A stretch of 59,234 nt of DNA, the filler included. It is 6 parts of 6 records of this genome, joined end to end, with 100 filler letters (N's around TTAATTAATTAA, not from the genome) between each part and the next. Parts side by side here need not be neighbours in the genome. Positions count along the whole stretch, not along the records: positions 47,720 to 59,234 come from SRR31156797_33044; 5 more parts are not named here. One strand, 5' to 3'. The translations under genes were made by a program, and so were the position numbers. The notes below the pieces were generated by a model, which saw only the letters and a program-made list of their open reading frames with translations, made no database searches and was not told where the DNA came from. Each line of letters begins with the position of its first letter. Positions within the stretch are counted from its first letter, which is position 1. Positions 1 through 59,234 of this stretch are shown piece after piece.

Positions 1-306
1 TACCCACAGAGTAATGGAAAGATAGAGCGCAGGCATCATACACTTATAAGTGAATGTATTCACCCAGATGCTTTTCTCTCCTTTCTCAATCTAGTAATCA
101 ACAAAGCCACTGGGTACGCCGCGCCAAAGGCAAAGTTAGGTGATAGGGATAACAGATATTGCTTGATCGAAAAACGAAGGTTTAACCAGCTCACGAAAAT
201 GGACGTAAAAGGCGAAAGCGTGCAAGTAGAATTGGAAGAAAAGAAGATTGATGATTACTTATTAACTTTAACTGATAATTTTTCCATTTCCTACTGAAGC
301 AAAACA
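1..306 (+). mobile_element. Degenerate 3' end of an IS (IS3/IS481-type integrase core) with a possible right end
   Basis: Frame 1 reads YPQSNGKIERRHHTLISECI...GYAAPKAKL, matching the rve-type 'PQSNGKIER..TLK.E' motif. The YN..R.HS segment is missing. TTTCCATTTCCTACTGAAGCAAAACA (281-306) ends in CA like an IS3-type terminus. Confidence 0.65.
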
Positions 307-462
307 ATTATCTTTGACATTACTCTAGTAAGCGGTACCATTTAATTAGGTGATGTGAGATTACTCTTCCTGTGAGAACACTGCAAAGACAAATAACAAC
401 TTTCCTGAGCTGTTTTATAAACCCTATGCTTCTAGACTGGCATTTATTCAATCAATCAGCAT

Positions 463-1350
463 ATGACAACACCAAGACTTGAACTGATCAAACAGCATAT
501 CGATTCATTTCCAACTCTTCCTGCAACGGTGACTAAGTTAATGGAAGTCACCAACGCCCCAGAAAGCTCAGCAGAAGATGTCATGATGGTAATCCTTCCT
601 GACCAATCCTTATGCCTCACTATTCTCAAGTTTGCCAACTCTGTTCTTTTCGGTCGCCCTCAAAAAGTTGATTCAATTAAGATGGCTGTTGCTGTCCTTG
701 GTTTCAATGAAGTACAGAGAATAGCTTTAACCAAAGCACTTATAAACTCGTTTGACAAGTTAGCTGGAAAGCACAAACTTTTTATTGATAGATACTGGAC
801 CCACTCCTTTGCATGTGGAATGGCAGCGCGTACCATTGCCAAGGACCTGAACCTTGCCCCCGACATTGCATTTATGGGAGGACTTATCCACGACATAGGA
901 AAGCTTATCATGCTGGAAACGTTTGGAGATGATTATGCAGCTGAACTTTGGATGAGCAAGTTCAGTGATGAGGAAATGCTGCATGATGAGCTTCAGATGT
1001 TTTCCTTCGCCCACAATCAGGTAGGTGCTCAGCTACTGAAGCAATGGCACTTCCCTGAATCCCTGGTTTCAGCAGTTGCCAATCACCATAATCCCAGCGA
1101 CGCAAGTAAGGACAAAGGCCTTGCAAATGTCATCCAACTTGCAGATATTGTAGCATTTTACTGCTGCAACCGAGAATCCCTTGGCAGTGAAGGTATTTTG
1201 CAGGTAATTCATCATTCACTGCCTAGCTTGCGCTCTCAATGGCAAGATTGCGGATTGCCTGTGACGAGCGCTGCGATAAACGAGTGGTTTGATTGGTTGT
1301 CTGATAATTTTGAGCAGGGTGATACCCTCAGAGAGAGCTTCTCTTCATGA
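463..1350 (+). CDS. HDOD domain signalling protein
   Basis: FPTLP, DQSL..ILKFANS, A+..LG, HS, GLIHDIGK, H..VG..L...W.FP and HH motifs of the HDOD family. Confidence 0.92.
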   Translation: MTTPRLELIKQHIDSFPTLPATVTKLMEVTNAPESSAEDVMMVILPDQSLCLTILKFANSVLFGRPQKVDSIKMAVAVLGFNEVQRIALTKALINSFDKLAGKHKLFIDRYWTHSFACGMAARTIAKDLNLAPDIAFMGGLIHDIGKLIMLETFGDDYAAELWMSKFSDEEMLHDELQMFSFAHNQVGAQLLKQWHFPESLVSAVANHHNPSDASKDKGLANVIQLADIVAFYCCNRESLGSEGILQVIHHSLPSLRSQWQDCGLPVTSAAINEWFDWLSDNFEQGDTLRESFSS

Positions 1351-1503
1351 GATGAGTGTTAGCAGATCACCTTCTTTCACCGTCAACCCTACCGGTGATA
1401 CGGTATTACTACTCTGCCTATGTTATTTCCGTTATCGTAAAAAAATTTCTGTTCGTGCTGCCGCAGTTTTGACTGTATCTTTCCAGGCAGCTTGAGGGCA
1501 ATT

Positions 1504-3818
1504 GTGGAAAATATCACAAAAGCAATAATAAATAGAGAACAGACACGCCTACTCTATGCCAACTCAACAGCACCAATAACTATATCCATAGTCGCAGGAG
1601 CATTGTTGTGCTGGTCGCTTCAAACTGCCATTGATGAAACCGTTTTATTTACCTGGTTCATTGTGTTCGCAACTATTTCTGTTGCCAGACTTTATTTGGT
1701 TTTCTTGTTCAAATACAGGTCCGAAGCGTATAGAGATAAAGAGTGTTGGTATACACGCTTTCTGGTCTGCACCTACGCAATATCAGCGGTATGGGGATCT
1801 GCTTCCTTTTTGTTGTTTCCTGAGCACAGCCTTACTCATCAGCTCTTTTTTTTCCTCATCTTATTAGGAGTATCTTCCTGTGCTATTTCTTCACTCTGCC
1901 CGAGTTTACCCGTTGTAGCAGGCTTTATATCACTACTTCTTGTTCGTTAATCGTAAAGTTATTGGCTATTGGCCATTCCGAAGAGTTATTCATCGCCTTT
2001 CTGGTACTTCTTTTTTGGGTCGTCTCCCTTATTGGTGCTGTCAAGGTGAATGGCAGCATTCGTGAAAATATCCAGTTACATCTTCAAAGTGTCAGTCGCG
2101 AGAAAACCCTTAAAGTCAGTGAAGAACGACTCCGTCATATCTTCAATAATGTCCCATTGGGCATTCTTCATTATGATTCCAAAGGAGTAGTGATTGATTG
2201 CAACGAAGAGCTTGTGAACATTCTACATTCCTCAAAAGAATTCCTTATTGGATTGAATGTCCCTGCAAAGCTTGAAAATCCAGCCCTTCTATCTGCCATA
2301 ACAGATTCACTTACAATCGGTGAAGGCTACTATGAGGGTGATTACACCTCAGTTACAACCAATACAAACACGCCTATACGAGCTTTTTTCAAAGCAATAA
2401 GATCTATGGAAAATATCATTGTTGGAGGCGTGGGTATTGTAGAAGACTTTACAGAGAAAAGACATTCAGAGCAATTGATTCAATACCATGCCTCTTATGA
2501 CCACTTGACAACGCTTCCAAATCGCCGCCTGCTGCTTGAGCGCCTCAGGAGCGAAATGGCTCGAGCAATGAGGCGAGGACATTATGGTGCTTTACTGTTC
2601 ATTGATTTGGATCATTTTAAGACCATCAATGATTCACTTGGGCATTCGGTGGGTGATGAAGTGCTTAAAGTCGTTGCAGGACGTATTACGGAATCAATTA
2701 GGGGGGAAGATACCGCTTCCAGAATGGGTGGGGATGAATTTGTTATCATTCTTCCAGACCTTGATACGGCTATAGGCCTTGCATCGTACAAGGCCAGGGG
2801 GGTTGCAGAAAAGATTCGGCTCTGTCTTTCTGCCCCTTACCAAATAGAAGGAAGAAATTTACACATTACCCCTAGTATCGGAGTGTCAATTTTTCCGGCA
2901 GAGGAAACAGAAATAGATGACATCCTTAAACGGGCAGATTCTGCAATGTACCGTGCAAAGGCTGCTGGTCGAAATGAAATCCGCTTTTTTCTACTCCGTA
3001 TGCAGGAAGCAGCAGACGAACGATTACAGCTTAACACCGAATTAAGAACAGCTCTTGCAGAGGAACAATTTTCCCTTTGTTACCAGCCACAAGTAGATCT
3101 CACAGGAGAACTTACCGGAGCAGAAGCCCTGTTGCGCTGGTATCATCCAGAAAAAGGCATTGTTCCCCCAGGGACTTTTATCGAGATAGCAGAGGAAACC
3201 GGACTTATGTCAAGCATTGGTCAATGGGTTTTGCAAAAGGCCTGCCAACAAATTAAAAGCTGGACAGATGAGCAACTACTCGAAGAATCACAGATTATCT
3301 CTATCAACATCAGCGGTAAGGAAATTGCGGCACCTGATTATGTTGAAATGGTAGCTGGTATTTTAAGAAAGACTGGAGCTAATCCTAAGAATCTGGGGAT
3401 TGAGCTCACCGAAAGCTGTCTAGTTTCCACCGATGAAGACATTGTTAAAAAAATAAAAACCTTGAGAGGGATGGGGATAAAATTTTCTGTGGATGATTTC
3501 GGCACTGGATATTCATCGTTGAGCTATTTAAAAAGTCTGCCGCTACATACTCTCAAGATAGATCGCTCTTTTGTAAATGACATCAAAGATGGCAATCATG
3601 ATGTTATATTAGTAGATACTATAATTTCGATGGCCCATAACCTGGGGCTAGAAGTTATTGCGGAGGGTGTGGAAACGGAGCAAGAACTTTTTTATCTCGA
3701 CACAAGAGGGTGTAAGGTTTATCAGGGGTTTTATTTTAGTAAACCTGTTTCAGTACCAACCTTTACTACTATGCTAAAATCCAGAAGTTGTAACATCCGT
3801 ACTGCAATGGATTCATGA
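1504..3818 (+). pseudogene. Membrane-bound PAS-GGDEF-EAL diguanylate cyclase/phosphodiesterase, split by a 1-nt frameshift near 1945
   Basis: ORF 1492-1950 is a multi-TM sensor (likely GTG start at 1504). ORF 1962-3818 carries TM, PAS, GGDEF (RMGGDEF) and EAL (EALLRW, DDFGTGYSS, AEGVE). Adding one base at GTTC^GTTA fuses them as ...LLV(P)LIVKLLAIGH. Confidence 0.85.
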
Positions 3819-3939
3819 AATCATAATAAATTGATCGAGACTACAGCCCATTTCAGAGTACTTTGAAAAAAGCCTGACATCTTTATTAGGCGGCTATCAG
3901 GTTTTGATTTGATATGCGAAAATGGTCTTTTTATCAATT

Positions 3940-4827
3940 CTATGCTTGCAATTCTGCTGGCACTATACGGATCTCACAAAATTCATCCATAATATGCTTA
4001 ACCAAATTGGACTGGACACTATCCTCATGAAATTTTGATTGATATAAACAGATCATAGCTGAAGGAAGTGCAGGTAACTTTTGTTGCGGAATCATGCGTA
4101 AATCGGAAATAAATGTACTCGAACCGATTGGTGCCACCGCAAGTCCGGATTTTACTGCTGCAAGAATGCCTGAGATGCTTGGGCTGGAATAAGCAACTCT
4201 GTAATTAATATTATTTTTTTCTAATGCCTCGACAGCCCATAGTCGGAGCATGCAGCCCTCGTTAAAAACCGCTATTGGCACTGGCGATTCGCTTTCTGGC
4301 CTTGCATCTTTAGGTCCGACCCATATCACGGGTTCCTTTCTTAAAAATTTTGTATTGGGCTTAATTGTCCTGGTATTTCTCAAGCAAAGCTCAATTTTTC
4401 CTTGCTCCAACCTCTTTAGAAGTTCATCAGATCTGTCACAATATATATCCACTTTGACTAATGGGTATTTCTCTGCGAATCTTTTCAGTATTCCCGGTAA
4501 ATACAAGGCCGCATATTCTTCAGTCGCTCCAAAACGAATCCGACCTTCCATACTGGACTCTTTAAATGACATTAAAGCTTCATTGTGCAGTCTTAAAAGT
4601 TGGTTAGCATATTTTAATAGAGACTTTCCATGCCTTGTTAATTTGACACCATGGGGAACACGTTCAAAAAGGGACTTTCCTAAATTTTCCTCTAATTTAC
4701 GTATCTGATGACTTACCGCTGACTGCGTGAGGTTAACCTTTTGTGCTGCTTGGGTGAAATTTCGAGTTTGAGCTGCTGCTGCAAAGGTTCTCAGTATATC
4801 CGGTGCTAAATCCATAACATTTACCAT
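3940..4827 (-). CDS. LysR-family transcriptional regulator
   Basis: N-terminal HTH (FTQAAQKVNLTQSAVSHQIRKLEE.LG..LF.R) plus substrate-binding domain. Divergent from the oxidoreductase. The start may be 4815. Confidence 0.95.
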   Translation of the reverse strand: MVNVMDLAPDILRTFAAAAQTRNFTQAAQKVNLTQSAVSHQIRKLEENLGKSLFERVPHGVKLTRHGKSLLKYANQLLRLHNEALMSFKESSMEGRIRFGATEEYAALYLPGILKRFAEKYPLVKVDIYCDRSDELLKRLEQGKIELCLRNTRTIKPNTKFLRKEPVIWVGPKDARPESESPVPIAVFNEGCMLRLWAVEALEKNNINYRVAYSSPSISGILAAVKSGLAVAPIGSSTFISDLRMIPQQKLPALPSAMICLYQSKFHEDSVQSNLVKHIMDEFCEIRIVPAELQA

Positions 4828-4956
4828 TATTTTTTTTAATATCTGGAATGATAGCTATTTGATTGAATAATGTCAAAGAAATGGTCATTATAACTAAAAG
4901 AGATTGGCATTATAACTATGCAAATGAATACTATTTTAGTAATTTAGGAGACACTT

Positions 4957-6174
4957 ATGCTTGAAGGTTTAAATCCAGCAAATGTTCTAGGAACCCCACT
5001 TGAACTGCCTTGTGGTGTCATCCTAAAAAATCGATTTGTAAAGGCACCAATGTCAGATTCCCTCGGAAACGGAGAGGGTGACCCTACTGAAAGCCAAATC
5101 CGACTTTATGAGAAATGGGCAGAAGGTGGTACTGCATTATCTATCATCGGTGAAGTACAGGGCGATTTTCGTTTTCCAGAAAAGCCGGGCAATCTTGTGC
5201 TTGGATTGAATACGAATCAAAAAGCACTGCAATCACTATCTAAAAAAGCTACGATTGAGGGCGCCCATCTATGGCCGCAACTCGGTCATACCGGTGCTCT
5301 CTCACATTTACCAATTAGTCAACCTAAAGGGCCTTCAACTCTTGCTATCGGCGATTTCAGATCTGCGGGTATGTCTATTGAAGAGGTTGAAACATTACCA
5401 CACCTGTATGCAAGAACTGCAGAACAAGCAAAGGCCGCAGGGTTTGGTGGTCTTCAGATTCATGCTGCTCACGGTTTCTTGCTCAGTCAATTCCTTTCTC
5501 CGTTGTTTAACCGTCGTAGTGATGGTTACGGCGGTTCAGTTGAAGCACGATGTCGCATTGTGATCGAAGTGGTTAACGAGGTCCGGCGGGCAGTTGGTCC
5601 AACGTTTCCAATTGGGATTAAGATTAACTCGACCGACAAGCTGGAAGGTGGACTGACACAGAATGATGCCTTAGAAATAGTACGTCTTCTCGATCAAACT
5701 TCGATAGATTTGATTGATATCAGCGGCGGCACATATTTTCCAGGAGCAAAGGCAAGTTCCGATGGTACAAGTTCAGGGCCATACTTTCTTGATTTTGCAC
5801 GAAAGGCAAAAAAAATAACTAATGTACCGCTGGTGGTAACCGGAGGAATCAAAAAGCGTGAGCAGGCAGTTAATGCAGTTCAAAGTGGTGCTGCTGATAT
5901 GGTGGGGATAGCACGGGCGATGGTACTCAATCCTCGACTCCCTGAGATCTGGCTGACAAAAGACGGTGGAAACCCTGATTTCCCAAGATTCGAATCTGCA
6001 CCTCCAGGTGGGATAACAGCTTGGTACACCATGCGGCTAACAGCTTTGGCCGAGGATCGGGAGAATGAATTCGCACTCGACCTTCCATCGGCGCTCCGTA
6101 CTTATAACGAACGTGATGCAAAACGGTGCCTCAAATGGCAAAAGAAGTTTTCTCTCCTGTCTACAAAAAGCTAA
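4957..6174 (+). CDS. NADH:flavin oxidoreductase / Old Yellow Enzyme family
   Basis: LKNRFVKAPMS, QIHAAHGFLLSQFLSP..N.R.D.YGGS.E.R, ISGGTY. Confidence 0.93.
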   Translation: MLEGLNPANVLGTPLELPCGVILKNRFVKAPMSDSLGNGEGDPTESQIRLYEKWAEGGTALSIIGEVQGDFRFPEKPGNLVLGLNTNQKALQSLSKKATIEGAHLWPQLGHTGALSHLPISQPKGPSTLAIGDFRSAGMSIEEVETLPHLYARTAEQAKAAGFGGLQIHAAHGFLLSQFLSPLFNRRSDGYGGSVEARCRIVIEVVNEVRRAVGPTFPIGIKINSTDKLEGGLTQNDALEIVRLLDQTSIDLIDISGGTYFPGAKASSDGTSSGPYFLDFARKAKKITNVPLVVTGGIKKREQAVNAVQSGAADMVGIARAMVLNPRLPEIWLTKDGGNPDFPRFESAPPGGITAWYTMRLTALAEDRENEFALDLPSALRTYNERDAKRCLKWQKKFSLLSTKS

Positions 6175-6220
6175 TAACTGATAAAAAACATCAGGTGTAA
6201 TTAAACGCCGCAAAATATGA

Positions 6221-6247
6221 GTATCAGATCGAGTCTCGACCTGATAC
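6221..6247. terminator. Hairpin between the convergent oxidoreductase and ppk1 genes
   Basis: GTATCAGATCGAG-T-CTCGACCTGATAC inverted repeat, with no strong U-tract. Confidence 0.4.
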
Positions 6248-6310
6248 ATACGGGAGTGTCACTATTTACTGTTCTATCTCTGCTAGACAACGGGTAACCA
6301 CATCGTCCAG

Positions 6311-8530
6311 CTAAAGGTTTTTTCGTTTGGCGATTTTTTTCCTATATTTTTGTTTTTTAAATTGCCGTTTGGCCTCAGCCAGCCGCTTGGCGCTTTTTTG
6401 GATACACTGTTCCTGGGAAGAAGCATTTTTGCTCCGTAAAGGCGGTATTCTTTGGATGTATGTACCATCAGGCTGCATATCCCAGGCGCCGCGTTTGTCG
6501 GCAAGCTGCAGATCTATGATTTCACGAAGCTGTCTGCACAGTGCAGGTGTCTCTACAGGGGTGATAACCTCCACTCTTCGTTCCAGGTTGCGTTTCATCA
6601 GGTCAGCCGAGCCAATGAAATATTTTTCATTTCCCTTATGTTTAAAGTAGTAGATGCGAGTGTGTTCTAAAAAGCGCCCGACAATAGAGACCACCTTAAT
6701 ATTATCGGATAATTTGGGAATGCCTGGTTTAAGCAGACAGGAGTCACGCACCAGCAGATCGATTTTCACACCAGCCTGAGAAGCCTGATACAGAGCCTTA
6801 ACAATGTCGGAATCGGTGAGCGCATTGGTCTTAAACTGAATCAAACCTGGGTTCTTATCGGAATGGAGCTGTATTTCCTGATGGATATACTCCAGCAGTT
6901 TTGTTTTCAATACCTTGGGCGACGGTAAGATTTTAGTGTAGTTGCGCAGAGGCGCATATCCCATGGTTAGGTAGTTGAACAATTCGGTCAGGTCGTTACC
7001 TATATCCGAATCACAGGTCAGCAGTCCCAGGTCGCTGTATAACCTGGCTGTTCCTGCGTGATAATTGCCGGTCCCTATATGGGCGTATCGTTTAATCCCT
7101 GTATAATCCTGGCGCACGACAAAAATAACCTTGGAATGTGTTTTCAGACCAACGACGCCATAGGTAACATGTATGCCGGCCTTTTCCAGAAACGTTGCCC
7201 AGCGAATATTTGCTGATTCGTCAAACCTGGCCATAAGCTCGACCACCACAGCGACCTGTTTGCCGTTGTGAGCTGCATCCAGCAGGTATTTAATAATCCG
7301 TGAATCTGCAGAGGTTCGATACAGCGTCATCTTGATTGCCAGGACTTTGGGGTCAGTACTCGCCTCTTTTAAAAAACGTTCCACAGAAGAACTAAACGAC
7401 TCATAGGGGTGCTGGAGCAAAAAAGGCCCTTCTTCCCGTATAAGGTGGAAGATGTTGGGTGAATCTCCGGCAAGGCGAAAATGATCCAAAGGCAGGTGGG
7501 ACGGGAAGTGTAAAGGGGGCTTATCAATCCCCCCTATCTGGAACATATCCCGTTTGTCCATGATGCCGTCGACCTCAAACACGTCTTTACGGGAATCGAT
7601 GCCAAGCTCAGCAGCAAGCATACCCCGATGCTGCTTGGTCATATTACAGCTGACCTCAAGGCGAACAATTTCGGCAAATTTCCTGTCCTGCAGTGCAGAT
7701 TCAATCATGGACAGCAAGTCAGTCGCCAAATCTAGCGTATTTTCAGTGATGGCGTTTCTGGTTACCCGAAAAAATTCACATGTTTCAATTATCATTCCTG
7801 GAAAAATCGTTTCCAGATTGTTGGCTACCAGGTCTTCAAATCGCACATACACATGGGTCCCTTCACCAACCTCTATAAATCGGGGGATACCTGCTTCGGT
7901 GGGTATCTTTATTCGGTTGAGGTAGATGTGGTCATCGTTTAGGTGATGGGTCGCAACCAGTAAGTTGAGCGAAAGGTTGGAAATAAAGGGAAAGGGATGG
8001 GCAGGGTCCATGCCCTGGGGAGTAAGGAGCGGATAGATACTTTCAATAAAATACGTGTCCAGCTTGCTGCGCTGTTCTCTTTCCAGGCTTTTGTATTCGA
8101 TAATATGAATACTTTCCTTGGCAAGTAACAGCAGGAGCTCGGTCTCCAGTTCCTGTTGTTGGTGGAGAATGTCCCTGACAACCGCATAGGATTCGTCTAT
8201 CTGCTGCTGAGGAGTTTTACCGTCATCTGAAAGTTGCTTCAACTCTGCACCGACCAGCTGCTTGAGGCCGCCGATCCGCTTCATGAAGAATTCGTCAAAG
8301 TTATTACTGATAATGGCTAGGAAATTTACCCGCTCGAGCAAAGGGTTTCGCTCATCCTGGCCTTCATGCAGCACCCGCCTGTTAAATTCCAGCCATGTTA
8401 GCTCACGGTTCAGAAACCACTGGCTACTGTTAAGATCAAATGCAGCTACTTCTTTTTGCGTTGTTTTGGTTTTTTTATCGATAGTTTTTTCTAGTTTGGC
8501 AGGTAATAACTTGGGATCGTTGGCAGCCAT
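6311..8530 (-). CDS. ppk1: Polyphosphate kinase 1
   Basis: NRELTWLEFNRRVL, DPAHPFPF, IKMTLYR, ELMARFDE, KTHSK, GTGNY, RFLEH, SADLM.RNL.RRVE. Confidence 0.97.
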   Translation of the reverse strand: MAANDPKLLPAKLEKTIDKKTKTTQKEVAAFDLNSSQWFLNRELTWLEFNRRVLHEGQDERNPLLERVNFLAIISNNFDEFFMKRIGGLKQLVGAELKQLSDDGKTPQQQIDESYAVVRDILHQQQELETELLLLLAKESIHIIEYKSLEREQRSKLDTYFIESIYPLLTPQGMDPAHPFPFISNLSLNLLVATHHLNDDHIYLNRIKIPTEAGIPRFIEVGEGTHVYVRFEDLVANNLETIFPGMIIETCEFFRVTRNAITENTLDLATDLLSMIESALQDRKFAEIVRLEVSCNMTKQHRGMLAAELGIDSRKDVFEVDGIMDKRDMFQIGGIDKPPLHFPSHLPLDHFRLAGDSPNIFHLIREEGPFLLQHPYESFSSSVERFLKEASTDPKVLAIKMTLYRTSADSRIIKYLLDAAHNGKQVAVVVELMARFDESANIRWATFLEKAGIHVTYGVVGLKTHSKVIFVVRQDYTGIKRYAHIGTGNYHAGTARLYSDLGLLTCDSDIGNDLTELFNYLTMGYAPLRNYTKILPSPKVLKTKLLEYIHQEIQLHSDKNPGLIQFKTNALTDSDIVKALYQASQAGVKIDLLVRDSCLLKPGIPKLSDNIKVVSIVGRFLEHTRIYYFKHKGNEKYFIGSADLMKRNLERRVEVITPVETPALCRQLREIIDLQLADKRGAWDMQPDGTYIQRIPPLRSKNASSQEQCIQKSAKRLAEAKRQFKKQKYRKKIAKRKNL

Positions 8531-8594
8531 TATTACTCCTCAAGTTCGTATTAATACAAACCGTTCAGTATTTATCAATCGAGGGCCGAAAGTA

Positions 8595-9179
8595 TTATTT
8601 GCCTCCTTCCTTTTCATATCCCGGTGGAAAATGGTTGAGTATGTCTGCTACATAGGTATCAATATTTTGCTGCATCTTTTCCTGGTTTTTGTACTCCTTG
8701 ACCAGTCCAGTGCCTGCACCCCGCCAGATAAGTTCATTATCCCTGGCTGCAAAGATATCTATGATAAGGGTTCCTTCGGTATAATAATTCACATCAATTC
8801 GGTTACCGTAAGGGCCGTTTCCCAACCACTGACGATTATACATGGGCGAGCCATAGTAGCCTCCTGTTCCAGCCCAGTTGGTTACTTGCATCTTTTCCTG
8901 CATACCAGCATGGACAACAATGTGGACATCAGGTTCAACATTAGCTGCTTTACTGTATCCTCTCTCAGATAGGTACTTTTCTACAGATGCAACTACTCTT
9001 TTTTTCAATAGTGGATTAGCCTCAAGCGCATCGTCCTTCACATTGGCCTGCCGCCAACCAAAGGTCTTGATTGCTGCAAAGTCAGCCTCTTGGTCATAGT
9101 CATAATTAACGTTAATGGTACTGCAGCCGACCATTGCCAAGGTAATTATAAGCAAAAAGAAAATGTTTTGCGGTTTCAT
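8595..9179 (-). CDS. DUF4136 family lipoprotein
   Basis: Lipobox MVGC followed by S..V.YDYD...DF, and YTEGTLIIDI.......LIWRG. Confidence 0.85.
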   Translation of the reverse strand: MKPQNIFFLLIITLAMVGCSTINVNYDYDQEADFAAIKTFGWRQANVKDDALEANPLLKKRVVASVEKYLSERGYSKAANVEPDVHIVVHAGMQEKMQVTNWAGTGGYYGSPMYNRQWLGNGPYGNRIDVNYYTEGTLIIDIFAARDNELIWRGAGTGLVKEYKNQEKMQQNIDTYVADILNHFPPGYEKEGGK

Positions 9180-9295
9180 AGGCGTTCTCCCATAGTGGCA
9201 CTACTTGACAGTTATTTTTTACTTATTGTACTCCGTGCTTCGTGTAAATGGAAGGTACATTACCGAAATTATTAGGTGTTTAAAGTAATTCCGTA

Positions 9296-9496
9296 TCAGG
9301 TGTTGTCTGGTGCAGGTGATGCGTTTTCAGGCAAGACCTTTCCTTCTTCGTTTTCATCTTCAGGGAATATGTAGCCTAGACCGCAACAGGCGGGACATTC
9401 CTCATGGGTAATAAAAAATCGACTTTCACCTTGAAAAAACCCAATGTCACCTGTCCCGCCGCATGTTGCACATACTTCTTTTTTTCCTTGCACCAT
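9296..9496 (-). CDS. Small protein with two DnaJ-type CxxCxGxG zinc-finger motifs
   Basis: CATCGGTG and CPACCGLG, with an AGAGGG RBS upstream. Confidence 0.7.
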   Translation of the reverse strand: MVQGKKEVCATCGGTGDIGFFQGESRFFITHEECPACCGLGYIFPEDENEEGKVLPENASPAPDNT

Positions 9497-9554
9497 AGCT
9501 CGCCCTCTAAATTACGTTAATTTTTCTTGATAAATAGCGGCTATGGGAGTTTCT

Positions 9555-9595
9555 GCCTATCTTTTAGAATTGAACCTTCCTCTTAAAAGATAGGC
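9555..9595. repeat. Stem-loop downstream of folD (terminator or mRNA-stabilising hairpin)
   Basis: GCCTATCTTTTA...TAAAAGATAGGC, a 12-bp perfect inverted repeat. Confidence 0.5.
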
Positions 9596-9645
9596 GTTCA
9601 CTCCACGAGATTATCAAACTGCTATTTTTCAAGGTGGCCGTAAAA

Positions 9646-10530
9646 TTACGCACCAACTGTTTGTTTGGCAGCCTGCAGGGTATTTTTCATCAGCATCGTG
9701 ATGGTCATGGGGCCTACCCCTCCGGGGACCGGGGTGATTGCCGCGGCCTTTTCCTGAACCGATTCGAAATCGACATCACCAACCAGCAGAGCCTTGCCTT
9801 GAGCAGTCTCCCCTACCCTGTTGACTCCAACGTCAATCACCACAACCCCATCTTTTACGTCATCCCCAGAGATCATCTTGGCGACTCCTGCGGCAACGAT
9901 CAAAATGTCTGCTCTACGAGTATGAAAGGCCAGATCTTTAGTGCGGGTGTGACAAAGGGTGACGGTTGCATTACCGCTATCACGTTTTTGCAGCATCAAG
10001 TTGGCCACTGGTTTACCGACAATGTTTGAACGACCGACAATCACCACCTCTGCACCAGAGGTCTCGTAGCCGGATCGAGCGAGGAGCTCCAATATCCCGT
10101 GAGGGGTACAAGGAAGAAAGCACTGCTCGCCAAGTACCATCTTGCCTACATTGACAGGGTGGAAACCATCCACGTCTTTTTCTGGATCAATGGCAAACAA
10201 CACCTTGGCCTCATTGATGTGTTTTGGGAGTGGCAACTGGACCAGGATGCCATGGATTTGCGAGTCGTTGTTGTATTGATTAACGGTTCCAAGCAATTCA
10301 TCTTCCGGGGTGTCAGCAGGCAGGCTCACTTGTTTGGAATAGATTCCAAGCACTCCGGCTGTTTTATTTTTGGCTGCCACATAGGAGCGGGAAGCAGGAT
10401 CATCGCCCACTAGAATGGTTACCAGGCCGGGTACAATGTTATGGCTTTTTTGCAGGGCTGTAACCTCTTCCGCTATTTCTTGACGTATGGTTTTTGCTAT
10501 TTCTGAACCACGAATAATTTTTGCGCTCAT
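9646..10530 (-). CDS. folD: Methylenetetrahydrofolate dehydrogenase/cyclohydrolase
   Basis: GILVQLPLP, KDVDGFHP.N, PCTP.G, GRSNIVGKP, TPVPGGVGPMT. Confidence 0.98.
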   Translation of the reverse strand: MSAKIIRGSEIAKTIRQEIAEEVTALQKSHNIVPGLVTILVGDDPASRSYVAAKNKTAGVLGIYSKQVSLPADTPEDELLGTVNQYNNDSQIHGILVQLPLPKHINEAKVLFAIDPEKDVDGFHPVNVGKMVLGEQCFLPCTPHGILELLARSGYETSGAEVVIVGRSNIVGKPVANLMLQKRDSGNATVTLCHTRTKDLAFHTRRADILIVAAGVAKMISGDDVKDGVVVIDVGVNRVGETAQGKALLVGDVDFESVQEKAAAITPVPGGVGPMTITMLMKNTLQAAKQTVGA

Positions 10531-10720
10531 ATTTCTCTTGTTAGGTAAATAAGTATTTAAAGTGTGATGCCATTATTTATAAACTGCTCAGCTCCTGACC
10601 GCTGTAATATTTTCAACCTTTTTTGGTTGTTGCTTAGACTGGATTGGGCATTAGTTTATACAGTAAGAATCATAAACTTTTTGGGTGTAAATTATGATGA
10701 TTTAAAATTTGACTCAATGA

Positions 10721-13204
10721 TCATGAGAAATCCGGTCTCGTGATCCCCGTTTTTAGTAAATGGGACAAAGCAGTCTGTCGTAGTGAAGTATCCTGGTTTT
10801 TAACAGCCATGGCCAGCGCTTTTCTTGTTCCAACAAGGACTACGAGCTTTTTCCCCCTGGTAAGACCTGTGTAGAGAAGATTACGAAACAGCATCTTGAA
10901 GTGCTGGGCTAGTACAGGAATGATCACCGCGTCAAATTCAGACCCCTGTGATTTATGGATGGTAATAGCATAGGACAGATCGAGTTCAGTGATCTGCTCC
11001 CGACTGTACTCAACAACTCTGTTCTCTGGATAAAAGGCTACAGATAAACTCAAATTTGTGTTGTCTACGCTTTCTATTTTTCCGATGTCACCGTTAAATA
11101 CATTAAGATCGTAATTGTTTCGACGGTGGATAACCCTATCCCCTACCCGAAAAATCCGTTCGCCCACAGTCAGCTCTGCTTTGTTTTCTGTCGGCGGATT
11201 AATGGTTTTCTGCAGCATTATGTTCAAGTTACCCGTACCCAACGAACCGCGAATCATAGGAGAGAGCACCTGGATTTCGGTTTCCTTGCCCATGTATTTT
11301 GGAATCCAGTTAAGGTAAAGCTGCTGTACCACGTCCTGAGCAGTTAATCCGTAATAGAGGGATGACCATGGATGGGTCTTTTTGGCCAGGGTAAGCAGGG
11401 TATCGGCCCCTGCATCTGCAGTGGCAAGTGTCCCAAGATCAACATGGGTGAAGGAATCTGGTACAGAGAGCGCTGTGTAGGTTGTGCCGCTGTCATCTAT
11501 TTCTATATCAAAAGGCGATTGGTCAAATGCGGCTTCACGGTTATCAATATCGTGATAGTGTTGTTTCACCTTTGCGGCAAATGTAAGCTGCTGCTGTGTT
11601 GCCTCATCAGAATCAACTAAAAAACAATCGGTTGTGCGCCATATTTCAGGTTTTTTAAAAGGTGACTCTAGCCGAGGCACGTTCCCTTGGTTTATCTCGT
11701 GCGCGGTAGTAATAATGTGAGAAGCCTTGGCCTGCCTGAAGACAGCTGTGAGCTGAAAACAGGGAATAACACTGGAATGGATAAGATCCTTAAGTACATT
11801 GCCTGCACCAACGGCAGGGAGCTGATCGGCGTCACCGATAAAAAGGATTGCAGTAGTTCTCTTGACAGCCCGTAAAAGAGACGCCGTTAGGGTGATATCG
11901 AGCATGGAACATTCATCAATAATGAGGAAATCCGTTTTGAGTGGATTGTCCTCATTTTTATTGAATCCATCTCCCTGAAATTCTAGTAAGCGATGAACAG
12001 TCTTGGCCTCCTGGCCAATGACTTCCCCCATTCGTTGGGCCGCCCTTCCTGTGGGTGCGGTCAGCATCACAGTTTTACCCATGGCAAGCAGCAACGCCAC
12101 GATGGTCTTGGTGGTAGTTGTTTTGCCGCAACCAGGGCCGCCAGTGAGGATGGAGCACTGTTGATTGGCAATGGAGCAGACCGCCTCGGTTTGTTCTGGG
12201 CTGAGTGTAAACTGAATTTGCTGGGTATAGCGCTCTACCCACTGGCGAATACGCTGCTCGTTTTCTCCCAGTCTAGCCACTGCCTCCTGTAACCTGACAG
12301 CTGTATATTCCTCATCATAATAGAGTGATTTTGCATAATAACAGGATGAAAGTTCTTCATCCTCACCAAGTGCTAAACGTCGTACGCGCAGTTGCCCTTG
12401 ATGTTCCATTGCATCAAGATGATCGGGAATAACAGTTGCGAGATCAAGAGCAAGGAGTTCGCTTACCCGTTCTGCCACCTGTTTTTGAGAAAGAAAACAA
12501 TCGCCGGATTCACGTGAGGCAGAAAGCACATGCCTGATGGCGGCAACGATTCGCACTTCTGAATTTTCTAAAAAACCCAAGGCCAGGGCTACCTTATCGG
12601 CGGTAAAAAAACCGATCCCGTAAAAGTCGGTGGCCAACCGATAAGGATTACGTTGGACAATTTCAATTGCCTCATCTCCATACTGCTTATAGATACGCAC
12701 GGCAAACAGGGTTGAGATCCCGTAAGACTGGAGGAACATCATCACATCACGAATGGCCTTGTGCTCTGTCCATGCTTTTTCTATAGAAGCCAGTTTTTTG
12801 GCTGCGATCCCTGGCACATCAACCAATTGGTTAATTTCGTTCTCAAAGACCTCCAAGGTGTTATCACCAAAATAGCTCACAATTCTTTTTGCCGTCTTGG
12901 GACCGACCCCTTTAATCAAACCTGAGCCGAGGTATTTTTCCACTGCACTGGTAGTTGCTGGTTTTAGTTCAGTGGCAAATGCAGCTTTGAACTGTTTGCC
13001 AAATCGAGGATGATGAGTCCACGCACCGGTAAATGCCATGGTTGCCCCTGCAAAGACCCTTGTCTGGTGAACTGTAACGGTGACCAGATCACCGTAGGCT
13101 TGAAAAGGGCTTACCTTGAGTACCGACCACCCATTGGATTCATTATGGTAGGTGATCCGCTCTACGACCCCTTTGAGTTTTTCCTGAATACGTTCGCGCT
13201 GCAA
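10721..13204 (-). CDS. recD2: RecD2-like ATP-dependent helicase
   Basis: YLGSGLIKGVG HhH region, NPY.L, Walker A GGPGCGKTT, APTGRAA, DECSM, GDADQL, YAITIHKSQGSE, LLYTGLTRGK. Confidence 0.95.
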   Translation of the reverse strand: MQRERIQEKLKGVVERITYHNESNGWSVLKVSPFQAYGDLVTVTVHQTRVFAGATMAFTGAWTHHPRFGKQFKAAFATELKPATTSAVEKYLGSGLIKGVGPKTAKRIVSYFGDNTLEVFENEINQLVDVPGIAAKKLASIEKAWTEHKAIRDVMMFLQSYGISTLFAVRIYKQYGDEAIEIVQRNPYRLATDFYGIGFFTADKVALALGFLENSEVRIVAAIRHVLSASRESGDCFLSQKQVAERVSELLALDLATVIPDHLDAMEHQGQLRVRRLALGEDEELSSCYYAKSLYYDEEYTAVRLQEAVARLGENEQRIRQWVERYTQQIQFTLSPEQTEAVCSIANQQCSILTGGPGCGKTTTTKTIVALLLAMGKTVMLTAPTGRAAQRMGEVIGQEAKTVHRLLEFQGDGFNKNEDNPLKTDFLIIDECSMLDITLTASLLRAVKRTTAILFIGDADQLPAVGAGNVLKDLIHSSVIPCFQLTAVFRQAKASHIITTAHEINQGNVPRLESPFKKPEIWRTTDCFLVDSDEATQQQLTFAAKVKQHYHDIDNREAAFDQSPFDIEIDDSGTTYTALSVPDSFTHVDLGTLATADAGADTLLTLAKKTHPWSSLYYGLTAQDVVQQLYLNWIPKYMGKETEIQVLSPMIRGSLGTGNLNIMLQKTINPPTENKAELTVGERIFRVGDRVIHRRNNYDLNVFNGDIGKIESVDNTNLSLSVAFYPENRVVEYSREQITELDLSYAITIHKSQGSEFDAVIIPVLAQHFKMLFRNLLYTGLTRGKKLVVLVGTRKALAMAVKNQDTSLRQTALSHLLKTGITRPDFS

Positions 13205-13397
13205 ATGGTATCTCTTCAGTCCTTGGTTGTTTGATTTGAAGATTCGTGGTAATGTGTGGGGTTAGTTATTATAATTAGGTCATTCTTATGGTTTTCTTCC
13301 GGAGAAGGCGGAGAGGGCTATTTTTCTAAAAAATCACCTGTATAGATAATATGATAGAAGTTCATGCTCTATTGAGCAAGCTGTAAAAGGATCATTC

Positions 13398-13637
13398 ATG
13401 CATCAATTAAAAGATCAGATACTTAAAGCACTCGACGAAATTCGCCCTGCCCTGCAAAAGGATGGTGGCGGTGTTGAATTTATTGACATCGACCAGGATA
13501 ATGTCGTCACAGTTCGCCTCACCGGAGCCTGTGAAAATTGCCCCATGTCTCAGGTTACGTTGAAAGAGGGTATTGAAAAATTTATAAAAAGCGAGATTCC
13601 CGCGGTTAAGACTGTACAAGCCGTGACAAAAAATTGA
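13398..13637 (+). CDS. NifU C-terminal / NfuA-like Fe-S carrier
   Basis: IRPALQKDGGGVE...V.LTGAC..CP.S..TLK.GIE. Confidence 0.92.
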   Translation: MHQLKDQILKALDEIRPALQKDGGGVEFIDIDQDNVVTVRLTGACENCPMSQVTLKEGIEKFIKSEIPAVKTVQAVTKN

Positions 13638-13643
13638 GGCAAA

Positions 13644-14009
13644 ATGAGTTTTCTTGAAGGATTACTGTGGCTCACACTTAATGTATACCACGAATCACGA
13701 AGTGAGCCTGAAATCGGTCAGATGGCAGTAGCCCATGTGACACTTAACAGGGCCATAGCAAAAAAACAAAGTGTGGGCGAGATCGTTACCGCCCCCTACC
13801 AGTTCAGTTGGACCTTTCAAAAACAGTCCTATGCCCCCACCGAGTTAAAAGCGTTTCAGCAAAGTGCCAGCATTGCACTCAAAGCACTAACCACCCCAGA
13901 TTTCACAAAAGGGGCCACCTTTTATCATCATGTTACTGTCCATCCACACTGGGCAGATGATATGACCTTTATTGCTCAATACGGATCACACAGGTTTTAC
14001 CGCAATTGA
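13644..14009 (+). CDS. Cell wall hydrolase (SleB / Hydrolase_2 family)
   Basis: LNVYHESRSE...GQMAVAHVTLNR, QFSW, D.T.GATFYH, P.WA, G.H.FY. Confidence 0.88.
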   Translation: MSFLEGLLWLTLNVYHESRSEPEIGQMAVAHVTLNRAIAKKQSVGEIVTAPYQFSWTFQKQSYAPTELKAFQQSASIALKALTTPDFTKGATFYHHVTVHPHWADDMTFIAQYGSHRFYRN

Positions 14010-14083
14010 TATATTCCGTGGCTGTTAATCATGACACATGCCAGGACAATCAGTCCCGGCATATGCTGGGAGTTTGTTAAGAA

Positions 14084-14617
14084 TTAATCTTCACTTCTCT
14101 GTAATACCAATTCCCAAAATTCTTGGTCAAAATGTTGTCCGTATTTACTGAGCTTTATAACAGGTTCTGCAATATAAAAACCCAGGTCAGCGTAGAGTTT
14201 TCTCGCGCTTGTAAGGCAACTGTACGTTTCCAGGCGAAGCCTTTCAAAACCACTTGTTTCAGCATGTTGAAACGCACGATTCATCAACTCTTTTGCTACT
14301 CCTTTCCCTCGGTAAAGAGGGGGAACCAGCAGAAAGTTAATAAATGCCAAGCTCTCGTTCACTTTAGAGATGGCGATTGACCCTGCTCTCTTGCCGTTGA
14401 TTTCTTTAAGCCAAACACTTGTAAATGGATCTTTTTTGTTACAAAGCAAAACAGCTTTACGACTGATATCCATTTCAAAAGTAGAATCAAAATGAAATTC
14501 ACGAGCATAAAGCAAACCATGTTGAGAAATAATCCACCGGATATCTCCAGGCTTGGCTAACCTGATCTGATCACCTGTGCTGGTTTTAGCGATATTTTCA
14601 CATAACTCGTTCATCAC
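14084..14617 (-). CDS. GNAT family N-acetyltransferase
   Basis: HG.LY..E, LV.P.YRGKGVA..L acetyl-CoA motif, L..AR.LY...GF. Confidence 0.88.
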   Translation of the reverse strand: MMNELCENIAKTSTGDQIRLAKPGDIRWIISQHGLLYAREFHFDSTFEMDISRKAVLLCNKKDPFTSVWLKEINGKRAGSIAISKVNESLAFINFLLVPPLYRGKGVAKELMNRAFQHAETSGFERLRLETYSCLTSARKLYADLGFYIAEPVIKLSKYGQHFDQEFWELVLQRSED

Positions 14618-14700
14618 ATTTTTTTGTTTATCCTGTCAGTTGAATTTCCCAACAGCTACCAGCGTGCTCAGAAATCCTAACATGTTGACATGTAGTTGTT

Positions 14701-15324
14701 TTATTTTTCATATAATAAAGCAACCCCAAACCCGATAAAGGCTCCACCTGTGCACTTCCGGAATATATTCATAGTCTTTTTGCCGCACAAGAAATTAGCA
14801 GCTTTTGAAGACAAGAGCGCATAACATGATAAAATAAAACAGGAGATGCCTTCAATCGTAAGGATGAGGGTTAAGAATTGAGGGATAAACGATCTGGTGG
14901 GATCTATAAATTGAGGGAATAATGCAGTAAAGAAAGCTATAGCTTTGGGGTTACTTAAACCAACCCAGACACCTTCCTTAAACACTACGACAACCTGTTT
15001 ATTGCTTTGAGATGCAGGCTGGATGTATTTTTCATTTTTCAGCAGTGGAGACCTCCAGGCCTTTATTCCAAGATAGATCAAATATACACATCCAATCATT
15101 TTTACAGTGGCAAACAAAGTTGAAGATGCCATAACGATAGCACCCAATCCCAGTGCCGAAATTGTTGCCATAATGACCATGGCCACAAAGTTTCCTAAAA
15201 TTCCTGCGATAGAAATTTTGTATCCATATTTAATGCTGTTTCTAATTGTTAAAACAACCGCTGGGCCTGGGATGGCGACAATCGTAACCGCCAACATAAT
15301 ATATATAAGATATTCGTTAATCAC
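14701..15324 (-). CDS. LysE/RhtB family amino acid exporter
   Basis: IPGP motif, G..YL.YLG, NPK..FF.A.FPQF. GTG start with GAGGAG RBS. Confidence 0.92.
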   Translation of the reverse strand: MINEYLIYIMLAVTIVAIPGPAVVLTIRNSIKYGYKISIAGILGNFVAMVIMATISALGLGAIVMASSTLFATVKMIGCVYLIYLGIKAWRSPLLKNEKYIQPASQSNKQVVVVFKEGVWVGLSNPKAIAFFTALFPQFIDPTRSFIPQFLTLILTIEGISCFILSCYALLSSKAANFLCGKKTMNIFRKCTGGAFIGFGVALLYEK

Positions 15325-15603
15325 CTGATACTCCTCAATTTTATAACAGTAGGTACTTGAAGATATTATTGATATTACAAAACAAAAAGTCCGGCAATTA
15401 TCCGGGATATCTTCGAAAGAAATATTTTATCCGAGAGTTAACAGATTTGCTCTACTTATTTATATAGCCTAAAAGCTGGGTATGCATTACTTGTGATCGC
15501 ATTTTAAAATGGGTGTACTCTCTGCTGCTTTCGATGAGCGCTGGCAAGATACTAAGTAGAAATCATATTCTACAAATGTTTTTTATATCAATCTTGCTCC
15601 CTA

Positions 15604-15650
15604 TTTGGTCAATAATTATTGACAAAAACATGTCTATGGATAATTGTTGT
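15604..15650 (+). promoter_or_regulatory. Candidate perR promoter/operator
   Basis: Perfect 16-bp palindrome GTCAATAATTATTGAC (15608-15623) overlapping TTGACA, followed by ATGGATAATTGTTGTT. Confidence 0.5.
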
Positions 15651-15674
15651 TAACAAATTCAAATTATCAACAAA

Positions 15675-16130
15675 ATGAAAAATGATCGCTTAAATATATC
15701 TCCAGAACAGAGACTGGAGCAAATGGTAAAACGCCTTAAGGACAATGGCCACCGTATTACCCCGCAGAGGCATGCCGTCTTAAAAATCTTGTCGTACAGC
15801 AAAGATCATCCCTCAGCAGAAAGCATCTATGAAGGTCTTGTTTCTCATTACCCTACCATGAGTTTAGCGACAGTGTATAAGACTCTTAACCTCCTTAAAC
15901 AAAAGGGAGAAGTTCTTGAATTGGAGTTTAGCGAATTAGGTAACCGTTATGATGGCAATAAACCATTTCCCCACCCACATGTAATATGCACAGAGTGCGG
16001 AAAGATTGTCGATCCTACCATGTTTGATTTAGATGAAATCACAAAACTTATGATGAAGGAAACTGGCTTTAAAATCAAGAGCCATAGACTTGACTTTTAC
16101 GGACTCTGTGATGACTGTCAAAAAGCATAG
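15675..16130 (+). CDS. perR: Fur-family regulator, PerR-like
   Basis: RITPQR, HPSAE, SLATVYKTL, RYD....HPH.IC..C and C-terminal CxxC. Lies directly upstream of catalase. Confidence 0.85.
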   Translation: MKNDRLNISPEQRLEQMVKRLKDNGHRITPQRHAVLKILSYSKDHPSAESIYEGLVSHYPTMSLATVYKTLNLLKQKGEVLELEFSELGNRYDGNKPFPHPHVICTECGKIVDPTMFDLDEITKLMMKETGFKIKSHRLDFYGLCDDCQKA

Positions 16131-16150
16131 TTTTTTTTTAGCTCATAATG

Positions 16151-16163
16151 GATAATGATTATC
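16151..16163. promoter_or_regulatory. Fur/PerR-type box upstream of catalase
   Basis: GATAAT-G-ATTATC perfect inverted repeat, the core of the Fur 7-1-7 box. Confidence 0.6.
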
Positions 16164-16327
16164 TGTAGACACCGAGTGCCACAGGGCGCCAAGTGGTGAA
16201 AGTTTTAAAATAGTTCTGATAGCAAGTGTTCGGTCAAGCTGGAGCAGTAGCCAGAGATGTACAAAATTAACCGTTTAAACGATGTGTTAGCCCTTAAGAT
16301 AGTAATAATATTTCAAGGAGTAATGCC

Positions 16328-17788
16328 ATGAATGATCCAAAAGGAAAATTAACGAGCAATAATGGTGCACCTGTTGCTGATAACCAAAATGTCTTGACAG
16401 CTGGAGCTCGTGGTCCCTTACTTATGCAGGATGTTTGGTTTCTTGAAAAACTTGCCCATTTTGACCGTGAGGTTATTCCTGAGCGCCGGATGCATGCAAA
16501 AGGTTCAGGCGCTTACGGCACGTTTACAGTCACCCATGATATCAGCAAATATACAAAGGCTAAAATTTTCTCAGCAGTCGGTAAGAAAACAGATCTGTTT
16601 GTCAGGTTTTCAACAGTTGCAGGTGAGCGGGGGGCTGCTGATGCAGAACGTGACATCCGTGGATTTGCTATTAAATTCTATACTGAAGAAGGTAACTGGG
16701 ACTTGGTTGGCAACAACACCCCTGTCTTTTTCTTAAAAGATCCTCTTAAATTCCCGGATCTTAATCACGCAGTAAAAAGGGATCCTAAGACCAATCTGCG
16801 TAGTGCCAAAAACAACTGGGATTATTGGACATCCCTTCCTGAATCGTTACACCAAGTCACCATCACCATGAGTGATCGTGGAATACCGGTATCATATCGT
16901 AATATGAATGGGTATGGGAGTCACACCTACAGTTTCATTAGCCCTGAAAATGAACGCTTTTGGGTGAAATTTCATTTCAAAACCCAACAGGGTATAAAAA
17001 ACTTGACTGACCAGGAAGCTGAAACACTTGTCGGCAAAGATCGTGAAAGCCATCAGAGAGATTTATTGGAATCCATTGAAAAGGGGGATTTCCCGAAATG
17101 GAACATGCAGATTCAAATTGTGCCGGAAAAGGAAGCTGCAAATTTCTCTTTTAATCCTTTTGATCTCACCAAAGTGTGGCCGCATAGCGAATACCCTCTC
17201 ATTGATGTAGGCGTATTAGAGTTGAACAAAAACCCTGAAAACTATTTTGCAGAGGTCGAGCAAGCGGCCTTTAACCCAACCAGTATAGTTCCTGGTATTG
17301 GCTTTTCACCGGATAAAATGCTGCAGGGGCGCTTGTTCAGCTATGGTGATGCACAGCGATATCGCCTGGGTGTAAACCATCACTTAATTCCGGTTAATAA
17401 ACCTCGTTGTCTTTTTCATTCCTTCCACAGGGATGGATCCATGCGCGTGGACGGCAATCATGGAGGTACGCTCGGTTATGAACCAAATAGCTACGGAGAA
17501 TGGCAGGAACAACCAGAGTTCAAAGAGCCACCACTTAGCCTTGAGGGAGCAGCTGATCATTGGAATCACAGAGAGGATAGTAAAGATTACTATACACAAC
17601 CAGGAAATCTTTTTAGACTAATGACCTCGGAACAGCAAGAGGCTCTTTTTGGTAACACTGCAAGGGCAATGGGGGGTGCCCCGAAGGATATAAAATTGCG
17701 ACATATCGGCAATTGCATGAAAGCTGATCCTGCGTACGGACAAGGGGTTGCTAAGGCAATGGGTATTGATCCGGGTGAAGTTGCATAA
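16328..17788 (+). CDS. katA: Monofunctional heme catalase
   Basis: [44 protein letters not shown]. Confidence 0.98.
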
Positions 17789-17891
17789 GTTCTCTTTCTT
17801 CACCCATATCATCAACTCATTATAGATCTAAACTATGCTTCTTTCGAAGTTACAACATTACTGAAAGGAGCAGCAAATAAAGAGGTGCTCA

Positions 17892-18296
17892 ATGAAAATT
17901 CTCAAAATCAATCATCTTGGTATTGCTGTTAACAGTATTGACGAGGGAAAGAAATTTTGGACTGACGTGCTAGGCCTCGAATTCGAAGGTGCTGAAACTG
18001 TGGAGGAACAAAAGGTAACCACAGCATTTTTTCCCGTCGGGGAAAGCGAAATTGAACTTTTGGAATCAACTTCGCCAGATGGACCAGTGGCCAAGTTCAT
18101 AGAAAAAAAGGGTGCAGGTTTTCAGCATGTTGCTTTTCAAGTGGAAGATATTGTTGCCGCATTAGACGAATTAAAAGAAAAGGGTGTCAAGCTCATCGAT
18201 CAAACACCACGTATTGGGGCTGGAGGAGCAAAGATAGCCTTCCTCCACCCTAAGGCCACTGGCGGTATCCTTGTTGAACTTTGCGAAAGAGGGTAA
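17892..18296 (+). CDS. mce: Methylmalonyl-CoA epimerase
   Basis: HLGIAV, EEQKV, IELLE, HVAF.V.DI, GAGG.KIAFLHPK.T.G.LVEL. Confidence 0.93.
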   Translation: MKILKINHLGIAVNSIDEGKKFWTDVLGLEFEGAETVEEQKVTTAFFPVGESEIELLESTSPDGPVAKFIEKKGAGFQHVAFQVEDIVAALDELKEKGVKLIDQTPRIGAGGAKIAFLHPKATGGILVELCERG

Positions 18297-18341
18297 CAAG
18301 AATGGTCTCCTAAAGTGTTAGTGGCAGCATGATGTAGCCAT

Positions 18342-18384
18342 AGCCGCCATCAGCATTCTAAATGGATGTTAGTGGCGGCTTTTT
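18342..18384 (+). terminator. Intrinsic terminator after mce
   Basis: AGCCGCCATCAGCAT...ATGTTAGTGGCGGCT followed by TTTT. Confidence 0.6.
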
Positions 18385-18457
18385 CAATTAGCCGTATCCC
18401 TTTTGTCCAAAAGGGATATTCGCCTCCCCTTCCTCCCTTTCGCAATTTTATCCACCG

Positions 18458-19455
18458 TTAATGCATAAAAGTTTCAATACGCTCAGCGATGTTTGCTTTG
18501 AGATTTTCAAAAAAAAGTGAGTAGTCAAAGGCATGATAAACCCCTTCTGGGAAATGGCTGCCTTTGACAGTCACAAGGTCAACATTTTCGGGCTGGACAA
18601 TCAAGCCGCTATTAACGATTTGAGCCGAGGTAAAATGCTGGCAGGTGCTTGGCGTACCAGCGGCATCGAAAAAGACAGAACCCCTGTTTTTAGTAGCAGG
18701 TACAAGGTCTCCGTCCATTCTCCACGAAAGAGGGTTAACCGTCAAGGCTCCTGTTTTAAGGGTTGGCGCAACCGATTGCCTGCCCATCGCCATGGTGTTA
18801 TAGGAGATGATACACCCTGTCTGGTCTACTTGGGCGCACATCTGCATCGCCGGGTTTGCGGCAAGCTCTTCAGGAGTTAAAGACCATCCGATAAGCAGGG
18901 CTGCTATCAGCCTGTTTTCAACACCAATGGTCCCCCAATGTTCGAGCATAAGGTCGGCAAGAATCATGGATCCCTGACTGTGACCTGCCAAGAAAAATGG
19001 TCGTCCGTTGTTTTCATATTTCAAGTAATGGATTAGAGCGCGCCAGATATCGCTGTGTACAATTCTTTGCAAAGGTGTTGCTTCTGTGCCCCTAAGCCAA
19101 GCCCAGCAAGATTCATCTGGCGATACATGGGAACGTAAATATTGGCCTGCCCCTTAAAGACGATTGCTTGAGTATCCAGCGAGGTCTTGGCCGCGGCACG
19201 CATATCAGGGCTATTCGTATCCATTATCCAGTTGGTATCATTGAACAGTACTGTGGGATAGACGAAAAAGACATCAACCGGGGCTGATGGAATGGTTGGT
19301 TTCGCAAGCCAACCATTCGGAAGCTCATAATCTGGTGCAGCTGGAGCTGTACTGATATCTAACGGCGGCATCGCCAGAGAAGGTGTCCATGTAGCCAACG
19401 TTATAAAAATACAAATAAGAACCGGAAACACGTTGGACATTAGAAATTTTTTCAT
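18458..19455 (-). pseudogene. Secreted DUF3089 alpha/beta hydrolase, split by a frameshift at about 19040-19095
   Basis: The N-part has a signal peptide, APDY, VDVFFVYPT and P.YRQ. The C-part has D...A..HYL...N.GRPF.LAGHSQGS, C.....TGC.ISYN, VNPLSW and YH..DY.LF. The two frames overlap. Confidence 0.85.
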
Positions 19456-19480
19456 AAAGAGATTTGATGTTATAATAAAA

Positions 19481-19580
19481 NNNNNNNNNNNNNNNNNNNN
19501 NNNNNNNNNNNNNNNNNNNNNNNNTTAATTAATTAANNNNNNNNNNNNNNNNNNNNNNNNNNNNNNNNNNNNNNNNNNNN
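19481..19580. other. Artificial contig spacer
   Basis: 44 N + TTAATTAATTAA + 44 N. Confidence 0.97.
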
Positions 19581-19582
19581 AG

Positions 19583-20056
19583 AAACTGCTACGGGAGATT
19601 TATAATCAACTCCAAGTTGAATACTGCAACATTGGCCCTCTCTATACCCTGAAATCCCGGATAGCCTCCGACCGCCTGGCTCTCCTTTGTTGCAGCCGGT
19701 TTGAAAAGTTTTTAGACATCCAGAGCCGGTCGGAACAGAATATCGTTGATAATGTACTCGCCCTCTTTTCATCGGAAATGGAATTTGGTATCAGTCTTCA
19801 GGAAATCTCTGAACGGATCGGTTTTAGTGTGGGCCATCTACGTCGTCTCTTCCACAAAGAACGAGGGTGCTCTCCCCGGAAAGTCTTCGAAGAGATCAGA
19901 ATGAGAAGAGCCAAGGAACTCTGCCTATTCACTAATTACACACTCGGAGAAATTGCCAGAGCATGCGGCTATGCCGAACACAGCTCTTTTACAAAAGCCT
20001 ATGTCCGGTATTGGAACTGTCCCCCTTCACGAATTAGAGATATGCATAAAATATAG
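19583..20056 (+). CDS. AraC-family regulator, 5'-truncated by the contig edge
   Basis: Frame is open from 19583. C-terminal double HTH: SLQEISERIGFS..HL.RLF and EIA..CGY...S.F.KA. Confidence 0.85.
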   Translation, partial: KLLREIYNQLQVEYCNIGPLYTLKSRIASDRLALLCCSRFEKFLDIQSRSEQNIVDNVLALFSSEMEFGISLQEISERIGFSVGHLRRLFHKERGCSPRKVFEEIRMRRAKELCLFTNYTLGEIARACGYAEHSSFTKAYVRYWNCPPSRIRDMHKI

Positions 20057-20188
20057 AACAGAACTGTCCTTTTCTCATATATATGTTTTTCATATTTTAT
20101 AGGATATAATTAAATAAAAGAAATTGTACATGAAATGCAAAAAATGCTGCTGTTTGACACATCTTTGGTTCAAAAGGTAAAGTAAAAT

Positions 20189-20926
20189 ATGTATTCTTTG
20201 ATAATTGTTGATGATGAAACAGAACTTTTGGAAGGTATGTCACAGTACTTCCCATGGGAAACGATTGGGTTTAGGGTTCTTGAAACATTCAGCGATGCCA
20301 GGAGCGTTTTAACTTACTGCAAAGACCATAAGGCAGATGTGATTCTCACGGATATACACATGCCCTTTATAGATGGTCTGGAACTTATCAGGCAATTAAA
20401 AAAGCTGGAAGCAGCATCCTACTTCTGTATAATGAGTGCTTATAGTGATTTTGAATACGCCAAACAGGCCATTCATCTCAATGTTCAGGAATACCTCTTG
20501 AAACCAGCTGGCTTTGATGAGATTACTGAGGCATTTAATAAAATAAGAAAAGCTCTTGATGGTTCAACCATTAAATCTGAAGAACTGTCCGTTTCGGTTT
20601 CCGGCAATCCTCTGATTGCCCGGACTATGGCTCTGATTGAAAAGCGTTTGGATAGCTGTTCCCTCCAGAATATAGCCGTGGAGCTTGGCGTGACAGACAG
20701 CTATCTCAGCCGCCTTTTTAAAATAGAGACCGGTAAAAAATTCCAGGTTTATCTTCAGGACCAAAAAATGGAAGTAGCCAGACAAATGTTGAACAGCAAA
20801 CTCCATTATAAGAACAAGGAAATTGCCAAAGCTCTCGGTTATCAGGATACTCAGAATTTTTGCAGAACCTTCAGAAACTACTGGGGGAACTCTCCTCAGA
20901 AGTTCAGAAAAGAGTCGTTTGAATGA
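20189..20926 (+). CDS. Response regulator, receiver + AraC HTH (YesN-like)
   Basis: IVDDE, TDIHMP..DG, SAYSDFEYA, YLLKP and a C-terminal AraC domain. Confidence 0.93.
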   Translation: MYSLIIVDDETELLEGMSQYFPWETIGFRVLETFSDARSVLTYCKDHKADVILTDIHMPFIDGLELIRQLKKLEAASYFCIMSAYSDFEYAKQAIHLNVQEYLLKPAGFDEITEAFNKIRKALDGSTIKSEELSVSVSGNPLIARTMALIEKRLDSCSLQNIAVELGVTDSYLSRLFKIETGKKFQVYLQDQKMEVARQMLNSKLHYKNKEIAKALGYQDTQNFCRTFRNYWGNSPQKFRKESFE

Positions 20927-22608
20927 TTCGGAACAATAATAGAATTGTTAAGATTTTTCTTCGTCACAGCCTTCCCCTTGTCGTCGTTGTTCTTCTTTTA
21001 GGAGGAGGTGCCATGAGTGTCAGCTTCAACTTTATACGCAGTAACGCCCTGTCGCAGATGCAACAGACTCTGGGACAGGTTGAAAGCTATTATGATGTGA
21101 TACTCAATGAAATTGATGGTTTAAGCCTTATGTTTCGCACCAATCCGTCTATTATGTTGAGATTGAGACAGGCTTTTTCTGATAATGGCAATCTGAATCT
21201 GGACAGTTACAGAGAGATCAAGCTGATCCGTTCTTTCCTGGAGGCACCTGCTAATGCTCGCCCTTATATCCAGACAATTTATGTCTATCTGGAGAATCCA
21301 CAGCAGATCGTGTTCTCTTCCAAGCAAGCCTTCACCTCCCTTTCCCATCTCTACGATAACACCTGGTTTTCTAGCTATCAGGATCTATCAACTCAGGAGA
21401 ATGAATCCTATCTTGTTATTCCAGAAAATAAGATTTCCGGAAATGAGGAACTGATTCGTATACTTAGTCCGATTACGAGTCAGGAGAATTCGCGGATCGG
21501 AGTTATTATTTTAGATATAGACAAAGATACTCTTGCCAGCGCTTATGAACTAAAAGATGGTGAAAGCCTAACTGTCCGTAACCGTAAGGGTGAAATCCTT
21601 TTTATTCAGGACTCTAAAATCAGATCTCACTATGATGATAGGGATATGCTCTTTTTTTCATCTAGTTCGGGAAAATATGGATGGGAATATACTCTCTCTG
21701 TTTATAAACCAACGCTCTACAGACTCTCCCGAACCCTTTTTTATATGACTGGAGCGCTGACCCTGTCGGCACTGCTTTTGGGTCTCTACCTCACCCACAG
21801 AACAAATCATCGGGAGCGTGTATTTATCTCTAACGTTATGAATCAGCTGAAGCAGGTTTCGGATTCCGAACTCAGTACGGAAAAAATAGAAAACTACAGT
21901 AATGTCTTCGATTACTTGAATCATCATGTAATCAGAACCTTTCTGGAACAGGACTACCTGCGGTGGCAGAAGGAAGCCATTGAATACAGAGCTCTCCAAA
22001 TGCAGATAAATCCCCATTTTCTATACAATACCCTTGATACAATCAACTGGAAGGCCATCAAACTCTCTGAGGGGGAAAACGACGTTTCTAGAATGATTCT
22101 TCTTCTCACAAAACTTTTAAAATATTCTCTTCAGTATGATGATTTTTCTGGAGTTCCTCTCTCCAAGGAACTAGAAATGGCCAGATATTACCTATCCCTT
22201 CAGGAAATCAGGTTCAAGGATAGGTTTAGTTATGCAGAAACCATTGATCCCGGTCTCTTGGACGTAAAGGTTCCTGGCCTTCTTCTACAACCCATCCTTG
22301 AGAACGCATTCAATCATGGTTTCGTAGAAAATCAGATTTTATCCATATCGCTCATTGTTTCGGAAGTAACAGAAGAAGGAAAAATTAGAATTGAGATTGC
22401 CGATAATGGAAAAAAGATGACCAATCCTGAAATCCTGTCAATCAATGAATCCATTGGAGATGCTCTGAATAAGAAAAGTTCTCTGGGACTGATGAATATA
22501 AAAAAAAGACTAACCCTACTGACCAGAGACTCCTCTCCGCTTTATGTTTCCAGTGGAGAGGAGTCTGGTGTAAAAGTTACAATTGAATTGCCTCTCGAAA
22601 GAAGCTAA
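20923..22608 (+). CDS. Sensor histidine kinase (YesM/LytS type)
   Basis: Two TM segments, LQ.QINPHFLYNTL, LQPILENA..HG, DNG, LGL.NI..RL. Overlaps the regulator stop (ATGA). Confidence 0.93.
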   Translation: MIRNNNRIVKIFLRHSLPLVVVVLLLGGGAMSVSFNFIRSNALSQMQQTLGQVESYYDVILNEIDGLSLMFRTNPSIMLRLRQAFSDNGNLNLDSYREIKLIRSFLEAPANARPYIQTIYVYLENPQQIVFSSKQAFTSLSHLYDNTWFSSYQDLSTQENESYLVIPENKISGNEELIRILSPITSQENSRIGVIILDIDKDTLASAYELKDGESLTVRNRKGEILFIQDSKIRSHYDDRDMLFFSSSSGKYGWEYTLSVYKPTLYRLSRTLFYMTGALTLSALLLGLYLTHRTNHRERVFISNVMNQLKQVSDSELSTEKIENYSNVFDYLNHHVIRTFLEQDYLRWQKEAIEYRALQMQINPHFLYNTLDTINWKAIKLSEGENDVSRMILLLTKLLKYSLQYDDFSGVPLSKELEMARYYLSLQEIRFKDRFSYAETIDPGLLDVKVPGLLLQPILENAFNHGFVENQILSISLIVSEVTEEGKIRIEIADNGKKMTNPEILSINESIGDALNKKSSLGLMNIKKRLTLLTRDSSPLYVSSGEESGVKVTIELPLERS

Positions 22609-22614
22609 TTTGTT

Positions 22615-23460
22615 TTATCCTTTCATTCCCGTTGTGGCGATTCCTGTGACAAAGTATTTCTGTGCCGCAAAGAAAACAATGACAGGGGGAAGAATGCAGA
22701 CAAGGCTCATCGCCATTATCTGATTCCAGTCGAACTCGGTGGAAATATCCATAGTCATTCTCAAACCAAGAGCAACGGGATACTTGGCTACACTACTTAT
22801 ATAAATAAGTACGTTCAGGAAATCGTTCCAGGTCCATACGAATTGGAAAACGACAACCGAAAATATAGCTGATTTGCATAGGGGAAGCAGGAGTCTAGTA
22901 AGAATAGTGAAACTGTTGCATCCGTCCAGTTTGCCTGATTCGTCAATTTCGAGTGGCAATCCTCTGATAAACTGCACCATCATGAAATTGAAAAAGGGAA
23001 AGCAGCCCAGCATAGCTGGTACGATAAATGGCAAATATGAGTCTAGCCAGCCCAGATGCTTGAAAAAGATATATCTGGGAATGATGATAACTGTAGCCGG
23101 AAGCATCAATGTTGAAAGCATCAGTGCAAAGAGAGTCTTCTTAAGAGGAAAATCAAACCGGGCGAAACCGTAGCCGATCAGAACTGATGAGAAGGAAGTT
23201 AAAAGAACAGTCGGAATGACCATGAGGAAGGTATTTACCATAAATGTGGAAAATCCGTATTGTCCAGTTCCTTTCCAGCCTGCTTTGAATGCACCAGAAA
23301 CAGGGTGCTTGGGGACAAGGCTGAGAGTTCCGAAGATTTCATCGTTGCTCTTGAATGAAGCCCCGATTACCCACAGAAGAGGATACATCATGATATATGC
23401 CAAGATGATAAGAAAAGCATAAGAGATTATTTTAGTGAGCATATTTTTATTTATGGTCAT
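22615..23460 (-). CDS. Carbohydrate ABC transporter permease (MalG/YesQ-like)
   Basis: YGFARFDF, EAA-like loop E.DESGKLDG, WNDFL. Confidence 0.93.
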   Translation of the reverse strand: MTINKNMLTKIISYAFLIILAYIMMYPLLWVIGASFKSNDEIFGTLSLVPKHPVSGAFKAGWKGTGQYGFSTFMVNTFLMVIPTVLLTSFSSVLIGYGFARFDFPLKKTLFALMLSTLMLPATVIIIPRYIFFKHLGWLDSYLPFIVPAMLGCFPFFNFMMVQFIRGLPLEIDESGKLDGCNSFTILTRLLLPLCKSAIFSVVVFQFVWTWNDFLNVLIYISSVAKYPVALGLRMTMDISTEFDWNQIMAMSLVCILPPVIVFFAAQKYFVTGIATTGMKG

Positions 23461-24341
23461 TTAGAGTCTCCATAGTGAACCCAAGACTGGGATGAACGGA
23501 ATGTCAGACTAGTAAAAACCATGATGATGACAAAAAGAATCCATGACAGAGCCGATGCATAACCCATCTTAAAGTACTTAAAGCCCTTGTCGTAGAGCAT
23601 AAGTCCGTAGAGATATGTTGACTTGAGAGGTCCCCCCTGGGTGATGACATAGGCACTGGTAAAGTCCTGGAATGCATTGATCATCTGCATGACAAGATTG
23701 AACAGTACGATAGGACTGAGTTCTGGTACTGTTATTTTCCAGAAAATCCTAGCTCTGCCGGCTCCATCTATACGGGCTGCTTCATAAAGGCTAACGGGAA
23801 TTTGCTTTAAGCCTGCCAAAAAGAGGAGCATAGAAGAACCGAACTGCCATACAGTAACGAGGCTAATTGTTCCCAGGGCATATCTGGGGTCTCCAAGCCA
23901 GTCCAAACGTGGAATACCTACGACTGACAATGCTTTATTGACAATCCCCTGGTTCATGAAGAGATACTTCCAAAGGACACTGACAGCAACACTTCCACCG
24001 AGAATGGACGGTATATAATAAAGAGTTCTGAATAAATTGATCCCCTTGATCTTCTGATTGAGAAGAATTGCAATGAACAGTGAAAAAGCAATTTTTAGAG
24101 GAACTGCAATCAGTACATATATGAAGGTAACCCTGAGAGACTTCAAGAAAGTCATATCGGCTGTGAATATCTTTTTGTAATTGGCTAGTCCTAGGAATTT
24201 AGAATTTCCTAAAAGTTGGAAATCTGTAAAAGAATAATATAATGAATTAATCAAAGGAATTAGCTGAAGGAGCAGGAAACCGATAATCCAGGGTAGAATA
24301 TACAAATATCCTGTATAATTATATTTTGTAGATGACTTCAT
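23457..24341 (-). CDS. Carbohydrate ABC transporter permease (MalF/YesP-like)
   Basis: SLYYSFTDF, GL.NY, FRT.YYIPS, LYEAARIDGA, GYASA. Confidence 0.93.
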   Translation of the reverse strand: MKSSTKYNYTGYLYILPWIIGFLLLQLIPLINSLYYSFTDFQLLGNSKFLGLANYKKIFTADMTFLKSLRVTFIYVLIAVPLKIAFSLFIAILLNQKIKGINLFRTLYYIPSILGGSVAVSVLWKYLFMNQGIVNKALSVVGIPRLDWLGDPRYALGTISLVTVWQFGSSMLLFLAGLKQIPVSLYEAARIDGAGRARIFWKITVPELSPIVLFNLVMQMINAFQDFTSAYVITQGGPLKSTYLYGLMLYDKGFKYFKMGYASALSWILFVIIMVFTSLTFRSSQSWVHYGDSK

Positions 24342-24361
24342 TGAATTTCCTATTGGTCACT

Positions 24362-24391
24362 TACACCAACCGACGCAAGCCAGTTGGTGTG
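24362..24391 (-). other. Intercistronic stem-loop after the substrate-binding gene
   Basis: ACACCAAC...GTTGGTGT inverted repeat between the SBP and permease genes. Confidence 0.5.
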
Positions 24392-24401
24392 AGTTATTTA
24401 T

Positions 24402-25244
24402 TTACATATCTGCAAGAGTGGCTTTCAAACTGGTGATCATCTTTTTCGATGCTTCTTCGGGTGTTAATTGGCCGAATCCAAATTCATCAATGATGTCCTG
24501 CATAGTCTGTATTACTTCACTGTTTGCTTGATAAGTACTCTGTGGTTTTCCTGCCTGGGCACTGCCTTCATTGGTCGCAATTTCAGACATGGAAGATATA
24601 GCACCCTTTTCCGCAAGTACACTCCGTCCGATTGTTGTGGGAGGAATGCCTCTAGAAGTACCTAGTATAGTCAGAGCGTTGGGATCGGTGAACAGATATT
24701 TAAGAACCTTCTGAGCTTCTGTTTTATTCTTTGAATAGTTGTTAATGACAAAGATCTGGGATGGCCTCATCAGGACACCTGTATCAACAGAAATGTCCAT
24801 AACGGGGAGTTGTCTTGTTTCAAAGGACTTACGAGAGCCGATGTCCTTATTCATAGAGCTAACCCAGTCCCAGGCAGAAGCCATTTTGCTATTGAGCCAA
24901 CTGGGATTTTCTTGGAACTTCTGAACAAACAAAGAAGTCTGGCTGAATGGAGCAATAACACCTTCATCGATCCAACGTTGAAAGTAGGTAAATGCCTGGA
25001 TACCTTGCTCTTCGGTGAAAGCAATATTCTTGTTATTGTCAACGACACCCCCGGCAAGCTGAGCCATGTAGACTTCAAACCAATAGCGCATAATGTCTGG
25101 AGTTGCACTGCTGAAATAGTTGTCGGTATCTTGTTCATGGATCTTCTTGCCTTCAGTGATAATGTTTTCCCAAGTCCATTTTGTATTGGGATCAATACCA
25201 GCATTAGCAAGCATCTGAGTATCAACGATAAAGGTGTTAACATT
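24402..25244 (-). CDS. Carbohydrate ABC substrate-binding protein, 5'-truncated (YesO/TogB-like)
   Basis: WTWE, RPSQ and LGT.RGIP motifs, C-terminal TPEEA. Upstream of two permeases, and the frame is open to the contig edge. Confidence 0.85.
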   Translation of the reverse strand, partial: NVNTFIVDTQMLANAGIDPNTKWTWENIITEGKKIHEQDTDNYFSSATPDIMRYWFEVYMAQLAGGVVDNNKNIAFTEEQGIQAFTYFQRWIDEGVIAPFSQTSLFVQKFQENPSWLNSKMASAWDWVSSMNKDIGSRKSFETRQLPVMDISVDTGVLMRPSQIFVINNYSKNKTEAQKVLKYLFTDPNALTILGTSRGIPPTTIGRSVLAEKGAISSMSEIATNEGSAQAGKPQSTYQANSEVIQTMQDIIDEFGFGQLTPEEASKKMITSLKATLADM

Positions 25245-25245
25245 G

Positions 25246-25345
25246 NNNNNNNNNNNNNNNNNNNNNNNNNNNNNNNNNNNNNNNNNNNNTTAATTAATTA
25301 ANNNNNNNNNNNNNNNNNNNNNNNNNNNNNNNNNNNNNNNNNNNN
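25246..25345. other. Artificial contig spacer
   Basis: 44 N + TTAATTAATTAA + 44 N. Confidence 0.97.
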
Positions 25346-25346
25346 G

Positions 25347-25754
25347 TCTCCGTGGATCATGCATTTTGACTGCGGTAGCTGTAACGGCTGCGACATCGAG
25401 GTTCTGGCTTGCCTGACACCACTGTACGATGTGGAGCGGTTTGGCATTATCAACGTCGGTAACCCCAAGCACGCTGATGTGTTGCTGGTTACCGGTACTG
25501 TTAACCATCGGAATAAGAAGGTGCTCAAGAATCTGTATGATCAGATGCCTGAGCCCAAGGCTGTCATCGCTATCGGCGCATGCGGCAATACTGGTGGTGT
25601 GTTCCGCGAGGCCTACAATGTTGTCGGCGGCGTGGACAAGGTCATCCCGGTGGACGTGTATGTTCCCGGTTGTCCGGCAAAACCCGAAGCCATCATCGAC
25701 GGTGTTGTCGCAGGGCTGGCCAAGTTTGCGCAAAAAGTGGAAGAAGCCGAATAG
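25347..25754 (+). CDS. echC: Ech hydrogenase small subunit (5'-truncated)
   Basis: SPW..HFDCGSCNGCDIE, NPKHAD, GACG..GG, VPGCP. Confidence 0.93.
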   Translation, partial: SPWIMHFDCGSCNGCDIEVLACLTPLYDVERFGIINVGNPKHADVLLVTGTVNHRNKKVLKNLYDQMPEPKAVIAIGACGNTGGVFREAYNVVGGVDKVIPVDVYVPGCPAKPEAIIDGVVAGLAKFAQKVEEAE

Positions 25755-25775
25755 GCGTGTCCACAGAGGTATAAT

Positions 25776-26144
25776 ATGAAAGGTACTATAATTGACGTGA
25801 CCATCGACAATGTTGTCGGCGAGGTCATGAATATGAAGAACGACGGCCAACGGTTCGTCACGCTTTCCACTTATCAGGAAGGCGAGGGCAGGCTCGGTAT
25901 CCTTTATCACTTCGATAAGGAGTATGAGGATACCCATCTGCGGATGACTGTCGATATGAAAAAGCCCATTCCCAGCGTTTCCGGTGTCTACTTTGGCGCC
26001 ATGCTGGTGGAAAATGAAATCCGTGACCAGTGGGACGTGAAGTTCGACGGCATGGTTCTTGACTTTAACCGTACACTCCTTCTTGATCCCGAGGTCACAC
26101 AGGTTCCCCTGGTGTCCAACGTCAAGATCGAGCCGAAAAAATAG
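25776..26144 (+). CDS. echD: Ech hydrogenase subunit D (NuoC-like)
   Basis: ILYHFD, IPSVS.VY..A.L.ENE..D. Lies between echC and echE. Confidence 0.9.
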   Translation: MKGTIIDVTIDNVVGEVMNMKNDGQRFVTLSTYQEGEGRLGILYHFDKEYEDTHLRMTVDMKKPIPSVSGVYFGAMLVENEIRDQWDVKFDGMVLDFNRTLLLDPEVTQVPLVSNVKIEPKK

Positions 26145-26153
26145 GGGGCTGAA

Positions 26154-27233
26154 ATGGCTACTACCGTAATTCCCTTCGGCCCGCAGCATCCCGTTCTCCC
26201 CGAGCCGATTCATTTGACGCTCAAGGTTGAGGACGAAATCGTCAAAGAAGCTGTCCCGGCACTGGGCTACGTTCACCGTGGTCTGGAAAAGCTGGCAGAT
26301 ATCCGCGACTTCCATCAGATGATCACCGTGTGCGAACGCGTGTGCGGCATCTGCTCCATGATTCACGGTACCTGCTATTCGCAGTGCATCGAAGAACTTA
26401 TGGAACTTGAAGTCCCGGCCCGCGCTAAAATGTTGCGCGTTATCTGGAGTGAGCTTCACCGTATGCATTCTCATCTGCTTTGGCTGGGTCTGTTCGCCGA
26501 TGCTTTCGGCTTTGAGTCCCTGTTCATGCAGTTCTGGAAGGTGCGTGAGCGCATCATGGACATCAACGAGGCCACTGCTGGTAGCCGCGTTATCGTGTCC
26601 GTCAACGTTATTGGTGGCGTTCGTGCCGACCTTTCTCCCGAGCAGATCCGCTGGATTCTTTCCGAGCTGGAAATCGTGGAGAAAGAAGTCAAGGCCATGC
26701 AGGACACCATTATGAACGACTACTCGGTTAAGTCTCGTACCGTTGGTATCGGCTACATGTCCAAAGAGGACGCTTATGTCCTTGGTGCTGCCGGTCCGAC
26801 CCTGCGTGGTTCCGGTGTCGCATCCGACATGCGCATGATTGGTTACGGCGCATACTCCGAGTTGGATTTCGAGCCTGTTATCGAGACTTCCGGTGATTGC
26901 TGGGCTCGTTCCACCGTTCGTTTCCGTGAAGTAATTCAGTCCATTGATCTGGTCCGTCAGGCCGTCAGCAAGTTGCCTGAGGGTGACATTGCCACCAAGG
27001 TCAAGGGCAACCCGCCGGAAGGCGAGGTCTACATGCGCGTGGAACAACCGCGCGGTGAGTGCGTCTATTACATTAAGGGCAATGGTACCAAGCATCTGGA
27101 TCGGTTGCGTATCCGCACACCGACATTTGCCAATATCCCGCCGCTCCTGCACATGTTGCCGGGTTGTGAACTGGCCGACGTGCCGGTTATCGTCCTGGCC
27201 ATTGACCCGTGCATCAGCTGCACCGAACGCTAG
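26154..27233 (+). CDS. echE: Ech [NiFe] hydrogenase large subunit (group 4)
   Basis: PFGPQHP, GYVHRG.EK, L1 motif ERVCGIC, L2 motif DPCISCTER at the C-terminus with no cleavable extension. Confidence 0.96.
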   Translation: MATTVIPFGPQHPVLPEPIHLTLKVEDEIVKEAVPALGYVHRGLEKLADIRDFHQMITVCERVCGICSMIHGTCYSQCIEELMELEVPARAKMLRVIWSELHRMHSHLLWLGLFADAFGFESLFMQFWKVRERIMDINEATAGSRVIVSVNVIGGVRADLSPEQIRWILSELEIVEKEVKAMQDTIMNDYSVKSRTVGIGYMSKEDAYVLGAAGPTLRGSGVASDMRMIGYGAYSELDFEPVIETSGDCWARSTVRFREVIQSIDLVRQAVSKLPEGDIATKVKGNPPEGEVYMRVEQPRGECVYYIKGNGTKHLDRLRIRTPTFANIPPLLHMLPGCELADVPVIVLAIDPCISCTER

Positions 27234-27243
27234 GAGAGTTGAC

Positions 27244-27675
27244 ATGCTGTTTACACCTACAGTCGTCAAGAACCTGTTGAAGAAACCCGCCACCCGTAAC
27301 TATCCGTTCGTGGTGCGCGATCCGTTTCCCAAGTATCGCGGTGAGCTTGTTATTGACATCGATAAGTGCATCTTCTGCGGCATGTGCTCACGCAAATGCC
27401 CTTGTCAGTGCATTACGGTTGATAAAACCACGGGTACTTGGTCCTGCGATCCTCATGAATGCATTACTTGCGGTTATTGCGTCGATGCATGCCCGACCAA
27501 ATGCCTGACCATGAAGGACACGCATCGCAAGCCCACGACCGAGAAGGTCACTTGGGTCGAGCATGGCACTCCGCCCAAGCCGAAAAAGAAGAAAGCCGCT
27601 CCCGCTACGGAAGCTGCTCCCAAGGTGGAAAAGGCTGAAAAGAAGCCTGAAGCCAAGAAGGCCGACAAGAAATAG
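27244..27675 (+). CDS. echF: Ech ferredoxin-like subunit, 2x[4Fe-4S]
   Basis: ATG at 27244 after GGAGA. CIFCGMCSRKCP and CITCGYCVDACP. The ORF-track start at 26944 overlaps echE and is not used. Confidence 0.92.
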   Translation: MLFTPTVVKNLLKKPATRNYPFVVRDPFPKYRGELVIDIDKCIFCGMCSRKCPCQCITVDKTTGTWSCDPHECITCGYCVDACPTKCLTMKDTHRKPTTEKVTWVEHGTPPKPKKKKAAPATEAAPKVEKAEKKPEAKKADKK

Positions 27676-27694
27676 GTCTTCATCAGTGACAATT

Positions 27695-27729
27695 AAAAAA
27701 GCCCCGGCTCTTGAGTCGGGGCTTTTTTT
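27695..27729 (+). terminator. Intrinsic terminator of the ech operon
   Basis: AAAAAAGCCCCGGCTC-TT-GAGTCGGGGC-T7. Confidence 0.88.
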
Positions 27730-27858
27730 GTGGGGTGGGATTACACAGGGGCGTTGAATTCTCGTGTTGCTTAATTGACAGAGCCTCTTTACCGTCTCGT
27801 GAAAGTGGATGAAATTTATTGTCTATTTACTTGAACCAAAGAGTTTCACTGAACAATC

Positions 27859-28725
27859 ATGCAGGAATTACCATTTCTTCTCGTCATCCTCTCATCCATA
27901 GCGCATGGATATTGGAATTTTCTTCTGAAACGCGCACAGAATAAAGATGCCTTTCTCGGCTTGAGCAAAATGGCTGAACCGGTCATATATGCAATCCCGT
28001 TTGCCATAGCGGTGAGTGTCTGGGGGCTTGATCCGGCATCTCTTTGGTATGCGGGGGTGGGAACGTTGCTTTCTGTGGTGAATTATTTTTGTCTCGCCAA
28101 CAGTTATAAGCGACTTGATCTATCTATTGCGTATCCCGTGTCGCGTTCCAGCACTCTGTTTCTCCCGTTTCTGGCATACCTTATTTTTCAAGAAAGCATT
28201 GACGTCATAGGCTGGTGTTCAGTCTTTTTTGTCACAGTTGGTGTCCTTGTCGTTCAATTGAAGGATTTACGTTTTTCTTCCATCTCATGGAATCGTCAGT
28301 GTAGCAATTCAGGTTTGTTGTTTGCCCTTTTTGCGGCTTTTACCGTGGCATTGTATACTTTGTGGGGCAAAGAAGCTGTTCGGCATATTCATCCGTTTAT
28401 TTACATGTATTGCTACACGCTGGCTTCGTGTGCGTATTTTCTACCTTCTTTGCGACGGCTTGATCGACGTGTTGTCAAGGAGGAGTGGAGCCGGAACAAA
28501 TGGAGCATCCTTACTGTTTCTGTATTGAATACACTTTCATTTGTTCTCATGCTGATGGCTTTGAACATGGGAAAAGTTACCTATGTCGGGGCATTGCGGC
28601 AACTCAGTCTTGTGGTCGGTGTCGGGCTGGGATGGTTGGTTCTGCGTGAATCCTTATCACTGCCACGCGTGCTCGGTGTCTCCCTTATTGTAGTAGGGGC
28701 ATGTCTGACGTATATTGCGACATAA
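27859..28725 (+). CDS. EamA/DMT family transporter
   Basis: About 10 TM segments, H..WN.L.K, Y...DLS..YP..R, YV.ALR..S. Confidence 0.88.
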   Translation: MQELPFLLVILSSIAHGYWNFLLKRAQNKDAFLGLSKMAEPVIYAIPFAIAVSVWGLDPASLWYAGVGTLLSVVNYFCLANSYKRLDLSIAYPVSRSSTLFLPFLAYLIFQESIDVIGWCSVFFVTVGVLVVQLKDLRFSSISWNRQCSNSGLLFALFAAFTVALYTLWGKEAVRHIHPFIYMYCYTLASCAYFLPSLRRLDRRVVKEEWSRNKWSILTVSVLNTLSFVLMLMALNMGKVTYVGALRQLSLVVGVGLGWLVLRESLSLPRVLGVSLIVVGACLTYIAT

Positions 28726-28740
28726 GAAAACATTGTCTTG

Positions 28741-28784
28741 AATAAAAACGGCCCTGTTCATGAAGAAACAGGGCCGTTTTTATT
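28741..28784. terminator. Bidirectional terminator between eamA and mcp
   Basis: AATAAAAACGGCCCTGTT...AACAGGGCCGTTTTTATT. Confidence 0.88.
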
Positions 28785-28799
28785 GTGTGTTTATGCGGG

Positions 28800-30788
28800 T
28801 TAGAATCGTTCGAAGTCACCGTCATCTGGCTCATTCATGGCCAAGTCTATTCCGCCTGTTGTGGCGGGTGCTGGTGTTGCCTGGGGTAATTGTTTGGTTG
28901 GCTGCTGTTTCTTCACAGTGACTTTTGGCTGATGGAATGATGTTCCGCCTTGCTGCACCTTGAAGAAGGATATGATCTGTTGCAATCCGTGAGCTTGAGT
29001 GGCCAGATCCGTGGATGTTGCGGCCATTTCCTCTGAGGCTGCGGCATTTTGCTGAACCACATGGTCCAGTTGCTGGAGTGCCGTGTTGATTTGTTCGGCT
29101 CCACTATTTTGTTCGTTGCTGGCAACGGATATTTCTTGAATGAGTTCGGCTGTTTTTTCGATGTCCGGTACCATTTCCTTGAGCATTTCCCCTGCTTTGA
29201 CCGCCACTTCCACGCTGGAGGAGGACAATTCACTGATTTCGGCGGCAGACTGACCGCTTCGTTCCGCCAGTTTGCGGACTTCGGCGGCAACCACGGCGAA
29301 TCCTTTACCGTGTTCTCCGGCGCGGGCTGCTTCAATGGCAGCATTCAGAGCGAGAAGATTGGTTTGCCGTGCAATGTCTTCAATAATGGATATTTTTTCT
29401 GCGATTTCTTGCATTGCCGTCACTGTTTCCGTCACAGCCGCACCGCCTATACGGGCATTGTCCGATGCCCTGCTGGCAATGGATTCAGTTTCTCGAGCGT
29501 TGTGGGCGTTGGCTCGGATGTTGGACGCCATTTCTTCCATGGAGGAGGAAACTTCTTCTAGTGAAGCAGCTTGTTCAGTGGCTCCCTGTGACAATGATTG
29601 GGATGTGCCGGACAGTTCTTCGCTGCCGGAAGCCACTTTGGAACTGCCGTCAACAACTTGTCCTACAACATCGGAAAGCTTGTCGGACATGGTGTTCAGG
29701 GCGTTGAAAATATCACCGACGTCATCCTTGCGATCGGCCTTGACCCTGAGAGTGTAGTCGCCGCCTGAAGCGTGGGTCAGGACGTTGACGATTTCGGCCA
29801 GTGGCTTGATGAGCAGGCCGTTCATGTAAAACCATATGACTGCAGCGATGACAACCAAAGTCAGGAGTGAAAGGATTGTTGTATTAATGGCATTGGACCA
29901 GACCGGCGCCATGATCTCAGCGGTTTCGATGAGAGCGATGAATTTCCATTTGAGGACAGGAGAAGTATGGACAATAGCCATATACTGAGTCCCGTTGATG
30001 GCTCCTTCGGTGTCCCCATTTCCCAGAGCAAAAGCGTCTGTGTAAAGGGGGGCACCGAGTTCGTTAATGTTTTTGAAGTTGTTATCTGAGTTCTTGGGGT
30101 CGGCGATGACGACGCCGTCATCCTGTATCATCATAACATAGCCGGTCTCGCCAATTTTGACCTGCTCGATGAGTTTGGTGAGTTGCGACAGAGAAAGATC
30201 CATGGCAGCTACGCCCAGAATTTTGCCGTTTTCCTGAACGGCTTTTCCTGTACTGACCATGGCTTCACCAGTGGTAGAAACATATGCTTTGGAAATGGTG
30301 GGTTTATCAGGAGTGGCCGCAGCGGTTTTGTACCAAGGGCGTTGACGGGGGTCATATCCAGCTGGAAGCGGATCGCTGCCGCCAATGATGAAAGCCCCGT
30401 TGCTGGTACCGATGTAACAGTCCTTATAGCTTTTGTGGGACGTGAGGATCATTTTGTAGAAGCCGCGAATTTCCTTGCCGAGAATATCTTCAGGTATGGG
30501 GTCGACCGTGGGATATTCTTTGGTTTTGTCCAAATAGTTAGTCAGTATTTCATCCACACGGTGTGTGCGTGTATCTTCGGCCATCATAACAGTATTGTTG
30601 AGTGTCTCCTGCATGTACATGGAGATTGTGCCGTCAATGTGTTCAAGCTGTCCTGAAGCTGATGTTGTACTGTAATCTACAGAGTCATTGTAAATAGATG
30701 TGAGGCTCACCGTCAGGATTGCAGCACACAAAAGAATAAGGGATACGACAAAGGAAAGAAGAATTTTAGTTCTTACATTGATTTTCAT
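28800..30788 (-). CDS. Methyl-accepting chemotaxis protein (dCache-HAMP-MA)
   Basis: YDPRQRPWY dCache motif, two TM segments, [39 protein letters not shown]-terminal DFERF pentapeptide. Confidence 0.96.
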
Positions 30789-30950
30789 AGACCACCTTCA
30801 TTGTCTTAACTGAATATGCTTATTGTGCCTGAATAAATATAGAGAGGTAAAATATTCTGCTATTATAATAATACGATATTATTCTTTATATCAATCTTCG
30901 ATTGAGGGTGCTTGGCTTGCCGGGGGAAATTGCGTAACGTGCCAATCCTT

Positions 30951-32021
30951 ATGCAACGAAAGCAAACACGAGTCTTGAATGTAGGTGCGGTGGGCATTGG
31001 CGGAGACAACCCTGTTCGTGTCCAATCCATGTGCAACACCGATACCCGCGATGTTATCGCCACGGTGACACAAATTAATCAATTGGCCGACGCCGGGTGC
31101 GAGATAGTGCGTTTGGCCGTACCCGATGATAAGGCCGCTGCAGCGCTCAAGGATATTCGCGAGCAATCTCCCGTACCCCTTATAGCGGACATTCATTTTG
31201 ATTATCGGTTGGCTCTGGCTGCCGTGGAGGCCGGGTTTGAAGGATTGCGTATCAATCCCGGCAACATCGGTGACGAGCAGAAGGTGGACATCGTGGTTCG
31301 TGCAGCCATGGCGAACAATGTGCCCATTCGTATCGGTGTCAATGGCGGGTCGCTGGAAAAAGATTTGCTTCGGCAATTTGGTGGCCCTACTCCCGAAGCC
31401 ATGGTTGAATCTGGCTTGCGTCATGTTGCCATGCTGGAAAAGCGTGGCTTTTACGATACTAAAATTTCACTCAAGACCTCATCGGTTTTGAATACCGTTG
31501 CCGCTTACCGACTTATGAGCGAGAAGGTGGACTATCCGCTACATATAGGTATTACCGAAGCCGGGACATTGGTGCGCGGGGCGGTCAAGTCTGCCGTTGG
31601 ACTGGGGATTTTGTTGTCCGAGGGCATCGGCGATACCATGCGCGTGTCGCTCACCCATGATCCTGTCACCGAGATAGGGGTGGCCTACGAAATCCTGCGT
31701 AGCTTGGGCTTGCGTGAACGCGGCCCGGAGATTATATCCTGTCCGACCTGTGGACGTACCGAGATTAAACTGATCGAGTTGGCTGAAAAGGTGGAAGAGG
31801 CTCTGCGAGGAGTGGAGGACGTCTTTACCGTGGCGGTCATGGGGTGCGTGGTCAATGGCCCCGGCGAAGCCCGGGAAGCTGACATCGGCATAGCCGGAGG
31901 CCGTGATCTGGGCATTATCTTTCGCAAGGGAGAAGTTGTGCGCAAGGTCAAGGGCAATGAAAATTTACTGCCTGAATTTATGAAAGAAATTAATATGTTC
32001 CTGGAAGAAAGGAGAAAATAG
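30951..32021 (+). CDS. ispG: (E)-4-hydroxy-3-methylbut-2-enyl-diphosphate synthase
   Basis: [50 protein letters not shown]. The ATG at 30951 is preferred over the TTG at 30912. Confidence 0.97.
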
Positions 32022-32025
32022 AAAT

Positions 32026-33768
32026 ATGCGTCTTTCCCGTTACTACATCCCGACTCTCAAAGAGGACCCGGCTGACGCCGAGGTTGTCTCTCACAAGCTT
32101 TTGATGCGTGCGGGTATGATCCGCAAACTCACCAGCGGTATTTACAATTACCTGCCGCTCGGTCTGCGCTCCATCAACAAGGTCGCCGCTATTGTGCGCG
32201 AGGAAATGGACCGCGCCGGAGCCATGGAAGTACTTATGCCCATGGTGCAGCCTGCCGACCTATGGGTTGAGACTGGCCGTTGGGATTACTACGGCAAAGA
32301 ATTGCTGCGTTTGAATGACCGTAATGGTCGTGATTACTGTCTTGGACCCACGCACGAAGAAGTCATCACTGATTTGGTGCGTGGCGAAATCAGTTCCTAT
32401 AAGCAGTTGCCGGTCAATCTGTATCAGATTCAGACCAAGTTCCGTGATGAGATTCGTCCCCGTTTTGGTCTCATGCGTGGCCGTGAGTTCATCATGAAGG
32501 ACGCTTATTCCTTTGATAAAGACGAGGAAGGCGCAGAGAAATCCTATTTTGAGATGTTCGAAGCCTATAAAAAGGCCTTTTCCCGCATCGGTCTTCGGTT
32601 CAAGCCGGTTCAGGCTGACTCCGGGGCCATTGGCGGCGACTTTTCTCATGAATTTATGGTCCTCGCCGAGACCGGCGAGGATACCATTGCATCGTGTTTG
32701 TCCTGCGAATTCGGTGCAAATCTGGAAAAAGCCAAGGTTGCCGCACCTGCTGGCGAGGATATGACCAACGCTGATTGTCCAGCCATGGAAGAAGTGGACA
32801 CTCCCGGTCAGCATACCGTGGAAGAAGTCTGCAATTTCCTTGGTGTGGACCCGAGTAAGCTGGTCAAGACGCTGCTGTTCGTTGTGGACGGCGAGCCCGT
32901 CGCCGCATTGGTGCGTGGTGATCGTGAACTTAACGATATCAAGCTGCGCAACCTTGTTGGCGGCAATGAGATTGAGCTGGCCGACGAGGAATTGGTTAAG
33001 AAACTGACCAACGCCCCTGTTGGTTTTGCCGGTCCTTCCGGTTTGGACAAGGACGTACCTATTTACGCTGACCATGAATTGTGTGCAGCCACAGATTGGG
33101 TGGCCGGGGCCAACAAGGGTGACACACATGTGAAGCATCTGTCTCTTGGTCGCGACTGCACCGTTGAGAAATTTGCTGATTTGCGTGTGATCGAGCCGAC
33201 TGATCCGTGCCCTGAGTGCGGTGGTAAGATCGAGTTCACCAAGGGCATTGAAGTGGGGCATGTGTTTAAACTCGGCGTGAAATATTCCGAGAAGATGGAA
33301 GCCACTTTCCTCGACGAAAACGGTAAGCCCAAGCCCATGATTATGGGGTGTTACGGCATCGGCGTGTCTCGTGTTGTGGCTTCTGCCATTGAACAGAACA
33401 ATGACGAAAACGGTTGTTGTTTCCCGCCGTCCATTGCTCCTTTCGAAGTTTGCTTGATTGCTCTCGGCGGCAAGGATCAGGCTGTAACTGACAAGGCCGA
33501 GGAGCTGTATACTGCGATCAAGGGACTTGGCGTGGATGCCGCTTACGATGATCGCAAGGAGCGTCCGGGTGTCAAGTTTGCCGAGGCTGATCTCATTGGT
33601 TATCCCATGCAGCTTGTTCTCGGTGGCAAAGGCCTCAAAAATGGTATCGTGGAAGCCAAAGATCGCAAGTCCGGCGAGAAGATCGAATTGCCGCTCGATG
33701 GTTTTGTCGAAGCCTTTACCGCATGGCGTAAGGAAATCTGGAATAATTGGGGCCTTGAAGTGAAATAG
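32026..33768 (+). CDS. proS: Proline--tRNA ligase (bacterial type with INS editing domain)
   Basis: [58 protein letters not shown]. Confidence 0.98.
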
Positions 33769-33791
33769 GTTCTGATCGCATATATGGCTAC

Positions 33792-33828
33792 AAGCCCGGC
33801 GCGGAATCTCTGCGCTGGGCTTTCTTTT
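33792..33828 (+). terminator. Intrinsic terminator after proS
   Basis: AAGCCCGGCGCGG...CTGCGCTGGGCTTTCTTTT. Confidence 0.75.
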
Positions 33829-34010
33829 GGGGTGCCTCCCCCAGACCCCCATCCCTATCTCCTTTCCTAAACTTTTTGTGTGCGCTTCGCGCAGGGCGGA
33901 GATTGTTTAGTTTTGAAGAGCCTCGCCGAAGGCGCGATAAAAAGTTCTGGAGAAGGAGTCCAGAGAGGGAACCTCTTTCAAGAGGTTCCCTCTCTGGTCG
34001 CCGAAGGCCT
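33828..34010. repeat. REP/MITE-like palindromic intergenic repeat, copy 1
   Basis: Contains an 18-bp perfect hairpin (33960-33997), two CGCCGAAGGC units and a 31-bp unit (33866-33896) repeated inverted at 34755-34785. Confidence 0.7.
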
Positions 34011-34108
34011 CTTGTTCCCTTCGGGTGATGCGTTCCTTTTTTATTGGCTGTCTGGTCCATGGGGTGATATACACTGTATGGCCGGATATATGGAAACGGA
34101 GAGAGAAA

Positions 34109-34720
34109 ATGACGATTGAAAGTGGAATTGCCTTGGCATTCGCCACCTTTGTTTTTGCGAGTATTCCGGGACCGGGAGTTTCTGCTCTTGTGGCCCAATC
34201 CTTGTCTCGTGGTTTCAAGACCGGAGTCGGATACGCCGCTGGTTTGGCGTGCGGTGATTTGGTGTATTTGCTCACGGCCTTATTTGGTCTTGGGTGGGTT
34301 TCATCACAGATCGGCCCGTGGTTTGCGGTCCTCAAATGGGTGGGCGCGGCCTATTTGGTTTATATGGGGGTCAGAGCTTGGATGGCCAAACCGCCAACAG
34401 AACAGGATTCGGCCTGTGCCCCGGTTCGTGGTAGACGAAGTTTTTTGGCAGGTCTGTGTGTGTCGCTCGGCAATCCAAAAGTTATCGCTTTTTATTGTGG
34501 CTTCCTGCCCGGATTCGTCCACATGTCTGAATTGACCACAGTGGATGTCATCATGGTTGTTTCCATCATTATCCCCACGGTCTTTACGGTCCTTGCCACC
34601 TACGCATGGCTGGCCGGTAGAGGTCGTACAGCAATACGCTCAACCCGCGTCTGGAAAATAGCCAACCGCACCGCCGGTTCCATCATGATAGGCGCAGGCG
34701 CGGCCATTGCTGCTGAATAA
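34109..34720 (+). CDS. LysE family translocator
   Basis: IPGPG, G...GD..Y, LKW.GAAYL.Y.G, LGNPK...FY. ATG at 34109 after GGAGAG. Confidence 0.92.
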   Translation: MTIESGIALAFATFVFASIPGPGVSALVAQSLSRGFKTGVGYAAGLACGDLVYLLTALFGLGWVSSQIGPWFAVLKWVGAAYLVYMGVRAWMAKPPTEQDSACAPVRGRRSFLAGLCVSLGNPKVIAFYCGFLPGFVHMSELTTVDVIMVVSIIIPTVFTVLATYAWLAGRGRTAIRSTRVWKIANRTAGSIMIGAGAAIAAE

Positions 34721-34754
34721 AAAAATTAACTGACGAACATAACGCATCGTAACA

Positions 34755-34805
34755 CCCTGCGCGAAGCGCACACACAAAGTTTAGGAGAGTCCAGAGAACC
34801 CTTTT
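34755..34805. repeat. REP/MITE-like repeat, copy 2 (cut by the contig end)
   Basis: CCCTGCGCGAAGCGCACACACAAAGTTTAGG is the reverse complement of 33866-33896 with 1 mismatch. It is followed by GAGTCCAGAGA, also found at 33956-33966. Confidence 0.72.
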
Positions 34806-34905
34806 NNNNNNNNNNNNNNNNNNNNNNNNNNNNNNNNNNNNNNNNNNNNTTAATTAATTAANNNNNNNNNNNNNNNNNNNNNNNNNNNNNNNNNNNNNNN
34901 NNNNN
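34806..34905. other. Artificial contig spacer
   Basis: 44 N + TTAATTAATTAA + 44 N. Confidence 0.97.
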
Positions 34906-35442
34906 GTCGGCCATGATGACCAGCATGATGCTGGGGGGAATGAGAATTCCCAGGGTGCCCGAGGCCGCAACGGTGCCCAGTGCCAGGGATTTGTCATAAC
35001 CCTGCCTTAACATGATGGGGAGGGAAAGTACCCCCAGAAGCACAACGGAAGCGCCGATAACACCGGTGGAGGCTGCCAGAATAATGCCGATGGCCGCTAC
35101 GGAAATTGCCAGCCCGCCCCGCACCCGGCCGAAGAGTTTCTGCATGGCATCCATCATCTTTTCCGCTATGCCCGAACGGTCCAGCATGAGCCCCATGAAA
35201 ACAAACATGGGTATGGCCACCAGCACCCAGTTGCTCATGAGTTTGAATACCCGCATGACAATCATGCCCAGGACCCTGAAATCCAACCCCGTAACGGTAT
35301 CCAGGTACATATCCGACAGGTAGCCCACCACGGTAAAGAGCACCGACACCCCCGCCAGAATGAAAATAATGGGGAAACCGCTCATCAGAAGTATAATGAA
35401 GGTGGCCAGCATCAGAATGACGAGCAGATCCGTGGTCTCCAT
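34906..35442 (-). CDS. dctM: TRAP transporter large permease (3'-truncated)
   Basis: G.P..F.L, L.AIP.F.FMG, GGL, AASTG..GAS, GY, GTLG.LIPPS. Confidence 0.92.
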
Positions 35443-35448
35443 GGCCCC

Positions 35449-35988
35449 CTACCGTTGCCGCCGATCTCTTTTGATCTGTTTTAACACCGCCACCGCCCGG
35501 ACGATTCTGGACAGGGCGGCCAGAATCACCAGAAACATGGTCACCGGAATGAAGGCTTTGATGATCCACCAGCAGGGGAGTCCCAGGGGGTGGGGTGAAC
35601 TTTCATTGACATGCCAGGCGGTTTTCAGAAAATCGAGACCATGGTAAAACAGGATGCTGAAAAAGGGCAGAACCATGAAGATCATGCCGAACAGATCGAT
35701 GTATTCTTTATTGGTCTCCGAGAAGTTGCGGTGGAAAATATCCAGACGAACATGGGTATCGGTTGTCAGACAGTAGGAAAGGCCCACCAGAAACAGAACC
35801 GCATAGAAGTGCCACTCCAATTCCTCCAGCCATACCTTACCCTCACCCAGGGCATAGCGCAGAATCACCTGTACCACGATGTTGAGCACCAGGATGGAAT
35901 TGAGCCAACAGATGGCGGAACCCAACCATTCCATGAATGTATCTATGCTCGTACAGAACCTGGGTAGATGGCGACCGTTTCCCTGCAT
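35449..35988 (-). CDS. dctQ: TRAP transporter small permease
   Basis: Four TM segments, V.LRY, EELEWH, HVR.D, E.S..P.GLP. Confidence 0.9.
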   Translation of the reverse strand: MQGNGRHLPRFCTSIDTFMEWLGSAICWLNSILVLNIVVQVILRYALGEGKVWLEELEWHFYAVLFLVGLSYCLTTDTHVRLDIFHRNFSETNKEYIDLFGMIFMVLPFFSILFYHGLDFLKTAWHVNESSPHPLGLPCWWIIKAFIPVTMFLVILAALSRIVRAVAVLKQIKRDRRQR

Positions 35989-36125
35989 GTTCCACCTTCG
36001 GACCCGAGCGGATTCGTTTCCATGGGGCCTTGTTTCAGGTTAAACAATCCGGCGCAGGGAAGCCATGTTGAACCTCCCCGCACATCAAGGCGGTTTCTTA
36101 TGTTATCAGCCAGCTTATGCGGCGG

Positions 36126-37199
36126 CTATTCGTCTTTGTTCCTGGGAAGGAAGCCCAGATCACTGTAGATCTTGTACTCGGCCCGGAAGTTCTGAAGGTC
36201 ATCCCAGGTTTTGTTGAACATGGGATCTTTGGCACATTGTTCTTTCACCACCTCTTTCCAAGCTTGGTTAAAGGCCTGAAGCATCTCGGGAGACCAGTAC
36301 ATGTTCTTGACGCCGCGCTTCAGGGCGTTTTCCTTGATCACCGCACCCTGGCTCCCTTCTCCGATGGCCTGGGTCTGCAACAAGGATGCGCGCACACCCA
36401 GTTCGATCTGAGCCTGCTGTGCCTGGGTCAAACTGTTCCACACATCCTTGTTGATGATGAGTTCATGGATGGATGTCTGCTGGTGCCATCCGGGGAAGTA
36501 ATTGTACTTTACCACCTTGTAAAAACCCTGGCTGACGTCCACATAGGGGCTGGAGAACTCGGCGGCGTCGATGGCGCCCTTTTCCAGAGCCGGGAATATC
36601 TCAGCCGGGGGCAGCATGGTGGCCGACGCGCCCAACTTCTCGATAACGGAACCGCCCAGGCCGTAAAAACGCATTTTGACGCCCTTGAAATCCGCCGGGG
36701 TTTTAATCTCCTTGGCGTACCAGCCCGAGGTCTCGGGGGGACACAGGATAATGGGAAAAACCTTTACGTTATAACCGGCCTTGTCATAGGCCTCCTGCCA
36801 CAGTTTCAGACCGTTCCCCTTGAACATCCACGCCATGTATTCCGGTCCTTCGGGACCAAAGGGTACGCTCCCGAAAATGGGCGCCGCGGGAACCTTGCCC
36901 ATCCAGAAGGCGGGAGCATCGTAACCGGCCTGGATATGCCCTTTGGATACCGCCTCCAAGATCTCGGTCACGGGCACCAGTTTGCCCGGGTCGTAAAGTT
37001 TAAAGATTAACTCACCGCCGCTGGCCTTTTTCATCATGTCCGAAAACCAGACCAACGGCTTGCCCAGCAACGGCATGGACAGTGAAAACATGGCCTGGGT
37101 TTTTAGCAGAACCTTCTTGGCCCGGGCACTTTGAGCCGGCAAGGCAAAGGCCAACATCACAACCAAAATCACCACCCAAAAAAACTTTCGACGTTTCAT
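36126..37199 (-). CDS. dctP: TRAP substrate-binding protein (TakP/FcbT1-like)
   Basis: Signal peptide, G.LVP, F.SVPFG, GWY.KEI, KMR..GLG, ALEKG.IDA.EF, YFPGWHQ. Confidence 0.93.
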   Translation of the reverse strand: MKRRKFFWVVILVVMLAFALPAQSARAKKVLLKTQAMFSLSMPLLGKPLVWFSDMMKKASGGELIFKLYDPGKLVPVTEILEAVSKGHIQAGYDAPAFWMGKVPAAPIFGSVPFGPEGPEYMAWMFKGNGLKLWQEAYDKAGYNVKVFPIILCPPETSGWYAKEIKTPADFKGVKMRFYGLGGSVIEKLGASATMLPPAEIFPALEKGAIDAAEFSSPYVDVSQGFYKVVKYNYFPGWHQQTSIHELIINKDVWNSLTQAQQAQIELGVRASLLQTQAIGEGSQGAVIKENALKRGVKNMYWSPEMLQAFNQAWKEVVKEQCAKDPMFNKTWDDLQNFRAEYKIYSDLGFLPRNKDE

Positions 37200-37284
37200 G
37201 ATACCCTCCCTTATGGTTGAAGGACCGGCATATCCGGACCCGTTTCACAAAAGCCAGGCGCCCAAAATGTTGTCAGGTGTTCTG

Positions 37285-37296
37285 CTGGTCTGACCG
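37285..37296. promoter_or_regulatory. Candidate FadR-subfamily operator between dctP and the regulator
   Basis: TGGTCTGACC resembles TxGT-N3-ACxA. A second copy of CTGGTCTGA occurs inverted at 37482-37490. Confidence 0.45.
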
Positions 37297-37514
37297 AATG
37301 AAATACACGATTATCAAACTCCTTCAACTCATGTCAAGGAAAAAGCCCAAAGGTTTTTCAAATATTATGAAAGCAAATAATGACATAATTTTAAATATTT
37401 GGTTTGATATTTTTACGGATTTACGGGGTTTTTGGATTTGACAAATATGGGTGGAAAGACTTAATATAGCTGTTATACTATTCAGACCAGTACCGACAAT
37501 AGGAGTCATGAAAA

Positions 37515-38204
37515 ATGCCCTTGCGGCCCATCACCAAAACCAGGCTTTCCGAAGCCGCTATCGAACAAATCAAAGAACTCATTGTCAGCGAAAACCTGGA
37601 ACCCGGCGCCAAACTCCCTTCTGAACGGGATCTGGTGGAGGCCCTGGGTGTGGGACGTTCCTCCATTCGTGAGGCATTGCGGATCCTTGAGATCATGGGC
37701 CTGGTGGAGGTGCTGCCCGGAAAAGGCGCCTTCGTGAAAGCCCTCACCGGCGATCTGTTCATTCCCCTCTCCGAGATATTGACCTCGCAGAAAGAATCCC
37801 TGAAACACCACTTTGAAGCCAGGATGGTTCTGGAACCCGCCGCGGCAGCCCTGGCCGCCAAACGGGCCTCTGCCCAGGAGGTGACCAGGCTGCGCAAAAA
37901 CATGGAAAACTTTAAAGAAAACCTGGCCCGGCAAAATCTGGTGAGCCTGATACGGACCGACATCGAGTTTCATCGCCTGGTTGCCAACGCCACGGAAAAC
38001 CAAACCATTTCGGTCCTCATGAATACCATCACCCGTCACGACTTTCATGGCTGGAAAGCGGCGCTACGAACCAGCAATCGGCCCCAAAAAACCGTGATGG
38101 AACACGGCCGGATTCTGGAGGCCATCGCCTCGGGCAACGAAAAAAAAGCCCGTAGCGCCATGCGCAACCATCTTCTGGCGGCCCAACGCAATCTGGGACT
38201 GTAG
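37515..38204 (+). CDS. GntR family regulator, FadR subfamily (LldR/PdhR-like)
   Basis: L.PG.KLPSER.L...LGVGR.SIREAL..LE..G HTH plus FCD domain (D..FH, EH..I..AI, AM..HL). Confidence 0.95.
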   Translation: MPLRPITKTRLSEAAIEQIKELIVSENLEPGAKLPSERDLVEALGVGRSSIREALRILEIMGLVEVLPGKGAFVKALTGDLFIPLSEILTSQKESLKHHFEARMVLEPAAAALAAKRASAQEVTRLRKNMENFKENLARQNLVSLIRTDIEFHRLVANATENQTISVLMNTITRHDFHGWKAALRTSNRPQKTVMEHGRILEAIASGNEKKARSAMRNHLLAAQRNLGL

Positions 38205-38246
38205 AAGGGTGCGCCATGGGGTCAGTGCCATGGATTTTATGGAAAC

Positions 38247-38271
38247 GCCGGCCCGGGACCTCCGGGCCGGC
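38247..38271. terminator. GC-rich hairpin between convergent genes
   Basis: GCCGGCCCGG-GACCT-CCGGGCCGGC. Confidence 0.6.
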
Positions 38272-38292
38272 AATCCCTTTTCGGGTATCCCT

Positions 38293-39261
38293 TTACCCTT
38301 CCGCTTCTGTTTCGAGTTCATCCAGCCTATCGGGATCGGAAACGGCAACGTCGACAAGGCTTGTGGGGATAGAACTCTGCTCACACATAATTCTGATGTC
38401 CTTCTCCTTGTCGCTGAATTCAAGAATCTCACGGATGGACTCGATGTACTCGAGCATCTCTTCCGGATCAATATCTTCCAAAGCGGGTCCGGCTGCCTCT
38501 GCTTTTTTCCTTGCGGCTTCTTCCTCCGCCAGCCTCTGTTTTTCCTTAAGCTCCGCTTCTATGGATTTTTTGATGTCCGCAAGGGCGCCCGCATCGACTT
38601 CCGCCAACTCTATGATCAGCGCGTCCGAGACGGTATTGTCAAGTAAATGCTTTACTCTTTCTTCCTTGGTCTTATTTTCCACGGCCTCGAGAAGTGTTTT
38701 GACCCTTTCCCTCTCCGCACGTTCCTTTTCAATGTCGGCGTTTACCTGTTCCAGTCTCTCCGCCGTAATGTCAAGGCCTTCCACGATAACCTCTGAAGCA
38801 ATTTCTTCTTCAATCAGTAACCGGATGCCCGCATCGCCGGAAAGGCCCTTCGCCTTGGCAATGAGCAGATCAAGTTTTTTCTTCTCGACAATCCGAAGCA
38901 CATCCGCTCTGCGTTCCGAACCTTTGATTTTCGGCCATGCGTCGCCAACATCACGAACGAGCTTGGCGTTTGCCGGTTCAAGATCAGCCAGATCCTCCAG
39001 CGTGAGTGCTTCAAGGGCATCCATGAAATCCTTCATGAAGGGTCTGCCCATTGAGAGCCTTTCATCAATTGCCCATCGTAGCTGAAGAAAATTGCCGCCA
39101 TGGTTCGAAACATTATGGCCCGTATCGTCAAGTTCTTTCGCAATGCGGTGAATCGTTTGTTCCCGGTTGTTTTCCGATAGGTCTTCCGAAGAGAGCTTGG
39201 AAATGCACTCCTCCATTGACAACCAAAGAGGCTTTTTCTCCATCGTGTCGATTGTCGCCAT
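38293..39261 (-). CDS. Hypothetical acidic, helical/coiled-coil protein
   Basis: Long ORF with a strong AAAGGAG RBS before the ATG at 39261. E/D/K-rich, with no motif I recognise. Confidence 0.8.
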   Translation of the reverse strand: MATIDTMEKKPLWLSMEECISKLSSEDLSENNREQTIHRIAKELDDTGHNVSNHGGNFLQLRWAIDERLSMGRPFMKDFMDALEALTLEDLADLEPANAKLVRDVGDAWPKIKGSERRADVLRIVEKKKLDLLIAKAKGLSGDAGIRLLIEEEIASEVIVEGLDITAERLEQVNADIEKERAERERVKTLLEAVENKTKEERVKHLLDNTVSDALIIELAEVDAGALADIKKSIEAELKEKQRLAEEEAARKKAEAAGPALEDIDPEEMLEYIESIREILEFSDKEKDIRIMCEQSSIPTSLVDVAVSDPDRLDELETEAEG

Positions 39262-39774
39262 CTTCAAATCTCCTTTCTTTGGGGTTGTTGTTTGAAAATT
39301 CCGGTTCATCCGGAAATTGCCTGCTTTTTAGAAATGGGGTACCTCCCCATGAACCAAAATGATAAAAACTTATGGCGCCTACCCGGTGCTTGTCGGTCTT
39401 ATGGCAGGCGCTTATTTACCCAGCGTACCCTGAGGAATCGATATGGCGATTGTGAACCAAATTCTGAGCAAGCGGCTCATCTCTTTTACTCATGGAAAAT
39501 AATGGCAGTTATGAATAATACCTTGTAATTGCCATGATATCAAATATATTCCGGCCGGGGAGTTTTATCACCTGCATGGATTGACTTGCATGCCGATTTC
39601 AAAAACTTAATGATCGGGATTACCTCTGCCCCCCCTTCCCTATCGATACACCCTGTTTGACAAACCGGCTTAAACGCTTTAAGCTCACCAACGTCAACGT
39701 ACCACATAAACACATTCATAATGCCAATCCACGTCAACCCATAGAATTCGTTGAAAGGCGAGGTGCAAGAAATC

Positions 39775-40637
39775 ATGACCGTTCCGATCCGTTCCCGCTA
39801 TATTTCTCTCGTGATTGCAGCCTTTCTGCTGCTCATACCGACCCTTTCAACAGGGGAAGGCGCCAGGGTGGGGACCTGGAAGACGGCCCAGACCATTCAA
39901 CCTTTCTTCTATGGGCAATTTTTCCCGGATCCTGAAACAGTGACGGTTTTCACCTTTACCAATCCCGCAGACCAGAAAGTGGCCCTGCTGGCGGGCAGCC
40001 TGGATATGTGCGGAACGACCCTTGCCCACGCCATCCATGCCGCTTCCCGTGGACAACCGGTGGTAATTGTGGCATCACTGTGCAATAAATGCTCAGCCTT
40101 GGTGGTCAGAAAAGACGGATCGATCAAGACGGTAAAAGACCTGAAAAGCAAAAAAATTGGCTATGTACCCGGGACCATGCACGAAATCCTCCTAAGAGAG
40201 GTCCTGGCACAAAATGGACTTTCACCTGATGGGGATGTGCAGTTGACGCGGGTTGATTTTTTCGATATGGGTCTGGCATTGGCCAGGGGGAGTATTGATG
40301 CCTTTCTTTCCGGGGAACCTTTTCCGACCCTGGCGGTGGAAAAGGGGTACGGGAAAATTCTGGCATATCCTTATTTCGGGGAATCCATCGGCATCATCAA
40401 CGCGGGCATGCTCGTAAAACGGAAAACCATTGGGGAAAACCCTGCCCTTGTACAAAAGCTGGTGGATACTCACACATGGATGAGAATTTCATCCTAAAGG
40501 CCCGTAATCTGGGAGAAAAAATGCAGGCGCCGGGCGTTATTACCCGCCAACCGGATTATCATCAGCTGTTTGACAGGCGTTTTGTTACGAAAAGGGTAAC
40601 GTCTAAAGGGCGCTTTGAGGTAACCATCAATGAATAA
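39775..40637 (+). pseudogene. SsuA/NrtA-type ABC substrate-binding protein with an internal deletion and frameshift
   Basis: Signal peptide, FTNPADQK.ALLAG, DLK.KKIG, DAF.SGEP. The frame ends at 40497, but a family-like C-terminus (MDENFI.KA..LG.KM...G.I.RQPDY..LFD..FV) continues in another frame at 40476-40637. Confidence 0.72.
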
Positions 40638-41337
40638 ACCGCTCCCCAAGGATTCAAAAATCGGGAAAACGGCACTTCTAAAAGCGATCCTACTGGTTGG
40701 TTTCATCCTCGCCGCCATGGGCGTGGCACGATTTACCCCGTTAAAGGAATACCTGACCGCCGATGCTTTGGGGCGTCTGATGGAAGGCGCCGGCGCCTGG
40801 GCGCCCGTGGCCTATATGTTGGTCTATGCCGTGGGGGTCTGTCTCTTTCTGCCGGGAACCCTTCTAACCGGGTTGGGCGCCGCAATTTTCGGCCCCTACT
40901 ACGGCTTTGCCTACGTATGGATCGGGGCCATGCTGGGGGCCGGCGCAGCCTTTGTCATCGGTCGAACCCTGGGCAGGGAATTCGCAGCGTCATTGATCGG
41001 AGATCGTCTCAAAAAATATGATGACGCAATTGAACGAAACGGTTTTGCAACGGTCCTGTACCTGAGGCTTGTTTATTTCCCGTTTACCCCCATGAACTTC
41101 GGGATGGGGCTCACCAAGGTAAAATTCCGAGACTATTTCCTGGGAACAGGCTTGGGGATTATTGTGGGAACCTTCATATTTACCTTCTTCATCGGAACAC
41201 TCAAGGAGGTTTGGGTTTCCGGAAACTGGGAAGATCTTATTTCTTTTAAGGTTTTTTTCTCCGTGGCCCTGTTCATCTTTTCCTTCTTCATCCCGAAAAT
41301 CATCAAGAAATTTAAAAAAGAGGAGACCTCAACTTAA
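40630..41337 (+). CDS. TVP38/TMEM64 (DedA/SNARE-associated) membrane protein
   Basis: F.LPG..L...G...FG, GA..GA...F..GR.LG, LRLV.FPF..MN. Confidence 0.9.
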   Translation: MNKPLPKDSKIGKTALLKAILLVGFILAAMGVARFTPLKEYLTADALGRLMEGAGAWAPVAYMLVYAVGVCLFLPGTLLTGLGAAIFGPYYGFAYVWIGAMLGAGAAFVIGRTLGREFAASLIGDRLKKYDDAIERNGFATVLYLRLVYFPFTPMNFGMGLTKVKFRDYFLGTGLGIIVGTFIFTFFIGTLKEVWVSGNWEDLISFKVFFSVALFIFSFFIPKIIKKFKKEETST

Positions 41338-41364
41338 AAAAAGAAGTGTATTTGGGAGAACAAT

Positions 41365-41598
41365 ATGGACTTTGAACTATCATCGGAACAAAAAGATATT
41401 CGGCAGGCAGCCAGAGAGTTTGCCCTGGGAGAACTTAAGGATATTGCGGGGGAGTGTGATCAGAATGAAACATTCCCATCCGAACTCATCAGAAAAGCCG
41501 GCGAATTGGGATTCCTGGGCGTATTCATTGACGAAGCCTACGGTGGCGCGGGCTTTGGTTTTCTGGAGCATGCCATTATCCTGGAAGAATTCTGGCGG
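41365..41598 (+). CDS. Acyl-CoA dehydrogenase, N-terminal fragment
   Basis: MDFELS.EQ..IR..AREFA, FP......GELG.LG....E.YGG.G. Cut by the contig end. Confidence 0.88.
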
Positions 41599-41698
41599 NN
41601 NNNNNNNNNNNNNNNNNNNNNNNNNNNNNNNNNNNNNNNNNNTTAATTAATTAANNNNNNNNNNNNNNNNNNNNNNNNNNNNNNNNNNNNNNNNNNNN
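41599..41698. other. Artificial contig spacer
   Basis: 44 N + TTAATTAATTAA + 44 N. Confidence 0.97.
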
Positions 41699-41768
41699 AA
41701 TTCTCGCTCTCCTTGACCTTGGAAAAAACCCTTTATTTCCGGCCAGACACTAAATCGGAATAGTTAGA

Positions 41769-41795
41769 AAGACCGTCCTTCGGGGCGGTCTTCTT
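41769..41795 (+). terminator. Intrinsic terminator of a gene cut off at the contig start
   Basis: AAGACCGTCC-TTCG-GGGCGGTCTT-CTT. Confidence 0.7.
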
Positions 41796-41844
41796 GATCC
41801 AACATCAGATAGTTACGGCTATCAAAAATCAACGGAGTTTTCAT

Positions 41845-42000
41845 ATGGCAAAAAGAGGCGGCAAATCCAAGGACAGAATGGCGATGCAAAAACGATTCGA
41901 GCGTTTGGAAAGAGAAAGGGAAAAAGCCCGTAAAAAAGAAGAAAAGCGGCTAAAGAAGGAAGCCGAAAAAACGGACGAGCAGGGTTCGTTTGAGGAATAG
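41845..42000 (+). CDS. Small highly charged helical protein (51 aa)
   Basis: GGAG RBS before the ATG at 41845. Starts MAKRGGKSKDRMAMQKRFERLEREREKARKKEEKRLKKE. Confidence 0.6.
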   Translation: MAKRGGKSKDRMAMQKRFERLEREREKARKKEEKRLKKEAEKTDEQGSFEE

Positions 42001-42253
42001 TATTGGCGGTATTTTAAATGATTTATCCACTTAAGAAACAAGCCCGGTAGATGCAGGCCTAATTATGACTCTTCAAGCCGCGTCTCATCAGCCGAAGTTT
42101 AATCATTTACATCAATAGCGCTGACTTTCAGACTGGTTATACTAAATACACTGATAATACCTTTCCCGGCCCGCCAAAACTCCAAGAGACGGACCGGTTC
42201 AAAATATCTTTTCAACCAATTACACATCCATTCTTTTATCGATTCAGTTTAAA

Positions 42254-42652
42254 TTACAGCAGTATCATGACCGTGGTCTGGCTGGGAACCAACTGGGCCC
42301 CGACAGCGTTGTTGTCGTTATGAGTGGTCATGCTGGTCAGCCGGATGGCGTCCGCGCCGTCTATTTTAACGGCAAAGCTGCCCAGGGTGTATTCGACTTT
42401 TCCCGAGGTCTTGCCCGAAACCACTCCGCCCTTGGCGCCGGCCTGGTCTCCGACGCTGGAAGAATATTTCGACTTCTTATTTATGGCCGGGGCGCCGGAG
42501 ATAAAAACTTTTTCCGACGCATCTTCAACCAGGGGGCAGGCGGCGGTGTTGGGGTAAGGGATCGGGGCCTGGCTGACCGGGGGCGGCACGGGCGTTATGC
42601 ATACATCAGGGGCGCCGACGGCGTTTCCAGCTTGTTTTGTGGCGGCGAACAT
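42254..42652 (-). CDS. DUF4150 PAAR-like T6SS tip protein (TagD-like)
   Basis: MFA.T...G......PDVC.TP.PP....P.PYPN, S.GD.AG..GGV.S, GS..V...G....RLT..T..N. Confidence 0.9.
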   Translation of the reverse strand: MFAATKQAGNAVGAPDVCITPVPPPVSQAPIPYPNTAACPLVEDASEKVFISGAPAINKKSKYSSSVGDQAGAKGGVVSGKTSGKVEYTLGSFAVKIDGADAIRLTSMTTHNDNNAVGAQLVPSQTTVMILL

Positions 42653-42662
42653 TATTTGCTCC

Positions 42663-43307
42663 TTATCCCAACAGAATTTTATCGGCTTCCACTTTTACCT
42701 GTTCTTCGGAATGAATGGAGGCGCTCTCCGACTTAACGCCGAAAAGGCCCTTGATCCATAGTTGCATCCTGCCGATTCTGGCGTCTTCAAATTCGGAAAC
42801 CCGTCGATAATGGCGGGCAACCCTTTCCATGATCCGTTCGACCGTTGTATCCAATCTATCGGCCGCCCATTTTACGGTCTTGATTTTTCCGTAAAGATTA
42901 ACGCCCCGAAACTCAAGGCTCCCGAAACGGGTCACGGCGTTTAAGACCGAGACCTTTAACTCACCGGTGCGTATGGATGCTTTTTCAGTCGCATCCAGGT
43001 TGACGTTTTTGGACTGTAGATTCAGGGACCCGGCCGCCTGAAGCGTCATGTCGCCCTGGTGGGAGATAACCGAGTTTTTGGAAGAAGCCTGCTGAAGCAC
43101 GGTCAGGATAAAGGCTTCGTCATCAGCTCCCCATGCCAGGAGCACGCGGTCTCCCGCGCGGGGTTCAAGCAGGCAGCCGGCTGCTTTATACGCCCGGGTT
43201 TCGTATGCATCGGCCTGGACAAGGTAAATATCGGCTTCAACGCTCAGGACCCGGCCAAAACCGATCCACGCTCCAGGGTCGCTGTTTTTTTCCGCTATGT
43301 TAAGCAT
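42663..43307 (-). CDS. DUF3540 family protein (TagC-like)
   Basis: A..A.GCLLEP..GD.VL, FIL.VL, R.V...E...., C-terminal VK......I.LG. Confidence 0.85.
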   Translation of the reverse strand: MLNIAEKNSDPGAWIGFGRVLSVEADIYLVQADAYETRAYKAAGCLLEPRAGDRVLLAWGADDEAFILTVLQQASSKNSVISHQGDMTLQAAGSLNLQSKNVNLDATEKASIRTGELKVSVLNAVTRFGSLEFRGVNLYGKIKTVKWAADRLDTTVERIMERVARHYRRVSEFEDARIGRMQLWIKGLFGVKSESASIHSEEQVKVEADKILLG

Positions 43308-43320
43308 GTTTCACACTACC

Positions 43321-44409
43321 TCAACTTTGTTGTTTAGGCGCCAAATCAAGGTTGGGCGTCCAGTTTTCAGCCTCGGCCAATAGTGGATCTGTGGGCAAGG
43401 CCTGGTTTTTAGTTGATTTATTCCAATTTGCGTCCTGATCCTTTATCTGGTGCAGGTTTGTTCTGAGCAGCCGACTTTGGCTGAAATCCGCATTGTTCAG
43501 GTCGGCATGGGAAAAGTTTGCGTCGGTCAAATCCGCATTGCTAAAGCTGCAGCCCTGAGCCCGGGCGAGCATGAACCTTCCTTGTTGCAACACGGCGCCT
43601 GAAAAATCCGCATTATCCAGGCAGGAAGAAATGCAGCCGATGCCTTCCAACTCCGCATCCTTGAAAACGGCATCACGGCAATTTGCTTCTTTAAAATCGA
43701 GCGCGTAACCCCGGACTCCGGTAAGGTCCGCGCCGGTTAAGTCGGCCCGTATGAATGAAGACTGGGTTAAATCGGAGCCGCTGAAATTCACGTTGTTAAG
43801 GATGGAATCGTTGAAATGGCACATGATAAATGAGCTGTCGGTTAAAACCAGGCCTGATAAATCAACATTTGTCAGAAATGTTTGATAGAAAACACAGTTT
43901 ATTATGGTTGAACTATTAATTGAGGCTTCGATGAGAACAGCCTTGTTAAAGCTCGCCTCGACAATTTCCGCATTGGAGAAATCAGCCCCGGTCAGGTTGG
44001 CGCCGGAAAAATCAGTTTGGCTGATGTTGGCGCCGACAAACAAGGCCCGGGCTGCATCCGCTTGTTTAAAACCGGCCTTGGTCAATTGAGTTTCCGAAAA
44101 ATCCGTCTCACGGCATATTGTTTCCGAGAAATTGGCTTCATTTAGAACCGCTTGTCGGAAATTGCACTGTATCATAGAGCTTGTGGATAGGTCAGCCCCG
44201 GTTAGATCGGCTTCTATAAAATCCGTGTTGGTTAAAGTGCAGCCTGAAAATTTCGCCTGGGCCAGTTTGGCCCTGTTAAAGGAGCACTGTTCAAAAGCAG
44301 CATTGTCAAGTTCAAGGCCGCCCAGGTCAACTCCTGTAAAATCGGCCTGGCTGACGATTTCACCTTCTGCGATTAACGCGAACAATTCCTGGCGGTTCAT
44401 GGTTTTCAT
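43321..44409 (-). CDS. Pentapeptide repeat protein (TagB-like)
   Basis: Continuous A(D/N)LxX repeats, C-terminal TDP..AEAE.W. Confidence 0.9.
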   Translation of the reverse strand: MKTMNRQELFALIAEGEIVSQADFTGVDLGGLELDNAAFEQCSFNRAKLAQAKFSGCTLTNTDFIEADLTGADLSTSSMIQCNFRQAVLNEANFSETICRETDFSETQLTKAGFKQADAARALFVGANISQTDFSGANLTGADFSNAEIVEASFNKAVLIEASINSSTIINCVFYQTFLTNVDLSGLVLTDSSFIMCHFNDSILNNVNFSGSDLTQSSFIRADLTGADLTGVRGYALDFKEANCRDAVFKDAELEGIGCISSCLDNADFSGAVLQQGRFMLARAQGCSFSNADLTDANFSHADLNNADFSQSRLLRTNLHQIKDQDANWNKSTKNQALPTDPLLAEAENWTPNLDLAPKQQS

Positions 44410-46979
44410 AATCCGCCCTCCCCTAATTTGAGCAAGGTGCGGTTGATGTTGGCTCCGGTCAGGTCAGTATTTCCAATAACGGCTTTAAATAAATCCGTTC
44501 CATAAAGGTTGGCGCCTCTTAAATCCGCGTTTGTCAGTCGGGCTTTTCTCAAGCGGCTGCCCATGAGGTTTATAGCCGGCATTTGGGCGGCCGTAAAATC
44601 GCATTTTGAAAAGTCCGTGTTTCGACCGTCGCAAGCAAAGAGAACAGCGCCCTCGAACTTGGTGCGACTCATCTGAGCCTTGTCGATATCGGCATGAGAC
44701 AGATCCGAGTCGGATAAGTCGACCGCTTCCCAGCAGGCGCCTCGTAGACAGGCATTTGTCAAGTCGCAGGATTTAAAGGAAGCATTGTCTCCGGCACGGC
44801 TGCTGGATAAATCGGCATTTTTGAGAACCGCCTTATCGCATATGGCTCCGTGCAATTGCATGTTTTTCGCCTGGATTTCCGAAAAATCAGCGCCGCCCAA
44901 TTGGGCCTTGTTAAACCTGGCAACGCTTAAATTCGCTTTATGGAAGCAGGTTTTTTCACAGGACGCCTGTTCAAAGGAAGCCCTCTGTGCAACCGTATTG
45001 GAAAGGTCGGCCTTGGTTAAATCAGCCTTGTCGAACAGGGAATCGCTCATGTCAGCCCCGGCCAGACAGGCGCCTGATAAATCGGATTCAGTAAAATCCG
45101 AACCGTTTAATCGCGCGCCGGTCAGGTCGGCTCCGGTTATAACAGCCCTGGAAGCAACGACATTTGTTAAAACCGCTTCAGCTAAATTTGCTTTAGCCAG
45201 ATTAACGTTGGTCAGCACGGCCCCGTCCATCAAGGCCCGGCCAAGATCGGCTTCCATAAAGTTTACGTCTTCCAGGACGGCTTCCCTGAGGTCGATTCCT
45301 GTTAAAATGCAGCCGGACAGGTCTACTCCGGTCAAATCCGCGCGAAAAAAGCTTTCCCCGGCGGCATGTCCGTTAATAATTCTCTCCCTCGTTAAAACTT
45401 CAGGTTCGTCTTCGGGATCAGCCGCTTCCACTTGAGGTTCATCCAGTTCTTCACCTTCTTCCGGCTCTGGTTTTAAGGCGGCCAGGGCCTCGCCGACAGC
45501 CTGGCGTTCTTCATACAGGCTGCGAATGTCTTTTACGAATTCCGGTTCTTTCAAACCAATGGCGGCAAAGAATGCCAAAGCCTGATCCGCATTCTTAAAT
45601 TCAGGCATTTGAGGAACCGGCCTGTCTACGCCGGATTCAGTTAACAGTTTGTTGAGTGATTCCTCCGCTTCAGCAGCCGACTTTTTGGTCTGCTTCAACC
45701 ATTCGGCCGGATCCCGGGGCGGCGCGGCTTCTTTGAGATCGGGAACCGGCATTGATTCAACAGGGTCTACCCCGGCAGCGGCCAGGCTTTGTTTCAGGAA
45801 AGACTCGTTTTCGTCAATACTCGCGCTTAGCTGATCGGCGGCCGCGGCTATTTCCGGGTCAGGCGCCGCAAGAGGCGCTGCGTCCCCGGCCTCTTCTTCC
45901 TCGTCTTCAAGGTCCGGTTCATCTATTGGTTCTGGAATCGGTTCGTCGAGTAAAACGGGAGGTTGCAATTGTTGAACATAGTAGTCGACAGGCTTAGGCT
46001 CCTGGCTAAGCGATTCGGTAAATGCGGCCAGGAATTCGACATCCTCGGCCTCGTCATCGGCTGTTTCGGTCAGGCCGCGCCAGATCAACAACCCCATGTC
46101 AAGATGCGGAAAAAAGTAAACCGTGTCGAGTTTGGTTGGAACTTCGTTAATTTCATCTTGAGGCGAATCCACATTTTGCTGAAACAAGCGGCAGCCTAAA
46201 GACGGCAGCTTGCCATGCATCGAACTTTTTTCGGGATGCATGCCCCGTATCTGGAAAAACTCGTCGCCCTTGAAAAAACAATTGGTGCGTTGCTCTTCCG
46301 GAGCCAGAAGATAGTATTGAAAATCAAAATCGTCGGGAAGGCGGGGCCACTGGTCCACCAGCCATTTCTTATCGAAACTTCCGCGTTTTTTCAATCTAAC
46401 CGGCCAATCTATACCCAGAGGGCCGAAGCCGGCCGGCGCCGGACGGTCATCCTGGGAAACAACCAGATGATTCGGGTTTTCTATGTTGGGCAGTGGAATC
46501 AGTTTATCCCCGTTTGCCGTATAAGCAGGATAGATGCCTTTACCGACCGGGTTTTGATTGTATTCCGGGCCGCCAAAGGCGTTTTCCCAGGTAATGTCCA
46601 TTTCGGTAAACGGCTGGGGCTTTACCGGTGCATATCCCATCAGGCCGGGTTTGGCATAACGGTTTCCAAAAACTTCAACCCGGCGTTCCATTTTCCCCAG
46701 GCTGAAAAATGCGTTGGCGCCAAGGGCCTGGATTTTACCCTGGGGAAAGCATTTACCAACGACCATGACTTCCCCGCAGGGTTTGGGCATTGAAAAATCC
46801 AGAATCTGAAACGGCTTCAAGGCGGAAGACGCACGATCCCACATTTCACTCTCAGGCAAGAGCCGCGAAGGTTCATTAAGGTCGAAACCGGCCAGCACGG
46901 CTGTGGAAAGACGCTCGGCGCCGCGCCATCCAAATACCCGGTAGAGGACGGACAGATAGTCGCTCTTAATGAATTTCAT
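44406..46979 (-). CDS. DUF2169 T6SS adaptor fused to pentapeptide repeats (TagAB-like)
   Basis: D...PK..GE, V.G.R, PF..M.I.WENAFGG....NPVGKG, LPNIE.P, PAGFGP....WP.R, P.LP.DFD..Y...AP..Q, LDTV, WRG, then an acidic linker and pentapeptide repeats. Confidence 0.92.
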   Translation of the reverse strand: MKFIKSDYLSVLYRVFGWRGAERLSTAVLAGFDLNEPSRLLPESEMWDRASSALKPFQILDFSMPKPCGEVMVVGKCFPQGKIQALGANAFFSLGKMERRVEVFGNRYAKPGLMGYAPVKPQPFTEMDITWENAFGGPEYNQNPVGKGIYPAYTANGDKLIPLPNIENPNHLVVSQDDRPAPAGFGPLGIDWPVRLKKRGSFDKKWLVDQWPRLPDDFDFQYYLLAPEEQRTNCFFKGDEFFQIRGMHPEKSSMHGKLPSLGCRLFQQNVDSPQDEINEVPTKLDTVYFFPHLDMGLLIWRGLTETADDEAEDVEFLAAFTESLSQEPKPVDYYVQQLQPPVLLDEPIPEPIDEPDLEDEEEEAGDAAPLAAPDPEIAAAADQLSASIDENESFLKQSLAAAGVDPVESMPVPDLKEAAPPRDPAEWLKQTKKSAAEAEESLNKLLTESGVDRPVPQMPEFKNADQALAFFAAIGLKEPEFVKDIRSLYEERQAVGEALAALKPEPEEGEELDEPQVEAADPEDEPEVLTRERIINGHAAGESFFRADLTGVDLSGCILTGIDLREAVLEDVNFMEADLGRALMDGAVLTNVNLAKANLAEAVLTNVVASRAVITGADLTGARLNGSDFTESDLSGACLAGADMSDSLFDKADLTKADLSNTVAQRASFEQASCEKTCFHKANLSVARFNKAQLGGADFSEIQAKNMQLHGAICDKAVLKNADLSSSRAGDNASFKSCDLTNACLRGACWEAVDLSDSDLSHADIDKAQMSRTKFEGAVLFACDGRNTDFSKCDFTAAQMPAINLMGSRLRKARLTNADLRGANLYGTDLFKAVIGNTDLTGANINRTLLKLGEGGL

Positions 46980-46980
46980 G

Positions 46981-47619
46981 TTAGAGTTCCGTCCGGTTCG
47001 CCGTAGCGTTTTCTATATTGCCCGTGACTTTAAGATCTCCGTTAATGGTGACTTTGCCGCCTTCAATTGAAACAATCGGCAGTCCCGGCCCCAGGGCGAT
47101 GGTCGCCTTGTCCCCGCCCAATGTGATTTTTGTATTTCCACTGGTTATAAACACATAGTTGTCGGTCAACTGCACTTTCTGGTTTCCGCGCTTTACGGTC
47201 AGACTCTTTTTTACCAGATAGAGATGGTTCGAATCGTCCTTGAATTCAATCATCCGACCTGATCTGAGAGTAATTTTTCCCTTATCCTGTGTTTGAAGCA
47301 AAATGTTTTTGCTTCCACCTGTAAAAAATTCAATGCCTTTGGGGGCGCTCAGAAGCTGAGGAACGGTGAACCCGTTCATCATTCGGATATAGTCTTTGGC
47401 CGCCAGCATGGATTTCCCATCGGAAACTTCAAAAAAACTGTCTCCGCTTTTTAAAACCGCGGTTGTGTCGCCGGTAAGAACCACATCCTTTTGAGCATGA
47501 ATGTCGACATCTTCCTTGGCCAGGAGCGTCAGGTCTCCTTCGCCTTCGGAAAACAGCATGCCCTTGGTGGGTTCGAGCTTGACTCCTAACGGTCGAAGGA
47601 GTCCCTTGGTCAGATTGCC
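46981..47619 (-). CDS. C-terminal beta-strand-repeat region of a probable VgrG spike (5'-truncated)
   Basis: Frame is open to the contig edge. Short beta-repeats (I.I.A...I.L.SG.S, I.I.G..V.ING). Its stop is 1 nt before the DUF2169 start, the position of vgrG in such modules. Confidence 0.55.
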   Translation of the reverse strand, partial: GNLTKGLLRPLGVKLEPTKGMLFSEGEGDLTLLAKEDVDIHAQKDVVLTGDTTAVLKSGDSFFEVSDGKSMLAAKDYIRMMNGFTVPQLLSAPKGIEFFTGGSKNILLQTQDKGKITLRSGRMIEFKDDSNHLYLVKKSLTVKRGNQKVQLTDNYVFITSGNTKITLGGDKATIALGPGLPIVSIEGGKVTINGDLKVTGNIENATANRTEL

Positions 47620-47719
47620 NNNNNNNNNNNNNNNNNNNNNNNNNNNNNNNNNNNNNNNNNNNNTTAATTAATTAANNNNNNNNNNNNNNNNNNNNNNNNN
47701 NNNNNNNNNNNNNNNNNNN
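47620..47719. other. Artificial contig spacer
   Basis: 44 N + TTAATTAATTAA + 44 N. Confidence 0.97.
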
Positions 47720-48190
47720 AACTTTATACTCTTCTCCCATATCAGCAAAGAATTTAATTGCATCTTCTCTAGTCATAACCTGTTTTTCTAATCTAATATC
47801 TTCTTTAACTATTTTTTTCATTTCAGCTTCAATTTTAGCTAAATCCTCTTCATGAAATTGTTCTTTTGGATCAAAATCATAATAGAATCCATTCTCAATT
47901 GAAGGCCCTATCGCTACTTTTGTTTCAGGATAAAGTCTAACTACCGCTTGAGCCATAAGGTGAGCAGTACTATGTCTAATGATCTCTACTCCCTCTTCAG
48001 TATCAGGTGTAATTATCTCTAATTCAGCATCTTCTACTAATTCATAACTCATATCAACTAATTGACCATTTACTTTACCGGCAAGTGCTTTCTTTGCCAG
48101 TGAATTACTTATACTTTTAGCAACGTTAAAAAGGTTTAACCCCTTTTCAAACTCTTTTACATCTCCACTTGGAAAAGTAATCTTAATCAT
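47720..48190 (-). CDS. thrS: Threonine--tRNA ligase, N-terminal part (3'-truncated)
   Basis: TGS domain (IKITFP.G), RHSTAHLMAQAV, IGP.IENGFYYDF. ATG at 48190 after AAGGAAGG. Confidence 0.95.
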
Positions 48191-48244
48191 ATCTATCAAC
48201 CTTCCTTAATGTAATTATAATTATTTAATTTTAAATTTTGTGAT

Positions 48245-48282
48245 AAAAATAAAAACCGTTCGAGTTTTATACCCGAACGGTT
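48245..48282 (-). terminator. Attenuator terminator in the thrS leader
   Basis: Minus strand AACCGTTCGGGT-ATAAA-ACTCGAACGGTT followed by TTTATTTTT, lying between the promoter and thrS. Confidence 0.85.
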
Positions 48283-48370
48283 ATCTTAATTGTTTAGAAT
48301 TAACCATACAGATACAAACCCGATTTATTTACATACTAAACTCGGATTTGTACTAAATACTCTACAAACC

Positions 48371-48418
48371 CTAGTTCAATGTGGTATCGGTAACTGTATA
48401 AATTCTCTTTCTAAACAT
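48371..48418 (-). CDS. Thr-rich leader peptide of thrS (MFRKRIYTVTDTTLN)
   Basis: ATG TTT AGA AAG AGA ATT TAT ACA GTT ACC GAT ACC ACA TTG AAC TAG. AAGGA RBS 9 nt upstream. Four Thr codons within six positions. Confidence 0.8.
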   Translation of the reverse strand: MFRKRIYTVTDTTLN

Positions 48419-48464
48419 AACTATCATTCCTTTTTGTTTTCAAAACATTGTATTAATTAAAGAA

Positions 48465-48493
48465 ATTATACTATATACAAGAATTAATGTCAA
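48465..48493 (-). promoter_or_regulatory. Consensus sigma70 promoter for leader-thrS
   Basis: TTGACA (48493-48488), 17-bp spacer, TATAAT (48470-48465). Confidence 0.88.
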
Positions 48494-48497
48494 GTTC

Positions 48498-51400
48498 TTA
48501 CATTCCAGCAGCAAATTCAATCTCTTCCTCGTCACTTTCTTTCTTAAATCCAAATGTTTTTTCAGGGAAAGTAAGTAAGTTAACACTGAATGAAACTACA
48601 TAATCATATCTCGTATATGTTGAGCTCCAATCAACTTCATAACCTAAAGTCCACTCTGCATACTCAAACTCTTTTCCTATATCAAGACTCCAATTATCTA
48701 ACTGTCTTTCTGTTACAGGATTTTCTATATAACTTTCAAATTTAACTGATCCTCCAAGTTTCCAAGCATGATCAAGTTTTCCAAATTTAGTTAAGAAAGT
48801 GAATTCATGAGTTTTACTTTCAACCTCTTTGGTATGCGAACCATCTGTTTCCTCAGTAATATCACTCTCTTCAGTATATTCATAAGTAACTTTTGTTCTT
48901 TCTTTATGGAATTCTGATCTTACTTTTAACTCTTCGTAAGCTTCGCCCATTCCTTCTTCTTCCATATAATCTTTATCTACTTTTGCCGTAGCATATACTC
49001 TATAGTACTCTTTATAAATAGTATCATCTGATATCTCACCAAGTCCCATTAAATTAAAATCATTTCCTAATGTTCTTTGATTCAATTCAGTAAATCTTCT
49101 TTCCAGTTCTGCTTCCTCTTCTTGAGTTAAAACAACTTGAAACTCTCCTGTTGAATCTTCATATACAACTTCTTCCTTTTTTTCCTCTTCAGAAGCCTTG
49201 TTATCGACATATGAATATTCTGCTGTATATTGATAATATGAATATTTTGTATTAATACTATCACTATAGTCAGCATAATCTAAATCAACTTTATGAGCTT
49301 TTACATTTTCTTCTCCAAAAATATAACCCAAGCCGTATGATTTTTTGATATTATCATCCGAATATTCATTTAAAGCTGTTCCACTTGTATTATAATAATC
49401 ATATTGCTGATTTGTTTCAACAGTATAATCCAATGCCCACCATTTTACATTTTTCTCTCCAAAACCATAGGCAAAACTGTCTTTTTTATTCGTATCTTCA
49501 TATCTTAAATATGGGTAAGTTGTTATTCTTTCTGAATAATTTTCAGTACTATCCACTTCACTTTTTCTAACTTTACTTACAGTTCTACTGTTTGAATAAG
49601 TAAACTCTTTGCCAGCATCAGCAAGAGTTAATTTCCAGTTATCTACTCTTTTATTATTATATCCGTCTGATTGAAAATCATTATTTATAGAATATAAAGT
49701 ATAAATTGTTCTTTCATCATCAACTTTGAAATCAATTGAATTTTCAAAATCTTCATCCGTTTTCCAGCTTGTATCATACGCGTCATAGTAATATTTCATA
49801 TCAATATTATATGCCGTTACAGTATTTCCAAGATCTAAAGTTACTGTATCTTCATAAAATCTTTCCTCTTTTTTACTTTCTAATCTATAATATTTTGAAT
49901 CGTTTTTATTCTCTATATATTGGTCATCTGAGTCAGGAAAACTTCTATTATTAGCTAGATAATTATAGAATAATGTTTCATAGCCAAATTCATTTTTCAG
50001 TTTTATATCAGCTTCTCTATAAAAATCCCAAGTATTATCATAAAGCTCTTTGCTAAATACAAATACAAAATTATGCTCTCTTAACTCATCTTCCTCAGCA
50101 AATACGTCTTGTCTTAATTTATATTTTGCATTTAAATCTCCTAACTTATATAAATTAATTTTTGTATCCTGAAGTTCAAGAGTCCTATATTTTGAATCAT
50201 TCTTAAATTCGTCATAGCCAGTTTCTTCATAATCATCTCTGTCCTTATACTCTTCGATATAAGTCCCGAGCCTTAATGCAGCACTTCTTGTTTTATAGCT
50301 TAACTCAATATCATAATATGTATCCTCAGTACTTTTTTCAATGATGTCAACTGTTCTATTATATTCTCTATCACGTTCATAAGCTTCATCTGTTCTAAAA
50401 GGGTCATCATCTCTATTTAATTTTTCATAATATGTTTGCGTATCATACTCTAAAGTAAGTTTATATTCTTCTTTAATTGAATAGTCACCCAGAGTTACTC
50501 TTCTCTCAGTTTCCCTTTTTACATCATATTTTGCTATAGTAAAAGGATTATAAACATCACCTGTTAATTCTTTAAGTTTAACACCGTCAGATTCTCTCTC
50601 AGATGATGAAAGAGTTCTCCATTGATCTTGCTCTTCGTTATTATAATACATGTCCAATTTATATTTTTTTAATTCTACTTGATACTCTCTTTGACTCTTA
50701 AATGATTTTGTATCTTCAGTTGTCGAACCAGGATCGAGATCTTCATATTCATCATAATGTAACATTACTTTATACGCTCTGTTATCTTTTGTCAGTTTAA
50801 TATTTGTCTCTAGTTCATTATCAACTTCTGCATCTTCATAATCATCTAGTACTTCCTCAGAAGTACTATTAATAATTTCTTTTAATACCTCTTCATTGTT
50901 TACATATTGTATCTTACCATAAAGTGCTATATCTTCTTCCGGACCTAATTGCTTTAGATCTGTTTCAAGCTGATATCTCATAAGTTTTTGCTCATAATTC
51001 TCATAAGGATCATCTTCATCTTCGTCTTCAGCTTCGTCTTGATCTTCTTCTACCGAATTAATTGTATTGATTGTTTGATTTTGGTATTCCCAATTTACTT
51101 TTCCTTTTTCACCTTCATATTCATGAGTATGTTCAAACTTCCATTGCTCTTCATAATCACCTGATGGCAAAAGCAGAGTTTCTGATAAACTCAACTTCCC
51201 TGAGTTACTTTCATTTCCTTTTACTTTATAAACATTATCCCACTGTTCTATATAAAATCCTCGTTTACTACTTTTTCTTAACGCAAAACTTCCATTTAAG
51301 TAGTTATTATTTCTTCCATAATCGAATCCCCAAATTATATAACTTCCATACTTCGTATCCGATCCAAACTTAGGAAATAGTGGTGCCTGTGTTTCTGCTT

Positions 51401-52013
51401 TTAATGATGTTGCATACCACGGTAACCATAAGACAGGTACTTTTCCAAAATAAAGCAGGTTATTATATGAAACAACTTTATCCCCCGGATAAACATTTAT
51501 TTTTTTTGCCTTCATATGGTATGGCAAAATCTCTTCCGGTTTTTGCGATACCTTGTTTATTTTAAGTGCTCTATGCGAGGTTGAGAACCATCCATTTTTT
51601 ATACTTGCCTGATCAGGAAATTGAGCCATAAACTCTTCCCCACCATAATATAGTCTATTGTGTCTCTCAGGGGCATCTTCAACAAGTACATACGAAACAG
51701 CATTATTCATCTTCGCTTCTTCATAATCTAAATTTAATATAAGTCTCTCAGCTTCAACCTTATTTTCCTCTTTTTGAAATATAACATCTTCGTCAGCCTT
51801 TACAACATTCATTCCCTCAAACTTTTTTAGTTGATATGCCTTAAGATCAATATCATTATATTTAAATTGAATTCCGCCTTCAGCCTTAAACTCATTACTA
51901 TTAAAATCTATTACAGCTTCTTTAGTCGCTATATCTAACTTACTACTCTCTTCCGAATATACAGGATATATATATATTATAAAAAACAATACAACTATTA
52001 TTTTTTTTGCCAT
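48498..52013 (-). CDS. Large LptD-like outer-membrane LPS-assembly protein (1171 aa)
   Basis: Signal peptide, OstA-like jellyroll N-terminus, YH..AK.I..YP......N.....G..PV.W.P.Y...L....P.FP.FG....YG motif, and a Tyr-rich alternating beta-barrel C-terminus. Confidence 0.7.
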   Translation of the reverse strand: MAKKIIVVLFFIIYIYPVYSEESSKLDIATKEAVIDFNSNEFKAEGGIQFKYNDIDLKAYQLKKFEGMNVVKADEDVIFQKEENKVEAERLILNLDYEEAKMNNAVSYVLVEDAPERHNRLYYGGEEFMAQFPDQASIKNGWFSTSHRALKINKVSQKPEEILPYHMKAKKINVYPGDKVVSYNNLLYFGKVPVLWLPWYATSLKAETQAPLFPKFGSDTKYGSYIIWGFDYGRNNNYLNGSFALRKSSKRGFYIEQWDNVYKVKGNESNSGKLSLSETLLLPSGDYEEQWKFEHTHEYEGEKGKVNWEYQNQTINTINSVEEDQDEAEDEDEDDPYENYEQKLMRYQLETDLKQLGPEEDIALYGKIQYVNNEEVLKEIINSTSEEVLDDYEDAEVDNELETNIKLTKDNRAYKVMLHYDEYEDLDPGSTTEDTKSFKSQREYQVELKKYKLDMYYNNEEQDQWRTLSSSERESDGVKLKELTGDVYNPFTIAKYDVKRETERRVTLGDYSIKEEYKLTLEYDTQTYYEKLNRDDDPFRTDEAYERDREYNRTVDIIEKSTEDTYYDIELSYKTRSAALRLGTYIEEYKDRDDYEETGYDEFKNDSKYRTLELQDTKINLYKLGDLNAKYKLRQDVFAEEDELREHNFVFVFSKELYDNTWDFYREADIKLKNEFGYETLFYNYLANNRSFPDSDDQYIENKNDSKYYRLESKKEERFYEDTVTLDLGNTVTAYNIDMKYYYDAYDTSWKTDEDFENSIDFKVDDERTIYTLYSINNDFQSDGYNNKRVDNWKLTLADAGKEFTYSNSRTVSKVRKSEVDSTENYSERITTYPYLRYEDTNKKDSFAYGFGEKNVKWWALDYTVETNQQYDYYNTSGTALNEYSDDNIKKSYGLGYIFGEENVKAHKVDLDYADYSDSINTKYSYYQYTAEYSYVDNKASEEEKKEEVVYEDSTGEFQVVLTQEEEAELERRFTELNQRTLGNDFNLMGLGEISDDTIYKEYYRVYATAKVDKDYMEEEGMGEAYEELKVRSEFHKERTKVTYEYTEESDITEETDGSHTKEVESKTHEFTFLTKFGKLDHAWKLGGSVKFESYIENPVTERQLDNWSLDIGKEFEYAEWTLGYEVDWSSTYTRYDYVVSFSVNLLTFPEKTFGFKKESDEEEIEFAAGM

Positions 52014-52138
52014 ACTAATTTTGCCTCCAAGTTCTTAGAATATATGTTTTTACTGTCATTTTTCAACTCTATCATTATATCATAGTTCTCTGAAATATAA
52101 ATAAGAAAAATTCACTCTTATAAAATAATTATCATATC

Positions 52139-52170
52139 AAAAGAAGCCTTCAATAAACTACGAAGGCTTC
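52139..52170 (-). terminator. Terminator after the O-antigen ligase gene
   Basis: GAAGCCTTC...GAAGGCTTC inverted repeat with TTTT on the minus strand. Confidence 0.6.
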
Positions 52171-52177
52171 AATAAAT

Positions 52178-53452
52178 TTAAACATTCTTATTTTCATTTA
52201 GTTTTTCATCATTATTAAGTTCTTCAATTAAAACATAGGAACCTGATAAAATAATTGTTAATGGAACCATAATATATGTTTCCTTTAAAGTGTTCGTAAA
52301 GACACTTTGAACACATATCACTAAAAGAGACCCTAAGGACGCTAAAAGATACGCTCGTTTTTCTCTTGATATTTTTGCAGAATACTTTCTTATAGCAACT
52401 ACCAAGCCATAGATCATTATTCCAAAATATAATAAAGTTGTTAAAAACGCAGGTAATCCTGCAGACATGAAAATTCTTAGATAGTAATTATGAGGTTCTA
52501 CATATTTTTTTATTTTATCGTCATAGTGTTTACTTTTAGACTTAAATTCATTATAGTTGTCAAATCCTATTCCATTAATTGGATGCTGAATTCCTAAGTC
52601 GATAGCTACTTTCCACATTTGAATACGATGTGTATTACTGGCATTTGTTTTTGTATCTAAAATAGTTTTCACTCTAGTTTCAAACCTACTTATATATTTA
52701 TTATTCAAATACTCTTTATTTATATTAGTAAATATAAATATCCCAAGCATCGAAATTAAAATCACTATAAACATTTTTCTAAAATTATAAAAAATACCAC
52801 TCACAATCAATGAAACAATTAATCCTACTTGCACACTTCTTGAACCATTTAGTAAAAAACTAAACATTGTTAAACATGCTACAACTAAGTAAAGTATTCT
52901 TACTTTTTTTTTAGTAATTAAAAAGTACACTATACCAAAAATTAACAGTATAGAAACTTGCCCTGCATACATAACAACTAACCTAGGCCAATTATCAGAG
53001 ATAAAATCAAAGCCATATATTCGCCCGAGATTTATTCTACGAGTTTTTAAATTATAAAATGAGTAGATAACTGACATAAATTGTCCACATAAAAAACTAT
53101 AAGAGATTTTTTTTACATTGTTAAATTTCAAATTCCAAAATTTTATAATTAAAAATACCAAATAATAATCAAAAAAATTTCTAAACCACCAAATCTTAGG
53201 TGCAGTACCATTATCTATATATGATAACAGAAGAAATAATATATGAAGTCCAAAAAAGAAATTAATTTTATTTTTAAACCTCGCTACACTTTTTTCCTTT
53301 ATCATTTTATAAATAGTAATTAATAATAATAGATAAAATGAAATCCCAGAAACATTTTCATGTAACATTAATCCAAAAGCCATTAGTACCATTAAAAATA
53401 ATACTATTTCTTTTTCCTTTATTTGTTTTATTTTTCCAAGTAGTAACGTCAT
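52178..53452 (-). CDS. O-antigen ligase / Wzy_C family protein
   Basis: Multi-TM, L.GSR, SN..R..MW......P..GIG..N, HN.YL......G. Confidence 0.88.
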   Translation of the reverse strand: MTLLLGKIKQIKEKEIVLFLMVLMAFGLMLHENVSGISFYLLLLITIYKMIKEKSVARFKNKINFFFGLHILFLLLSYIDNGTAPKIWWFRNFFDYYLVFLIIKFWNLKFNNVKKISYSFLCGQFMSVIYSFYNLKTRRINLGRIYGFDFISDNWPRLVVMYAGQVSILLIFGIVYFLITKKKVRILYLVVACLTMFSFLLNGSRSVQVGLIVSLIVSGIFYNFRKMFIVILISMLGIFIFTNINKEYLNNKYISRFETRVKTILDTKTNASNTHRIQMWKVAIDLGIQHPINGIGFDNYNEFKSKSKHYDDKIKKYVEPHNYYLRIFMSAGLPAFLTTLLYFGIMIYGLVVAIRKYSAKISREKRAYLLASLGSLLVICVQSVFTNTLKETYIMVPLTIILSGSYVLIEELNNDEKLNENKNV

Positions 53453-53479
53453 AAATATTTTGACCGATTTTGCTTAAAA

Positions 53480-54559
53480 TCAGTTTCCCCCTTCATCCCC
53501 ATTATTTTTTAACACATCATTCAAAATAGTTTTATATTTTATATTCTCGTTTTGAATTCTATCTGAAAATTCTTGCTGATTTTGCTCAAAATCAATAAGT
53601 GCAAATCTTTTTTCTTTATTATATATTGATTCAAGTATTAATTTACTAACCTCAGGATTAAAATGAACTACGTCTTTATAGTTATTTAGCTCTTCTGTAA
53701 CTATAAAATTTTCTTGAAAATCATAAATTTCCACATTAGAGTATTCAGCTAATTTCATTTTTACTTCTGATTTAAAATTAAGCAACTTTTCCATTTCATT
53801 ATATTTATCTGATATACTCCAAAATAATGAAGCATATGGTGGAAAAAAGATTTTAAACTGTTTTTCTGAATTATCACTTATTATTTCAAGTAATTTATTA
53901 AGGTTTTGATACAAGTTTTCTTCATTATACCCTTTTCTAAATCCCTTTGCAACAGCAATATTTTGTGCTCCCCATTGAGACGAGTTATTAAATGTTAAAG
54001 TATTTTCACGAGAATAAACGAAGGAATCTCCCCAATATCCCAGTTTATTTCTCCAAATTGGATCTGATCCATTTTTAATCGATTGTGTTAGTTTATTTAA
54101 TGTTGCTTGATTAAATATATAATTTAGATTACTTAATAGCGTTTTTTTATACAAATAGCTTTGCAAAGGCTTTCTTGCTTCAGTCACTCCTCGCGCATAA
54201 CTAAAATAATCTAAACCATAGATTACTGTATTTACATTACCGTTCTCCACTACTAATTTCATTAATTCTCTTTGCTCATAAGCTGTAGATCCGGAAAGAC
54301 TCAAATTAATAGCTTTCTCTCTTGTTAAGTCTTCTATATCGCTTTTAAGTATATTTTGAGATGTAGAAGTTCCAATCACAGCTATATTGTATTCATAATT
54401 TTTTGCTATTCCTGGATAAAGTAGCCTTCCACTTCCTCCTCCATAATCTGTATTTCTTAATTGCTGTAATGGATCATAATAAAAAACTATTACAGAGTAT
54501 AATAACATTACTCCTAAAATTGAAAAAATACTTTTATAAAAATATGCTTTATTTCCCAT
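53480..54559 (-). CDS. Membrane-anchored SGNH-like (DltD/AlgJ-type) partner of the MBOAT
   Basis: One N-terminal TM, DP motif, block I IGTS, NLS..G and block V YKDVVHF (DxxH). Confidence 0.7.
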   Translation of the reverse strand: MGNKAYFYKSIFSILGVMLLYSVIVFYYDPLQQLRNTDYGGGSGRLLYPGIAKNYEYNIAVIGTSTSQNILKSDIEDLTREKAINLSLSGSTAYEQRELMKLVVENGNVNTVIYGLDYFSYARGVTEARKPLQSYLYKKTLLSNLNYIFNQATLNKLTQSIKNGSDPIWRNKLGYWGDSFVYSRENTLTFNNSSQWGAQNIAVAKGFRKGYNEENLYQNLNKLLEIISDNSEKQFKIFFPPYASLFWSISDKYNEMEKLLNFKSEVKMKLAEYSNVEIYDFQENFIVTEELNNYKDVVHFNPEVSKLILESIYNKEKRFALIDFEQNQQEFSDRIQNENIKYKTILNDVLKNNGDEGGN

Positions 54560-54566
54560 TTTTCTC

Positions 54567-55988
54567 CTAAAAATTAAAATATAAAAATTCTACGACTCTA
54601 TTTAAAAACAATAAGCTTCCAAAGAAATATATAAATTTCTCAACAATAGTACTATTTTTTAACTTTAAGTTATCTGCTCTTTCTACGCTATTTTTAGCAA
54701 ATACAATAATTGCATAAGATATTATCAGAACTATCATTATCATCTCAAACCCCAGTGCAGAGTCAACAGCCTCTTTAAAATCATTTGTAATAAATCTATT
54801 AATAGAATTAATATCAAATAAAGAGGTCGTAATATTAATTGCTCCTTTTAAAGTTTTAGCTCTAAAGAATATCCAAAAAATATTAACGAAAGTAAACGTT
54901 AGTAGCCATGCAACTGTTTTATTTAATTGATTTCCACTTTTCTTCCACACTCTATGTAGTAAAATGCTCACACCATGAAGACATCCCCAGATAATAAATG
55001 TCCAGCCTGCTCCATGCCATATTCCACTACCTAGAAACACAATTATCATATTTCTATATGTTTTTAAATCACCTTCTTTATTTCCTCCTAATGGAATATA
55101 CAAATAATTTGTAAAAAACCTTCCTAATGTAATGTGCCATCGCTTCCAGAATTCTTGGATATTTTTTGCCTTATACGGAGAGTGAAAATTTTGTGGAAGT
55201 ACTATATTAAACATAAGCGCAATCCCCATTGCCATATCACAATAACCGCTAAAGTCAAAATATAATTGGGAGGTATAGGAAAGTGATGTTATCCACGCTT
55301 CAAGAAATGTAAGAGAAGCTACTCTATTAAAGCCAGTATCTACAAAATTTGAAAGCGAATCAGCTATTAATACTTTTTTTGCTAACCCTATCGAGAAAAG
55401 AAAATAAGCTTTATTAAAATTAGCATAATTAAACTTTTTATTTTTTTTACTTTCAAATTGAGTTAACATTTCACAAGGAAGTACTATAGGTCCAGCAATT
55501 AATTGAGGAAAAAAAGTAACGAATAAGCTGTAACTCAAGAAGTCATATTTTAAACTCCTATTATAATAACTATCTATTACGAAAGATAGTTGCTGAAAAG
55601 TAAAAAACGATATTCCTAAGGGCAAAAGGAGTTTTAATAATCTAAGTTCCATTCTAAACATAAAATTAATATTTAAAATAAAAAAATCATAATATTTAAA
55701 ATAAAACAAAGCTCCTATATTTAACACTACTGCTAAAAATAATAGTAGACGTCGCTTTACTCCTATTAACTCTTTATTATGAAAAACATTCCCAAACGCA
55801 TAATTTATTAATATAGAAGTTACTATTAATAGCAAATATAACTTATTAAAATAAGAATAAAAGTATAACGACGCTATCACAAGCCAAGTTTTTGCTATTT
55901 TATCACTAAGTAAATTGGCTATCAAAAAGTAAAATACTAGTGTTATTGGTAAAAATAAAAATATAAACTCAAACGAATTAAATAACAT
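54567..55988 (-). CDS. MBOAT O-acyltransferase (AlgI/DltB/PatA-like)
   Basis: MLFNS..F, LPLGISFFTFQ, FFPQL.AGPI, KK..IAD, YFDFSGY.DMA, FW.RWH..L, Y.Y.PLGG, G.WHGA, C-terminal FLYFNF. Confidence 0.96.
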   Translation of the reverse strand: MLFNSFEFIFLFLPITLVFYFLIANLLSDKIAKTWLVIASLYFYSYFNKLYLLLIVTSILINYAFGNVFHNKELIGVKRRLLLFLAVVLNIGALFYFKYYDFFILNINFMFRMELRLLKLLLPLGISFFTFQQLSFVIDSYYNRSLKYDFLSYSLFVTFFPQLIAGPIVLPCEMLTQFESKKNKKFNYANFNKAYFLFSIGLAKKVLIADSLSNFVDTGFNRVASLTFLEAWITSLSYTSQLYFDFSGYCDMAMGIALMFNIVLPQNFHSPYKAKNIQEFWKRWHITLGRFFTNYLYIPLGGNKEGDLKTYRNMIIVFLGSGIWHGAGWTFIIWGCLHGVSILLHRVWKKSGNQLNKTVAWLLTFTFVNIFWIFFRAKTLKGAINITTSLFDINSINRFITNDFKEAVDSALGFEMIMIVLIISYAIIVFAKNSVERADNLKLKNSTIVEKFIYFFGSLLFLNRVVEFLYFNF

Positions 55989-56067
55989 AATTTCCTCATC
56001 TCTATTTTAAAGCTTTTAAGTCATATGCCTTCGACACACTCCTGTTTTTTCACATAATTCTGTTGTC

Positions 56068-56096
56068 ATTATAACAAGTTTACTAACATATTTCAA
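56068..56096 (-). promoter_or_regulatory. sigma70 promoter for the MBOAT operon
   Basis: TTGAAA, 17-bp spacer, TATAAT on the minus strand. Confidence 0.65.
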
Positions 56097-56114
56097 TTTT
56101 TAATAGTATTTAAT

Positions 56115-56149
56115 AAAAAAAGCAACCCCCTCGTAAGGATGTTGCTTTT
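56115..56149 (-). terminator. Terminator after trxA
   Basis: AAAAGCAAC...GTTGC followed by a T-run on the minus strand. Confidence 0.75.
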
Positions 56150-56158
56150 CAATGACTT

Positions 56159-56479
56159 TTATAAATACTGCTCTAATTTTTCTTTTAATACATCTTTTTG
56201 TTGAAGGCCGATCATTGTATCAACTTTCTCACCATCTTTAAATACAATTAAAGTTGGGATACTTCTGATTCCATATTCTCCAGCTAAATCCTGAGCTTCA
56301 TCTACATTTACTTTTGTAATTTTAGCTTTACCCATCTCTTCTGATAATTCATCAAGAATAGGACCAATCATTTTACATGGACCACACCAAGCTGCCCAAA
56401 AATCAACTAAAACTACTCCTTTTGATTCTATTACCTCTTGCTTAAAGTTAGTATTATCTAAGTGTACAACTTTACTCAT
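56159..56479 (-). CDS. trxA: Thioredoxin
   Basis: VDFWAAWCGPCK, SIPTL..FK.G. Confidence 0.97.
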   Translation of the reverse strand: MSKVVHLDNTNFKQEVIESKGVVLVDFWAAWCGPCKMIGPILDELSEEMGKAKITKVNVDEAQDLAGEYGIRSIPTLIVFKDGEKVDTMIGLQQKDVLKEKLEQYL

Positions 56480-56511
56480 AAAAACCCCTCCAATTCATTT
56501 TTTACAATTTT

Positions 56512-56540
56512 AGTCTAGCATATTATTCTGAAAAAGTCAA
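56512..56540 (-). promoter_or_regulatory. Candidate sigma70 promoter for trxA
   Basis: TTGACT, 17-bp spacer, TAGACT on the minus strand. Confidence 0.5.
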
Positions 56541-56581
56541 CTTGTTGTCTTTTTCATACTTTTCGCACAGTCGATAATTAG

Positions 56582-56866
56582 CTAATTCTTCGCTCTTCTT
56601 ACATAACTCAGTAAATAAAAACTTTCTTCCAAAAAATCGTCAGAACAAACTTCAAGATTTTTCTCCAAAAGTCTTATTTTCTGTCTTAACATATTAAGTT
56701 TTTTTATAACATCCTCTTGCTCAATTTCATTTATTAATTCATCAATTCTTATCTTTAAGCATTTCACCAATTCAGGATTATTTCTTTCTTCGTGAATTGC
56801 TTTTAAAAATTCTGAAATATCCTCTACATTACTTCTATATTTTTCAGGAATTTGCTGCATTAACAT
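56582..56866 (-). CDS. Hypothetical helical protein
   Basis: 94-aa ORF with a GGGAGG RBS and protein-like composition. No motif recognised. Confidence 0.6.
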   Translation of the reverse strand: MLMQQIPEKYRSNVEDISEFLKAIHEERNNPELVKCLKIRIDELINEIEQEDVIKKLNMLRQKIRLLEKNLEVCSDDFLEESFYLLSYVRRAKN

Positions 56867-57071
56867 TCCTCCCTAATAATAAAATTTCTCTGCCCTATAG
56901 TATACCATCTTTTTTTTATAATTTACAATTTTATTTGTTTTTATACTTGAATTTTTTTTGTTATTCCCATATAATAAAACAAGTATAATTGTTGAGCTTA
57001 AAAGTAAACTTTAGTGATTGTATAAAGAATATCTTTGAGTTTAATTAAAAACTCTATTAGGAGGACAAAAG

Positions 57072-57788
57072 TTGGAAAAACAATTTCAAAGAGAAGCACT
57101 TCTGCTTGGTGAAGAAGGGGTTAAAAAACTTCAAAACTCATCTGTAATACTTTTTGGTTTAGGAGGAGTTGGTGGTTTTACCGCTGAAGCTTTAGTCAGA
57201 GCCGGAATTGGTAATTTAAGTGTTGTTGATTTCGATACAGTAGATATCACTAACTTAAACAGGCAAATTATCGCAACACATAGTTCAATAGGAAAAGATA
57301 AAACTGAACTTATTAAAGAAAGAGCTCTTTCAATAAATCCAAATATAAATATAACTACTTATAAGGAAAAGTTTGTAAAGGAGAACGCTGATCTTTTTTT
57401 TACAGATAAAAAATATGACTATGTTATTGATGCCATTGATATAGTTACATCAAAACTTGATTTGATAGAAAGAGCTAAACAAGATGGAATCTCTGTAATT
57501 TCATCGATGGGAACTGGTAATAAACTTAACCCAGCTATGTTTGAAGTAGCCGACATTTCCAAAACAACGGTTTGCCCTCTTGCAAAAGTTATGAGAAGAG
57601 AGTTGAAAAATAGAAGAATTAGGAAAGTCAAAGTTGTATACTCAAAAGAGCTTCCTAAAAAACCTGAAAATTTAGATGCTTCAAGAGAAAAACAAGTAAA
57701 TGTAGGAAGTATCTCTTTCGTTCCGTCTGTTGCAGGACTTATTATAGCATCTGAAGTAATTAAAGATATTGTTAAAATCAGTGATTAA
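57072..57788 (+). CDS. tcdA: tRNA threonylcarbamoyladenosine dehydratase (ThiF family)
   Basis: GLGGVG, D.D.V..TN.NRQ, DAID...K, SSMG.GNK, DI.KT..CPLA...R..L, GS...VP...G. TTG start after AGGAGG. Confidence 0.9.
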   Translation: MEKQFQREALLLGEEGVKKLQNSSVILFGLGGVGGFTAEALVRAGIGNLSVVDFDTVDITNLNRQIIATHSSIGKDKTELIKERALSINPNINITTYKEKFVKENADLFFTDKKYDYVIDAIDIVTSKLDLIERAKQDGISVISSMGTGNKLNPAMFEVADISKTTVCPLAKVMRRELKNRRIRKVKVVYSKELPKKPENLDASREKQVNVGSISFVPSVAGLIIASEVIKDIVKISD

Positions 57789-57900
57789 TTAATAAGGAAT
57801 AGTGAATAACCTAAAAAAGCAAAGATGTGAGCATGTAAATAGCTTAAACTGCATATAACTCAATTCGCTTTACTATAATCAGAGCTTTCAAAAAAGTTTT

Positions 57901-57933
57901 AAATCAGGGCATACGAATGTACGCCCTGATTTT
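57901..57933. terminator. Terminator between the convergent tcdA and proS genes
   Basis: AAATCAGGGC...GCCCTGATTT inverted repeat. Confidence 0.75.
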
Positions 57934-57934
57934 A

Positions 57935-59233
57935 TTATAAACCTAAAATTAATTCTTCAACAAGTTCCAAAGCATCTTCTGCTTTTACTTCTTTTACTTC
58001 TCCTGTTTTTCTTACTTTTATTTCAACTATTCCCTCTTCTGCTTTTTTACCAACTACAACTTTTATTGGAAATCCTATTAGATCTGCATCTTTAAATTTA
58101 AATCCTGCTCTCTCTTTTCTATCATCAATTATTGTATCCATTCCGTTATCACTAAACTCAACATATAATCTCTCTGCCAGCTCTCTCTGAGCATCATTTT
58201 TAACATTAGCAGGAATTATATCTACAACATATGGAGCTAATGCTACCGGCCAAATAATTCCATAATCATCATTATTTTGCTCAATTGCTGATGCCATTGT
58301 TCTAGATACTCCAATTCCATAACATCCCATAGTCATAGTTTGAAGTTTTCCATTTGAATCAAGAAAGTCAGCTTTAAGTTTTTCTGAATAAGTAGTCCCT
58401 AATTTAAATATATGTCCTACTTCAATTCCTTTTGCTATTTTAAGAGTTCCACCACATTTCGGACATTTTTCTCCTTCTTTTACAAGTCTAATGTCTCCAA
58501 AAGTATGAATAGTTAAATCTCTATCAATATTAACATTTGTATAGTGTTTATCTTTTTGATTTGCTCCTGCAGAAGCATTTAGCATAGGTCTAATAGTTTC
58601 GTCAGCAATTACAGTTATTCTTTCATCAAGTTCTCCAACAGCTGCACAGAAGCCTTTAATAAGTCCTAATTTTTCAAACTCTTTTTTCTCTATTAAATCT
58701 AATTCAACAGGCGTTCCTGCAACATTTTTTAGTTTAATCTCATTAACTTGATAATCTCCTCTGATTAAAGCCATAAAATACTTTGGTTCTTCATCTTTAT
58801 CTTCAGTAAGTTTATATTTAAACATCATTGCTTTAATTGTTTGTTCTAAATCCTGATCTAAAAATTTTGCTACATCTTCAATTGATTCTGTATCAGGTGT
58901 ATCAACTAAAGTGAGTTCTTTTTCTTCTGTTTCATAATTGTAAGATTCTATATTTGACTCTGCTTTTTCTGAGTTCGCAGCATATTCGCAAGAATCACAG
59001 AATAGAATATCATCCTCCCCCGATTCAGCTAACACATGAAATTCATGAGTCACATCTCCACCAATTGAACCTGCATCAGCTTCAACTGCTCTAAAATCTA
59101 ACCCACATCTTTCGAATATTTTCTCATAAGCTTCTTTCATGTTTAGATATTCTCTATCTAAGTCCGCTCTTTCTGCGTGGAAGCTGTAAGCATCCTTCAT
59201 TGTAAATTCTCTACCTCTCATAAGTCCAAATCT
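57935..59233 (-). CDS. proS: Proline--tRNA ligase (5'-truncated by the window edge)
   Basis: [38 protein letters not shown], anticodon-binding DDR.ER.G.KF.DADLIG. Confidence 0.97.
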   Translation of the reverse strand, partial: RFGLMRGREFTMKDAYSFHAERADLDREYLNMKEAYEKIFERCGLDFRAVEADAGSIGGDVTHEFHVLAESGEDDILFCDSCEYAANSEKAESNIESYNYETEEKELTLVDTPDTESIEDVAKFLDQDLEQTIKAMMFKYKLTEDKDEEPKYFMALIRGDYQVNEIKLKNVAGTPVELDLIEKKEFEKLGLIKGFCAAVGELDERITVIADETIRPMLNASAGANQKDKHYTNVNIDRDLTIHTFGDIRLVKEGEKCPKCGGTLKIAKGIEVGHIFKLGTTYSEKLKADFLDSNGKLQTMTMGCYGIGVSRTMASAIEQNNDDYGIIWPVALAPYVVDIIPANVKNDAQRELAERLYVEFSDNGMDTIIDDRKERAGFKFKDADLIGFPIKVVVGKKAEEGIVEIKVRKTGEVKEVKAEDALELVEELILGL

Positions 59234-59234
59234 A

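Follow-up and report, generated by a model that had tools for sequence, protein, structure and literature searches.

A predicted threonine leader-peptide attenuator upstream of thrS in a Fusobacteria-like bacterium and its relation to the trpB motif

Described attenuators and thrS control systems

The enterobacterial leaders trpL, hisL, thrL and pheL, and pheM-pheST of E. coli, each translate a short leader that contains cognate codons, form antiterminator and terminator hairpins that exclude one another, and sense through the position of the ribosome; pheM places a synthetase operon of E. coli under leader-peptide control. The thrS gene is controlled by a T-box in Bacillus and by a translational operator in E. 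coli. The T-box of Bacillus and other Firmicutes yields more ThrRS when tRNA-Thr is uncharged, by leader antitermination, and senses the tRNA by direct binding. According to PMC2494555, T-box control of thrS is conserved in almost all Firmicutes analysed.

The general mechanism of leader-peptide attenuation is described in PMC9413887, which also predicts that a His leader precedes the his operon of Clostridioides difficile and of other Peptostreptococcaceae. A His leader of hisS paralogues was predicted in bacilli (PMC2965389), and thrL, alaL, trpL2 and leuL2 were reported before synthetase genes in Streptomyces lividans (PMC8079986), where thrL contains two Thr codons but lacks a clear terminator. 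The predicted Gram-positive leaders resemble the one analysed here in carrying cognate-codon peptides before amino-acid or synthetase genes outside the Proteobacteria. The available portions of PMC9413887, PMC2965389 and PMC8079986 do not mention Fusobacteria in a leader context (the term is absent from the first two) and do not link attenuators to the trpB motif. A literature search, with subscription journals outside its coverage, found no prior description of Fusobacterium leader-peptide attenuators or of a threonine-codon leader before threonyl-tRNA synthetase.

The motif named trpB (SRC-39-1; Rfam RF04312) was published as one of ten strong riboswitch candidates, with more than 900 representatives (Narunsky et al., NAR 2024, PMC11109978). 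That paper describes it as a covarying hairpin, P1, followed by a covarying terminator, with a right shoulder of P1 that can pair with the terminator; in Firmicutes and Fusobacteria it occupies the 5' UTRs of genes related to amino acids. It was presented there as a riboswitch candidate without a leader ORF, and its authors left a classic attenuator possible.

We analysed a window of 59,234 nucleotides, made of six parts joined end to end, in which the 5' part of a thrS gene from a Fusobacteria-like bacterium lies on the minus strand. The region upstream of this gene is very probably a leader-peptide attenuator of transcription, mediated by the ribosome, with charged tRNA-Thr as its signal and thrS as its target. 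Its purpose would be that of the thrS T-box, but tRNA charging would be sensed via the ribosome. The alternation of five segments proposed below works in the same way as segments B to F of the his attenuator of enterobacteria. Enterobacterial leaders showed no sequence or covariance-model similarity to the window leader; the Thr_leader model (RF00506) reached just 16.6 bits (E = 5.2) on one relative. Enterobacterial thrL regulates the thr biosynthetic operon, whereas the window leader would regulate thrS, and here the ribosome would cover a segment that starts at the stop codon. Like RF04312, the window leader has P1 and then an intrinsic terminator.

Layout and alternative structures of the thrS leader

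The original prediction had named a TTGACA-17-TATAAT promoter, an AAGGA ribosome-binding site, a 15-codon ORF with the Thr codons ACA, ACC, ACC and ACA, a strong terminator and a downstream thrS, and everything in it was found on the minus strand where it had been placed. It had also proposed a search for conserved Thr-rich sORFs and covarying stems in relatives, a covariance-model search for T-box and Thr_leader, and folding with ribosome masking; all were carried out, and their outcomes supported the original interpretation.

The sigma-70-type promoter (48493-48465) consists of TTGACA (48493-48488), a 17-nt spacer and TATAAT (48470-48465), a 12/12 match that is unique within 47720-49200, and its position predicts a transcript start near 48458. 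An RNA-library contig from a ~92%-identical relative ends at 48436, which is a weak hint as to the start site. The Shine-Dalgarno (SD) sequence AAGGA (48432-48428) lies 9 nt ahead of the ATG at 48418, which opens the putative leader ORF MFRKRIYTVTDTTLN (48418-48371; 15 codons and TAG). Four of the 15 codons specify Thr (ACA 48397-48395, ACC 48391-48389, ACC 48385-48383, ACA 48382-48380); they are spaced out as T-V-T-D-T-T, and the run is stronger in most relatives. ACC accounts for two of these four, versus 4/153 Thr codons in the five long ORFs of the contig. The thrS gene begins with the ATG at 48190, preceded by its own SD AAGGAAGG, and 156 codons are present (48190-47720) before the contig end at 47720 cuts the gene. 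A TGS domain is present in the product, which aligns with the N-terminal part of TIGR00418 (thrS); the thrS open frames of relatives are 637-660 aa. Upstream of the leader is an outer-membrane gene of 1171 aa whose stop lies 216 nt before the terminator.

The 236-nt leader folds at -56.7 kcal/mol (shuffle mean -37.9, z = -4.7, 0/200 shuffles equal). The intrinsic terminator has its stem at 48282-48254 and a T tract running to 48245, and it is the sole terminator-like site in the region (shuffle mean 0.2). An sORF with an SD and a start codon, a Thr-codon cluster conserved in relatives and an intrinsic terminator between the sORF and thrS, the elements expected of an attenuator, are all present. 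The intervening RNA was divided into segments. Segment 1 (48378-48363) is the 5' strand of hairpin 1:2, with a core GGGUUUGUA (48371-48363) whose first base is the last G of the stop codon. Segment 2 (48353-48337; core UACAAAUCC, 48352-48344) has either segment 1 or segment 3 as its partner, and helices 1:2 and 2:3 overlap by 15 nucleotides. Segment 3 (48331-48296) contributes 48331-48312 as the 3' strand of P1 and 48318-48296 as the 5' strand of the antiterminator; its core occurs once in the window. Segment 4 (48286-48266) supplies the 3' strand of the 20-bp antiterminator, and both the loop of the terminator and its 5' arm (48282-48272) lie within it; 14/15 terminator-arm nucleotides are sequestered in the stalled state. 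Segment 5 (48264-48245) comprises the terminator 3' arm (48264-48254) and the U tract (48253-48245). Helix 2:3 is P1, the anti-antiterminator; helix 3:4 is the antiterminator and helix 4:5 the terminator.

The pairings proposed in the original prediction reappeared in the folds. AUGGUUA/UAACCGU formed the core of the 20-bp antiterminator. Segment 0, UUAUACAG (48401-48394, within the ORF at the first Thr codon), paired with CUGUAUGG (48311-48304) in the ribosome-free fold of the window leader, a pairing that may block the antiterminator. The suggested pairing with two alternative copies appeared as GGGUUUGUA with UACAAAUCC and as UACAAAUCCGA with the second copy, UCGGGUUUGUA. In the modelled structures the switch has one layer more than the original scheme, in that segment 1 competes with the anti-antiterminator hairpin P1.

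In the mechanism that we propose, transcription would begin at the promoter, with a start at ~48458, and the 15-codon leader would be translated while emerging. Five RNA segments would follow the Thr codons, the first of them starting at the last base of the stop codon. With Thr-tRNA plentiful, the ribosome would stand at TAG with its footprint over segment 1, segments 2 and 3 would form P1, and segment 4 would be free to form the terminator with segment 5, stopping transcription before thrS. With Thr-tRNA scarce, the ribosome would stall while reading the Thr codons, which leaves it 12 nt or more upstream of segment 1; hairpin 1:2 would form, segments 3 and 4 would build the 20-bp antiterminator, and RNA polymerase would enter thrS. 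If the ribosome were absent, UUAUACAG within the ORF would pair with segment 3 and the terminator would form. The attenuator probably raises synthetase production when charged threonine tRNA runs short; ribosome stalling and the read-through response are predictions of this model.

Masked folding of the window leader gave a terminator probability of 0.88 without a ribosome and 0.88 with the ribosome at the stop codon, versus 0.02 and 0.26 when it was stalled at the first and second Thr codons (Thr8 and Thr10, respectively); with the ribosome stalled at Thr12 or Thr13 the fold did not flip. Equilibrium folding was dropped as a family-wide test, as the full-length relatives never flipped off the terminator (probability >0.9 in every state). 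Since the terminator dominates these folds and the Thr12 and Thr13 stalls do not flip the window leader, the switch must be kinetic. Truncated transcripts were also folded, but the probability that the terminator 5' arm is paired in them had little discriminating power. A chain test was applied to the mutually exclusive helices, and in the window leader the three links shared 15, 15 and 6 nucleotides, a result matched by 1/100 shuffles. The chain of 1:2, 2:3, 3:4 and 4:5 reached at least 2 on this measure in 17/21 distinct leaders (window included), each matched by at most 5/100 shuffles. The four leaders that failed were L104, L110, L107 and L119, and L104 and L110 have only 2 Thr each. In silico, then, the antiterminator and terminator are mutually exclusive, and in the masked folds of the window leader the choice between them depended on ribosome position.

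Threonine leaders before thrS in relatives

The regions upstream of thrS were collected from 113 Fusobacteriota genomes (33 loci plus 80) and searched for sORFs with an SD and ATG, 8-30 codons and at least 4 Thr in a 7-codon window. Such Thr-rich sORFs recurred in 20/113, in six sequence groups whose leaders are otherwise divergent. When the same criterion was applied blind to all 20 amino acids, Thr gave 20 loci, Asp gave 1 and the other 18 residues gave 0. Across the groups the Thr run was retained and the remainder of the peptide varied, as in MNSYMIKSTTTTSTTS, MLYGVFFHTTTTLTNN, MLELLISTTETTD, MRLLTTTTDTFI and MFKITTTTTNTFYRFGLVR. Thr made up 76/234 codons (32%) in 16 distinct leader ORFs, versus 5.4% in the contig's long ORFs, and 27 of these 76 Thr codons were ACC, which is rare in the contig's genes (4/153). 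An SD-like site with an ATG sORF and a terminator hairpin of -12 to -25 kcal/mol were each present in 21/21 distinct leaders, window included.

The stems covaried as well. In 17 leaders, with L104, L110, L151 and L154 left out as non-aligning, 94.2% of the cells of helix 1:2 were paired and 6/11 pairs were changed on both sides; for the terminator the values were 97.9% and 7/11, and slid controls gave 26-47% paired. P1 had 89% of cells paired and 12/12 pairs changed on both sides, in an alignment fitted to that structure; the MAFFT alignment was out of register for P1 and the antiterminator, and P1 was counted on the model-fitted alignment only. Covariation of the antiterminator was not countable because its pairing register differs between groups.

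The remaining 93/113 sampled relatives had no leader at thrS. In leaderless relatives thrS follows the same upstream gene by 20-90 nt, with no terminator between them, and the terminator therefore came in along with the sORF module. Neither the relatives' genomes nor a metagenome scan yielded a close relative of the leader type seen in the window (best ThrRS identity 73-77% and 45-56%, respectively), so conservation rests on the divergent leaders and one RNA-library contig. That contig, a single and weak source, is ~92% identical and extends over thrS and the terminator to include all of the leader; the four indels in it, the only differences compared, all fall in the hairpin 1:2 loop or the terminator-SD spacer, and none in the sORF or a helix. 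Two further RNA runs (X2 and X4) yielded short thrS-coding pieces only.

The trpB motif and rival explanations

The window leader shares the architecture of RF04312: P1 and a terminator, a P1 right shoulder able to pair with the terminator, and a location in the 5' UTR of an amino-acid gene. The model aligned over its full length (1-107) to 48354-48244, spanning P1 and the terminator, at 49.7 bits versus a gathering score of 59 (E = 3.7e-6 in 411 nt, 1e-4 in 11.5 kb), and no RF04312 match at the gathering threshold was found in the window. The other thrS leaders scored 24-31 bits or had no match. In small Rfam scans RF04312 ranked top but non-significant for L154 (30.5 bits), L114 (24.6) and L151 (23.7), L142 had no match, and an Rfam scan of the 20 leader-bearing loci (65 kb) gave none at E <= 0.01. 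The link between RF04312 and thrS was compared with the main text of PMC11109978, whose supplement may list thrS.

Cognate-codon sORFs were found ahead of 29 of the 30 best RF04312 matches in Fusobacteriota, with Trp sORFs before trpB and a TrpX-type binding protein and His sORFs ahead of both binding proteins for polar amino acids and a HisZ-like gene. They also preceded 4/5 matches in Cetobacterium, where the runs were of His, of Pro (upstream of PutP) and of Leu (upstream of an SNF transporter), and 9/9 in four Clostridia genomes. The sORF runs before these matches were of Trp, His, Pro, Leu, Phe and Tyr, each fitting the downstream gene. The C. difficile hisZ leader MVRLDIVKLNTKLNHHHHHRLKGL coincided with an RF04312-like match, and it is presumably the one predicted in PMC9413887. 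A covariance model built from the Thr leaders alone retrieved these His and Trp leaders, members of the trpB motif (E 2.4e-7 to 9e-3). A TTT run is also present in the trpB leaders, and a Thr run is therefore not specific by itself. When the chain test was extended to the wider family, with a stall position that was generic and crude, the first link reached 6 nt or more in 38/42 leaders (MFE) and the full chain was found in 18/42. The primary sequence of P1 was conserved across operons and two phyla.

Three other explanations were weighed. It is very unlikely that the sORF and hairpins are a general sensor of translation-transcription coupling, or that the terminator belongs to the upstream outer-membrane gene, with the Thr codons having no specific sensing role. 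A terminator 216 nt past the stop of the 1171-aa gene would end its transcripts too, but the 12/12 promoter sits between that gene and the sORF, and leaderless relatives with the same upstream gene lack the terminator. The window leader, with only four interspersed Thr codons, could suit a general sensor, but Thr is the sole residue enriched in sORFs before thrS among the 113 relatives, and the leaders over-use ACC, a rare codon. Even less probable is control of thrS by binding of ThrRS to its own leader, as at the translational operator of thrS in E. coli, or by T-box-like tRNA sensing, with the leader ORF uninvolved in either case; we consider this extremely doubtful. Operator and T-box are both established for thrS, in E. 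coli and Bacillus, respectively, and T-boxes were present in 24/151 Fusobacteriota genomes at E <= 1e-3. None of these matches lay at thrS coordinates, however. The original prediction had noted the absence of a T-box motif, and the covariance-model scan agreed, with no match to RF00230 or RF00506 at E <= 10 over the leader (411 nt, 48150-48560) and no T-box at the gathering threshold in the window. For the 84 nt that surround the SD and ATG of thrS the folding energy is -6.7 kcal/mol (z = 0.36, 125/200 shuffles equal), no better than shuffles, and there is hence no operator-like structure; judged by the same comparison, no stable hairpins resembling a tRNA-Thr anticodon arm were found by the thrS SD. 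The same backbone also governs genes for transport and biosynthesis, and what these encode does not bind RNA.

There is only a slim chance that P1 and the terminator form a ligand-binding riboswitch or a protein-factor site, as first proposed for the trpB motif, with the sORF incidental. Its authors rated the motif, with covarying P1 and terminator, a strong riboswitch candidate, and did not themselves exclude a classic attenuator (PMC11109978, main text). It is unusual for the P1 primary sequence of a plain attenuator to be retained over operons and two phyla, and this retention could point to a pause signal or to a site of binding. The downstream genes, however, concern at least seven amino acids, each with an sORF run of its own amino acid, which one ligand cannot explain. 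The segment at the stop codon pairs and covaries with the P1 5' strand, and does pair in 38/42 wider-family leaders (MFE), which ties P1 formation to ribosome position.

The attenuator reading can be extended to the motif as a whole. The trpB motif looks like the body of classic leader-peptide attenuators: upstream cognate sORFs were seen here, and RF04312 is more likely to be a classic attenuator, with the leader ORF that does the sensing placed just outside the published motif. We think it likely that one modular chassis, identical with the trpB motif, has been re-aimed in Fusobacteriota and Clostridia at no fewer than seven amino acids (Thr, Trp, His, Pro, Leu, Phe and Tyr) by changing the leader-ORF codons, governing genes for biosynthesis, uptake and tRNA charging, and that the P1 sequence reflects common descent or a pause or timing signal, not a ligand pocket. 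The short leader ORF of such a chassis would end about 10-40 nt before P1.

The mechanism is textbook; the gene and the lineage are new. A Thr leader peptide would be a third solution for thrS, beside the T-box and the translational operator, in Fusobacteriota, a phylum with little-studied RNA regulation. The chassis, if true, is a ribosome-based counterpart of the T-box regulon. Reading RF04312 as an attenuator would spare ligand hunts, and would let codon runs predict the substrates of unnamed transporters behind the leaders.

The thrS leader and its counterparts in Fusobacteriota

The last contig of the window (47720-59234) has a GC content of 0.29, the other five ranging from 0.41 to 0.51, and the bin is probably a mixture of organisms. 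The linkers between contigs (19481-19580, 25246-25345, 34806-34905, 41599-41698 and 47620-47719) read N44-TTAATTAATTAA-N44. On the minus strand of the last contig, TTGACA (48493-48488), a 17-nt spacer and TATAAT (48470-48465) precede the Shine-Dalgarno sequence AAGGA (48432-48428), the short leader ORF (sORF) MFRKRIYTVTDTTLN, with its ATG at 48418 and TAG at 48373-48371, and a terminator hairpin (48282-48254) whose T tract runs to 48245. The thrS ATG lies 55 nt past the T tract, and the contig end cuts the gene, leaving 156 codons; their product has a TGS domain and aligns with the beginning of TIGR00418 thrS. The original prediction had placed a promoter, an RBS, a 15-codon Thr sORF and a terminator before thrS, and all were read in place. 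In pattern scans of 47720-49200, this promoter was the sole 12/12 match and this hairpin the sole terminator-like site. The leader RNA folded far more stably than its shuffles (z = -4.7).

A 1171-aa protein is encoded directly upstream of thrS (48498-52013, minus strand), and Pfam and NCBIfam searches with it gave no match. Its gene also precedes thrS in many leaderless Fusobacteriota, as judged by C-terminal similarity, and is a conserved unnamed gene of outer-membrane type. Another contig (41699-47619, GC 0.51) carries two long ORFs of 857 and 362 aa, largely pentapeptide-type repeats, which bear no relation to the thrS leader.

The nearest relatives of the ThrRS fragment were in Fusobacteriota, where 188 of 190 genomes had a match (best 73-77%; Cetobacterium MAGs 67-70%). 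Regions upstream of thrS were compiled from 113 Fusobacteriota genomes (33 usable loci and 80 fetched regions). The majority had no leader, thrS starting 20-90 nt after the large outer-membrane-type gene that precedes it in the window too. At 20 of the 113 loci a promoter-like site, a Shine-Dalgarno sequence and a Thr-rich sORF were followed by hairpins and a terminator. The Thr run was kept in every leader group despite wide differences between the peptides (MNSYMIKSTTTTSTTS, MLYGVFF[DH]TTTTLTN[KN], ML..[LF].STT[EK]TT[DI], M[RN]LLTTTT[DN]TF[IF] and M..[IV]TTTTTNTFYR.GLVR). A blind count over all twenty amino acids scored sORFs of 8-30 codons with a Shine-Dalgarno sequence and ATG, located within the last 330 nt, whose peptide repeats one residue four or more times in a 7-codon stretch; it returned Thr at 20 loci, Asp at 1 and the others at none. 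Thr made up 76 of the 234 codons in 16 distinct leader ORFs; ACC accounted for 27 of these 76, compared with 4 of the 153 Thr codons across the five long ORFs of the thrS-bearing contig. From this use of rare ACC beside common ACA, we infer that the leader would respond to the charging state of two or more tRNA-Thr species.

A weak version, MNKFINIQITYTAK, was present at two more loci, L104 (genome G095) and L110 (G094), with a terminator and only two Thr codons, both rare ACC. The alternative-helix test failed for both, and these leaders may be degenerate or work differently. Locus L115 was dropped as a Thr leader, its sequence being the C-terminus of the upstream gene.

Predicted alternating helices and folding of the leader

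Five RNA segments were delimited after the Thr codons. A shared GGGUUUGUA(UC) directly after the leader stop codon (segment 1) pairs with a UACAAAUCC-like sequence that lies a few bases further on (segment 2) to form helix 1:2. Alternatively, segment 2 may bind segment 3, the second motif copy, in the P1 helix of the Rfam trpB ncRNA motif (RF04312). Helix 3:4 would join the 3' part of segment 3 to the loop and 5' arm of the terminator (helix 4:5). In the window this helix has 20 bp and sequesters 14 of 15 terminator-arm nucleotides, and the folds reproduced the mutually exclusive antiterminator and terminator of the original prediction. In a MAFFT alignment of 17 leaders, excluding L104, L110, L151 and L154 as not alignable, helix 1:2 was 94.2% paired, with both sides changed in 6 of 11 pairs, and the terminator was 97.9% paired (7 of 11), compared with 26-47% for slid controls. 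Both stems therefore covary in relatives.

The thrS leader is best read as a classic ribosome-mediated attenuator built of five alternating segments. A ribosome at the stop codon would cover segment 1 and allow P1 and the terminator to form; one stalled on the Thr codons would leave segment 1 free, and hairpin 1:2 and the antiterminator would form and thrS be transcribed. In the ribosome-free state, a segment within the ORF would pair with segment 3 and favor the terminator (window only).

In loci L151 (G106) and L154 (G113), the sORF of the last peptide group is longer, running eight codons beyond the Thr run, and its 3' end encodes segment 1. Hairpin 1:2 would there be melted by translation, not by a ribosome parked at the stop, a different geometry with the same logic. 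The DNA assembly breaks at the segment-3/antiterminator core (48292-48335), over which a 44-nt unitig had an extra depth of 68.9, added to about 40, in the DNA run from which the window may derive; the core may recur at other attenuators of the same sample.

The chain test counted nucleotides shared from helix 1:2 to 2:3 to 3:4 in MFE folds of transcripts that stop short of the terminator 3' arm, with a ribosome footprint masked at the stop codon or second Thr codon and dinucleotide shuffles as controls. The window shared 15, 15 and 6 nucleotides over the three links, equalled by 1 of 100 shuffles. Chains of at least 2 were obtained in 17 of 21 distinct leaders, each equalled by at most 5 of 100 shuffles; the test failed in L104, L110, L107 and L119. 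In full-length equilibrium folds of the window, terminator probability was 0.88 both without a ribosome and with one at the stop, and 0.02, 0.26 and 0.88 with stalls at Thr8, Thr10, and Thr12 or Thr13, respectively. In these folds stalling favored antitermination at Thr8 and Thr10 and did not at Thr12 and Thr13. The terminator was dominant in every full-length fold of the relatives. The thermodynamics therefore argue for the switch in the window alone, and the decision must be kinetic.

The stretch is present in one run that may be its source, and three metatranscriptome runs covered small shares of it. An RNA-library contig from a ~92% relative spans 47720-48436; it takes in thrS, the terminator and the entire leader, and its end lies some 22 nt downstream from the predicted transcript start. 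The four indels of this contig are confined to the hairpin 1:2 loop and the spacer between terminator and Shine-Dalgarno sequence. Contigs show neither transcript ends nor strand, and this one is a weak hint of expression.

Known RNA families and other forms of control

No Rfam family reached its gathering score in the window. A permissive scan of 411 nt over the leader matched RF04312 at full length (48354-48244; 49.7 bits, E = 3.7e-6), below its gathering score of 59 bits. Neither T-box nor Thr_leader appeared at E ≤ 10, in agreement with the original prediction that a T-box is absent. T-box (RF00230) matches occurred in 24 of 151 Fusobacteriota genomes (including G063, G081 and G083; 1-3 per genome), three of them above the gathering score and none located at thrS. 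T-box control of thrS thus fails for the window leader and across the phylum genomes scanned, and E. coli-type operator control fails as well, the 84 nt around the thrS Shine-Dalgarno sequence being no more stably folded than shuffles (z = 0.36). An older survey reports T-boxes as not found in its two genomes of Fusobacteria/Thermotogae (PMC2494555).

As described by Narunsky et al. 2024 (PMC11109978), RF04312 counts over 900 members across Firmicutes and Fusobacteria, precedes trpB, an uncharacterised amino-acid ABC transporter and other genes, and consists of the P1 hairpin and a terminator. Its authors graded it a strong riboswitch candidate and left a classic attenuator as a possibility. 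A riboswitch or protein site is unlikely, because cognate sORFs exist for many different amino acids. RF04312 matches in other genomes, below and above threshold, also bear leader ORFs. In two Cetobacterium genomes, sORFs with a Shine-Dalgarno sequence preceded 4 of the 5 best matches: ...LHHHHRY* and ...LHHHHR*, each before an SBP_bac_3 amino-acid binding protein, ...RQPIPPR* before PutP (TIGR02121), and ...VLLLLADLL* before an SNF-family transporter. RF04312 was found at E ≤ 1e-3 in 60 of 151 Fusobacteriota genomes (above the gathering score in 10), and at 29 of the 30 best loci an sORF ended 14-36 nt before the motif. These included MKQILTTTMRYWQNWHR-type sORFs at 11 loci, ten before trpB (TIGR00263 verified for one); Trp-containing sORFs at 4 loci before a TrpX-type binding protein (NF041285 verified for one); and His-run sORFs at 14 loci, of which twelve precede SBP_bac_3 proteins, one precedes a HisZ-like gene and one lies at a contig end. 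Across four Clostridia genomes an sORF preceded 9 of 9 matches, with runs of Phe, Tyr, His, Leu or mixed aromatics, the downstream genes being identified by eye.

In the trpB leaders (L214-L224), a run of two or three Thr codons lies upstream of the two Trp codons of MKQILTTTMRYWQNWHR. A Paraclostridium locus (L250, G193) has a His-containing sORF, ...MNTLIRLNLIHHHF*, and an RF04312-like element; the following gene has an N-terminus resembling, by eye, a class-II HisRS/HisZ-type protein and may be a further synthetase-type gene under leader-peptide control.

A covariance model built from the Thr leaders alone (the window and group E) recovered these His and Trp leaders, with E values between 2.4e-7 and 9e-3. 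In the model-fitted alignment of 30 sequences, which leans towards structure, P1 was 89% paired, both sides having changed in 12 of 12 pairs; for the terminator the figures were 91% and 11 of 13. The MFE chain test was weaker across the wider family: 38 of 42 leaders had a first link of 6 nt or more, and 18 of 42 had the full chain.

Our literature search turned up no account of leader-peptide control in Fusobacteria, and mention of the trpB motif in its discovery paper only. Related predictions are the His leaders of the his operon in C. difficile and relatives (PMC9413887), the His leader that precedes hisS paralogues in bacilli (PMC2965389) and, upstream of thrS in Streptomyces lividans, a 'thrL' with two Thr codons (PMC8079986). 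The interpretation of the window leader as a ribosome-mediated Thr attenuator before thrS is supported. As a useful by-product of its study, the trpB-motif riboswitch candidate can probably be read as the body of leader-peptide attenuators.
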